A DNA stretch of 64,000 bases, from the NCBI RefSeq assembly GCF_001447785.1, contig NW_015168742.1, positions 136,471-200,470 of the forward strand, in the 5' to 3' direction. This DNA is from Gekko japonicus (lineage: Eukaryota). Positions 1 to 64,000 of the stretch are shown here, piece after piece. The first letter of the stretch is position 1; every line of letters begins with the position of its first letter. Made by a program: the position numbers and the translations under genes. Below the pieces are notes generated by a model. It searched no databases. It had not been told where the DNA came from and worked only from the letters and a program-made list of their open reading frames with translations.

Positions 1-1391
1 GTGTATTTGCTGAATATAGTTTTTTAATTGCACTTATTCTGACATTCAGTGACAGAGTAAAATCATTCTGAAATAGCTTCTTAAAACTCCTTTCTGCATG
101 TTTAATCCACATCATCCAACAGATTCCATATGAAAAGGATGTTTTCCATGTGTGAGTAATGTGGTCCATTGTATTAGGGGAGTGATCAAGTAATTTCCAT
201 GGATGCTTGTAGGTGATTGCCTGCTTGGCAGGGAAATATTATCTGGGAGGAGACATTCTCTACCTTTCTCCCAAATTATCCATAAAACTGTTCCGGTCAC
301 AAGTGGCAAGCATGCATTCCCCTTGGCACTAGCTCTGGGGAGCAATGTAGGCTAATAGCAACCATACATTCTTCCTTCCAGCAGTTGCCTTGGGATAAAT
401 GAAGGTTGAGCTACCCCTGCCTTCTGAGGTAACCAAAGAAGGAAGGAACAATTGGTCATGAAGACTGCTTACACTTTGACACAATCTGTTTCTGATGCAA
501 ATTTATTCCCTAAGCAGTCATATTGGGGGAGAAAGACAATGGGCTCCCCTTCCTTTTTGAAGCAACCATGGGAGAAAAATAATATATTCAAAGACTTTCT
601 CAGAGCCCAGATCTTTCCCACAGTGGTCACCTTGGGGAGGGGCCTGTGAAGGAGGCTGAACACTCCAAAGCAACTGCAAGGAGTAGAGAAAATTAGACTA
701 GGAGTCAGGATGTCCCTTGATATATCTGAACCCAGATCTTCCCTGCACCTGTTACCTTGGGGGTGAAGATCATAGCAACTATCCTCTCCATGATGCCTTT
801 GAGATTTAGGTGTATTTTGAGATTTGAGTGTGAATGAGCTCCTGAACAAGATGGAGAAGGAAAATTGAGTTTTGGGGTTCTGGTGGGTATTGGACCATCT
901 GGCCTTAACCTAAGTACAAATATGAGAGATTTCACTATCCATTTAGCTTGCTTCAAAGTTTGGAGTGACTTTTGAAGTTCAAATATATGTCCAGTCTGTC
1001 TTAAGAGTGAAATTTTGGAATGTAGTTATGGTTGGATACACTTCAGCCCAACTGGAAGGTTTTTGTTTGAGATGCGGATGTGTGTCTGGATTTGCCCAGA
1101 TAATTTGTTGCTGTGACATGATGTTTGTGAGGGCACTGGGCTTTTCCTAAAGTGTGGTAATTTTGACAGTCCATAATCTAGCAATGGTCAAATAGTCAAA
1201 AGAAAATAATGTCCTTGGGGATTCCGATAGGTATCTGATCCTGCTAAAGGAGTAGAATTACTTTTTGAGGGTGGTTTTTAGTATTTGATGAGCATTTGGA
1301 GAGAAAACAAAAAGCTCTGGATTTCCAAACTTTTTAAAAAAACCTCACCAAAAACACCCTGAGAGTTCATCCATATCTCATACTACTACAT

Positions 1392-1457
1392 TTTATAATT
1401 TATTTAGAAAATTTATTTACCACCTTTCCAGAAACCTGCTTGAGGAGGCTTACAAGG
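1392..1457 (-). mobile_element. L2-type LINE/SINE 3' tail fragment
   Basis: Reverse complement reads tgtaagcctcctcaagc...gaaaggtggtaaataaat, the usual squamate L2 3' stem-loop followed by an (AAAT)n tail. Confidence 0.55.
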
Positions 1458-1642
1458 TAAAACAGTACAAGAAAATAATTTGTAAAAAAACCCAGACCAT
1501 ATACACAGTTTAAAATAAAGAATTTATCTAAACACAAATTTAAATAATAATCTGAATCTCTTAATATATCTAATTATGAATTAAGTTTAAATTTTGATGT
1601 ACAAGGTATATAAACTTTTAAATAAAAAGTTTAAAAGATCAT

Positions 1643-2698
1643 TGTAATGAGGCAGGTGGTCCTGCAGGGTCTGACTGGTGTCTGAAGCTTGCCAACAGCC
1701 CGGGTAGAGGTGGGAACACGGGCCAAGGGCAAACATCCACCACTGGAAGAAGGGCAGGACCAGGCCAGCCAACTGAGACAAATAAGAGGCAGCCAGGCAG
1801 CTTGTCCAGAGGGAAAGTCAACAAGAAAGTGCAGTGCAGAGGAGGAAATACTGGGTGGAGCAAGATGGTGGGATCTAGGAGCAATGTGCAGTCCAGCACA
1901 GATGGAGAAATCTGTTCCAGCATCTTCAGGGGGCAATGGAGAGGCCCCTGGAGCAAGTGAATGGCCGCAGAGGAGCTTGCAGGTGGTCGTGGAGTTGGAG
2001 GTGGGTCCAGTGTCACTGGCAGTAGCACTGAACTTTGCAGCAGAGGAGGGCACCAGTGAGGATGCAGTGCATACACCCCCAAAGAGCACCAGAGCTTGCC
2101 ACGATGGAACCAGGAGTGAGTAGGAGCCAGTGCCAGAAGCCAAAGGGTGCGTGAGGGGCCCCACCCCCAAGTGAGTTGGACTTCAGACTGTGGCATTCTG
2201 GCACTAGGCTGGCGGCGGGACTGCCGAGCACTTAAGTGTCTGTTCCATGGGACTGTCTGGGTGAAGGGTACACTGGAGGGGGGGAGAACAGAAGATGAGA
2301 TTGGATTTATACCCCTCCCTTCACTACCTGAAGGAATCTCAGAGTGGCTTACAATCCCTTTCCCTCCCCCCCACAACAGATACCCTGCGAGGTAGGTGAG
2401 GCTGAGAGAGTTCTCTTGAGAACTGCCGTTGAGAGAACAGCTCTGAGAGAATTTGTAACTGACCCCAGGTCACACCAGCAGCTGCATGTGGAGGAGCGGT
2501 GAATCAAACCGGGTTCTCCCAGATTAGAGTCCGCACTCTCTTTTTTTTTTTAACCACTACACCAAACGGGCGTAGGACTATAAAATGAGAGCTGAGGGTG
2601 GTGTTTGGCACAGTGTGTTGTCCAGTGAGAATCAAGAGAGGGAGCTTCAGGTGAGTGGACTGAGAGCAACCTGGTCTGAGGCCCTTGATCCTGTGACA
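1643..2698. mobile_element. Probable solo LTR (Gypsy-like), interrupted by a SINE
   Basis: GC-rich block in AT-rich flanks that starts TGTAA and ends TGTGACA, with TATAAAA near 2579; no clean TSD seen. Confidence 0.45.
2290..2570 (-). mobile_element. tRNA-derived SINE with L2-type tail (Squam3-like)
   Basis: Reverse complement starts gtttggtgtagtggtta (A box), contains ggtttgattc (B box) and ends ggtataaatccaatctcatcttct; same family as 60833-61112. Confidence 0.85.
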
Positions 2699-3188
2699 TT
2701 AATAAAAACTTAAAGCATTAAATACCTTTAAAAATTGAACACCTCAGTTAAAATCAGATCTGGTTTCAGGATTATGTGGCCCATTTCCCCTTTGGCACAA
2801 ACCCTTTTCCCTCCAACCACGGCCTTTCCATTTGGTCCCTTTCTTCAATTCTTCTTCAACCACTCCCTTTTCCATTTCAATTTGCTTATTATGGTAAAGA
2901 GAAATCATACCAAATTATGCTTTCTTAGTTACTTTTTAAACTTTGTATACAACCAGAAAGAAGAAAATATGGCTTCCATGATTTTATTTGGTGGGCATTC
3001 AATAAAATTGGTATCATTTGTGTCAAAGCAATAAAAATATCAATCTGGAGGAACCTCAGTCTCATGGTCTGTGGAAAAGTTTCTCCACTGAAAGTGAGGA
3101 GGCCAATCTGTGTTAATCCAAAATGCTTAATTAATTGAACAATCCTAACATATTGAAGACATTCATTTGAAAACATCAGGTAGAAAGA

Positions 3189-4377
3189 GAGTTTCCGGCG
3201 GAACGGCACAGCGATGAGGTTGGTGTTCGGGTGCTCCCGATCGCCCTCATCCTTCCCCGCTTCTTTTTTGAGGTTCTGAGGCACTTGTGACCAAACGGAC
3301 CTCAGCCGACCTCTCAGAGGGAGGTTGGAGTGCAGAAAATTTACTCGGTTACCCCAGGAGTGGTGGCTGTGGGGTGTATTAGAGGTCATCTTGAAGCGAG
3401 AATGGGTACTGGAGACAAACATGGCTGCCATGTTCGTCATAGCCACGACCACTGCTTTTAAGAAAATTTGGACTAAAATACTATACACAGCAACAAGAAT
3501 GTGAGTACGTGTATTTTCAATTGTGGAATTGTGATGACCCTTATTCTATGACCCTTTATGAATAACTCCAAACTTGAGAGGGGAAAAAAATGGCTAAAAA
3601 GAGAATGGGAGTTCAAAGTTATACAGAAAACTTTTGTTGGGGGACAAAATATTGTATTTGTCGGAATATGCAAGTGAATGGGACTGAGTTGGTATTGTAT
3701 GGCAGTACCCTTTTTTGGAAATAGAAGAATATTGAATTATTTGTGGAATTGTAAGCAGTGTGGTTGAATAAGAAAATGGCGTCTGTAGCGGAGATGGAGG
3801 AGGTTGTAGCAGAAGAAGCTGAGGAAATGGATGATTTTGAAAGTAAAGAAATTGGGAGTCTTACTATGGAACAACTTCACAAGCTGTTGTTTGATGAAAT
3901 TCATCAGGCGATGGAAGTGGCTTGCAAAAATCTGTTTCAAATCCCCCAAGTACCCAGCCAGACTTACAAAATGAGAAAGAACCCTCACAGATTCTACGGA
4001 GGAGGAGAAACAGGACTATTTACAAGAGAATACATTACCGGACATTTTGCCCCTAACTAAGAAAAGAATTGGGAGTATCATTAGACAAAATAATGATATA
4101 AAAGATTTAATAGGATACAACTGGAAGTTGAAATGGGCAAAAAGATCTCTTCAAAAGCGACCATGCAAAAATAATAAGGAATGGAACTTTTTTTTTTTTT
4201 TTTTAGTTGGGAAGACATGTCAAAAGATTAAATGTCATAATCATTGTAGTAAGAGGAAAAAGCAAAATACCTAACTTGTGATTTATTGTTTGATGTTGTG
4301 TTATATATTTGAATATCTTATTTCTTTCTTGTTCTTTCTTTCTGAAAAACTAATACAAAGAATTTTTTTTTAAAAAA
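3189..4377 (+). mobile_element. Short non-autonomous L1-type retroelement (CpG-rich 5' end, short acidic ORF, A-rich tail, no ORF2)
   Basis: 20-bp TSD gaaaacatca(g/a)gtagaaaga at 3169-3188 and 4378-4397; CpG-rich 5' end; ORF 3758-4060; A-rich 3' end. Confidence 0.7.
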
Positions 4378-4734
4378 GAAAACATCAAGTAGAAAGAAGG
4401 GAACTTAATTTTATTAGGGAACACTGAATCAAAGGAGCAATAAATTAACTAGTAGAAGAAAATAATACTGAGAAGTGTATCACCCTTTTTTTTAAACAAA
4501 GAGTTACATCTTTGATACAACTGATTTAATTCTCCAACAAATATCACAATCCAATTGTTTAATTGTTGGTTTTATAGATATGCATGGTTTTTAAAAATTG
4601 ATTTGTATTATATATTTTAGTTGTTGGCTCTCTTGAGGCTCTACTTGAGTACAAAGATGACTAGGGCTGCAATCACCCCCCCCCCAGTGGATTATTTAGT
4701 GTGTGTGACCAAGTATATTTTTTGCCTGTATGTA

Positions 4735-5131
4735 CCCATAATGATCAAGAGATAACAGATATAGAATTGCAACTCCTTCCAGAAATTTTTCTTCTGAATA
4801 TAATACTAGATAGACTAAGTAAAGACGATCACTGCGTTATTCTATATATTCTATATATTCTCACAGTAAGCAGAATCCTTGTAGCTAAAAAATGGAAAAC
4901 GGATACCTAGAAGAGATGAGATAATCGAAAAAATCCTTGAAATAGCGGAAATGAACAGATTAAACCAGTTGCTAGCAGGGAGAGATGATAATGCTTTTAA
5001 GAAAAGGTGGACTAAGGTAAATAAATGGTTAGGAAAAAATGTATAAAGTACACTCCAAAGAATGTTAAGTATACAATGAATTTCTTTTTTTTTTGTAATG
5101 GAAAATACATAAATAATTCTTTAAAAAGAAA
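4735..5131 (+). mobile_element. L1 ORF2 C-terminal fragment with 3' UTR and A tail
   Basis: Translation ELQLLPEIFLLNI...ILTVSRILVAKKWK resembles the squamate L1 ORF2 C-terminus; A-rich tail at about 5110-5135. Confidence 0.75.
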
Positions 5132-5536
5132 AAGAAGTGTACCATGAGAAAGCACCTCTAATGCATTGACTAGTTGTTCCAAGTAAGCTCACTACATTCA
5201 GTGTTCAACCCAAAGCTGAAAAGCTTTAAAATGCTTTAAGCTATCAATTTAGAGAATAATATAAATTACATATGCATTTTAAACAATTTTTTTAGGTGCA
5301 CACCAGTATAAGTTTTAAATTCCCATCTTGGCCATCTGGTTGTTTTGATACTCCTCTCCTAAAGCACTATATACTACAGTATATAACTACAGTATTTTTA
5401 CCCATGAAACAAAACAAATCCATTTATCTTACCCTACCCCTGAACACAGTTTTCCTCACATAAAATAAGTGGAGAAACTTTTTTAAAAAGAGAAAAAAGA
5501 TAGTAATTTTATAATAGTGCAGTCCCAAGCAGCATT

Positions 5537-5877
5537 AAGGTAAAGGTAAATATTTCCCTTGCTCGAAAGCTAGTCGAATCTGACTCTAGGGGGTGGTGTT
5601 CATCTCTGTTTCCAAGCCGAAGAGCCAGTGCTATCCAAAGACATTTCCATGGTCATGTGGCCAGCATGACTAAACACCAAGGCACACGGAACGCTGTTAC
5701 CTTCCCACCAAAGTGGTACCTATTTATCTACTTGCAATTTCTTGCTTTCGAACTGCCGGGTTGGCAGGAGCTGGGGCCAGAGACGGGAGCTCACTCCATC
5801 ACATGGCACTTGGGTCTCAAACTACTGAGCTATAGACCTTCCATTCTGCAGCTTCAGCATCTTAACCTCTGAGCCAC
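5537..5877 (-). mobile_element. Sauria SINE
   Basis: (ACCTTT)n tail read as aaggtaaaggt, conserved core catgtggccagcatgactaaacaccaagg, tRNA-like head at the right end. Confidence 0.92.
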
Positions 5878-6249
5878 TGTTATGTATTGGGACTGAAACA
5901 TTGCAGGACTGTGCTGCCAGAGACAAGGTGAGCTTGGAGCTGAATAACAATAGACCAACAGGATTCTGGCTGTAACCAATCAAGGTGTAGGACAGTGCTT
6001 CCAGATACAGGATGGGCTTAGATCTGAGTAACAAAAGACCAACAGGATTCTGGCAGTAACCAATTAAGATGCAAAGTTTTGTAAAGAGCCTATCGTTGGG
6101 AGTGGAGTGTGTTGGGGTGTGGCCATTGCATGCAATATAACCGAGCTGAGGCTCTGGTCTACATTCTTGTTCTTGCTGCAATAACTGAATAAAGTAGAGC
6201 TGATCACTAGACTGGGAGTCTGTTCATCCATGGAACCCACTGTTTAACA
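5878..6249 (+). mobile_element. Solo LTR (Gypsy-associated)
   Basis: TGT...ACA termini, 5-bp TSD gccac (5873-5877 and 6250-6254), internal ~38-bp direct repeat, TATA-like motif and AATAAA; 3' end matches the LTR end at 61344-61448. Confidence 0.85.
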
Positions 6250-6961
6250 GCCACATTCTTTTAAACCCATGGCTTCTAGTGAACTTGGAAGGATGTAACT
6301 CTGCTTGGGATTGTACTGTAAAATCCATATAACTATGCTATATACAGGTTTAACAATGCCTGGCCATATTTCATTTATACTGAAAGTGTCTTTTAGTACT
6401 GGTAATCTCCCCCATGAATTCCAGATATATCAATTCCAAGTTCCACTAAGAACTGTTAGGTCCTGAGTTTTGTAATTGCTATGATTATGTTGGGTAAAGT
6501 ATACTGTACAATGAATTGTATTCTATTAATTTTTAATTATTAATTTTATTAAAATATTTATATTCCACCTTTCCTGTACCTCAAGGTGAATTATTTATTT
6601 GCTTTTCTTAAATGATTTATCTAAAATTAAGCTCATTATTCTGTTGATCACTTACTATTTTACATTTCATTAGAATTAAATGGCTTCTTTCATTGAATGT
6701 TTTTATATTAAATAAAATAATCACTTTCATATTCTACAGACAGTGGTTATATATTTCCTGCTCTGCTTGCTTGATTGTGTTGGTCATTATGTCATATGGT
6801 GCAAATCAGCCATCAGCTGTCTTAATTCATACTCATATCTAATGAGTGTTCCTCTTGTACACAAGGGACCATCAGTACACATAAATTTCCTCAGTGAGGA
6901 AATGGTAGCTTCCTGGGGCTATTACAAATCAGAAAAAGACATGGAACGGAAAGGTGAAGCT

Positions 6962-7080
6962 TAGGGTTGCCAAATGCATTTTGGCCGGGAGCGGGGGGCT
7001 CCCGGCCGGCGTCTAATTTGTGCGCGCGCGTCACCCGGAAGTGACGTCGCACACTGGGGGCGGGGCCACGCCATTTGAGG
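6962..7080 (+). mobile_element. CpG-rich hAT-type MITE end
   Basis: Starts with tagggttgcca, a TIR motif seen again at about 15177, 26924 and 40482. Confidence 0.6.
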
Positions 7081-7782
7081 GGAAAACAAAGAGTTTTCCC
7101 CTCAAATGACCCACCTGCCTGCCTGTTGGCAGGGGGTGGCAATGATGGCACTGGTGCGGTGGTGGTGGCTCCTGCTTCTCCCCTCCCACCTTTCTGCCCA
7201 CCTCCTACTGCAGCTTCTGCTCATACTCCCTTGCCTGTCTGGCTCACAGGGTTGTGGTGGCTGCTCTTTCTTTTTCCAAAATGGTAGCCAAGGTCTCCGT
7301 CTTCGAAATGTAAAAATTTTATTGTTCTGGGTTGTTTTTGCAAACCTAGGCATTCCGCCAGGGGTTTGTAGAAAATGTCTACTCTGTTTACCTGGCCCAT
7401 TTTTTTTTCTTCTGTCCACAAGGGTTCAGAATCATACATGTTTCTTCACCCAAAATGTTAAACATGTGATAGGCATGTTATTGGGGCAGCAGAGATGGGT
7501 TATATTTAAGTGGATTCAACAATTAATAATTCCCAATATTTTCCTTTTTGATAGTGTTTCATTGTTGGGGGGGGGGATTTGAGTGCCAACGTTCACCCCT
7601 GCCAGCTTCAGGGTAAATTCAAATAATCAGGTGGCCAAGACAATATTTAGAACTGGCCAAAAACACCTTGTAAATCATTTGTAGACAGTCTTCTCTGAGG
7701 CAAATTATCCTAAATTGGTTATAAATACATCCTGCCTTTCAAAGGTGTATTGTGAAGGTACACGTCACCTTTCCCCTGCTTA

Positions 7783-7795
7783 NNNNNNNNNNNNN
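7783..7795. other. Assembly gap (13 N)
   Basis: Run of N. Confidence 1.
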
Positions 7796-8714
7796 CAGGA
7801 ATAACCTTGTCTGCTTATGAGAACCAAGAAGGAGTCCAGAGGTAATAAAAGCAAGAACAATGATCCTTTCCCTATATTTAACAGCCATTAGCTATTCATC
7901 CACAGTTTCTCACAAAAAATGAATGAATGAAAGTCAGCTCCCACTTTACACTATAAATAGAAAAACTGACACATTTCTCATGCAGTTTGCCGATCTACTT
8001 GATAGCAGATAGTGCAATGTCCGCTTCTCAGAAAGTCTCATTTGCTGTTTTATCCAAGGAGTAATATATTTGTTTTTTGTGTTATTGTTTTTGGGACATA
8101 TTAAAACAATATGAGCTAGGGAGTCTACTTGGTCTGGACAATAAGGGCATTTGTGTTCCTCTGCAGGAATTCTATCTCTCTTGCACCTCAGCTGAGTCGA
8201 AGGCATTACATCTTGCCAATAGAAAAGCTAATCTAAATTTATGAATTTCTAATCAGTGGAAATAGTCTGGCAAGGGGAAATTACCACTAAAGAGCATCTG
8301 GAAGAAGAGTGGAGAACATGGTATGATTTGTGCCCTTGAGCACCAAGGGCCAATCAATATTTACGATCTTATTGTAGAACTTTTTTACAGCTTTCTTTCC
8401 AAATACTGTTCCTTGCAGCATTCAGTCACTCTATTGGGAGGGGAAGTCTTTTATCTAAATTCCTACTCCAAGTGGACACAGAGGTATCTGAAATTAATAA
8501 CTGAAACAAAACAGGAGCTACTGAAGACTTGAAGAGGGAAAACTGAAATTTAATGATAAAATGATAAATGATAGTCAGTAGGTTTGGAAGCCCCGGCTCT
8601 AATCGCAAGGTGGAGGATTGCAGAATACCCAAAAGGTTTCTAAAAATACTGACTTTAAAAAAAAATCAAGATGTTTTATATGACCAGTATACCATACTAG
8701 AGCAGCATGTATGA

Positions 8715-8808
8715 ATAACTGAATCGCAGAGTTGGAAGGGGCCATACAGGCCATCTAGTCCAACTCCCTGCTCAATGCAGGATCAGCCTACAGTATCCCT
8801 GGCAAGAC
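8715..8808 (-). mobile_element. CR1 3' end fragment
   Basis: gaatcgcagagttggaaggggcc...tctagtccaac is the reverse complement of the CR1 3' terminus. Confidence 0.7.
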
Positions 8809-8925
8809 AAAAGATGACCAAAGGTATTACTGCTCTATAAAGGATCATAACTGCTGGTACAAATCCTTTGTAATAAAATATTTTTAAAGAAAATAGAGGA
8901 CGAGTTTAACTTCTGCATTAATGTA

Positions 8926-9276
8926 AGTAAAGGTAAAGGTTCCCTTGCTCGAAAGCCAGTCGAATCCGACTCTAGGGTTGCGGTGCCCATCTCCGTTTCA
9001 AAGCCGAAGAGCCAGCGCTGTCCGAAGACGTTTCCGTGGTCATGTGGCCAGCATGACTAAACACCAAGGCGCACGGAACACTGTTACCTTCCCACCAAAG
9101 TGGTCCCTATTTATCTACTTGCAATTTCTTGCTTTCGAACTGCTAGGTTGGCAGGAGCTGGAACTAGAGATGGGAGCTCACTCCATCATGCAGCACCCAG
9201 GTCTCGAACTGCTGAACTACTGACCTTCCACAGCCTGCAGTTCAGCGTCTTAACCACTTGAGCCACCGCAGCTCCT
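8926..9276 (-). mobile_element. Full-length Sauria SINE
   Basis: (ACCTTT)n tail, complete head, 12-bp TSD tgcattaatgta at 8914-8925 and 9277-9288. Confidence 0.95.
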
Positions 9277-9682
9277 TGCATTAATGTATAGATATGCAAA
9301 TCCCAAGGGAGCTTTTGGTGAAACCATAACCCCAATGTACTTGAAATGTCTTAATATCTCAATTGAGCTTCCCTGCAAGAATAAAGAACACATCCTTTTA
9401 GGTTTGGATTTAGAGAAGATTAGTACCTTTGTTTTATCAACATTTATTTCTAAATATTCTTTGATGCAGAAATCATAAAACTTGTTCAGTATTTTCACTA
9501 AACCTGACAGTGTATGGGCTAATAAAGCTAGATTGTCTGCATATGCTAAATAAGGTACAGGCTGATCACTTAGCTGAAGAGAACACGATCTACAGTCCTG
9601 CCTAGGAAGAAAATCATTTATATATAAACTAAATAAATGCAGGGCCAAGATGCAGCCCTGCCTAACACCTCTTCATATCCTG

Positions 9683-10205
9683 ACTGTCCCAAATTTTACA
9701 ATTTCAGAGAAACTTAGATATATTGGCTCTCCTTTTTGAAGGTACCCAGACAATGGAGAGCTTTTACGTTGGCAAGGTGGCAAGCTCCCCTCTGCAGTTC
9801 TGGAGGGGAGATACAAAAAGATCACCATGAAGGAGAGAATCTATCCCTGTGGTATTGTACAGGTGGAATCAGTTGAGCATGTCTTGCTTTATTGCTGTTT
9901 TTATCAGGAAATTTGCTCAGATATAATCTCCCCATTGCTTAAAAGATTTTCAGGCTGTTCTGATGTTGATATTTCAAAGAAGCTTTTATTGAGTGTTAAT
10001 CAACAGACCACTATTAGTTCTGCAAAAAAGATTTTCAGCAGCGTGTAAAATATTTTGGGAAATTCCATGTAAAGCCTTTACATTTAGTAAATGCCAACTG
10101 TTGTGTTAGCAGGATGACATTTTCTATTCTTCTAATTAATTTATTGTAAATCTTTCAATCTTTTGATTTGTACTGGTCATAGACCAAATAAATTTGGATC
10201 TGAAT
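9683..10205 (+). mobile_element. RTE-X-like LINE 3' end inserted antisense into the minus-strand RTE-X
   Basis: WRAFTLAR...VLEGRYKK...PCG...HVLLYC zinc-finger region, 3' UTR ending ctggtcatagaccaaataaa; atcctg occurs on both sides. Confidence 0.8.
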
Positions 10206-11177
10206 CCTGTTTGGGTTCAAGAGGAGCTACCTGGTATACAAATCTGAAGAATATTTTCAGAATATAGATTCCTAATAAACACCAGCAATCTGCCAGTCAT
10301 ACCCATGTTAAAAAGTCCCCCCCCCAAAGTCTAGCAAGAGATATAAAATTGGATGCACTATAGAGTTCAATAAATGAAAAGTACACCCACTTGCACCTTC
10401 TGTATGTTTATTCGCTAGAGAAGATAATGTGAAATGAGGCAAGCAAGAAACTTTCCCCCCTAAATCCATATTGGATGCATTGTTTAAGATATTTGATTCC
10501 TCCATCCATACTTTCAGCCTGTTGGCTAAATGGCTAGCATAAAGCTTGCCTATAACAAGCTTACAGGGCGATAGTTAGCTGGATCGTCTTTTGTTCCTTT
10601 TTTTTTTTTTAAAAAACATAACTATAATTGCTAACTTCCAAATATCAGGTATTTTTCCAGTCTGATTTCCCTCAGTAAATAATGGTGCCAGAAAGGAAGC
10701 CCACCAGTCTGGGTCAAGTTTAAGTAATTCAGGTGGGAAATAATCACACTGTGGAGACTTCGCCGGTTTTAAAGATTTTATTAGACTGACTACTCCTCTT
10801 TTTGAGACATCTGGCCAGTTTGGAAATGTTGAAATCTTTAGATTAAGTGGGATTTCGAGTTTATCCCTAGCTTTAGCAAAGGCTTTTTTGCAATGCTGTT
10901 CCCACTTAGAGGGGGAAATTAGAGGTACAGGTTCCATTTGAGAGCTAGAGGTCTAATGTGCAAGAACAATATTTATTTCCCTGCTTAGATATTAAAAATG
11001 AAACTGTATACATTTCTAGCAACATAGCACAGACTGCAGAAAATTTTAGTTTACAATGTATTGTTTCATAAAGAGAGGGTTATAGAGCCAGAAATTGTGA
11101 ATCTACTGTTCATGGTAGACTCAAAAAGTTTATTAGACTTTACAGGAGCCAATATCCCACAGAGCTCAGTCTGCCTT

Positions 11178-11848
11178 TGTGACGGATAACACAGAAAAGC
11201 AGGCTTTTTAAAATGCTACTTGGTACAGAGGAAGGTTAGGAGTGAATTCTCCCTGGAGAGAAGAGCTAAGGTGTTTGGCTTCTCTGCTAACTCTTTGACT
11301 AGCCAGCATCAGCTGAGAGACATATGAAACAGCTGATCTGGAGGGAAAAGTTGTCTTTCAGATTTAGTCTTTTCACAATTTGGCCTTTCGCCTTTTGAGA
11401 TACTTTTGGTCTGGGTCTGAAAACCAGTGTCAGATCAGTAGTCAGAGGGTGACTTCTGAGGGAAGAGACATTTGGGGAGTCAGACAATAGTCAGGCAATA
11501 GTCAGAAAAGTACTTCTACAGAAAGAAGAAGAAAAACCTACAGAACAAGAAAAATCTATATATTAACATTGTTCTGAGGGAGAACTTAGATTCTCAGTAC
11601 GCAAAGCTACAGAACAACCTTATACAGACAAAGGATACTGGAGAAGGATTTGACAGAAGGTCTTGGAAGTTAGAGAGAACTCCAAGACAAGCCAAATAGT
11701 AAAAGGAGTTATTGCTTCTTAGGGACAAGGAGAATAATTTTCTGCCAGTGAAAGGGGTTGGGAAGAGAACCCTGGTCTGTAATAAAGGAGAGTAGTTTAG
11801 ACACCTCAGGAGTTAAATTACAGGATATGCTGAACTGTGTCCATAACA
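11178..11848 (+). mobile_element. Unclassified LTR-like repeat, copy 1
   Basis: Starts TGTGA; collinear similarity with 55443-55900 (gaaaagcagg...aaaatgct; atcagctgagaga; aaaggagttattgc); right boundary uncertain. Confidence 0.45.
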
Positions 11849-14328
11849 TAATAGGCATGGAGCATTATTTTCCAAGCACCATTAATTTTGTATGCAAGGG
11901 TAAACAATAGACTGATACAAATGCATGCACAGCCTAGAAGGACAGGCTTAACCTTAACAAAAGTTATGTATCTACATTATATCCAACAGAGGTTGGTTAG
12001 AAATAAACAAGCTGCGCAGGAGTTGCTATAGCAGTCCTTTTGAATTTAATTTTTTATTGAATCTTACTTTTATATGTTGAATGTAAGTGTATTTTATTAG
12101 TCATATTTTATTATAAACTGTTTTGTAGACTGCACCACTTAAATTTTCCACATATACACACACCTTCCCAGCTTGTGACATATTTAGCCTTGCAGCATCA
12201 TTATAAGGTGGGGAAATTCTCTTGTTTGTGTGATACAGGTTGAGAGTCAAAGTGAAGTAATAAGAAAGAGACCGCCGAGCTGATTATAAACAGATTTATT
12301 TGGAACAACCATATGATACAACAGCCATATGATATATTTCCACTGAAGTTACAATTTTTGAGGTTATGAATGTTTTATCTCATAGGAGGGGTTGGGGGGA
12401 AGGAAATTGCATGAAAACATGGAATCATTGTGAGGATTTGCTGTATATCATCTTTTTTAAAAAAAGCACATTTTCAATATCAGCCTTACATTCAAATATT
12501 GGCATGACATTTTCCATAGCACTCTGTTGTGTCCTCCAAGAGTGAAGAAAAGTACACGGTACTATGAAAGCTGCTACTCTATTTAAATTATTTATTTGTT
12601 TATTTCATTACATTTATGACACAAAATGTGGTTAGCCTTATTGTATTATGGTAGCATGGACTGGGTGGTGGGATCAATTGTTTCTTGGCTACTCACCTGG
12701 GAGCAACAGTTACTTTTCCCAGACAACGTCTCAGTAACAAGTTGCTTGATTAAATCAGGCCTGGATTCCCAATTTGATATTGATCAATAGAAAATAATAC
12801 AGGAAGTAATTAGTACACATACTGGCACCCTGACAATGGATTGTACATTGCCTAATTTTTTTGAATGTGCAAGGAAGTGCCTCTTGCCAAATCTCCTCTC
12901 CCCTGGTAGAACTTAAGACTCTAACCACAAACTATTTCTGGTGCTACTCCATTCTCCAGGAGAACATATTAATGATACTTTTGGCTACAGGGGGAATTAG
13001 GAAAATTTTCTTCCATGTGACAAAATTTTAGGTGGGATACAAACCATTTTCACCAGATACTAATTAATCCTAAACAGCCACCATCTCTGGTTTCAGTTAA
13101 TGGCTAGTGTAAAATATCATCCATACTTAAATATGTAATGAACAGATCTGAAAAACATCAGTTTGGGAGATATGATGATGAGATGTAAAAATGTTAAGTC
13201 ATCTGCATTAGTGATCCTGAGGGAATATTTGGACATTGTTGTCCAATTTCAGATTTTTTTGCAGTATATATTTGCAGTTGACTTTAATCCCTACAACACA
13301 TTGACACATATATCCAGTTGTATCAACAATAATACTATTCATCTAATAACAAACAAAATGAGTAGATGGTCATGTTATCAGTGTTAATACAGCAGTACAT
13401 GTTATAGTAAGGCTGTGAAGTTCTGTTCACATTTATGCAGAAAGGAGGTGGAAAGCAGCATAGATGTCAAAATAAAGTCAAAAATCTTCCCTGAGTAGAC
13501 AGAGTTTGAGGGTATGTTTCTGTAAAATATGGCATGTCCTCTGCTCCCCTCATGGCCATGTCAGCTTGATAGTTGATAAACAGCTTCTATCACAGGCCTG
13601 CAATGATTTCTTTGCCCTCTGAGGCAAATTGTCTCCAAGAAATGCTGCTTAGGCATTACAACCTCCCTCTCAGAACTTGGGCACACTGATGCAATTTAGC
13701 CTTTGGTTAGGAATATGCACAACAAGAACAAAGTATTATTATAACCTTCAGTTGATTACATTTTGATGGTCTGACTTAATTACATTTTTAATTTACTGCT
13801 GCAAAAGTTGAACATGTTACACATACAGACTCTAACATTTTAACATGGTTAAAAGTGGCATGAGTTTTGTTTATCACAGTCTGACAAAGTTTCCAGGCAA
13901 TTTGAGGGAGGCATTTGCCAGCTAGTCATGATTATAAAAACCATGTCTCTCTTTGCCAAATACATAAATGTAGATTGAATTCCATCCACTAATGGGACTA
14001 CACAAATTCATGTTCTCCCTAGTGAGATAATTAAATTCTGAGCACTTTGTTAAGTAAAATTGCTAAATATGGAAAAAGGAAAAACACACACACACACACA
14101 GAGGTTTGGGGCTGTTAGAATATTGGCTTTCAGTACATATTGGGCTTGATTCTATCCATTTTGTTCTTGGTGACCTTTAATGAAAGAACTTTCCATTCTT
14201 GATATTTTTTTTCAGTTACCAAAACAAGGTTCATGACAGCTCAAATCACTATTAGGTTGGACTCTCTTTGCATGCATTAAAACATGTTGAAACCATTGAT
14301 TAGGGTACAGTTCTGTGCTTCAGGAGCA

Positions 14329-14570
14329 CATAGAATCATAGAGTTGGAAGGGATCTCCAGAGTCATCTAGTCCAACCCCCTGCACAATGCAGAAAATTCA
14401 CAAATACCTCCCCCCACACCCCCAGTGACCACCGTTCCATGCCCTGAAGATGACAAAAAAACCTTCAGGATCTCCAGCCAAACTGGCCTGGAGAAAAATT
14501 GCTTCCTGACCCCAAGGTGGTGATCAGCATTTCTTTGGTCGTGCAGGAAAGGGCCACAAGAAAAATCTTT
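14329..14570 (-). mobile_element. CR1 3' UTR fragment
   Basis: catagaatcatagagttggaagggatc...tagtccaacccc, the CR1 8-bp terminal repeat in reverse. Confidence 0.85.
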
Positions 14571-14611
14571 TTTTTCTGGCTCCATTGTAGTAGTATAGTC
14601 AGTGGGCCCCA

Positions 14612-15546
14612 TCTCCCTTATAAATAAAAGCCGAATGGTGGTGGCACTTCTCTAGAACATTCCACACGCTCCAAAATCAGTTCGCTCTCTGATCTGTCAT
14701 TCAGAGGGTCTCCCTATCCACTGGCTGCTTTGCCTGAGTCCTGCCTCCAACATTCTAAACATTTTGCTGTTCCTCTCCCCCCCATAGCCAGTCAGAACAC
14801 AGAGGTTATTTGCATATGCAGCCTCATTGGCCTTTGCCTTGGAACACAGAGGTTGTTTGCATATGTGACTTGATTGGCTTTTGCGTCTAACATTCTAAAC
14901 ATTTTGCTCTTCTGAGGTAAAATGTGTCCAATCTCCAGGTGAGGGCTGGAGATCACTCAGAATTACAACTGCTTTCCAGATGGCAGAGATCAGTTCCCCT
15001 GGAGAAAATGGTGGGCTCTGTATCCTTATATGCCGCTGAGGTGGCCCCCGTATTACAGCCAATGTGACGTAGCAGTCAGGGCTTCAGAGCACGGGAGAGG
15101 CTGCAGGTGTGTGGGGGGTGGAAAGCTGAAGAGGGAGGGGAAATAAAGGTAGGTTGATGATTGGCTGGGAAGGAGATAGGGTTGCCAACTCCAGGTGGGA
15201 AATTCCTGGAGATGTGAGGGATGGAGCCTGGAGAGGGTGAGGTTTCAGGAGGCGTGGGACCTCGGACAGGTACAAAGCCATAGACTCCACCCTCCAAACC
15301 AACTATTCCCCTATGGGGAACCATCATTGCCAATCTCCAGGGGTGGACTGGAGATCACTTAAAATTACAACTGTTCTTTAGGTAGCAGAGATCAGTTCCT
15401 CTGGAGAAAATGGTGGACTCAGTGTCATTATACCCTGCTGAGGTCACCACAGCAAATTGACAATGAGTGTCGAAGGCCAGGGCACCCGCCCAGAGCCTCT
15501 TTCTAGAGGTCGTTGTATTTATTTCCACAACGGGCCTTTTTTCTAG
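14612..15546 (+). mobile_element. Non-autonomous Helitron
   Basis: 5' TC followed by tataaataaaag; 3' hairpin cgttgt...acaacg then CTAG; sits between host A and T with no TSD. Confidence 0.75.
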
Positions 15547-15589
15547 TAGGCTATAATGTAGAATCAATCTGGCAGTATTTGGCATTTTG

Positions 15590-15750
15590 GTGGGCTGTTT
15601 TTTGAGGTAGAGGCACCAAATTCACAGCATAGTTCCTGGTGCCTCTCCTCACCCCCGCCCCCAAGTTTCAAAAAGATTGGTCCAAGGGGGTCCAATTCTA
15701 TTGGTCCCAGAAGGAAGTTCCCCCAACCTCCATTGTTTCCAATAGAGAGG
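15590..15750. mobile_element. DNA-transposon internal fragment (hAT-like)
   Basis: gaggtagaggcaccaaatt...ccaagtttcaaaaagattgg block recalled from lizard non-autonomous DNA elements. Confidence 0.4.
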
Positions 15751-16710
15751 AAAATTGCCTTGTATGTTAAAGCACACTCCTAGAGTGTGTATATTTCAGA
15801 CCTTCCACCACAGTGCTTTCTTCACAGGAAGATGCTGTATGTCTTCAATTGTTTTTTTCTGCATGTGGATAGGAGAAGACTGATGTTAGGGGGGAATGCA
15901 GGCATTGGCATGCATTAGTCAGTGTTCTCATCCTGCTTCTCTGTGACTGGTTGGCATAGGCTGAACTCCTATGTACTTTGGTGCAATTTCTATGCTCTGA
16001 GCTCCTTGATCTGTGTTTTAATATTCCCCCTCTGCTGGAAGAGCAAATGGTATACGGGCACTAAGCTGGTGTTGCTGGGTAGCCAGCATTCAGGATTTAA
16101 GACTGGTTTATCCAAGATCTAGTGGGACTGGATGGAATATAAAGTCTTGGGTAATAAAAAGTTGGGTGAGATAAAAAAAATTGAGAAATAAATTGAATCA
16201 AAATAAATGTATAAAACTATACTTTAAGAACAGTTGTCACCTTGACATGGTGAATATTTGAACTAAGAAGTCCTGGATCTATTATATAACTTCATACATT
16301 TCAATATTTCTAGGTTAAAAAACTTAAACCAATAAAACAGGTAATTCAATATATCTAGATTGATAACCTTGAACAACATTAAAACAGGAACAATGGAGCA
16401 GGAAAAAAATCAATTTTTTTGCACACCCTTATTATGCTTTTCAGTATAATTTGTAAGCTGCCTTGAGTTACAGTAAAAGTGGGATATAAATATTGGAATA
16501 AATAGTTTGGGCAGGTTGATAACATTTAAGCAACTTCCTGTTTGTTAGGTTAGGCAGGGTTCTGACAGTGATTGTTCCACTTCTGTTACAATTGACTTGT
16601 AAATTGTCATATTCAAAAAACAACAACAAAGTTGACTGAAATAATTTCTCCCTCCGCTATGTGCTGGTATGTTTTCTAAGGCTCAGCACAGGGTGACGGT
16701 CCGAGGGCAA

Positions 16711-16922
16711 GTCTACCAATATAGAGGACTGGGGCGGGTAGACCTATTCTCTGAAGAACAGGTCTACTAATATAACGGAAAGGGGTGGGTAGACCTGTTC
16801 TCTGGAGGCCATGTCTACCAATATAATGGAAAGACGTGGGTAGACCTGTTCTCTGGAGGCCAGGTCTACCAATATAGTGGAAAGGGATGGGAAGACCTGT
16901 TCTCCAGAGGCCTGGTCTACCC
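16711..16922. repeat. 51-bp minisatellite, about 4 units
   Basis: gtctac recurs at 16711, 16762, 16813, 16864 and 16915; this gives the 17-aa repeat in ORF 16676-17059. Confidence 0.9.
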
Positions 16923-17050
16923 CTGTACAGAACAATATTTTCTGTAATGAAATTTGTCTTGGTTCTGTTTTCTCTCATAATGTTTAAATTATTCTTAAAA
17001 TATAGTTTAAAATAATTCATTCTGAGATTTTTTTCAAGGTTATGGAAATA

Positions 17051-17476
17051 TGTTTTCAAAGGCTTTCATGGCCGGAGTTCATTAGTTGTTGTAGATTTTC
17101 CGGGCTGTATAGCTGTGGTCTTGGCATTGTAGTACCTGACATTTCACCAGCAGCTGTGACTGGCATCCTCAGAGCTGAGGATAAGATTAAAATTTCAACA
17201 GCCAATCCATATGCCAAAGAACCTCCTCAGGAAAGCTCCCCCATTAGCATGTCACAGCCTGGAAAACTCCTACAAGAGAATGACTCAGCCCTACCCCACC
17301 TTCCTGAGTAGATATAAAGTACCTGCCTACCATTTTTCTTCTCACCTTGACACAGAGAGTACTCCATCTTTCTGTGTTATACCTCTGAGGATGCCAGTCA
17401 CAGCTGCTGGTGAAACATCAGGTACTACAATGCCAAGACAACAGCCACACAACCCAGGAAATCTACAACAACTCAT
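17051..17476. mobile_element. Penelope-derived element with ~90-bp inverted arms
   Basis: 17084-17174 is the inverted complement of 17383-17473; 12-bp flanking duplication gttatggaaata at 17039-17050 and 17477-17488. Confidence 0.85.
17380..17424 (+). ncRNA. Minimal hammerhead ribozyme motif (Penelope type)
   Basis: tacct-CTGAGGA-tgcca...tggt-GAAAC-atc-aggta: stem I tacct/aggta, both core boxes present; mirror copy on the minus strand at about 17132-17176. Confidence 0.7.
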
Positions 17477-18069
17477 GTTATGGAAATAATCTTCAAAAAA
17501 ACTAATTTACGCGATAGTCAAATATAGACTTGCTCACAACTTTAATGCTATTAGTTTTTTCTTGCTCACAGGGTAGAATTTCTGCTCACAACACTGTGGA
17601 GCTTAGAGGGAACATTGGAATTCTAAGGAACTGAGATCATAGCAACCACAGCAGCACCACTAATTCCTGCCAATCACAGAGCATCATGCTTAACATCTTT
17701 ATGTCAGCCATACCTGTAAGCTGCCAACTAACCAATGTGGTGCCAATGAACCTTCTTAATGTAACCCTATCCTTGACCACACACAGAGCACAATAACAGA
17801 GGAAACACAAGAAGCGCAGTTCTCTATAGAGATTTTTGTAGCATGCCCAATAGGAACCCTGGAACTTCTGGAACTTCTGTAGAAGAGGTGAATCCTCTCC
17901 TGCAAATGCATTCCTTTTAATGCATGAACACACAAGGAAGGAAACATGGCCACTCCAACCATTACACCGGGATATCTGTACAACTCACTAGTAGAGGAAA
18001 GTCCACAAGGCCAAAGCCTATCCCAGACAAACCCCCAGGTCCCATGGAGGGAGAACTGATGCCCTCAGG

Positions 18070-18270
18070 AGTGAGTGTAAAGTGCTGTCAAGTTGCAGCC
18101 AACTTATGGAGACTCCAGCAAGGGACTTTCAAGGCAAGTGAGAAGCAGAGGCAGTTTGCCATTGCCTTGCTCTGCAGAGTCTTCCTTGGTGGTTTCCCTT
18201 CCAAGTATTGACCCTGCTTAGCTTCTGAGGTCTGACGAGGTCAGGCTGTACCATGCTGCTTTCCCTTCCA
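18070..18270 (-). mobile_element. 5S rRNA-derived SINE (5S-Sauria-like)
   Basis: accctgcttagcttctgaggtctgacgaggtcaggct is the reverse complement of 5S rRNA internal sequence. Confidence 0.75.
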
Positions 18271-18908
18271 CCCCAGGAATAGCTTTTTGCAAAGCAAGGG
18301 GGAGACAGAGAATTGGGTGGCAACAAGGGAACACACACCCACACAGAGTATCTGGCCCACTCCCAAAAGCTCAATGGAGGAAACCATGAACAAAGAAGTG
18401 AGCTAATCTGAATCCCTCCAACTAGGAAGCTGGGAATAATACACATCAATTTTGGGCTAGCAATATGCAGTCAAAAACAAACTAGAAGGCAGATGCAGGA
18501 CTGTAATCAACATTTCACACACTGATCTAACAACACATCTAACTGGGCACTCAGGAACAAGATACAACATAGAGCACCTGGAATTATCCACCGGTGCTCG
18601 TGTGAATATTAAACATACACACGGGATAGGAAAGGCTGAAAAGAAAGGCAAAGTGGTATGGAAAAGCAGTGGCTTAGAATGCATGAGGTTCCTGGTTCAA
18701 AGTCTGGATGTTATTAGCTACCAGGCATCCATGGAGCAACTGAGTTTTTCCCTATATCACAGGCAATCACTTGGGAGAGACTGCTTATGCTGATTAGCTG
18801 CCCCAGACACCAATAGTTGGACTTAGTATCTTCTCATTTAGCCATTTCCCCCCTGCATTCATAATGTTCCATTATCACTGCCTTCTGATATTAATCCCAG
18901 CTACTTAT

Positions 18909-19078
18909 TAAGAACGTAAGAGAAACCGTGCTGGATCAGGCCAGTGTACTATCCAGTCCAACACTCAGTGTCACACAGTGTCCAAAACCCAGATGCTGTC
19001 AGGAGGTCCACCAGTGGGGCCAGAACTCCAGAAGCCCTCTCACTGTTGCACCCCAAGCACCAAGAATACAGAGCATCA
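18909..19078 (-). mobile_element. CR1 3' end fragment
   Basis: taagaacgtaagagaa...ggatcaggcc...ccagtccaacactc; same family as 29226 onward. Confidence 0.85.
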
Positions 19079-19182
19079 TTGTTTTCCATTTTACCTGTTG
19101 TTCATGTAGGCTGCAATAACTATTCACAAAGCTCAGGGGTGAGAGATGAGAAGGTAAGAAATAAGTAGCTGATGTGAATACA

Positions 19183-19277
19183 TTTACAGTGCAATCCTAA
19201 GAACAGTTTCTTGGGAGTAAGCCCCATTGAATAGACCTGAGTAGGTTTCTCAGTAGACCAGCTTATGTTTTGCACTA
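19183..19277. mobile_element. Short palindromic MITE
   Basis: cagtgcaatcctaag...cttatgttttgcacta imperfect inverted ends. Confidence 0.55.
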
Positions 19278-19971
19278 CTTTCTTTGCCAGCTAGCCAGGA
19301 ACTAAAATATCCATAAATAAATACTGTAACCTGCCAACCACTGTGGCATTCGGGATCTCAGAGGCATTGATAAATGAGAATGGAGGTGGTTTTTATTTTT
19401 GGAGGGTTTCCATTTGTTTCCAGTACATGCTGTAAAGCATTCTACAGTAGTGCAGGAGTTAAAATTTCTCATTGCCAAAATAACTATGGGAAAAATTTAG
19501 GCAGGTATATGTGATAGCCTCTCAATGTTTGCTGCAAAAAAAAAAGAGAAAGAAAAGAAAAGTGGAGGGGGATATAGACTTCACATTGCTGGAAAAGGTA
19601 GATTACTGTGAAAATAATATAAGATTCAGTTGAATGCTACTTAGCTCCAGTGAAGTAAATTATTGGGGGGGTGCAGTGGGGCTCAAGTCTCCCCAGGGTT
19701 TCCCAATGCTCCCCATACTGCCAGATGGCATCATGAAGCTGCTCAGGCTGTTGGGTTCTCAAGATCAGTCAGTCCTGTTTGTCTTTGTAGCAACTTAACA
19801 AGTTCCTAAGAGGCACAGGGCTGGTTTTGTTTTTGTGATGACAAGAGGGGGAGGGGAACTCCATTGGCTAATACTACCTGTGGAGAAACAATGGAGAGAA
19901 AGACTATGGAAAAGGGAAGTGCAAGATCAATCCATCTAGTAATCAGAAGGCCTCAGTGGTTGGACTGAAGA

Positions 19972-20090
19972 ATGTATTTCTTGTAGCCTGCCACACAAAC
20001 TCTGACGTACATTCAGCTAGATCTAAGTCCGTATGTATTTCTTGTAGCCTGCCACACAGACTGACGTACATTCAGCTAGATCTAAGTCCG
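19972..20090 (+). repeat. Local tandem duplication (about 60 bp, two copies)
   Basis: atgtatttcttgtagcctgccacac...agatctaagtccg at 19972 and 20033. Confidence 0.95.
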
Positions 20091-20295
20091 GTAGTACTTT
20101 AAGAGACCAATAAGATTGGGTGGTGGTGGTGGTAATAAGCTTTTGAGAGTCAAAGCTTCCTTCTTTGGTATCTGATGAAGGGAACATCGACCCTCAAAAT
20201 CTTATACCCCCCAAATTTTGTTGAACTTTAATATGCTACTGAACTCAGATCTAGCTCTTCTACTACATCATGGTTACCTTCTGAAACTATCTGAT
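20075..20295. mobile_element. Penelope-derived palindromic element with decayed hammerhead motif
   Basis: agctagatct...gtag / ctactgaactcagatctagct inverted arms; gtat-CTGATGA-aggg...ccctc-AAAA...atac. Confidence 0.7.
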
Positions 20296-20807
20296 GTAAG
20301 TAAGGGATCAAGAGAACTACGGTTTGCCTTCACAGATGGGATACTAATAATTGCATTATTACTGTGTCCTGATGGTCCTGCCTTAGAGAAGGAGATGGTC
20401 CCACCTCAAATTTTATCTGTTATCTATGGGTGTGGGAGTATGTTACCAAGGATCCCCTTCCTACCTAGATGTGTGCTGTCTGCCCTGATTCCATCCTGGC
20501 TAAATTTGCCTTGGCAGCCGTGTTAGAAGCTAGGAATAATTTGCTCTAAAGAAGGTGAGGTCAAGGCTTCTCCTCAGGCTATGATAATGAGTGGCCAAAA
20601 CATTGGACAGGAGACTGATTCACTGATGGGACATCTGTGTGCCTACCAATTGCTACAGGGGCTTGCAGGGCCAGGCACCCACTTTGGTCTATCAAGTTCA
20701 TTTCCTCAGCAAATACAAGTCTTCCTGAGTGAAAAATCTAATTACTATCCATCAGCCAGGTGAGCTAATTACTTTTTTGCTGATATTCCCTGACTGTCTC
20801 CCAGACT

Positions 20808-21600
20808 TAGAAAATAGTAAGAGTCCAGTAGCACTTTAAAGACTAACACAATTTGTGGCAGGGTATGAGCTTTCTTGGATCCAAGATCACTGCAGATGGT
20901 GACTGCAGCCATGAAATTAAAAGACGCCTGCTCCTTGGGAGGAAAGTGATGGCAAACCTAGACAGCATAATAAAAAGTAGAGACATCACCATGCCAACAA
21001 AAGTCCGTATGGTCAAAGCGATGATATTCCCAGTAGTCATGTATGGCTTTGAGAGTTGGACTATAAGGAAGGCCAAGCAGCGAAGAATAGATTCTTTTGA
21101 ATTACGGTGCTGGAGAAGACTCTCGAGAGTCCCTTGGACTGCAAGGAGATCAAACCAGTCGATCCTAAAAGAAATCAACCCTGACTGTTCCCTGGAAGGC
21201 CAGATAATGAAACTGAAGCTCAAAGACTTTGGCCACCAAATGAGAAGGGAACACTCACTGGAGAAGACCCTGATGCTGGGAAAGATTGAAGGACAAAGAT
21301 AAGGGGATGGGAAAGGATGAGATGGTTAGACAGTGTTATCAAGGCAATGAACATGAAATTAGGCAAACTCATAGCGGAACACAGGCGGGCCTTGCGTGAT
21401 GTGGTCCATGGGGTCACGAAGAGTCGGACTCGACTGTGAGACTGAACAACAACAAAATGAGCTTTCATGAGTCACTGCTCACTTTTTCAGATGTGAGCAG
21501 TAATTCATGAAAGCTCATACCCTGCCACAAATGTTGTTGGTCTGTAAGGTGCTACTGGACTCTTGCTGTTTTCTACTACTACAGACAGACTAACATGACT
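20808..21600. mobile_element. Penelope-derived palindromic element split by BovB
   Basis: agagtccagtagcac...tttgtggcagggtatgagcttt is mirrored by aaagctcataccctgccacaaa...gtgctactggactct. Confidence 0.8.
20875..21456 (+). mobile_element. BovB (RTE clade) LINE, 5'-truncated 3' end
   Basis: ORF reads GSKITADGDCSHEIKRRLLLGRK...EKTLMLGKIEG; tail gggtcacgaagagtcggactcgact...(caa)n; 10-bp TSD atgagctttc at 20865-20874 and 21457-21466. Confidence 0.96.
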
Positions 21601-22089
21601 ACCTAGACTTACATGACTACCCAGCCTGCTCCAGGCCTTGGGGAAGCCTCCACCCTGCCAGCCCTTTTGTCTACCCTGCCTGGATGCAGTCCCTTTTTGC
21701 CACCTTTATGGTGAACCCCTCCTCTCCTTAACTTAGTCAGAATAAGGAAATCCATCGTTTCTCATCCTTGAATCACCCTGAATTCCTGGACTTTATTTAT
21801 CTTAAATTCTTTTGGGTTGCTCTGTCTCATCCTCTCCACTTGGCACATAGACTGCCAACTCCACTTTTATTTCTCTGGGTCTTTGGTAAATGTACTTGTT
21901 CTCTAAATATAGAAAGTGAGGTGGTTCTGCTCTCCTGGACAATACTTTAACCAAAAATAAAAATATGTTCCCATATTTTCAAACCAGGGTATCTGGGAAA
22001 GGATATGTAACACTTAAATGCCATCTGATTAGTTATGATGATTGCTGTTTGTACTGTTTACATTTTAACCTGAATATATATGTATTGTA

Positions 22090-22178
22090 TTTCTTGTAAT
22101 GTATTTATAAATTGTTGTTAACTGCCCTGAACTTCTTGCAGGGGAAGGGCGGTCTAGAAATGAAATGAAATAAATAAC
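22090..22178 (+). mobile_element. L2 3' tail
   Basis: actgccctga...ggaagggcggtctagaaatgaaatgaaataaataa. Confidence 0.6.
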
Positions 22179-22899
22179 TCTTTCTTGCTTACACTTATGG
22201 CAAATCACACAATATTCTGTCAAACTCAAAACTGCTCTTTAAAAACAGACATGTACATCTGCTGTCTCCCATCAAATGAAATGGGTTATCTTCAAGCTCT
22301 AATAGACTGTTGAACAGAGACATCTCCTAGGAATTAGTGTCCATTGAGGAAACCTCCATAGTCATTAAGTAATGTTAACAGTCTTGTCATCAGTCCTGTC
22401 TCCTGTCTGTGTAGGCCAAGCCAAACTCATTTATGTTGATCAGATGTCAATTTCACATATATTTTTTTTAAATTAGTCTTTCATTTTAATGGTACAGTAA
22501 ACTAGATGAACAGAAATTTTTATTGGGAAAGTGCTAATGCAGATTTAGTTATATCTGTGTAAGCATCTTGATTTAATATTTTAGGAAGAAGGTAAGTTAG
22601 CATTCAGCAAAAGTACCAAACCTCTATGGAATTTAAAGATTCTTTCTGAAGAACAACTGAAAGAAGCTTTTGGTTATTTACAAATCTGTTTTTGTATTTT
22701 AACCTTATCACTGATTTTTTACAGTACTCCGTTAAATCAACACATAGCTAGGAAGCCAGACAGGTACATTTGTTGCATAGTTTAAGAATCTGTATATTTA
22801 TTTGAAAATTTATATCGTCTCTCAAGGTGTTTTTCAAACCCAAAATTTTAAATTGCACTATTGTGTCAGATTGTAGTAGTGTGTCAGATTGTCAAATTG

Positions 22900-23118
22900 T
22901 AATAGTGTGATTAGTGTGTCAGATTAAGAACTGGGAGAAACAGGTTCAAATCCATACTCTGTCATGGAAGCTTTCTGGGTGACATTGGGCCAGTCACTCT
23001 CAGCCTAACCTACTTCACACTGTCGTTGTGATGATAAAATGGAGGAGAGGAGAATAGTGTAAGCTGCTCTGGGGCCAAGTTGAGGAGAAAGATAGTATAT
23101 AAATGAAGTAAATGAATA
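22900..23118 (+). mobile_element. Older tRNA-derived SINE (Squam3/CORE-like)
   Basis: ctgggagaaacaggttcaaatcc (B box), gtgacattgggccagtcactctcagcctaacctacttcac core, L2-like tail. Confidence 0.75.
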
Positions 23119-25794
23119 ACAGAACTAGAATAAAATAACAAGCTATACCAGTCAGTCCAAACTCAGATTTCAGTAACACAAGAACAGCCAGTTTGTTATT
23201 GAGATGCCTTTAGGAAAAGAGCTAAAAGCCATAAAAGGGCAAGGAAGGACAGAGCAATACAAACTTATTCTATGAGGATGCAAATATATTGTTACAGGTT
23301 GGTTATATGATTACCATGAGAGGGCCCAAAGTTACTCTGAATGGACCTCAGGGCTTTTGATAAAATAAGTTAATGTTCACTAAAAATAGCTGTAGACATT
23401 TTCTAAATGTGCAAATTGCTTGTGGAATGAACATTGAAGGCAATTGCATTTCAGATTATGTGTGAACAACAGCAGTTTTGAGGACACATGAGCAGAGGTA
23501 CTTGTGTGTTAGCTGAAAGTTGAGCAGCATAGAGTGTTAGGTGTTTTTGTTGTTGTTGTTTTTTGGCCCCCCGAAGGGGATTTTTTTTTTTTTTTGCATT
23601 TTCTACACATTACAATTATGGGATAGGGGAAGGGATAGAGTGTTAGGTTTTGTATCTCTAGAGGGCTGATGTTAGGTAGCAGATTTGCCTTTTTGGAGTG
23701 CTGCTTTGTCTCCACTTAGGTTTTACTTCTTCACTTGAAATGCTAGAAAAATGCCATATATCTTCAAAGGTGACCAAAAACTAAATTGCTGCCTCAAGAA
23801 TGTCTCTTCTTTCATGGAAATGAGCATGCAACAATGCATGATCCAGTTACCAACTTTCCATCATATGCAGAATCATTTATATGGGTGCAGAGCAGGGGTT
23901 ATGCTGATAGGCTCCCTCCTGGGGAAACTGATAGGCTCCATAACTAAGCTTATTAATTGTAGGAAGGAGGTTTCGCTGCCACCACCTTATTTGCAACTCA
24001 GGGCTCTCCCCTTTCCTTTCCCCCCATAGAACTATGTATAGCTAGTGAACGACATATTAAGAAATGGACAAAGCATTGTTCCTGAATCCACTGTTACTAT
24101 GAGGGCAAAATTTATAGGGCTCTCATGAAAAATATGTGTGTCTGCATGTGGAGCATGAAGAGATGTGAGATGCATTTAGCAACCCTACCACCCAGGCAGG
24201 CACCAGCTTTTCCTTATAGGCATTTCTGCCTGTCACACAGCTGTTAAAGGCACAGAAGCCCTAGCAGAAAATAAAAGATCGCTACCCATAACTCAAAGTG
24301 TCAGCTGCAATATCCCAAATGTCTTGTTACTTATGAAAAAAAATAGTTTGTGTCCAGATATGTGGAAGATTTTTGTTCTGTTTTGTTTATTTGCCTTTAA
24401 CCCCTTTTCCCAATATCCTGCTTCTTCCATTGAAAATTTGCTTATGCACAAGGGAGAACTGTCAGGAACATCATTGAATGTGGCACAGGGGACTGCAGAA
24501 AAAATTTGGAATCAGCAGAACTTGCTCTTATCCACAAGGTTCACAAATGGAATAAAGGCTCACACAATAAGAGAAAGCAATTTCTCCTGATACTGCATTC
24601 TTCTTGCAGTCTTGTGTTGTGAATCCCATGCTGATCCTGAGGGCATCCCAAACATAAGAAGCAGTCTTTTTTCCAGGGATCTTAGGTAGCTTTTGGGATA
24701 ATGGGACAACATTTCCTTCTACAAACTAGCTGCTTTAACAGAAAGATTGAATCCACCCTTACATTTTTAATTGTTAACTTACAGAAGTATTAAAACTATA
24801 TTTCTTCACTCCATTAGTTTATATGAGATTGATATCGGAGCATCCTAAAATTATCACTGGTGATATTCAATCTGGCAAATTCTATATTTGTGTCATCAAC
24901 ATTCTGAACAAAGGCAATAAAGTGTCAAATTCTGTTTGCTCTTTGTTTTTAAATTTCTTATGCATTGTAGTTGCAAAATTGCATAATTACATGAATTCCC
25001 TAAGTTGTCGATAGTATGTATTTGTACTGAATGTATACAGCCATGATCTAACATCATGATGGTACAGCTAAGAATAAAAAAAGCCACAAGAATCTTATCT
25101 ACAAGCTGCTTGAAGAGTGCTGCTTTAATAAATTAATTTTAATGGTTCAACTGTACCTTCCAAAGCCTATTTTTTCTCCCCAAGGTACTGTTGTATCTGT
25201 TGGGGTAGTGATGGAGTTTAAATCAAATATAAACAAGCAACAAGCCAAAGCTAAAGAAATCAATAGAAGCCATGGGAGTTTGAAATCCTTACATGTTCTT
25301 CAAAGTAAAAAAATAAATTTCTGCTTGAGCTGTCATAAACCCATTTATATACACCAAAGTATCCAAATGAACTGAGGCTGCAAACAATACCCATGAGAAA
25401 TAGATTAGGTATAAGTCTATACATATAAACATAGACATTTATGACAGTCAGCATTCCAAGTTTTGTGTACAACAGCAACCTGCTAGTGATTCTAATGAAA
25501 ATACAACTCTAGTGCAAAACAACTTTAAGAAAATACAATAGAAAATGAGTTGTATCCAATCAACTTTTCAGCTGATGAAAAGGAAAAGAGAAGGCCTTCT
25601 TCCCCTACCAAAAAAGCCCATGCTGGGGAACATGGGACCTGAATAGACAAGAGCCTGGATGAGATGTATAATAAGAAGGAGAATTGGGCAAGAGTATATT
25701 CAAAAGTTGGCTGGATCCAACCCATTGTTTCTCCTACAAGGACAGTAATCATAGTAACGGCTTAGAATAAAAAAAAACTTATTTTGTTTGATAT

Positions 25795-26693
25795 CCAAAA
25801 TGTATAAGGTATTGTTACAATGGTATACAGAGGACGAAACAGTTAAGGAGCAGATGATAAAATGGGCAGTTAATATGAATAAGGAAATATATATGTCATC
25901 CTGGGAATTTTTATGGAAAAATGCAATGAAAATATCAACGTGTAATAATTTAAAAGAAAATTGCTATAAGATGATGTATAGATGGTATATGACACCAAAA
26001 AAGATAGCAAATATAAGTAGTAATATGTCAAACAAATGTCAGAAATGTAAAAAAATAGAGGGCTCTTTTTACCATATGTGGTGGACGTGTGACAAAGCAA
26101 AAAACTTTTGGGCTGAGGTCCATACAGAGATAGAGAAAATTATGAAATGTAAAATTAAGAAAGAACCTGAAATGCTACTTCTGGGACTTAAAATGGAAGA
26201 AGTCAACATTGCAAAACGGACTTTGATGTGGTATATGACTACAACTGCTAGAATGACATATGCTCAATGCTGGAAACAGGAAAGAACTCCCGGAATTTGG
26301 GAGTGGCTAAAAAAGTTACTCTTTATGGTGGAAATGGATAAAATGACAAGAAAGCTTAAGAATCAGGAAGCAGAAGAATTTTTTGCAGATTGGAAAGACT
26401 TTAAAGAATACTTAGAGAAATATTGGGATGTAAAAAGCAACTTATTTTGCTTTGATAACTATTGAAAAAAGAATTAAGTTTAAATATATAAGAACAATAG
26501 TTAAAAGATATGTTACCTGTAGAATTCGATCAATGAGCAAGGGGGAAAAGAGGGAATGACAAGATTTGGGCTGGAGGTTGGAGTACTCTGGGAAGTCAGA
26601 AGGGGTGGGTAATTAGGAGAAAGGGATATATGACAGTTTGTAAGGTGATGTATAGTTTGATTTATTGATATATCCTAATAAAAATTGTTTTTT
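25795..26693 (+). mobile_element. 5'-truncated L1: uninterrupted ORF2 C-terminus and 3' UTR
   Basis: 225-aa ORF with CQKC...HMWWTC finger and YRWYMTP motif; AATAAA; 23-bp TSD aaaaaacttattttgtt(t/c)gatat at 25772-25794 and 26694-26716. Confidence 0.93.
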
Positions 26694-26923
26694 AAAAAAC
26701 TTATTTTGTTCGATATTGCTGAATTAAGAATAGCATGTAAGATTCTTGGCAGCCATACACAGAGTATCTTGCATACTATTGCAAACAAAAAGATACATTA
26801 ATATTGAGTTTAGGTGTTTAAAAGAACAGTCAGCAGGTCTTTCATCAATGAATCTAACAGTAGTTGACTCCCTCATCCTTTGCACTGGAAAATATCTTCA
26901 TTTGGAGCAAAGAGAGCCTGTCT

Positions 26924-27200
26924 AAGGGTTGCCAGCTCTGGTCTGACAAAAGCTGGGAGATTTGGGGGGGGGGTTTACTGGGGAGGGTCGTGTTTCTGGG
27001 AATGTGATTCCCTAGATACTGTGGATATTCCTCGAGTGTCATGGATGATATGACATTATTTCTGGCTGGAGGTCTGGAGGATGTGAAGTAATTTCTGGTT
27101 GATGCTTTCGGAACCCCTCCAATCTATGTCCTTTACCATAGATACTGGTGGAATTCCTAGAGTATCACTGTTATATACTGAGATTGAGGCAGCATTTCCA
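26924..27200 (+). mobile_element. hAT-type MITE fragment
   Basis: agggttgccagctctgg...ggagatttgggggg start. Confidence 0.55.
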
Positions 27201-27317
27201 AAGCAGTGATTTCTTTATTCAGCTCAGAACACAGCAACACAGCAACCACACTCAAAAAACGATGCAACTTTATACATTTTGAACGAGGGAAAACCACACT
27301 CTCTAGCACAGTAATGA

Positions 27318-27400
27318 CCAATTACAATTGAGAGCTTAGAACCAATGGGATTTGTTCCCGCCAAAGTTCAGAGTCTTTGCGGATTGGTCTGTTATGCAAC
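27318..27400. promoter_or_regulatory. Putative promoter-like motif cluster (three CCAAT boxes, E2F site, C/EBP-like site)
   Basis: CCAAT at 27318 and 27342, TTCCCGCCAAA at 27355-27365, ATTGG at 27383, GTTATGCAAC at 27391; motif match only. Confidence 0.3.
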
Positions 27401-27559
27401 AGCGAGCAATCCGACTGCAGGTTTTAGAATACCTGAGAGTCAATGGAGCTTGTGCCTGAAGCTCCGGTGTAGGTTACATAGCATAACACATAAGCAAATA
27501 CATAACAATCACCATCAGTACTTTCCCTCCCCTCAAATCATCGTGGGTGGGGGCTGAGG

Positions 27560-28125
27560 GCAGGGGTAGGTCAAGCCTAGCCTGTCCTGGATGGGGTTGT
27601 ACATATCCTTAAAGAGCAGGTTCATAACTTATATATGCTGCTGGATCCTGGCCTGCGGTTGGAGGCTCAGGTTTCCTCTGTGCCACATAGTTCTTTTTAT
27701 GAGCTTTGGTTTATATGCCAGCTACTGGTTTTAATCAAAAAACCATGTGACTGTGCTGATCCAGCTAAGATTAGTGTGATGCACTCTAAGTGCTTTTGAA
27801 AACTCTCCAAAAAATCAGTTCGTTCAAAATATATAATCTTTGTGCTGAAAAATCTGTTCTGGCTATCCATATGGGAGAATCATCTTGTACCTATGACACT
27901 GTCTTTTAAGTGTTAGGGCAAAACATTTATTTTTATGTAGGCTTTAAGTAAGGGTTTTTAAAAGCTGTTTTATTTTCTTCTAGCTTGTGGTCTGTTTTAT
28001 AGATTTTTAGGCTGCTCAACAGTTGTTTCATGCTGCTTTTATTACTGTGGTTCATTTTTTAATATTGCCAATTTATGTTGTTTTTATGGTTTTATGATAT
28101 AAGTTTTACTTGCAGGCCATCCTGA
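27560..28125 (+). mobile_element. Degraded L2 ORF2/3' fragment
   Basis: ctggatggggttg...aaagagcaggttcat...ctggatcc...gaggctcaggt resembles the L2 RT C-terminal region; T-rich 3' UTR follows. Confidence 0.5.
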
Positions 28126-29225
28126 CCCCCATTCTTTAACAGTCTTCTCAGTTGTAACTGGCTTTTACTGTGCCCTGTGGAACTGAATGAAAACAACAGA
28201 GAATCAGGCACATTGTTAAAGATTACTGTACTATTTGTGGGTCACATTAGAGAGCAACAAAGATGAATTGTAGGAAATTGTTTTAATATTTCATAAAATT
28301 CTACAGTGTCTCAGTGTATGATTGTCCTAAAATGAGCCTTTTCTTTATTTCCTACTTAAATCTTGCTGTATCTTTTTAAATAGATTTTTAAAGCACTTTT
28401 CATTTCTTGTGCTCATTATCTAATTTGGTATTACCTTTGGCAAAACATCATCTGTTTTTAATACTGTTCATTGCTTTTATGTATATATTTTAGAGTTCTA
28501 ATTTTTTCCCTTTGTTGTTGTTGCTACAGTCTTATTCTTACTCACTGTAAAATGCACTGTGTGCTTAAAATGTCTCTACTGGATTATCTATAGCTTGCAA
28601 TCCCTGCTCTCCCTTTGCCAAAATATGACTCATTCAGAAGCCATTAACGTACACAAGTAGTTTAAATGCTACATCTAGTGTGATTTTCCTTTTCCTTCTC
28701 TCTTCTGATTTCATTTTTCTTCTTTTCTTTGTGTATTTAAGGAAGGCTTTTGATATTTCTCTCTCTCCTTTCTAATGTTTTGGGAGGCAAAGAGAGAATA
28801 GGAGAGAAGAGAACCCAGTTCAAATCAATTTTTCTGGATTATCTGAAACATTCAGAACAGACTTAAACTTGCTGTGACATTAGGAAATATTAGATAAATA
28901 CTCACGTAGCATTCCTGGTTTTTTGTTTGCCCCCCCCCAAAAAAATATGCTAAGACTGGATATTTCCTTGACTTTATCTCAAAAATACATACTATAAATT
29001 TGTATTTACCTTGCTTTGTTTGTTCAGAAGCTCAGAATTTAACCGTATGCAAAATGAACTTGATAGAGTTGCCTGACATTGGCTGACAATTAGTGGGAGA
29101 CTTACCAGGTTTGGAGGCAGGGGAGGGGAGGTGGAAATGGCATTGCACACCATCACTTCTGGCTGAGGAGCCAAAGTGACGTCACCATGTCATGATGATG
29201 CTGTAGGATCCAGTAAATCTCTGTG

Positions 29226-31018
29226 AACATAAGAACATAACAGAAGCCATGTTGAATCAGGCCAATTGCTCATCCACTCCAACACTCTGTGTCACACAAT
29301 GACCAAAACCCAAAGAGTGATTAACACTTGGAATTCACTGCCACAGGAAGTGGTGGCGGCTACAAGCATGGACGGCTTCAAAAGGGAATTAGATAAGCAT
29401 ATGGAGCAGAGGTCCATCAGTGGCTATTAGCCACAAGGTATAGATAGGGACTCTGGGGCAAGTGATGCTCTGTCATCTTGGTGCTTGGGGGGGGTTCAAC
29501 AGTGGGAGGGCTTCTAATGTCCTGGCCCCACTGGTGGACCTCCTGATGGCACAGGTATTTCTGGCCACTGTGTGATACAGAGTGTTGGACTGGATGGGCC
29601 TTGGCCTGATCCAACATTGGCATCTCTTATGTTCTTATGTTCTTAAAACCCAAGTGCCATCAGGAGGCCCACCAGGGGGCCAGAACTCCAGAAGCCCTCC
29701 TCCTGTTGCCCCCAAGCACCAACAATACAGACTGTCACTGCCCCAGAAATAGTGTTCCATCTATAAGTTGTGGCTAGTCGCCACTGATGGGCTTCTCCTC
29801 CATATGTTTCTCCAATCTCCTCTTGAGGCTGTCTATGTTTGTAGCTGCCACCACTTCCTGAAGCAGTAAATTTCATGTGTTAATTACTCTTTGGGTGAAG
29901 AAGAACTTCCTTTTATCTGTTCTAAGCCTCCATTAATTTCATTGAGTGCCCACAAGTCCTTGTATTGTGAGAAAGGGAGAAAAGTACTTCTTTCTTGACC
30001 TTCTCTATCCCATGCATAATTTTATAAATGTCTATCATGTCACCCCTCAATCATCATTTCTCCAAGCTGAAGAATTCTAACCTCTTTAACCTTTATTCAT
30101 AGGGAAGGTGTTCCATCCCCTTAATCATTTTAGTTGCCCTATTCTGCATCTTTTCCAATGCTATCTCTTTTTTTTTTTTTTTGAGGTATGGTCAGAACTG
30201 AACACAGTATTCCAAACGAGGCTGCACCATAGATTTATACAGGAGCATTATGATACTGGCTGATTTGTTTTCAATCCCCTTCCTAATAATCTCCAGCTTA
30301 GCATTTACTTTTTTTTATTGCAGTTGCACACTGAGTCGACATCTTCAGTGAGTTATCTACCACGACTCCAAGATCGTTCTTTTGGTCCATTACTGCAAGT
30401 TCGGACCACATCAATATATATTTTTAGTTAGGATTTTTGACTCCAATGTGCAGTAATTTGCACTTGCCCACGCTGAACCTCATTTGCCACATTGACACCC
30501 ACTCACCCAGCCTTGACAGATCTGTCTGGAGTGCCTCACAGTCCTCCCTGGTTATCACTGCCCTAAACAGCTTAGTGTCATCCTCAAACTAAGCTTTTTG
30601 ACAACTTACTTCCAATTCCAAATCATTAATGGACAATTTAAAAAGCACTGGACGTAGTGCCAAACCCTGAGGTACCCTGCTTCATACCACCTTCTACTGT
30701 GAAAACTGGCTATTTATATTCACCCTCTGTTCCCTGTTAATTGACCAGTTTTTAATGCACAAGAGGACTTGTCCTCTTATCCCATGAGTCCTGAGTTTAC
30801 TTTGGAGCCTTTAATGAGGAAATTTATCAAAAGCTTTCTAGAAATCTAGGTAAACAACATGTACTGAATCACCCTTGTCCACATGTTTGTTAACCCCCCT
30901 GAAAGAATTCTAACAGCTTAGTGAGACAAGATCTTCCCTTACACAATCCATGCTGATTCTTTCTCAGTAGCTTTTGTTCATCAATGTGCCTACTAACTCT
31001 ATCTTTAATAACAGATTC
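29226..31018 (-). mobile_element. CR1 LINE (RT C-terminal half plus 3' UTR)
   Basis: gaacataagaacataa terminus; reverse-strand RT motifs near 30570-30860 (gtgtcatc...aact; tttatcaaaagctttctagaaatctaggta). Confidence 0.9.
29314..29644 (+). mobile_element. CR1 3' end nested antisense in the CR1 3' UTR
   Basis: Ends cttatgttcttatgttct; 9-bp TSD aaaacccaa at 29305-29313 and 29645-29653. Confidence 0.88.
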
Positions 31019-32290
31019 GGGGTGTGGTGTCAGCTGTGGCGAAGATGGATGCCTAAAGAGTGTGCTCCGTCCCTTCTCTCCTTTTAAACCTCTTACAACA
31101 TTGACCCAACCGTTCCCAGATCACTTATATTATGGAGAAACAGAAATTTGACAAAACACCATCAGCTTCGAAGATCCATAAACAAATCTCTGACATGCCA
31201 TCGAAATGGAGGAGACGATGACAAAATGGTGAGTGACGACAGCTCGGTAAGCCCACCAACCTCCCTGCTAACCAATGAAGCCCTAGCCGGGCTTTTTAGA
31301 AACATGGAACAGAGAATACTGGAAAACATGACTGCTCTTATTAAACCACTGTCAGACCAATTTGTCGACTTCAAGATCTCCCTCAATAATGCCACACAAA
31401 AGATGGATTGCACCCTAGACCTTGGCATGACTTTATAAAATGGATACCAGGCACTCCAATCTGAAAATGGCTGCCTCCAGAGCTGAGCTCTTAACATTAG
31501 AGGCTTCTTCATGTCAAGCTAACCTAAAATTTCAAGATTTTAATGAATACACGATTCCTGCCATGGACCTACCTTCTTTTCTCATGCATTGGCTCTCACA
31601 AGAATTATACCTAGAAGATGGACTGGCCCCTCTCATTGCCAGCATCTGTCGACTGGGTCCTCTCACTAACGTGAAAAGATGAAGCCCCAGAGACATCCTT
31701 GTGGTAATTCCTGGTGTCTGTACCAGGAAAAAGATATTAGAAATTGCTAGAGTCCAAGGGTCTCTGATGACACTATTTAGGTCTTCCCGGATCTCCCACC
31801 CAATGCCCTTAATAAGTGGTGAGACTTAAGACCCATAATGGAAATCCTTTGTCAAACTCATATACCTTATAAATGGAAAAGACCTTGTGAAGCTCCAAGT
31901 TCTGCACAAAGATGAGCTCTGCTTCACTGAAGATCTTGACATGGGCCATGCACTACTCCAGAATCTTCATATCCCTTTGCCCACAGACTTCAGCAAATCG
32001 ATGCAAAAAAGGAAACTGGACCAGCCACCTTCCCCGATCAAGGGCAGTAAAATACCAATCAGAAATGTTTATATCATCTTTTTCATTTCCACTGTAAAAT
32101 ACCTGTTTACTGTGTATGGCTACATTTGTTACTGATGCCTTCGTTTGAGTTGAACTTACTTAAGCAGGCCTTATAATGCTTGTAGAGGTTTTTTCTGCCT
32201 TCTCCCTGATGTTTATTCTGCTTGCTCTCTGATGTCTTTTTTATACAGACAGCCTGTTAATTTGGCACTTCCTTCTTTCCACTAGGTGGA
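31019..32290 (+). mobile_element. L1 5' UTR and degraded ORF1
   Basis: GC-rich start with gaagatgg; coiled-coil ORF pieces, then LEASSCQANLKF...RLGP...PRDILV, typical of L1 ORF1. Confidence 0.8.
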
Positions 32291-32293
32291 CAG

Positions 32294-32875
32294 CAATGTC
32301 CCCTCTAAGCTCCACAGTGTTGTGAGCAGAAATTCTACCTCATGAGCCAAAAAAAGCTACTAGCATTAAAGTTGTAAGCAAGTTTACATTTGACTGTGTA
32401 AACTAGTTTTTTAGATGATTACTTCCATAACCTTGTAAAAATCTCAGAATAAATATATTTAAACTATAGTTTAAGAATGATCTAAACATTGTAAGAGAAA
32501 ACAGAATCAGGTCAAATTTCACCCACCCCTTTCCACTATATTGGTGGACCTTGCCTTTCAGGTCTACCCCCAGTCCACTATATTGGTAGACCTGGCCTCC
32601 AGAGAATAGGTCTACCCACTCCTTTCTACTATATTGGTAGACCTGGCCTCTAGAGGTCTACCCACACCTTTTCATTATATTGGTAGACTTGGTCTCCAGA
32701 GGTCTACCCACCCCAGTCCACTATACTGGTAGACCTGGCCTCCAGAGAATAGGTCTACCCACCCCTTTCCACTATACTGGTAGACCTGGCCTCTAGAGGT
32801 CTATCCACACCTTTTCACTATATTAGTAGACCTGGCCTCTGGAGAACAGGTTTACCTACCCCAGTCCACTATATT
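32294..32875 (+). mobile_element. hAT-like element with minisatellite (second copy, truncated)
   Basis: Terminus caatgtcccctctaagctcc; units of 42/51/46/46/51/46/51 bp between 32539 and 32872. Confidence 0.8.
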
Positions 32876-33137
32876 GTTCTGGAGGCCTCACTTCAAAAAG
32901 GATGTGGACAGGATGGAGCGGGTGCAGAGGAGAGCGATGAGGATGATCGGGGGCCTGGAGACCAAGCCCTATGAGGAAAGGCTGAGGGACTTGGGAATGT
33001 TTAGTCTGGAGAAGAGGAGGTTGAGGGGGGACGTGATTGCTCTCTATAAGTATTGGAAGGGCTGTCACTTAGAGGAGGGCAGGGAGCTGTTCCTGTTGGC
33101 AGCAGAGGATAGGACTCACAATAATGGGTTTAAATTA
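32876..33137 (+). mobile_element. CR1 ORF2 C-terminal fragment
   Basis: FWRPHFKKDVDRMERVQRRA...YEERLRDLGMFSLEKRRLRGD. Confidence 0.93.
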
Positions 33138-34830
33138 AATTGAAATTCATTAAACAATTGAAACTCAAGAAGTCTCAACAATAATTAAATCACTAAAGAA
33201 CAACAAATCAGCTGGACCATATTGTTATCCGCCAGAATTTAATTGAAAAAATTGCCTCCCTTCTAGCGTCTCCCCTAGCAAAAGCCTGCAATGAAATTCT
33301 GACAATATTTCCTTCGTTGAACACAGTAGCAACTGTAATGATTCCCAAACAAGGGAAAGGCAATACCATCTCCACTTCATACAGTCCAATATCATTATTA
33401 AATCAGAACTATTACGATTTTCACTGCCATCATGGCCAAAAGCCTGAATGAGTTAATTATAGACTACATACATCAGGACCATTCGGTCTTCATGCCAAGA
33501 AGGGACTTGACAAACAACACATATAAAATGTTAAATGTCATCTCCTCCTGTAAAAATGATCATCCTGAAACATTATTGCTTTCTCTAGACATTGAGAAAG
33601 TCTTTGAATCATTAACAACCACCTATTTATATGCTCTATTATGCCACTTGGACTTTGGGGGAAACTTCCTTCGGTTGGTGAAAACCATATACTCCCAACT
33701 TTGTGTGCAGGTGAAAGTAAATGGGCTGACATCTGAAGCTTTCTCATTGCACAGAGGGACCAGACAAGGCTTCCCGCTGTCACTCATTTTGTTTGCAATA
33801 GCTTTGGAAACACTAGCAACTGATATTCGTCATAATATTCAGATACATGGTGTTATGTTGGACAATCATGAGTTCAAACTGAGCATGTTCGCAAACAACA
33901 TGCTTCTTTATGACACACGTCCAAAGCTGCCTTTTCACCATCTTCGAAAAGTACTAATAACCTTTGGTTTGCTTTCAGGATTAAAAATCAATCATTCTAA
34001 ATCTTCTATTTTGCCCCTTAATCTTTCTCCTTCCTCATTAACATTCCCCAAACAATTTTGCATTTATCAATCATCTGAAAAAACTCTTCCATACCTGGGA
34101 ATTCTCTCTGTATCTCCATCTGAATTACTGAAAATCAATCATCTATATAAATTCCAAGATGTAACATCAGACCTACGAAAAAAGAGTATACAGTTATTCA
34201 CCTGGTATGACCACTTTCACCTAATTAAAATTTTTATTCTTCTCTAACTCCTTTTCCTCTTCCGCATAATTTGTATAGTGATTCCTTTGAAAAGTTTATG
34301 CCACTGGCAATCCATATTCAACAACCTCCTCTGGCGACACAAGCACCCAAGAATTGGTTTCCAAACCTTACATCTATGTTCCACTCAGGGAGGATTGAAT
34401 TATCCTGACATCAGTGCTTATTATAAGGCAACGTGATTGATGACCATGGTCAAACTACTACAAAATGAAGAGTATACAGATTGGATTTTGGCTGTTAAAT
34501 CACTCCTCATCCTATGGCCATCTAAGAAATGCTCTGGGCAAACTCAGCTTCTCACCTGAACAAGATTCACCAAAACACATTTCTTCTGGCAATTCTCAGA
34601 ATTTGGAACTCTCCCAATCATTAACTGGTCCCAAGGATTTCTAGATGCCCTTGCTCAAATAAGCCTTTTAATGGCATGCGCTAATCAACTATCTCCAGAA
34701 ATAATTTTCCTACAATACTGGCAACACTCAACCATCCCCAAACTCCAACATGAACTGATCAATAGTTTGCTGACAGCAGTAAAAATGGCAATTGTGTTGC
34801 AATGGAAAGCCGACGTAATCTCTCTGTCAC
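33138..34830 (+). mobile_element. L1 ORF2 RT region, degraded
   Basis: ORF 33432-34247: LSLDIEKVFES, RGTRQGFPLSLILF, MFANNML (degenerate YADD), SGLKINHSKS, YLGI. Confidence 0.9.
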
Positions 34831-35164
34831 ACAAAAATATGAGAACAACCGATCATGGAAGAAATCGCATTGTCTGCTCCAATCAGAAATCTGCCTTCAC
34901 ACCAGGCAGGCAAGTCACCATGTGGTCAGTACCTGGGGTCACAACCCATCTATGTACATGCCTAAGGATCAAATCACCAAGACCCCCCCTCCTTCTCTGC
35001 CCAGGGATAGTTCCTTGATTTGAAAGGATATCTGTTTACCAACTGTAGAAGGGGTCCCTTCTGAGGGAAAGTTCCCCTTTCTTCAGCATGGTGCCCTCTT
35101 TCCCCTTGACCCTCATCAAGGGTTGCCATTCTAGGAGTGGGACACATCTAACAAGTTCCCAAGA

Positions 35165-35340
35165 GTCTGTTCTTGAAAAAGAGCAGTTTCTGTCAAGAGC
35201 TCTCTGAGCCCCGTTTACCTCACAGGGTGTCTGTTGTGGGGAGGGGAAGGGAAAGGAGTTTGTAAGCCACTCTGAGACACCTTTGGGTAGTGAAGGGTGG
35301 GGTATAAATAAAATCTCTTCTTTTTCTTCTTCTTCTTCTG
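35165..35340 (+). mobile_element. Squam3-like SINE, 3' part
   Basis: ctgttcttgaaaaagagcagtttctgtc...ggtataaat...(ctt)n, matches 60833-61112. Confidence 0.85.
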
Positions 35341-35351
35341 TAGTGAAGGGT

Positions 35352-35720
35352 NNNNNNNNNNNNNNNNNNNNNNNNNNNNNNNNNNNNNNNNNNNNNNNNN
35401 NNNNNNNNNNNNNNNNNNNNNNNNNNNNNNNNNNNNNNNNNNNNNNNNNNNNNNNNNNNNNNNNNNNNNNNNNNNNNNNNNNNNNNNNNNNNNNNNNNNN
35501 NNNNNNNNNNNNNNNNNNNNNNNNNNNNNNNNNNNNNNNNNNNNNNNNNNNNNNNNNNNNNNNNNNNNNNNNNNNNNNNNNNNNNNNNNNNNNNNNNNNN
35601 NNNNNNNNNNNNNNNNNNNNNNNNNNNNNNNNNNNNNNNNNNNNNNNNNNNNNNNNNNNNNNNNNNNNNNNNNNNNNNNNNNNNNNNNNNNNNNNNNNNN
35701 NNNNNNNNNNNNNNNNNNNN
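35352..35720. other. Assembly gap (369 N)
   Basis: Run of N. Confidence 1.
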
Positions 35721-36630
35721 CTCTGATTCTCCAGGTCAGCCACCCTGGCCTCAAGGGTGTGAATTCATTCCCTGAGAACCAGGTGCTCCTTGCACTGAAC
35801 ACACATCCCTGACTTCTGTCCAGCTGGCAGACAGTCATACATGTTGTGCTCAGTGCTATACACTGGATAGCTCCCAACCCCCTGCTGGCATTCTATCTTC
35901 ATAATTGTTTTTTTAATCCCTTTTTTAAAAAGAATACATTTCTTATTTATATTGACCTGTGTATGAAAAGTGTGATTAACCTTTATGGACATGGAGACGC
36001 TAGTGCCCTGGCTTCCTCACCCTGCTGCTGAACTCTCTCATCTGCTAAATTTACCTGTTTATTCCCTTGTTCCAGACACTTTGTCACTGGAGCTGGGACC
36101 GTTCAGCATTGGAGTGGGGCCTGCTACCACACAGAGTTGAGGCCTGCTTGTAGGAGCCCTAAATAACTGGAACCAACTGCACTGCTTGGGAGCTTACCTA
36201 TAAAGGAGGATAGGTGATTCAGCTTCTAGTTGATTAAGGATAGACATTGCTGAAGGGGAGCTGTTCAGACAAGAGATCCTCTCCTTCCCAGGCTCCCTTT
36301 GACTTCAAATGCAAATTTAATTTCAAATGTTAATTTAGCCCTTCTAGGCTTGGATTAAAAGGGACTCTATCTGAATAGTCTCAGCAATTACAGGATGTAC
36401 CTAAGTGCTTGTTTTGTTGCAAGGGGGAAAAACACCCTTCTTTAAAGAATGTGAGAATTAGTTTAAATTTTTAGATTTAGTTAAAAATGGGAACCCCTGT
36501 TTTTAAATCCCTAGCTGTATTTAAACCCCAGCTGCAGTTTTTTATTTGTTTTTTATTTGTTTCCCTTTTTCTATTATTAAACCTGCCTAAATTTTAGCCT
36601 TATCTGTGAACTCACTATTCCTAGTCTCGT

Positions 36631-36712
36631 AAAAGGTAAAGGTAAAGGTTCCCTTGCTCGAAAGCCAGTCGAATCTGACTCTAGGGTTGTGGTGCTTATC
36701 TCCATTTCCAAG
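36631..36712 (-). mobile_element. Sauria SINE 3' fragment
   Basis: aaaaggtaaaggtaaaggttcccttgctcgaaagccagtcgaatc. Confidence 0.9.
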
Positions 36713-37199
36713 TATTCGTACTTTAATCTATAGGTGTAATAAAGTATAAAAATAATATATACTAGCCCTTATGACCTCTATTTTAATCTTTGTTCTCTGT
36801 TTGACCCTCGGTTTCACCCTTCTCATGCTGCAGTAAAACTAGCCAAGAACCTCTGAGTCTGTTTAGAACTAAAATTAGCTACACTTGAGTAGTTTGAGCA
36901 ACTACAACAGAACTAAAATTCGAACTAGACCAGAAAATAAGAACAGAAGTAAAATTAGCTACACCTGAGTTGTTTTACCACAGATTTGTTGGATTCATGG
37001 AGTGTCACCATATCATGGAGACATCACTTCCTGTTTTTCAGCTGGAAGTGACACACAACACCATTTTATCCTCCTTGTTTTCTCCCTTGGCTCATTCAAC
37101 CAGTACTTGGGGACTGGGAAGGATTTAGCGGGAGCCCACCTTCTGGAAATGCTAGGTAGATATAGTTAGATAAAATACATTAACAATATAAAATTATTG

Positions 37200-39051
37200 C
37201 TAAGCATTTCGCTACTCGGATGCGTCTCGTCTTGCTCTGATGGAGATGCGCCGAGACTCGGCTGATGGGAGGGGTCCGAGTTCGTCCCAGACCTTCCCAG
37301 GGTCTCTGTAGAAGACCCCCAGCCTGGGGAGCTGAGGAGAGCCTCTTCCAAGGTGACAGCCAAGGAATTGAGGCTCACCTTCTTCCCCGAAAGGTACTGT
37401 CGCCGCGGAGCCAGCATGGTGCCCAGATATGACTGCTGGAGCAAGTGACCACGATTAAACTTCTAAAAAATGTTTCCAAAAGATCTCCAAAACTCCAAAT
37501 CATGAGTTAAGCAAAGCTCAGGTGAAAAAAGCGAACTGAACCTTAGTAGTAATTGGAAGCGCCTAAGTTTGAAGCATTGGGGAGAGGAAACTTTAAAACT
37601 TTGAGGAAACTTTAAAAATTGTTTTAAACTGGAAATAAAAGACTTTGAGCTAAAATAAGCGCATAAGCAGTCAAACGATTGCAAAAACTGCTAAAGTATA
37701 CAAAGCGGGACTAAATCGTATAACTTTTGCCTTGTTTTGGAAAGCTTACTTCTTGTTGACATTATGGCTGGGAGAGGACAAAGAGTGCCGGATAAAAAAC
37801 TGGTGACCGGAAATAACATACCAACGACTCCTTCCCAGAACCAGGAAGTAACTACAGGCTTCTCCGTACTGCTAGCAAATGCACTGCACTCCCTAATGGA
37901 GCAAATGACTAATCTCAACACTATGCTTGATAATGTCCAAAAACAGCTGAATCAAATGGATAAAAGAACCTCAGCAACTGAGAAAACGTTGAAAAAGATG
38001 GAAGAACAGACTGAATTAATAAAAGAGTGCATGAAGCAGAGAAGGAAAGATCTGCTGATAAAATGCAAATAACACAGTTTCAGCTGGAGAGATCCATGTA
38101 TGTTCTATGTTTTCATGGGATCCCCGAAGAGAAAAATGAAGATTTAAAAGAACTCTTGGCAGCTGCCTTGGCCCCATTAATGGATTACAAACAAGAAGAT
38201 TTAATAAAAGAGATGGATGTGGCCTATAGGACTTATCCGGATTTTATAAAGAAAAATAAATTACCTGGGGAAATCTATCTGAAATTCATGAAATGATCTA
38301 ACAGAGAACTGGTGCTAAAGTGTACAATGGGAAAATCCTTAAAAATCAAGAATGAAGAAGTAAAATTTTTGAAAGACATCCCTTTCAAAGTTAGAAAACA
38401 GAGGAAACGCTACAGGATGCTCACTCTCACTCTGCAAAAAAAGGGAATACCATAAAGATGGTTATTCCCGGAAGGGCTGAGCGTCAATTTCCAGGGGAAA
38501 AAATATAAAATTGACTCTGTTACAAAAGCGGAAATTTTTTTGGACCAAGTGTTTAACACAAAAAGAAGCAAAAGGAAAAGAACTTAAAACCGGATGGGGA
38601 GGAAGAAGAAGATGAATCCTCCTCACAGGATTCAACAAGCCAAATTTCCACATCATCAGAATCACCTGAATCGGAGAAGAGAGCAGCTGCTCTGAAACTC
38701 CAGAAAACGAAGAAACACACAAAGAAAAGACTCTAGAACTAAGGCAATAGTATTAAAGACAGAAATTGCATTAAGCTACTAAATATGTATTAATAATTGA
38801 ATCAAACCTTAACATAACCTGTTATATTAGGTTAAAAACAATATTTCTATAACTTCTTAGATCGTGACATGTAGATGGAATAGATTAGAACTGTAGTACT
38901 CCTTCCCCTATCCAGTAGATTTATGTATTAGATTTCCTATACCCATTACCCATAGTATTAGTGTTAGGGTATTAGTATCCCTTCCCCCATCCCATAATTG
39001 TAGTGTGTAAAAAATGCAAAACAAACAAAAAACCCCAAACAAACCCAAAAC
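37200..39051 (+). mobile_element. ORF1-only L1-derived element (half-L1-like)
   Basis: Perfect 16-bp TSD caatataaaattattg at 37184-37199 and 39052-39067; CpG-rich 5' UTR; frameshifted ORF1 (37764 to about 38750; coiled coil, HGIPEEKNEDL, KLPGEI); A-rich tail; no endonuclease or RT. Confidence 0.85.
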
Positions 39052-40481
39052 CAATATAAAATTATTGAGGAAGTAGCAGTTCTGATGGTTTAATATGGAA
39101 TCCTCAACAACCTTGATGTATAAAAATGATCCCAAATACTAATTCATTCTACACCTGATAGCCCTTGTGTGTAAAATATGGCAATCCTTATTGTGCTATG
39201 CTGCATTGAACAACAATATGCTTTAGAAAAAAACTTTTGCAGCAGCTTTGCAAGAAATCCAGTTTAGCAAGAGACAGCCTGATTTTCAGTCAATAGAAAG
39301 TGCTCTATTATATTGCAAGGACACAGGAGTAAGTTAGGCCCAAAGAAAAGATGGAAATAAATGTGTTGTTATTTCTTGGCACATTCTAAGTTTAGCTTGT
39401 ACCTTCTAGATAGTTGTTTTGTAAATCATAGTTCTTTGCTAATGATTCAGTTAGTTTATGCTTTTTTATCCTACTTTTTCCAAGACTCCCTCCGTTTGGT
39501 TATGTCACATCATTCAATTATTTATGAAAGGAGCAACACCGGTGTAAGTTCCAAGGGGAAAACTTCCAATTGTTCAAAAAGGAAGAAGTAAAACATTGTA
39601 AGCCTTTCACATTTCAGATTAAAAGCATATATGGCAACAGACATCTGAAATGCCTGGGTTGCAGTGTTTGAAAAGGAATTGTTTTCAGTTTTCTGCAGCA
39701 TGTACAGATTGTTTGCTAATTATTTTGCAATTGGGATTATTATATAACTAAAATCACTATAAAAAGGTTCCTTCAAAATGGCTTATTATGTAATGCTTTT
39801 ACTAATCATTTTATTCTGATTTGTGATGTTTCAGCAACGGCAACTTAAAAAATATTGATTCCAATGAAGAATATATTGTTGGTATCCATTTCTTGTAGCA
39901 AAATGAATTGAACCAAAACAGTATGATGGCCTGATAAGACCTAATGGTTTCTAATCATCACCAGGTAGTTGGTCAGATCACCTAGAAATAAAAAAGTCTT
40001 AAATTTGAAAAAAGAAAGTATTTAAAAAGAACCTGCAAATCAAATAACACCACTGTATCTCAGTGAAGGACCCCTACTAAAATGAGATTCTAATAGTCAC
40101 TCTCCCTGCTGAAGTAAATAGCCAGATTTCCTCACTCCCCCTCCCCAGTTTGTAATTTGCATGCTTATTATTAGATGAAGAAAGATGTCCTGATTGGCCA
40201 GACATCTTCCTTGTTATGCTAGTAGCTTGCTGACTCAAACTGTCTTGCAGTCTTCCATTTCCAACCCTGATTCTTTCCATCTCTTCAAATGGTCTCAACT
40301 AGAGATCCTTCAGTTTTCTAGGCCATCTGTTCTCTTTCTCCTGCCTTTTCTGGGGAATTTGTCTTGTTTTCAGCATCTCAGTCATCCAGTTCTTAGAAGT
40401 TCTTAGAAGATTTTGAGAGCACTAAGCACTTCTATTCAGAATCCAACAATGGTCTATTCAGTCAGAATAGTGTCAGAAAAG

Positions 40482-40620
40482 TAGGGTTGCCAGTCCCCAG
40501 GTGGGGGTAGGGGTACCCCCAGTTTGGAGCCCCTTCCCCACTTCAGGGAAGTGGGGAGAAATGGACACCAAAAAGGGACACTCCATAATTCCTTCCTCTT
40601 AGTCTCTATGGAAGGGAGAC
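40482..40620 (+). mobile_element. hAT-type MITE fragment
   Basis: tagggttgccagtccccaggtggggg start. Confidence 0.6.
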
Positions 40621-40801
40621 AAGTTTAAAATCTGGACTGCACAGCCTGTGCACAGTACACTGAGTCGTTTGTTAGCAAGAGGAGGTAGGCTAGTGTCAGC
40701 CTGCCCACCCCATTCCATTCAGGCTGACTGGTTGGGACTCTTTATTTTCAAATTGTTTGAATGTGTGTGGCTGGGTTCGGTCGGGTTGAGGGGGGCGGCA
40801 A

Positions 40802-41310
40802 CTTATTTATTTATTTGTTTGTTATCTTCGGCTTATAGCCTTCCCTCCCCTGCACAGCAAGGCTCAGGGTGGTTAACAACAGGTAGCAACAATATTAAAA
40901 CAATGAATAAATTAATAATTTAAACCCAATTTACAACAACAGTTTATAACAACAACTTTAATCAATCAGATGGCAGTGCATGGTTTGACACAACTTAGTG
41001 CATCTTCTCTCAGTAAAGATTGTACATCAAGTGTGTCCGTGGATTTTAAGATGGTACTATAATAGATGGACAGCCAAAAACAAAGCAGGGGGAGGTCAAT
41101 GCAGATGGAATTGCCACAGCCTCAACCATAGACCTGGTGGAACATCTCCATTTTGCAGGCTCTGCAGAACTGCATTAGGTCCTGCAGGGCCCAGATCTCA
41201 CTTGGGAGAGTGTTCCACCAGGCTGGCGCCAGATCCAAGAAAGCTCTGACTCTGATTGAGGATAAGCAGATAACTTTCAGGCCAGGGATCACCAGAGAGA
41301 CTTGCAACTT
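40802..41310 (-). mobile_element. L2 LINE 3' end
   Basis: RAFLDLAPAWWNTLPSEI...CRACK C-terminus, 3' UTR and (AAAT)n tail. Confidence 0.85.
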
Positions 41311-41449
41311 TAGTTAGGTGCTTGGCTACACCCACAGAAGCACAGCTTGAGGACAGCTGCCACTTGACTTGAGGCATCTTCTTCTGTAACCAAGCCTCCT
41401 GGGAGTCCTTCAGTTATTACTTACCCTCGGTTGGCCGCTGTGTGCTCTT

Positions 41450-42209
41450 GCTCTATCTCCCACTTGTCCCCGTTGTGTGTGTGCATGCCTTCTAGGGCAA
41501 GTTGCTGCCTGGCCCCAGCTATTCATCATGAAGCTTCCAATTCTCTCCCTCCCCCACAGCCTTTCAGTCCTTCTGGGCAAGTGGCTGTGTGTGTGCCTGT
41601 GTGCCGGGGCTGCTGCACTTAGTTATTCGTAATTCCTGTGGATGCCTCCAGCAGTTGCAGTACAGGCTCTCTCTCTCTAGAATGCTGAGAAATCTGAAGG
41701 AGAGCTCAGGGCAGCATTGGAGGAAGGCAGTCGCCTCCTGTTAATCAAATGCAGGGCAGGACAGCAGCAGCCAGGCCGCCCGAGCTTTGGTGCTTCACAC
41801 AGCTGCTCTCTCCTTGCTGCTCAGACTGAGCTCTATCTCCCACTTGTCCCCGTTGTGTGTGTGCATGCCTTCTAGGGCAAGTTGCTGCCTGGCCCCAGCT
41901 ATTCATCATGAAGCTTCCAATTCTCTCCCTCCCCCACAGCCTTTCAGTCCTTCTGGGCAAGTGGCTGTGTGTGTGCCTGTGTGCCGGGGCTGCTGCACTT
42001 AGTTCTTTGTAATTCCTGCGGCTGCCTCCAGCAGTTGCAGTACAGGCTCTTTCTCTCTAGAATGCTGAGAAATCTGAAGGAGAGCTCAAGGCGGCATTGG
42101 AGGAAGGCAGTCGCCTCCTGTTAATCAAATGCAGGGCAGGACAGCAGCAGCCAGGCCGCCTGAGCTTTGGTGCTTCACACAGCTGCTCTCTCCTTGCTGC
42201 TCAGACTGA
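41450..42209 (+). repeat. Tandem duplication, 380-bp unit, two copies
   Basis: gctctatctcccacttgtccc starts at 41450 and 41830; about 8 substitutions by eye. Confidence 0.97.
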
Positions 42210-42217
42210 ATGAATTC

Positions 42218-42500
42218 TAGGCACCCCCCACGATATCCGGCCCGTGTGACCAGGGCCTAAACGAAGTTCCAGGCATCAGGAATGGCAAGTGTGATTGACT
42301 AGGGTTCCCATTCCACCGACGGGGGTGGGGTTTTGGCCCGTTTTGCAGGCCCTGATCCACCAGCCCCAATCTGGCCAGCAGGGGAACCCCACCCCTAAAG
42401 TTCTCTTTTTGTGCCAACGTGCCCGGCGCAATGACGTTTTAAGGAATTTTTCCTTAAATGATAGCGCCTCCCGCAATGTGCCCTGTGCACTTCTGGGACT
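42218..42500. mobile_element. Harbinger-like terminus plus CpG-rich hAT-like fragment
   Basis: cgatatccggcccgtgtgaccagggcct is the reverse of the 54641 terminus; tagggttccca at about 42300. Confidence 0.55.
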
Positions 42501-43699
42501 GATTTGTCTTGATTTCTGTAATGTTTTCATGATGCTTGCACCTTTGCTCATGCACCTACAATTTTTAACTCATTTAGAGAATTTTAATTCCTAGATTACT
42601 TTAAATATGCTGAGACATTATCAAGCTGCCATACATTTCAAAAACCATCTGCTGTGTACCTTTCAGATGGAACAAAGGTGCATCCAAGCCTTGATGGATA
42701 TTACATTGCAATTTAGGAAGATTGCATTAAGTGTAAAATTATTTAAAATTTAAAAAATGGAGCATAAATAAAGGGGTAATAGTTCCTCAGTATTAACGTG
42801 CATACTGTTTTATCATTTATACTGAACTTAGAAGCAATAAAAAAGCTTTCAAGGTTATTAACATGGGCCGTTGAGATCATTCACCCACAGAGGTTACAGC
42901 AGAATCATTTCCCTTCCATCATCATATCCCAGTCAAGTCTACATCTACTATGTGTTCTCATAATTACAAGGAGAATGAACTGTGGAAGCTTGAGAAAAGT
43001 ATGCACAGCAACTTTTTTTTCCCCCTGGTGTGTCCAGGCCATGGCCTAATCCCTTTCTTATTAATAGTCAATTGACAAAGTTGCATTGACTATTTAAAAC
43101 ACACACAAACACACAAGTAGAGTAAGTGGTACTGTTTTTGCACCGACCAAATCAAATACAGAAAGATGCTACCAGATCACAACTATTGTTCATATGTGTG
43201 CTATTTATTGCTGGCTTTTATCTTTATTGGTGTTTAAAACATTGTTTTGATTGACGTTTCAATTGTTCAGTCCTTATTTTAACAATTTCTGTTGTTTTAA
43301 ACACTGATTTTAATTGCCATTTAAATGTTATTATTTTCTCACACTGGTATTCTTTAATTGCCATTGTAAATTTTATCGGATAAATTTGTATTTATCCAAA
43401 TTAAAATTGCCTCAAGCATAGACATGGAGAAACTACTGCTGTTATCAAAATGTATGTGCTTTAAAGACAGTGAAGGAAACTTATTAGGGAGAATTATTAG
43501 CATGGTGGTGTCTCCTGGATTTTCTTGTTTTACAAATATTTGCGGCCCCAGTACCAAGGGGAGGGGCAAGGCAGGTGCCAAAGGTGAGGGATTCCTCTAT
43601 ACCTAACCCCATTTACAGCCCCTTGAAATAACACACACACAACACGTACCAGATCGAGTTCATTGACTGACCCACCTGCCCTGTGATGATCTGCTGGAA

Positions 43700-44032
43700 A
43701 CCTTGGGATGACAAATGTCTGGATCCCACAAGGACAGTTGCCCTGAAGTGATCTTCCCTGTCACCTGAGGATGAGGGTAATCCTCTGCCGTGCCCATGGG
43801 CTGGGTGTATCACTTAACCTTCATGCCAAAACCCCTAGGGGAATCAGGAAAATGGGCATGCAAGCTGGCCTTTGTGATAATGGATCTGGACCCATGCTGA
43901 TACTGCCACGAGAGCTGGACCTCATGACGCCCAGCTCCTGCCAATGCTCCTTATAGCTGTAGCCAAGAGCCATCCGTAATGCCATGCAGGCAGATATCCT
44001 TTCTCCAGTGAGATAAGTGAACCCCATCAGGT
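43700..44032 (-). mobile_element. SGNH-esterase-like TE fragment (possibly Ngaro/DIRS or LINE ORF1)
   Basis: DGVHLS encoded at 44011-44028 on the minus strand. Confidence 0.35.
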
Positions 44033-44434
44033 TAAAACAGGAATGGGTCCAGTGTTGATGTGTCTTCCAGGATATTCTGGAGCTGCTCTACCACTGCTCT
44101 CTCAGCTACCTTACCCAGAAATGAAAAATTCGAGACTGCACAGTAACTGGAAGGATCCATAGGACCCAAAGTTGGCTTCTTTAAGAGCGGTACAATCACA
44201 GCCTCTTTTAACCCCTCTGGAAAGTCCCCTAAATCCAGGGACAGATTGATAATGTCTACCAAGGGACTCCATATTCCCTTACCACTGGCTTTCACCAGCC
44301 ATGAGGGACACAGGTTCAAGAAGCATGTGTTCAGCCTAACAGCACCTAGAATCCTGTCAACATCAGCCCTAAGAGTCTGCTGAAGTTGTCAAATACTAAA
44401 TCCAATGATGGCCAAGGGGCCTCCAGTTCACTCA

Positions 44435-45159
44435 GGGTCTGGTCACACGGACGTTTATTGCGGGATTCGGTGCTGATCCCTCACACTTTTAAAGTTTCTG
44501 TTTACACGCGCCAATCCGCCTCCCGCACCAAAGCAGGCTCACTCACGCAAGACTCGCGGGTTTTCCTGACCCCGGGAAAATCAAGTACTTTCCTAGATCT
44601 CGCGCTTTGAAAGCGCGATTTCACCTATGTGAACAGCCCTCTTTCGCAATGATTTCACAATTATTGCGAATAGGGCCGTCTGAACACTCTCTGAATTTTT
44701 TTTTTTAAAGCTTCCGGTTTGAGCGCATGGGCAGGCATTCGCTTAAGAACTCAATTTTTTTTTAAAAAAAATAATAATGTTTGAGCGTATGGGCAGGCAT
44801 TCGCTTAAGAACTCAATTTTTTTTTAAAAAAAATAATAATGTTTGAGCGTATGGGCAGGCATTCGCTTAAGAACTCAATTTTTTTTTAAAAAAAATAATA
44901 ATGTTTGAGCGTATGGGCAGGCATTCGCTTAAGAACTCAATTTTTTTTTCGACTGGGCCAATGGCAAAGACAGCCCCGCGGCCGCCCAGGAGCAGCTGCT
45001 GCCGTCACCGGATGGGGACGAGGGCTAGGGGAACAGCGAGCAGCCGGTAAGAGGGATGGCTCTTGAGGGGTGGTGTAGACATGTAAAATCGGAACAAAAT
45101 ATTCCCGTTTAAATTACAGCGGGAACAAGGTTCATTTACAGCGCCGTGTGACCAGACCC
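44435..45159. mobile_element. Young Harbinger/PIF-like MITE
   Basis: Perfect 16-bp TIR gggtctggtcacacgg (44435-44450 and 45144-45159); CpG-rich; flanks tca/ata. Confidence 0.8.
44717..44949 (+). repeat. 62-bp tandem repeat, about 3.8 units
   Basis: gtttgagcg at 44717, 44779, 44841 and 44903. Confidence 0.95.
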
Positions 45160-46284
45160 ATACTGTATCAGTATTGGCTGGGAGGTTGTGGCCGAGCAAC
45201 AAGACTTTATCTGCAAAAAAGCTTGTAAAAGCCTAACTTCACATGGTTGAATTCCTAGAATTTTGGTTGCTCTCAGTAAGAGAATCCTTATTGAGGTGGG
45301 GATACTGGAGATCAAACTTGGGAACCACTGTTTGTGAAGCAAAGGGGGCTCAACCACTGGCTCATAGTCCCTTCCTGAGGACCATGGACAATGTACAGAA
45401 AGGCTGCCATCCTAGGGGATCATGTAGATTGAGTGGGGGTGGGGGCGGCTGGGGAGGGTTCACATCTAGCCATGGCAGTAATGCATCAGCCAAGGCTGGG
45501 AGCAGTGGCAATGCACAACAAACCCACATGGCAACCCCTAGCTGGCTTCTATCGCAACCCCCAGAAGCTGTGCAAAGTTGGGCCACAAGGCCCCCACCTG
45601 GCTGTCATTCTGGTTGAGAGGCCTCCCAACCAATGGCGAAGTGTGGCCACAGCCAGAGGCTATGGCAAGGGCAGACCCTCAGCAGACCCAGTTAAAGTGA
45701 CAAGAATGAAGTTAGGGTGGCTACTGGGAAAAGGGTCCCTCCCAGTCCCATTTAAAGGGACAGGGGGAAAGGTTTGGTGGCTGCAAATCCCACATAGGTC
45801 AGCCAGGCAGGGCTGCTAAGGCAGGATGGGGAAAGGCCTCAGAACTGAATTGGGATTACACTCCCTGTTAATAGGACAGGAGAAAGGTTGTGCAACTGTG
45901 TGTCTACCCAGCATCGGTCAACAAGGCTTCCCAAGCCTCGGCAGCAGCTCATCAGTATTGCCCCCCCATTTCATGGCCCAACCTCCTTGTCGTGTCCCCA
46001 CTACGAATGGAAGAAATATGTATGGAGGGGGGTTGGACTCCCATATGCTCACCAGACATTCCTCGAATTACACAAGAGGTCCACAGCGATCCCCCATCCC
46101 ACTGTCTCCACCGGCCCACCCCCTCTGCCTGTCAAGGACTGCCATGGACACCCTCCCCCTTCCTGTGGTGCCACAAATGGGACCCTGGATGAGTTTGGGC
46201 CCCGACTTATTCTTGCTCACTGTGCCTGCTCAGCATATAGGTGGTCATCTGGAAAGGTTATTTACCGAGAACTAAGAGAGGGAA

Positions 46285-46445
46285 GAGCTTTCCGTGTGCC
46301 TCGGTGTTTAGTCATGCCGGCCACATGACCATGGAAATGTCTTCGGACAGTGCTGGCTCTTCGGCTTTGAAACGGAAATGAGCACTGCAACCCTAGAGTC
46401 GGATTCGACTGGCTTTCGAGCAAGGGAACCTTTACCTTTACCTTT
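46285..46445 (+). mobile_element. 5'-truncated Sauria SINE
   Basis: Ends acctttacctttacctttt; 12-bp TSD taagagagggaa at 46273-46284 and 46446-46457. Confidence 0.93.
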
Positions 46446-46700
46446 TAAGAGAGGGAAAGAATAGCACTGTCCCTGTGGCTGAACTCAGAAATCTCATGAA
46501 AGCTGGAATCCCTTTGCAAAACACAAGGTATTGTTTGAGTTGCAATGCTGTCAGTGCTACAGTTAAAGCAGATACATAGTTTATGGGGGTTTTTTTCCCC
46601 AAAGGAAAAGTTGTTTTATTATTTTGCTACATTTGTACCATACACTTGAACAATATCGCAGCAAAATTTTTCAAATTGCCCAGTTTTATCCTAACAATTC

Positions 46701-46725
46701 NNNNNNNNNNNNNNNNNNNNNNNNN
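46701..46725. other. Assembly gap (25 N)
   Basis: Run of N. Confidence 1.
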
Positions 46726-49299
46726 GTGATTTGCCCACAACTACGAAATGAGCTTGAAGGCATTTGAACCTGGGTTTCCAGTTTTATCCAAAACACCCTG
46801 GTATTGTAATGGCTAATGGCTACACAATACGTTTTACTATCACTAACTAACAAGCAATGGACGGCAGGGGTGGATGTGGATTTTCTGGGGGAAATGTGGG
46901 ACCATTATTTCCTATGGGTACACATGGCTAACTATACACAGGAGATTCTCTGGGGTAGCCAAATCTTTTTGAAGTGCAGGAGCCTGCCTCTTCTCTCCCC
47001 CCCCCCCCCCCCCCCTTTTCTTCCCATATGGACTGATGGGATGGGAAGAAACACACAATGCCAGCATGTTAAGTGCGGGGCAGTTTGGTTGTTTCCCTTT
47101 GAAAATTTAAAGGACCATAGTGGCCAGACCTACCTAACCTTCAACTGTTAGTGGACATCTCTCTTCTCTTTAAAATTTAAAGGTGCATTATGTAATACTG
47201 GGTATTACCTGGGCTCCTAATTTGGGAAGCCAGGTCTCTGCTCATGCAATATGATGGCCTTTTCAAATTTAAAAGGAAGAGAGCTGCTGGTTAACAGCTG
47301 TCTCCTTGGGACCAGCTTCCACTCTTGCCCTTCATTCTTCCCTGCTCCCTTATTTTGGGGGGTGGAGTGCATATACTAGGGTATTGTCTACTCAAACTCA
47401 CAGTAGCTCTCTAGGGTTTTGGGTGGAGGTCTTTCATATCACCCACCTACCACCTATCATTTTAACTGAACCTGGGACATTCTGCAGGCAAAGGGAAGGA
47501 ATAATTTTGGATAGTCTATTCATATGAAGTTGGTTACTATCATTAGCTGAGGAACCTAAATTGTTATTCTTGAGTGGGTGCTGAGCCAGTCATTTTATCC
47601 TAGGTTGACTGGTTCTCTTACATTGGTACAGTCGAAATGTAGCCTCTGCTCTCTTCTTATTTCACAATTAAGGTATACTGTAGCCTCTCATTTTGTGGCT
47701 GAAACTGTGCAAAGGCTTTTTGCCCATGGAATTTGGCTGCCTGAACAAGCTACTTATGGAAATTACTGGGTAACGTCCTCAGCTGTCCTCAGCTGTAGCT
47801 TTTGCTGATATTCCCTTTTTCACAGGCAGCTGGCTTCATATTCTAAGGCACTTGTTTCTATGATAAGAGTGAGGAAGTGAGAAAGATCATAGGGAAGTTT
47901 CTAGGCAGCTGTCCATTCTTTCCTTGTCGATTTGAATGTGATCAAGAAATTATAAGGCACATTTGGATGGTTTCCTAGCATCTACTCACCCCTCCCTCCT
48001 AGATTGCTTCCAGTCTTCCTAACTAATACAGAGCCAGCTATCCAATAAGTTAAAAAGGCCATCAACAGCTTGCTCTTCTAAATGTTATAAAAAGTGTGGA
48101 TGCTAAGAGGCAGCTGTTCACATTATGTATGGGCATTTTAAGTTGGTCCTGCTGTATGTACTATTAAAATGTTGGCTAAAGCGTGTGCTCTCTGTAAGTA
48201 AAAGTGAAGCGATGGAGGAGAAATTTTATTGATACTATTGATGTTCCTCAGTACAATAATTATGGCAAACTTTGAAGTGGGGAAGCAATGAAAACTAAGA
48301 GCCTGTAAAAAAAAGAAGTTAAGAGAATAAGTCAGGGGATGCAATCAGTAATTTGGCAAATGAAGACTTATGAGGGCAGAAGGCCAGGTACTTAAATGCA
48401 CTCTTTTTTTGAACAGGCAACACTGTGATTCTAGCCAAAATCTTTGACCTTCCATGAATCCTGTGTTCTGGGAAGGTTTGGAACACTGTGAAGTCTAATT
48501 ATTAGATTATTACATTCAGCTAAATAATTCTGTTGATAGGTCACTTAGTAGTAGTGATCTCCATTTTAGTAGTAGTAATTTCAATTTTTCTAGCTCACAG
48601 TCTGTTACCATTCACGTTGCAAAACATCTACTTATCGGGGGGGGAGAACAAAATGTTGTAATAACTGTTATGAAGTAATTCACAAAACACTAGAAGGTTT
48701 GAAGACTTAAGAAATTTTGAGAGCCATATGCAAATTCCCTTATAAAACTAATCACAAAAACCCTATTCTGTGCCTTTTAGATTGAAGTATAATAGTTTAT
48801 CACAACTTTTAGGTTTAAACCTTTCATTGTTCCTGGGAACTTTTGGTGGGTTTGCTAGCTCATTAACCCACAAGCAGCAATACCACTGGTATATCTGCAT
48901 TTAAGGCCTAGTCCCAAAATCAGTTTTCAGAGCCAGTGTTCAGCCCGTAGAAATTGGAAATAACAGTAACGAAAAACATTTATATAAGCCAGCACACATA
49001 CACCGTAGCTGAGATATAGACCTCCAGAACACTGGGAATTATTTCCAGTCAGGTTGAGCTGTCAACTTTTCCTCTTTCAGAATCTAAACTCTAGGACCTA
49101 CTTAAATGTAACCCAATTCAGGCCCTTACTACTTAAAATTTTGTTTCTGGGAGTGAGGTCATATAATTCAATAACATTGACATTATTTCTCCATGCAAAG
49201 CTAGATAGTCAGTGGAAAATATTCTGGTTTGCATTCTTGCAAGTTAGTTTTATTTATTTATTTTGACTTTAATAACTAGGACTATCAACCAGCTGGGTT

Positions 49300-51094
49300 T
49301 TCAAGTGAAAACGCGGGGGAAATTCTGCGCACACTGCACCAAAATCCTGTGACCAGACCTGGTTGATTCCGTTCAGAGAGAGTTCCAAGGCCTTGAACCA
49401 AGAGAGTCCTAGCAGGCTGGAGAGAGGCCTATCCACCATCAATAGGTCTAAGGGGCCGTTAAATTCTTAGAACTGCACCCGGAACTTGCCACAGCCCAGT
49501 ACCACCATGGGGTTCTTATTGAAGTCCCTTAACCGGAAACCCCGCAGCTTCTGAAGGGGGGCCCTCCTGGGGACACAGCATGCGGAGCGTATCCGCGGAG
49601 ATAATGGAATAGGTTGACCCTGTGTCGATCTCCATGCTGCAGGGGGCTCCCTCTATAAGGACCGTGACATGCATCTTGTTGGGGCCATCGGGGGGCAAGT
49701 TACAGACCTGGTGTTGCGGGTGATGGGCCGATAGGGTGTGGAGGTCGATGGGCGGCTCCGGCGTGGTCTGGTGGGCGGACAACTTCTGGCGTTTGCCTTT
49801 GGAGCGGCAAACCCAGGAGATGTGCCCCGATTTGTTGCATGTCCGGCAGACAGTGTTTCGGAAGCGGCACGACCGACGCTCGTGGCCCTCCCCGCAGCTG
49901 GTGTATGGAGCTGAGGCAGTCACAGGCTCTTTGCCCGCATTGGCGGATGGCTGAGACAACCGATGGCGGACCTGGTGCACCTTGTCCGAGGCATCAGAGC
50001 CGGCCATCGCTTGTGTGCAGTGGACTGCCTTGGCGCGACAGTCATGCTGGGCCTTTTCATAAGCGGTGGCCTCCCGGATTGCCTTTTCTAGGTCCAGGTT
50101 GTCCTGGCTTACCAGCTTTCTCTGACGCTTAGGCTCCCTTAGTCCCACGAGGAACTGGTTGAGGAGAGTTTCAGCTAGGTTGGAGAAGGAACACCTGGTC
50201 GCGCCCCGCCGCAGAGCTGCCAGGAAGTCTGAGGCGGTCTCGTCAGGGCCCTGGACCTTCGCGAAAAAGTCCAGCCGCTCCACAAACTTAGTCGGTTTGG
50301 GAGCCAGGTGGTCGGTCAGCGCCTTGACCAAAGAGTTGTACGTCTCGTCTTTGGTCAGTTTGGGCGCTATTAAGTCCTTAAGCAGGAGATTGGTCTTCAT
50401 CCCGCAGTGGCGCAGAAGGTATGGGTTTTTTATACCTGAATCCACTATGTTGTGGATGGTGAAGTGGCTCTCGAGAGTTTCCAGCCAGGTTTCCCACTGC
50501 GAGGGTTGGGAGATATCGAAAGCTGGGAGGCTCTCTGATGCAGCAGCCATCTTATGGGTTCCACATGGAAGCGAGCGGCGGGAACTAGCGGCATAGAGAA
50601 GGAGCAGTGCGGTGCTGCTCTCGGGGTCAGCGGTGCGATGCTAGGAGCGGGGAGCGGTGCAATGAGCGGCGCTTCTCAAAGAACGCTCGATGCCAGTGGT
50701 GGTGGCAATTTTGGCGCGGCGGCTCACGGCGATGCCCGGAACGTGGTCTCTGTTCAGGGGGAGATGAATCCCACCTTCGTCGCCAGTGAAAAGTACGCAG
50801 ATGTAGAGTGATTTCAGCAAAGCATACTTTATTCGATCAGGAACAAGACGACCTTAGCCGGCTCGCAGGCCAGCTTATATTCCCTGTGAAAGCACCACCC
50901 ATAACACACCCCTACTTCCCAATAGGTTATTTACAGTGGCCGAGAGTTCCATAGGCTCTTGGCCAGGAACCTAGTCCCTGATTGGTGTGGGCTAGGATCC
51001 GCATAGTCCATTGTCTTTTCGAGCGAAGCTCGACGTTGGTGCTTGACCGCGTGGAGCCCAAGCCGGCCACGTGGTCTGAGCTGTGTATATTACA
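49300..51094 (-). mobile_element. Gypsy LTR retrotransposon, 5' part (LTR, PBS, gag, protease), 3'-truncated
   Basis: LTR 50787-51094 (TG...CA on the minus strand, with AATAAA); PBS tggcgacgaagg; CpG-rich; no RT, integrase or second LTR. Confidence 0.92.
49516..50550 (-). CDS. Gypsy Gag and start of aspartic protease (TE ORF, frameshifted near the end)
   Basis: 344-aa ORF: WETWLE...F, QGPDETASDFLAALR, CRTCNKSGHISWVC knuckle, IDTGS protease site. Confidence 0.88.
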   Translation of the reverse strand: MAAASESLPAFDISQPSQWETWLETLESHFTIHNIVDSGIKNPYLLRHCGMKTNLLLKDLIAPKLTKDETYNSLVKALTDHLAPKPTKFVERLDFFAKVQGPDETASDFLAALRRGATRCSFSNLAETLLNQFLVGLREPKRQRKLVSQDNLDLEKAIREATAYEKAQHDCRAKAVHCTQAMAGSDASDKVHQVRHRLSQPSANAGKEPVTASAPYTSCGEGHERRSCRFRNTVCRTCNKSGHISWVCRSKGKRQKLSAHQTTPEPPIDLHTLSAHHPQHQVCNLPPDGPNKMHVTVLIEGAPCSMEIDTGSTYSIISADTLRMLCPQEGPPSEAAGFPVKGLQ

Positions 51095-51862
51095 ATTACC
51101 TAGGAAAAACCCGGGTTCAGGAGTATTCTTTACTCTTAAAAATGTTCTTAATAATTGCAGCTGCCTCAAAATTGTTTCCAGTTGTTTTGAATTAAGACTT
51201 CATCTCTCTTTCTTTCTGCTGTTATAGTTTGTTGACTTACTGATATAGTTTTTAAATGCAAAATACATTTGTGTCATATCCTTCTTTCAATAAAAAACCC
51301 TTAATTTGATTAATTTGCATTATCCTGATGCATGTGACATCATTTATCAGTAAGTCTCCATCTTGTATAGTTTTTCAGTTTGATTCCTCTCCCTTCTTTG
51401 TTCAAACAAGAAAGAACAATCGAGTGTCACAAAAAGCTGCAAAGTGCCGTCGAAAGTGAATGTTTGGCATTTTGGCAAGGAGAGAGTTTACTTGTCTCTC
51501 TTCCTCTGTTAGCCACCACTTGTCAAATGTCATTCTTCACTTCCAATTCACTGGGTTGCATTTTTTTTTTTAAACACAACTCCTACCACCACCACCTTTT
51601 CATTTTATTTATTTAATAGAAATGGAAGTGTTAAGTTCAAATAGCAAGCAGTCATTGCTGACATTTATCCTTGAGAGTTACAGATATATGTTGCAGATAT
51701 ATGCTGAAGATGAAAACAAAATGCAGATTGTCCTTAAAAGCATATTTATTCATGCTCACAAAATGATGAAACAATTAAATAACTGTCCGACTTTGTGGTT
51801 TTTCTATTTTTAGTGATTCGTATTCATTTTCATTGAAGTAATAAAGGTAGTTGAATGTTCCC

Positions 51863-52169
51863 TATTGTGTTTCTTTTAGTAATAATTTTTACATTGATAT
51901 ATATACGTGTGTGTATCATTCTGCTATTCTAGTACGTATGGCAGTGTACAGCACTCTGGTTGACAAGAGGGGGGGAAACTTTTCTTCTGATTTCCCCCTT
52001 ACACTGCAGATCCCGTATTGTGTTTCTTTTAATAATAATTTTTACCTTGATATATATATGCGTGTGTATCATTCTGCTATTCTAGTACCTATGGCAGTGT
52101 AACAGCACTCTGGTTGACAAGAGGGGGGGGGGACTTTTATTCTGATTTCCCCCTTACACTGCAGATCCC
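51863..52169 (+). repeat. Tandem duplication, about 153-bp unit, two copies
   Basis: tattgtgtttctttta...acactgcagatccc at 51863 and 52016. Confidence 0.95.
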
Positions 52170-54640
52170 TACTTTGCCCCCTACAATGTTCCTGATGGTC
52201 CTTTCACCCTTAAGAGCAGACGCGGGGTGGGGGCTTGGTGGGCTGGTGGGGGAAATCAGTAAAGTCTCATTCTGTGATTTATTCTGCTCTTAGGTATTTG
52301 TATCCAGCCACAGTAGTATCCATGTACAGTTTGTACTGTATTTATACAAACATGCTGATTTAATGAGGCTCAAATAACATTTGACTACATTTCAAAGAAG
52401 TCAGTTCAAGGAAACTATAAGTGCTATGAAAGTAAGAATAATAGATTTTATTCACACACAAAAAGAACAAAAACAAAATGGGGATATTTGAGTTGAAACA
52501 GCAGGGATGAGAAATTCACCATCGTTCCTAGTAATAACATGAATGCCACTTTTAGATACTGTAAGGCAGAAATACTACTAGCATTCTGCCCAAATGACAT
52601 GAAGTTCAGAGGAATGGTGTAGTATAGATAGGAATCACACCGAGCCAATATAGTACTAACATGATAACAGTGAATATTTTGTGTATTGAAAAGAAGCATC
52701 TATCTCCGGGTGTCGATGTGAAGTTTTTCAGCAAGGTGCCTTAGAAGAGATAGCAAAGTAAAAAATGAAAAACTTTCTGTGATGTTCACATCTGTCTGAG
52801 AAACTGAAAGAGGTAGCTTCATGCAGTTAGGACTGGGTCTTCAATGTTGAAGAATTTATGTACTCATACAATCAGTGTTTCTATAGCTGAAGAAGGAATA
52901 AATTATTATTCCCCAAAACGAAAATAATGTGAGTTGTTTATTTACCTGCTAAAATAAAGCCAGCCTGGAAAAATGTAGCTTCAGATAGAGAAAACTGTAC
53001 AATCTATGAATTATTCATAGATCTTAATTTATCACAATCTTAAATTTGTCTTCAGGGATTACAACGTAACATTTCATAAAATTCAGAGGGAAGGATACTG
53101 TTTGAAACAATTTACAAACAGACAAAATAACTTTGTTTCCAGTTTCAGTAATTTCTGACCAATGGTAGCTATATTCCTCATTTTCCTCAGCCATCATCTA
53201 TTTTTAGCTGATGGCTACACATTTCTGGGAAGTGCCAAACATGTACATATGATTTGTATGCTTCTGTGGTAATGTGCAATGGGGTAATTTATGTATCTTT
53301 CCTGTAGGGAGATAAACATGCCACCTTGTTTATTCTTCTTAGACAGTTGCCATATCTGGGATAGTACTTTCTTTTGGCTACAAGCAAGGTCAGGTGGCTA
53401 GTACACCAAGGGGAGAAGTTGCCCAAGTTCCCAGACCAGCCAAGTAGCAGGATTTCATTGGAACTCATAGTTCAGTACTCTAAAGCTTATAAAATCAAAG
53501 CTATTTTTAGTTCCATGTGCTTGAGGAAGAGATATTCTTCACAGAAAAGAGATGAAGTAGAATGGTTTGGATACCACCACCCTTTTCACCCTCACAGCGG
53601 GAACAGAGACATTTCTAAGGCACAAATGAAATGTTGAGATGCCATTCTTCCTCCCTTTCCCTTCTGTGGAGAGAAAGAAGCCAGCTGCTATTCACACTTC
53701 TCCACAAAACACTAGAAGAGTTGTGTTCCTGAAGCATATCTCATAAACATCAAAGTGACTTTCTTTGTCCCCAACTCTGTGGTGAGGAAGAAGCCGGGCT
53801 CATTTCAAAGTAGCAAAGAAGCTTCCTTTCCCACACAGAAAAAAAAGCTGATTGACAGGAAGCTGTGGCACTGCTTCTGTGTCATTTTAGCAGTCACAAA
53901 GTGATACCCAGCAGCTACTAGAGTGCATAGATGCTGCTTTCATGATAGCCAGAATGCAGAGCCTCAGTTCTGAAGAAGTTGTAAGAAATTAGGAGGAGCA
54001 GAAGCAAAAGAAGAAGAAGAAGAAGAGTTCCATCATGTGTCATCCTTCCCACCTTTTTAACTTCAGTGCTATTACCAGCATTGCGGTTGCTCTTATCTGC
54101 TTTTCGCTCCTTATAACCTCACAGTGTCAAGGTGCAGACACAATGGAAAAGAAAGATAGGTCTCAGTCTCTCCTCCTCTGAGCAGACAGCAGACTTCCTC
54201 TTATGAAATACAGGCTCAGTGTGTGGCAAGAGCCCAAAGAACTGTATGGAGTTCTAACCTTTTATGTATAAATGCAGTGGAGAAATCTCTCAGTCTCCCT
54301 TAATTGCCTAACCTTCCCACTATGATTGGCAGCACTGAAGTCCAGGTGTTAAGGGACATGTTGGAATCATATTAAACCATCTAAGCATTGTGATGTAAAC
54401 CATGCACATGCAAAGCTTCATGACACTACTCAAGGATTTTGCTTTTCTCCTTACAGGTGTTTTTACTGGATTTGTTTGTTTACTTCATTTATAGTGCCCC
54501 TTTCTCATTGAGATTGAAGAAGAATTACAAAATGAAAAGACAATGCAATAAAAGCCACATAGTACATACAAAAACAATGCAAAATAAAAGAAAACCTGGA
54601 TTACAAAATAGAAAACAGTGGAATACCAGCAACATACTGT

Positions 54641-55155
54641 GGCCCCAGTCACATGGGCCGGATATCGCGCGGGGGGGGAGGCATGGCTGTTTGCCCCGGG
54701 GCAAAATAACGCGCGGTTGCACGAGCAGACATCCCGTGGAGGTCCCGTGGGTAGGGGGGAGGTGCCAATCACAGGACAATCCTGTAGCATGGCAAAGAAG
54801 TGGCGCGGTGCAGCAAACGGGTTTGGGTTTTTTTCTGTACACCAAAGTATGTGCATGCTCCGTTGGGTGCTTGTGCGCATCCGTGGAGACTTGGGGGGAA
54901 AAACACCTTTTTGCAAGGGGACATGGGCGGGCACTGGATGCCACTGGAAACGCGATCAGACGCCCGCCCTTGCCCCGCGGTTACCGGAAACTAGTACCTC
55001 GGAGGTACTAGTTTTCTACCCCGCATCTTTGGCGAGAAACCTCGGGTGAGCCACGGGAGCTCTACGCTTCCCAGATGTGACGGTGAGATTGCGCCCAGAA
55101 AATCCGCCTATCTTCTGTCTCTCTAGCGTGGCTAATGTTCCGTGTGACCGCAGCC
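54641..55155. mobile_element. Harbinger/PIF-like MITE
   Basis: Imperfect TIR ggccccagtcacatgg / ccgtgtgaccgcagcc; CpG-rich; related to 42218 and 63758. Confidence 0.7.
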
Positions 55156-55442
55156 TATATACAACAAACAAAGAAGAATACAATAAGACACCTTTAAAAG
55201 TTTAGTCATTAAAGTTAGAATCACGTGTACTTTATAAAAATGCCCTCCTGAACAATATAGGGGGTTCCTGTGGCAACTTCCCAAACAAACTTTCCTGCTT
55301 TCCTAAATATTAACTATTCTGTTCACAGGTAGAGCACGTATCAGGAGCTAATGGAAATCCTAATGACAAAGAGCTATTCCTGTCAATTGTTTTCTAGAAT
55401 TATCATTAGAAGATGATACAGTTCCACATCTGGAAGTGTTTC

Positions 55443-55900
55443 TGTGATGGATTGCACGTGAAAAGCAGGTTTTAAAATGCTGTTAGTTCAGAGAGCCTGG
55501 GAGGTAAGGAGTTAATCTTCCCTGAAGTGGAGAGCTTATTTGATTGGCTGCCCTACACACTCTGATTTGCCAGGATCAGCTGAGAGAAAGTATATGATCA
55601 GCTGTGTACTGGAGTCAGCAAGGCAGTGAGTTGCTTCTGACAGAGAAAGAGATGGCTTGGGTCAGTGGTTCCGACAGGATTAGTCAGACAGGTTCTTTTT
55701 CTGAGAGAAGAGAAGAGAAGAGACTCCTTTACTCTACACGGAAGAACTGCTCTGAGGGAGAATTGTGATTCAAGGCTAGAGTGCTAAAAAACTGCTTTAC
55801 ACAGACATCAGTACTGGAAGAGAGATTTGGCAAGGGTGACTGGGGTTGTTAGGCTGTAACACCCAATCCAGCCAAACAGAAAGGAGTTATTGCCAGGGGT
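55443..55900 (+). mobile_element. Unclassified LTR-like repeat, copy 2
   Basis: Collinear with 11178-11720. Confidence 0.45.
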
Positions 55901-57959
55901 AATTTCGTAGAAAAAGAGATGCAGGAGCCTATTAGCATAACTTATTAGCATGACTCATTTGCATATGCCACACCCCCTGACATCACCAGAAGTGTGTCAG
56001 AAGGCAACACCCACCGCTCAGGCTCCACCTCAAAAATCTCCAGGTATTTCCCAAATCAGAGCTGGCGAGCCAGATTTACACTTTGACTAATGACACTTTA
56101 GGTTTTCTTTGCTCTTGCAGGGATGCTACCCGACAACAAGCATGAAAATACAGATCAAGTTAGTATGCTTTTGCTTTACCTGCAATAAATCAGGAAAACA
56201 ATCAAAATATTATTTTGGCAACAACATGCCTGGGAGAGATATTAATTAAAAGGGTAATGTTTATAGCAGTCTTGAGGAGCATGTGTTCTACTGCACCTTC
56301 ACACACATTAAGATCAGACAAGGTATAATGCCAAACAGTCATCACACCAGCAGCCATGTACACAATGCTGCCCATGTTTGCCATCTACCATAAACACATC
56401 AAGGCAGGGTGTAGTAAGGATAGTCCTACAGTAAAGTCAAGTGAGACATGATCTGCCTTAGTTGGGTGTCATTAAAGATGGGGTAGGGAAACCAACAGAT
56501 TTGTTCCAGGGGGCCCAACGCACTGGGAAATTCTCTTACTCAGAACCCAAACAAAGCAAGTGGGAGACATGCACGATGCTGTAGCTGCCTTGCAACCCCA
56601 CAAGACATCTATACAATCCAGGGCAGCTAGGCATCCAAGCTCAAACACACACACTCACAAACACACTCACAAAAACCATCCCACATTTTATTTGCAACTC
56701 TTCTTGAGCTGTAATGTATTTCAATGGCACCCATGCAAGTCAATTGGCATGCCTGGCTCCCATTATTTTCAATGGGCTTTCAAGTCTCTCCCATTGTTTC
56801 CAATGGACAGTCCTGTCCTTCCTTTTAGTACACCCCTTGCCTTGACCTCTGTCTCACCAGAGCTGTGCAAGAGAGGAGTGCCCAGCTTCCTGGCATGACC
56901 ATTAAGAAAGCAAAAAGCAAAAGCAAATATATATATATATATATTTCCTTTCTTTTCTTTTCCTTTTTTTAAAAAAATAAGGTTTTGAAGAAACTAAGAG
57001 TGGGAAAGCAGGAGAAATCCAAAGAGGATGCCAGAGAGAAGGGGTGGGGAGAGGCTTGTTGAAGTCAAACTTTGGAAAAGGGGGGAATGGAAGCCACATT
57101 TTCACCCCAACTTTTTGAGCAGTGTCCATAGTAAGAAGCCTGATTAGAAAAAGGTATATTATTTTTAATTCATAGGGGTTTTTTAGTCCTCTCTCTCTGT
57201 GTCCATACATGCACACACACACACTCCACCTTTCTTTCTGCTTTAGAGTTTGAAGCTAAAGGAAAAGGGGGCAGCCACAGGACAGGGGGAACTCACTCTG
57301 TTCCCCATGGATTTCCACATTTGCAATACAAGAGAGCTCACCAGAAGAAGCCAGCTGGCCAACCTCCCCAAAGCAGATCTACCTGCAATACTGCCGTCTC
57401 CTTTTGCCCCTTGGCTCCTCTATCATTTTCTTTGCAGAAATAGTGGGCAAAGTTTGGAGGTCTGGGAAGGGGCTTTTCTGCCCGCATTTTTCCCTGTTCC
57501 TTCCAAAGCAGACAAAGGGCAAACAGCCATCCGTTGAAGCAACTCAAGTCTTCGCGCTCTTGGCACGCAGTTTGCCCCACCCTGTTCAGCCCCTGTCCAA
57601 TCACCACTTAAAGGCACCATACTCTCTTTGCTCCTATTGGGCTCACTCGTATTGGGCTCATGTACCCCTGGGCAGATGTACCTTTCTTAACAGTGGAATG
57701 CTAAGAATAATTAACTGATACGAAGCTATCACACACCATCTGTCTCCTCTCAATCATGGATGCAACAGTACAGCATCCTTTTCTTTGAGGTGGTACGAAT
57801 AGCTGTGCAGTATATCTCCTCTGTCCCCAAACCAGAGAAATGCATTCTAATCTACCATTCCAAGTAACATTACTTTCTACTGTTCATTACATTACAATCT
57901 ACTATTCCAGTTCACTATTTCAAATAAGAAATAAAATAAAGAGGATGTATAGCCCTTCT

Positions 57960-58530
57960 AGGTGATTGGTGAGAATACAGATGTAAGGACTGAATGACAT
58001 TAGTATATGTAGTGAGATAAGAAACTGCTATCTCTGTTGTCCTGGGGGGTCCATTGTTCTGATTGTTGTAATAACGTGTAACTCAGCAGTTTCCCTTTCC
58101 AGTCTGTTCCTGAAGTTCCTTTGGACTAAAACAACTACTGAGGTCACCCATTGAATGTCCTGGAAAGTTGAAGTGTTCTCCTACAGATTTCTTAGTCTTG
58201 TGATTCTTGTTGTCAGATTTCTGTCCATTTATCCTTTGGCACAGGGTTTGACCTGTTTGCCTTATGTAGAGAACTTGAAGTGCATTGTTGCCATTTAATG
58301 GCATATACAGTGTTAGAAGGTGAGCAAGTGAATGAGCCTGAGATGATGTAGTTGATGTGGTTAGGTCCAGTGATCACGTAGTCTGGGTGTATGTGGCAGC
58401 GAAGTTGGCATCTGGGTTTATTGCACGCTCTGGTACTAGTGTGATTATGGCATGTGGCATTGCTGCAGGTGCAACCATAAGGGCAACACCACAAGACCAT
58501 AGGCCCCCTCTGGTAGCGACTGAAGGGTAG
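57960..58530 (-). mobile_element. Penelope element GIY-YIG endonuclease region, degraded
   Basis: CNKPRCQL...GSFTCSPSNTVYAIK...LYIRQTGQTLCQRINGQKSD...VGEHFN.PGHS. Confidence 0.9.
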
Positions 58531-58699
58531 ACCTTGATTTGTGAAAGTAACTGATTGTTTGCTCCCATTGGAAACTTTTAGATTGCTGTTGTTGAAGATT
58601 TAATTGTTTCCCCTCACTTGCCCCCCAGGAGGCTATGGGATGTTGCAATTCGCTGTCGAAATTCCTTGCCACCTTGGAATAGCCTATTTTATTTGTTGA

Positions 58700-58833
58700 C
58701 ACTGTACTGTATTTTATTACTGGGTTTAATTTAACTCAGATTATTTATCGTCTGATTCTGTTGTAAACTACATTGAGCCCTGCTCGCAGGGAAGGGCGGC
58801 TTATAAGTCCAAATAAATAAAAAAATAAATAAA
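58700..58833 (+). mobile_element. L2 3' tail
   Basis: tgtaaactacattgagccctgctcgcagggaagggcgg...aaataaataaa. Confidence 0.7.
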
Positions 58834-59739
58834 TGTCTTTTTGGTGGTATAAGAATGATGAAAAATTATTATTAATTAAAATTATTTTAAAGGTAATCTT
58901 TGAGCTAATTTTGAATTTAGGAAGTAAATTGATGATATATACCTTACTGAAAAATAAATTCATAGAGCCATTTGGGTAATTAGCCATTGAATATATGATG
59001 AATGTAGTAATAAGTTAGTTGAGTCTTTAGTGGACTATTCTAATACATTAAGTATTGTGAATAATTATTAAAATACCTAAGTAATTAATAGTTTATTCTG
59101 GATAATTGTTGTTCTAACTTGTTAAGAACTACAAGGATAAAGGAATAATTACTGCTTGCTTTTGTAGATATGGGTCCTAAAGATGGTAGTAAAAATTCTA
59201 ATGTTGAGTTTAAAGAAGGTGATGAAATCACTGATTTGACAGCTATGTTTGATTCCATTAAGGAATTATAGATTAAGGAAATGAAACAGACTGAGGACAG
59301 AACTGTGATAAGTAGTTACGAGAAGGCAAAGCACTTAGAATCTAAGTGCACCTCATTTTGAGGTGAGAAATCAGAAGCTAGACTATCAGAATCAGTTAAA
59401 GTGGATGCTGTGGATAGAAAGTTTGAGAAATACAAAGGGTTTAATTACTTAGAGGAAAACTCTTGAGAATTTGGATCCCTGTTTATCACTACAGAAAACT
59501 GAAGTTATTTTATTTTATTGCACCTATACTTTAGCTAGGTAGAAGCAAAACATTGTTTTAATGTTTATTAAATATGTGAATGGATATTTTAAAACTACAC
59601 TGTCTTATTCTAAGTGGCTTATTTCTTACAATCAGTTCTGAGAATTCTTCGGTTAGCTCTTGGTGTATGTGTGCCCGCTGAACTAGCATTCTTGATTCCA
59701 GTGCTGGCTCCCAATTAGCCTGTAAACCAGAAAGGCTGT

Positions 59740-59915
59740 ACCTTTAAGACCAACAAAGTTTTATTCTGGGTGTAAGCTTTTGTGTGCATGCACACTTCTT
59801 CAGATACATTCAATGTGTCTTGAATGCATCGGAACGTATCTGAAGAAGTGTACATTTATATGAAAGCTTATACCCAGAATAAAACTTTGTGGGTCTTAAA
59901 GGTACCACTGGACTC
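59740..59915. mobile_element. Penelope-derived palindrome with paired hammerhead motifs
   Basis: acctttaagaccaacaaagttttattctgggtgtaagcttt mirrored by aaagcttatacccagaataaaactttgtgggtcttaaaggt; gtat-CTGAAGA...GAAA-gctt-atac at about 59837-59873. Confidence 0.85.
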
Positions 59916-60384
59916 ATTACCTGTACAACACAAGAAATTGTTATTGTAACTTTGTATTTTTGTATATTTATACTTATGCTTATAAGGTTTTGAATATATA
60001 AATGCACACCTTGCAGTATTTTCTATTTAATTCTGGGTACAGGGTTGTCAGGCCTGCCAAGAGACAATGCTCGAACCTCCGAGGGCTTCCGTTCACCAAT
60101 GGGATTCCAGCCACACCCCGTGGGCATGGGTGCATTTGGACTTTGCTGGCCCATTCCAGGGGCAGTTGTTCTTCCTCCTGGTGGACTCCTACACCAAGTG
60201 TCTGGAAGTCATGCGAATTGCCTCGACCTCATCCCATGCAGTCATCTGAGTTCTGAGACAGATTTTTAGTACACATGGTCTACCGAACATGGTTGTGACT
60301 GATAACAACATCACCTTCACCTCGGGAGAGTTCAAAGAGTTCTTAGACCAGAACCTCATCAGGCACATGTGGCTTGCTCCATTC

Positions 60385-60638
60385 CACCCAGCTACCAATG
60401 GACAAGCCGAGTAGATGGTGAGGACGACCAAGGACACGCTAAAGCAGCTAACCCACAGGGACTGGAATTGATGGCTGGCGGTCTTCTTGTTCAGCCATTG
60501 AGTGACTCCAACACCCAGCTACCAATGGACAAGCCGAGTAGATGGTGAGGACGACCAAGGACACGCTAAAGCAGCTAACCCACAGGGACTGGAATTGATG
60601 GCTGGCGGTCTTCTTGTTCAGCCATTGAGTGACTCCAA
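60385..60638 (+). repeat. Tandem duplication, 127-bp unit, two copies, inside the integrase
   Basis: cacccagctaccaatggacaagcc...gtgactccaa at 60385 and 60512; identical by eye. Confidence 0.97.
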
Positions 60639-60832
60639 GTGTGTCCACTGGCCACAGCCCCGCAGAACTCTTCATAGGCCATCGCCTCATGACACAGCTG
60701 GACCGCCTGCACCCAGACCAAGCCCCAGAGTTGCACCACACTCCAGTGAGCCAGGAGGCCCCCAGAGAGTTCTTTCTTGAGGGCCCTGTCTTCACCCTGA
60801 ACTATTCCAGTGGCCCCACATGGATCCCGGCT

Positions 60833-61112
60833 AGTTTGGGGTAGTGGTTAAGTGTGCGGACTCTAATCTGGGAGAACCGGGTTTGATTCCCCACTCCTCC
60901 ACTTGCACCTGCTGGATGACCTTGGGCAAGCCGTAGCTCTGATAACAGCTGTTCTTGAAAAAGAGCAGTTTCTGTCAGAGCTCTCTCTGCCCCACCTACC
61001 TCACAGGGTGTCTGTTGTGGGGAGAGGAAGGGAAAGGAGTTTGCAAGCTGCTCTGAGACAGCTTCGGGTAGTGAAGTGCGGGGTATAAATCCAATCTCTT
61101 CTTCTTCTTCTT
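60833..61112 (+). mobile_element. Full-length Squam3-like SINE inserted in the Gypsy element
   Basis: agtttggggtagtggttaag (A box), ggtttgattccc (B box), L2-type tail, (ctt)n. Confidence 0.9.
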
Positions 61113-61474
61113 ACCTGAGTCACCAGACCCCTATTGTATGAGGTATCGATGGATGGGGGCCAGTTACTATGCAGACACGTCAACCAGCTCTGCTGCCACC
61201 TACTGCCCATGGAGCTGGACCTGTCTTCCACCAAGTAGGAGGAGGATGGCCTGGAACCACCACTGCCACTGCGGTGGACCGAGAACAGCCCCCCAGACAA
61301 CAGCATGTAGCCGGATGGCTGGGAAGAGGAAGGTACTGCACAGAGCTGAGGCTCTGGAGTCTTGTCTTGCTCTCACTGAAATCACTAATAAAGTTGTGCT
61401 GATCACTATACTTGTGGCCTGTTCATCCATGGAACCCACTATTTAACACCCCTATTATCAATACTACACTACAG

Positions 61475-61508
61475 ACTACACTTCATCTTAGCCAAAAGGC
61501 CAAGAAGC
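61475..61508 (-). pseudogene. U2 snRNA 5' fragment (about nt 4-37)
   Basis: Reverse complement gcttcttggccttttggctaagatgaagtgtagt versus U2 gcttctcggccttttggctaagatcaagtgtagt: 2 mismatches. Confidence 0.88.
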
Positions 61509-61510
61509 AA

Positions 61511-61580
61511 GTCAGATCTTGGAAGCTAAGTAGGGTCAGCCGTGATTAGTATTTGGATGAGAGACCACCAAGGAAGTCTA
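61511..61580 (+). mobile_element. 5S rRNA-derived SINE fragment
   Basis: gatcttggaagctaagtagggtcagcc...ttagtatttggatgagagacc matches the 5S internal control region. Confidence 0.8.
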
Positions 61581-61872
61581 TTGGTACAATGTCTGCCTTA
61601 ACCTTTGCACTCATAAATGCTAACTGAGATAAACCAGTTTGGTTAAATGTCCTAGTTGTACTGTATTCCTGTCAGTTGTATATTTACTTAGGCTCCCTTC
61701 CCTTGATTTCCCTTCTGCAGCTTCACGGGCTGAAAGGTATCAGAATGTTTATTTCTGTTAATTACCCAGTGCCATATTTATTTTCAGCTGGACTATCTAT
61801 ATTACCAAAATGCCCAGGGAAGGAAATTACCCCTCTATGCACACCCTCTTAACAGCTCTTCCCCCCCAACTA

Positions 61873-62140
61873 GAATGAATTAATAATTTATTGTGGTCCA
61901 TGACCAGATACAGGTTCAAACAACAAATCATTTTTAAGTACGAATGTATAGATATTAAAACAATCCAATTAGATGAACAGATATAGAATTAAAACAGAAT
62001 AGTTAATTAAAATACATATAAAAGTTAATGATAACATCATAAAACCATTTAATTATAAACCTAAAAGTTAAAACAGGCACTAAAATCTAAATCACAACTC
62101 AGAAACAGAACTAAAATTTATTACGTACTCTAATCACCTG
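61873..62140 (-). mobile_element. RTE-X-like 3' UTR fragment
   Basis: tttattgtggtccatgaccag is the reverse of the ctggtca...acc...aataaa terminus also seen at about 10173-10192. Confidence 0.5.
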
Positions 62141-62144
62141 AGCT

Positions 62145-62340
62145 TCTGTCCATTATTTTTGAGAATTATTGGTGAACAGGTAAGGTTCCAGAAGATTGGA
62201 GGTGGGCAAATGTTGTCCCCATCTTCAAGAAGGGGGAAAGGGATCCAGGTAATTACTGACCCGTCAGCTTGACGTCTATACCTGGGAAAGATTTAGAACA
62301 AATCATCAAACAGACAGTCCTTGAGCATTTAGAATGAATG
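62145..62340 (+). mobile_element. CR1 RT N-terminal fragment
   Basis: GKVPEDWRWANVVPIFKKG...DPGNY*PVSLTSIPGK. Confidence 0.9.
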
Positions 62341-62344
62341 GGGC

Positions 62345-63263
62345 TAGAGGGCAAGGGCAGGTCTTCTCAGAGTATGGGGTCTTCTTAGATCTTCCTTCCA
62401 AAAGCCTGGATGGCATGGCGTCACATCTGGCCAGTTTCCTCCTATGAGAGGGGAAATCTAAAGTTTTAAGATATTTGGCATTGTCATGATGTATCTCGTC
62501 TCCTCAGAGACCCTGAAGTTGGGAGACTTTATTACATTTTACTAGCATTCCGTGTCACAGATCCTTTGCTTAATTAAAGATTTAGCCTGATCAAAGGACT
62601 GTAACAAAAGAGTGTCAGGCTGAAGACCCATTTTTCCAAGGCCTTCTTCAACTATATGTAACCATCTCAGTTGGTAAGAAACTTGCAGTACAAGAAGGAG
62701 GACGTTCGGAAGGAGATCGCTGACATAGCTTCGATAGATCTAAGTCTTAAGCCTGAAGTGTTTCTGCTGAACTACTGGGACAATGATATGGAAGCTAGGA
62801 TCAGGGAAATTATCTCGATGCTTCTGGCTACAGCGCGTTTGACATTAGCGTCATGTTGGAGGTCTCCTCATCCTCCAACGATAGCAGCCTGGCATGAAAA
62901 AATATGGGATCAATTTGTGATGGCTAAGATAGCAGATAAAGTACATAGAGCTCAAATTTTACGGTCCTCTAACCTCAAATTTGAATCAACCTGGTTCCTG
63001 ATATTTTCATTCCTTACCTCACGGGGCATATTGCCAATAAATACCTGTTACCAAAAATGGGTTCTGATGTAACGTACTAAGAGTTGAAATTTAAAGGATG
63101 CTTTCGTTATTTGTTATTATTATCTCTGGGGCTTTAAGTTCAAAAATACCTGAATGAAGGAATTCCTACTCTTTTGTAGGAATGTCGAGTTTTTATTATT
63201 GGATTCATTGCATGTTCTTGTTTGCTTTGTTATGAAAAATGAATAAAGAGATATTAAAAAAAA
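62345..63263 (+). mobile_element. L1 ORF2 C-terminal fragment with 3' UTR and A tail
   Basis: LKPEVFLLNYW...LLATARLTLASCWRSPHPPTIAAWHEKIW; AATAAA at about 63242 followed by an A run. Confidence 0.8.
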
Positions 63264-63757
63264 AGAAGGAGAAGGCCTTTTGGGATCATATATATCTTAA
63301 GCCATTGAAGCACAGATGCCAAGAAAATCTTTACCTTGATCCTCGTTTGACCAGTTTCTAAATAAAGGAGGGAATTAGGAACACAAGGGGGAACCTGTAA
63401 AATGGCACTAAGATATTTAGGTTGTAACTTTTCAAGTAAATTCAGACTTGTAGCCGAAATACCAGTAAAGGTGCCATACAGAAGTTGGGCTATTACTTTT
63501 GCATGAAAGAGCTTCAGCGCAGCAGGTACATAGAGACCCCCCTTAGAATGTTAAAATCTCAGTATTGCATGCCTAGTCCTTTTAGCGCACTCTGCTCTCA
63601 ATTTACAATGTGCAGCATAAGACCAATTTTCCTGGAATACTATCCCAAGGTAATTTTTTTTTTTAACCCGCTCAGTTTTATTTCTCTGCATCGACCATAC
63701 ACTTTTTGGAGGGCGTTTACCAAATACCATCACTTTAGAATTATTATAATTGACAGA

Positions 63758-64000
63758 GGCCCCTGCCACACGGGCAGGAAACTGCAGAGGAGAAGTGTGG
63801 CTGTTTGCCCCGGGGCAAACTAACATGCAGTAAAGCGATCAGACCTACTGTGGAGGTTCTGTGGAGGTACTGTGGAGGTTCCATGGCAAGGGAGAGGTGC
63901 CGATCACAACACACGCCTGCGCGCAATGAAGAAGCGCGCGGCGCGGCGAACTGGTTTTCTTTTTTTGTGTACACTACGAATGCGCATGCTCCGTTGGGTG
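63758..64000. mobile_element. Harbinger-like MITE running off the window end
   Basis: ggcccctgccacacggg start; tggctgtttgccccggggcaaa and gcatgctccgttgggtg shared with 54641-55155. Confidence 0.7.

Follow-up and report, generated by a model that had tools for sequence, protein, structure and literature searches.

The window, a 64,000-nt stretch of the Gekko japonicus contig NW_015168742.1, carries at 37184..39067 on the forward (+) strand a unit of 1852 bp set between identical 16-nt direct repeats (37184..37199 and 39052..39067). The unit consists of a 5' UTR (37200..37763), a broken L1-type ORF1 (37764..38736), a 3' trailer of ~270 nt (38737..39010) that is AT-rich with C- and T-rich tracts, and an A-rich end (39011..39051). 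Its first 260 nt have a GC content of 58% and a CpG observed/expected ratio of 0.63, compared to 0.17 in the upstream flank, and this CpG-rich 5' UTR is the presumed internal promoter. ORF1 runs from an ATG at 37764 to a stop codon at 38734-38736. Compared with an open-frame sibling, it contains two frameshifts (a 4-nt deletion near 38015 and a 1-nt deletion near 38565) and two in-frame stops (38294-38296 and 38453-38455), and has lost 6 nt in frame near 38611. Siblings with open frames encode 323-328 residues, arranged as a coiled coil, an RRM, a C-terminal domain (CTD) and an acidic/basic tail. ORF2 is absent from inside the 1852-bp unit. Our analysis thus bears out four features named in the original prediction, namely a perfect 16-bp target site duplication (TSD), a CpG-rich 5' UTR, a near-complete but frameshifted L1 ORF1 and the lack of ORF2. 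The A-rich tail that it also described is indeed present at the end, but corresponds to the A-tract that in siblings precedes a terminal hairpin. The prediction had further set the unit against L1 copies that keep ORF2 ends; those at 25.8 and 62.3 kb do carry ORF2 C-terminal frames, and the one at 4.7 kb was judged by eye only.

The unit belongs to a dispersed family, here called family A, whose counts are lower bounds taken from the best-scoring matches rather than the whole genome. DNA searches with the unit against its own genome returned at least 40 places (40 of the 40 candidates scored), about 25 of which span the whole unit at 78-91% identity, and searches with a sibling ORF returned at least 138 places (138 of the 138 protein candidates scored) at 69-100% identity. 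Together the DNA and sibling-ORF searches gave 60 loci, from which 40 unique full-length copies were scored for their ends. A TSD of at least 11 nt, with up to one mismatch, flanks 32 of these 40 copies, compared to 3 of 150 mismatched-flank controls, which excludes chance as the source of the TSD of the window unit. By eye, the TSDs are mostly 13-19 nt long with purine-rich starts. In 30 of the 40 copies the 5' end reads GACTTCCGGT or closely resembles it, and 35 of the 40 end in an A-tract followed by a short C-run/G-run hairpin and then poly(A). Multi-copy dispersal, fixed ends, poly(A) and TSDs, all of which are features of HAL1 elements, are therefore present in family A. The window copy is short of the family by the first ~10 nt of the GACTTCCGGT end and by the ~20-nt terminal hairpin, and differs from the family majority at 6.4% of non-CpG sites. 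The 1852-bp unit is thus a dead member of an ORF1-only family whose elements measure ~1.9 kb. The window also holds a second, 5'-truncated family-A copy of 92 nt on the reverse (-) strand (23543-23634; 23529..23648 with its TSDs), which retains the terminal hairpin and A-tail and is flanked by 14-nt repeats at 23635-23648 and 23529-23542.

Open frames of 323-328 codons are present in five family-A siblings. For the fragments of the window copy and for three sibling ORFs, Pfam returned nothing beyond coiled coils and missed the L1 ORF1 models, and Rfam returned no match at E 0.1 for a full-length sibling. A word-based homologue search with one sibling ORF found nothing, and one with a six-row alignment found a single library protein, P0001. 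Weak matches of one sibling to haemagglutinin HA2 and other coiled-coil chains in the PDB (phmmer) were rejected as chance. A library search yielded 404 relatives of the family-A protein at E ≤0.001. Of ten that were looked up, five are named proteins of snakes and a gecko, two being called ‘L1 transposable element RRM domain-containing protein’. PF02994 matches 13 of the 101 members of the homologue alignment, and family-A ORF1 is 30-39% identical to PF02994-positive ORF1s of the same genome that lead directly into an ORF2 endonuclease. The 101-row profile matches human L1 ORF1p (2ykp) with an E value of 7.6e-15. An AF2 model with a pLDDT of 82.5 displays the coiled coil, RRM and CTD; an earlier run on 12 near-identical rows was of low confidence (pLDDT 50.6) and was set aside. 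All 11 Foldseek matches at E ≤0.001 are L1 ORF1p chains (best E 1e-10), and the Atlas is in agreement with this fold. By profile and fold, the family-A protein is L1 ORF1p. A domesticated ORF1 gene of the L1TD1 type was also considered and is ruled out, since the window copy has no intact frame and its family numbers at least 138 dispersed members.

To assess selection on ORF1 we collected 102 loci with at least 60% of the ORF and dropped 20 duplicates, leaving 82 unique copies, in which variants were counted over codons 1-270 with CpG sites excluded. Singleton variants comprise 89 synonymous and 368 nonsynonymous changes and 32 stops; those common to at least ten copies comprise 72 synonymous and 29 nonsynonymous changes and no stops (Fisher p 2e-24, singletons against variants in five or more copies). 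The singleton dN/dS of 1.5 reflects the transition bias assumed, and only the contrast between frequency classes was used. Among four open-frame family-A copies pairwise dN/dS is 0.09-0.22, a range biased slightly downward by the choice of open frames. Thus, purifying selection has maintained ORF1 in the source elements, with a dN/dS of ~0.1-0.2.

The best library relative, P0001, led us to a sister family, D, to which it is 57-65% identical. Family D elements are ~1845 bp long, encode an ORF1 of 308-315 residues that is 34-39% identical to that of family A, begin with the same 5' start, end in a hairpin and have no ORF2. Within family D, pairs for which dS is estimable have a dN/dS of 0.05-0.13; in comparisons of family A with family D, synonymous sites have reached saturation (pS 0.75-0.84). 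From a young group of family D, 12 loci were fetched; in seven both ends were found, and these are 97-100% identical with an open ORF of 308 residues, all but one with a deletion falling within 99-100%, and several have TSDs. Such nearly identical intact copies suggest that family D was recently active. No ORF2-bearing twin of this young family was found among 42 loci. RNA reads from three runs of one study under the same species label map to a young family-D copy (410, 161 and 584 reads), cover the element from end to end and include none of its flanks, their loose ends entering other flanks. These reads, which leave the strand unresolved, show family-D sequence in RNA and not a transcript from the element's own promoter.

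The shared ends gave access to further relatives. The 5' pattern has 1114 genome matches against one in the control, and 40 of these loci were hand-picked for linker diversity from the first 100 listed; ORF1 is present in 23, an endonuclease follows ORF1 in none, and most TSD-bounded units measure 1.1-2.1 kb. At the other terminus, the pattern AATAAA-N2-10-CCCTTCGGGG has 1143 matches against 12 in the control and a second hairpin type has 1046 against none. Exact matches to the end motifs exceed 2000, and the elements are abundant. Among 116 unique hairpin-ended loci, ORF1 lies upstream in 54 and ORF2 runs into the trailer in none; five sense ORF2 matches near these loci belong to neighbouring or interrupted LINEs. 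Families of ~1.0-1.45 kb without an ORF have the same ends as the half-elements, together with TSDs, and in one such set ORF1 is present in 0 of 28 loci. One locus, L133, in which a clade ORF1 appeared to be followed by ORF2, was reassigned, its ORF1 being 65-68% identical to those of autonomous L1s. In a sample of top-scoring matches and hand-picked motif places rather than the whole genome, an endonuclease lies within 1.2 kb downstream of 0 of 184 ORF1 loci of this group, compared to 66 of 79 other L1 ORF1 loci.

These data decide between the two origins that the original prediction had offered, a squamate HAL1-like family or a prematurely polyadenylated L1 transcript. The window copy could be taken for a single L1 truncated at its 3' end by premature polyadenylation, since its end is irregular and has no family hairpin, and ORF1-only insertions are known to arise through truncation of this kind in the account given in part of PMC4859970. 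Dozens of copies with both ends in common and independent TSDs, none of the 184 clade loci continuing into ORF2, and an ORF1 that evolved under selection inside an ORF2-less family refute this explanation. The HAL1-like family is upheld by the same common ends, TSDs and selection. The prediction had proposed that such a family would show in copies throughout the genome sharing one end point, in an intact ORF1 and in its dN/dS, and each was found as described above; the opposite outcome that it named, relatives running into ORF2 with an end point unique to the window, was not.

Phylogenetic analyses place the ORF2-less elements together. A quick tree of 147 rows (62 ORF1s followed by ORF2, 45 ORF1-only, 14 of unknown context and 26 library proteins) joins the ORF1-only rows, two rows of unknown context and P0001 in one clade with an SH-aLRT of 100 and a stem 0.58 long, outside of which lie all 62 ORF2-followed ORF1s. 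A careful 42-row tree supports the ORF1-only clade at 100/100. An AU test in which family A was held with its nearest L1s, a group picked after earlier trees had been seen, gave p 9e-7. By eye and without formal clustering, the clade comprises more than ten lineages, and ORF1 identity within it falls to 35%. On these sequence comparisons, family A is one branch of a larger, old and diversified ORF1-only clade, and the lineage is probably still mobile.

Most members of the clade have a short GC hairpin ahead of the poly(A), and this 3' hairpin is retained across families despite different stems. Folding of single hairpins from six sequences differs little from that of shuffles (z -0.1 to -1.6 in four, -1.9 and -2.2 in two), and the hairpin is missing from 5 of the 40 full-length family-A copies, including the window copy; its role is for these reasons a hypothesis only. 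It is conceivable, at somewhat less than even chances, that the hairpin before the poly(A) aids 3' processing or recruitment of a helper. Stem-loops at the 3' end are typical of stringent LINE/SINE pairs in the description given in part of PMC3747384, and the helper could accordingly be an L2-, CR1- or RTE-type LINE that recognises the stem-loop, a reading with which the retention of the hairpin across families would agree. The autonomous elements that we found with such ends are all L1s, among L1 ends, the only ones examined. Poly(A) tails, TSDs of the lengths and purine-rich starts seen here and an L1 ORF1 are hallmarks of L1. Since the gecko elements have all three, which point to L1 ORF2p, we consider a stringent helper very improbable.

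The trailer connects the families with one another more readily than with any L1 that we compared. Against a profile built from the trailers of other families, all nine family-A trailers give weak matches (E 4e-5 to 0.047). The same profile has no match among 54 L1 3' UTRs, which were drawn from L1s other than the nearest autonomous ORF1 relatives (L403, L405, L409, L413, L420 and L437). Comparison of the trailer with L1 sequences, suggested in the original prediction, thus gave a partial answer, namely weak homology to other ORF1-only trailers and alignment to none of these 54. Among 20 PF02994-positive L1s and 20 relatives of the L1 at 25.8 kb that were screened for a parent, the 3' UTRs proved AT- or G-rich and the hairpin was absent. 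A hairpin much like that of family D does lie between AATAAA and poly(A) in L157 and L325, two of the 54 ORF2 ends. Both are ORF2-bearing fragments whose ORF1 portion was not seen, and L1s of this type are the best helper candidates. The autonomous L1 L436 also begins with GACTTCCGGT. The length and C/T-rich make-up of the trailer fit the 3' UTRs of lizard clade-1 L1s (PMC5381506), and the same source, in the part bearing on L1 structure, describes most clade-1 L1s as having no inter-ORF spacer; internal loss of ORF2 is therefore favored over truncation. On derivation from an L1 by loss of ORF2 the signs are mixed: the 5' terminus matches clade-1 L1, the trailer is 3'-UTR-like yet aligns to 0 of 54, and no parent was found.

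The half-L1s could also be real and yet have arisen by repeated loss of ORF2 from one unsampled autonomous L1 lineage, so that the clade would trace the tree of the parent. Mammalian HAL1s arose independently several times, according to the relevant part of PMC5753468, and rat RNHAL1 is 98% identical to an active L1 in the portion of PMC2241872 that deals with it, whereas for the gecko clade no close autonomous relative was found. The family-like hairpin of L157 and L325 and the start of L436 would suit such a parent, and the first two are the main gap in the claim of a single origin, as an autonomous L1 may lie inside the clade. Against repeated loss, ORF2 follows none of the 184 clade ORF1s and an endonuclease none of the 23 ORF1s at the 40 clade-type 5' starts, the young family D has no ORF2-bearing twin among the 42 loci, and the trailers show homology from one family to another and none to the 54 L1 3' UTRs. 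We therefore regard repeated loss as improbable.

We favor, with good confidence, the reading that the family is HAL1-like, LINE-1-derived and ORF1-only, and that it likely moves by its own ORF1p and the borrowed ORF2p of complete L1s. For elements that have fixed ends, TSDs and the fold of L1 ORF1p, whose ORF1 is under selection, whose examined relatives lack ORF2 and which fall in a single clade, the following steps can be proposed from known L1 behavior, in part as described in sections of PMC3627910 and PMC2241872. The CpG-rich 5' UTR would drive a ~1.9-kb polyadenylated RNA, and the ORF1p translated from it would coat its own RNA in cis, which would account for the selection on ORF1. The ORF2p of an L1, supplied in trans, would then nick an A-rich site and reverse-transcribe from the poly(A) by target priming, a step of which the poly(A), the lengths of the TSDs and the 5' truncations of some copies are indirect signs only. 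ORF2 may have been lost once, long ago, after which the half-element lineage would have diversified alongside successive helper L1s. The fuller scheme of a single ORF2 loss, more than ten families that are still active, mutual recognition with helper L1s through the 3' stem-loop and a third tier of elements without an ORF is speculative, and we think it rather unlikely to hold in all its parts. If it did, the ORF-less derivatives would depend on the half-elements for ORF1p and on L1 for ORF2p, and 3' recognition in a vertebrate L1 would be structure-based.

The closest known systems are the HAL1 (half-L1) elements of mammals, reportedly described by Smit in 1999 and by Bao and Jurka in 2010. 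The gecko elements share with HAL1 an L1-type ORF1p, the lack of ORF2, dispersal as a family with fixed ends and TSDs, and a maintained ORF1. In those parts of the literature that describe them, HAL1s are ORF1-only, mammalian and of several origins (PMC5753468, PMC13756887, PMC5786205, PMC4859970, PMC8535693, PMC3342881), and the guinea-pig HAL1 kept its ORF1 coding capacity for 29-44 Myr in the passage of PMC3627910 concerned. They resemble the gecko elements, as far as these accounts go, in being non-autonomous, in encoding L1 ORF1p only, in their 5' UTR, poly(A) and TSDs, and in the long maintenance of ORF1, but differ in their repeated origins, whereas the gecko families form one deep clade in a reptile host. 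The excerpts compared make no mention of a terminal hairpin or of ORF-less derivatives with the same ends. The squamate homologues lead one to expect that the gecko elements arose separately from mammalian HAL1. We did not find a reptile half-L1 in the literature searched, term look-ups in PMC5381506, PMC5203782 and PMC5381603 returning no mention of HAL1; Repbase or Dfam may already list reptile families.

Among autonomous elements, clade-1 L1s of Anolis, as far as the description in PMC5381506 goes, share with the gecko elements the 5' terminus GACTTCCGGT...ATGGCG, a long CpG-rich 5' UTR, a CCD-RRM-CTD ORF1 and a ~345-nt 3' UTR that has tracts rich in C and T, an AATAAA and poly(A). On that partial description the gecko elements differ in having no ORF2, a 5' UTR of ~0.57 rather than ~1.3 kb, and a hairpin that separates AATAAA from the tail. 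The Jockey-derived HeT-A and the CR1-derived Ag-Sponge are likewise ORF1-only and in need of an autonomous partner according to the extract of PMC5786205 used, and belong, by description, to other LINE clades and insect hosts. Stringent LINE/SINE pairs also keep a short 3' hairpin while the letters of the stem change, and vertebrate L1 is described as relaxed and poly(A)-recognising, both in the relevant portion of PMC3747384; in the gecko elements the role of the hairpin and a partner that shares it are hypothetical. The gecko elements differ from HAL1 in the reptile host, the one deep and recently active clade, the hairpin end and the ORF-less dependants. A reptile lineage that lacks ORF2 and has preserved ORF1 by strong selection up to the saturation of synonymous sites offers natural evidence that such an element needs its ORF1p in cis but can borrow ORF2p across distant families of L1. 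The young, intact family D makes this testable, as it does the use of a 3' RNA structure by vertebrate L1 proteins. The ORF1s of these abundant elements would be easy to mis-annotate.

Family D, a young sister family within the ORF1-only clade, consists of elements of 1845 bp (L230-L241, e.g. G000:C4:534327-536170), whose copies are 99–100% identical to one another and carry an open ORF of 308 aa. In the genome search that gave this family, 28 places shared one common score.

The 5′ start of the ORF1-only group also occurs in elements of 1.0–1.45 kb that have no ORF, end in a hairpin at the 3′ side and are flanked by TSDs. These comprise family B (L092, L150, L151 and L175), family C (L119 and L178) and the loci L314, L319, L320, L352 and L375, and they are possibly second-tier dependants. 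Several ORF1-only or ORF-less copies lie within LINE ORF2 sequence (L157, L181, L187, L209, L210, L248, L260 and L280).

Two 3′ fragments of ORF2-bearing L1s, at L157:1540-2770 (forward strand) and in the first 1.1 kb of L325 (reverse strand), both end in the order AATAAA, hairpin, poly(A) and are 68% identical to each other across ORF2. These L1s are candidate helpers or parents of the ORF1-only elements. The 3′ UTR of the L1 near 62.3 kb in the window contains, upstream of AATAAA, a stem-loop (63162-63183, forward strand) with a perfect 8 bp stem and a pyrimidine loop of 6 nt; it recalls hairpins of the second type in the ORF1-only group, a likeness that may be due to chance.

At L122/L123 (G000:C4011:92909 and 95227), two nearly identical L1 5′ UTR-ORF1 blocks stand in tandem, spaced 2.3 kb apart, with ORF2 behind the second block only. 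The window also holds an open frame of 374 codons (49516-50640, reverse strand), which has a Cys/His knuckle and looks, by eye, like an LTR-retrotransposon Gag followed by the start of a protease.

Family A, the ORF1-only family of the window unit at 37184-39067, includes a 5′-truncated copy of 92 nt (window 23529-23648, reverse strand) that retains the terminal hairpin and has a 14-nt TSD. In another copy, L279 (the same locus as L211; G000:C23 near 774600), the 5′ part is inverted. Twin priming by the L1 ORF2 protein yields copies with an inverted 5′ part, and the arrangement of L279 would match what is expected of that process.
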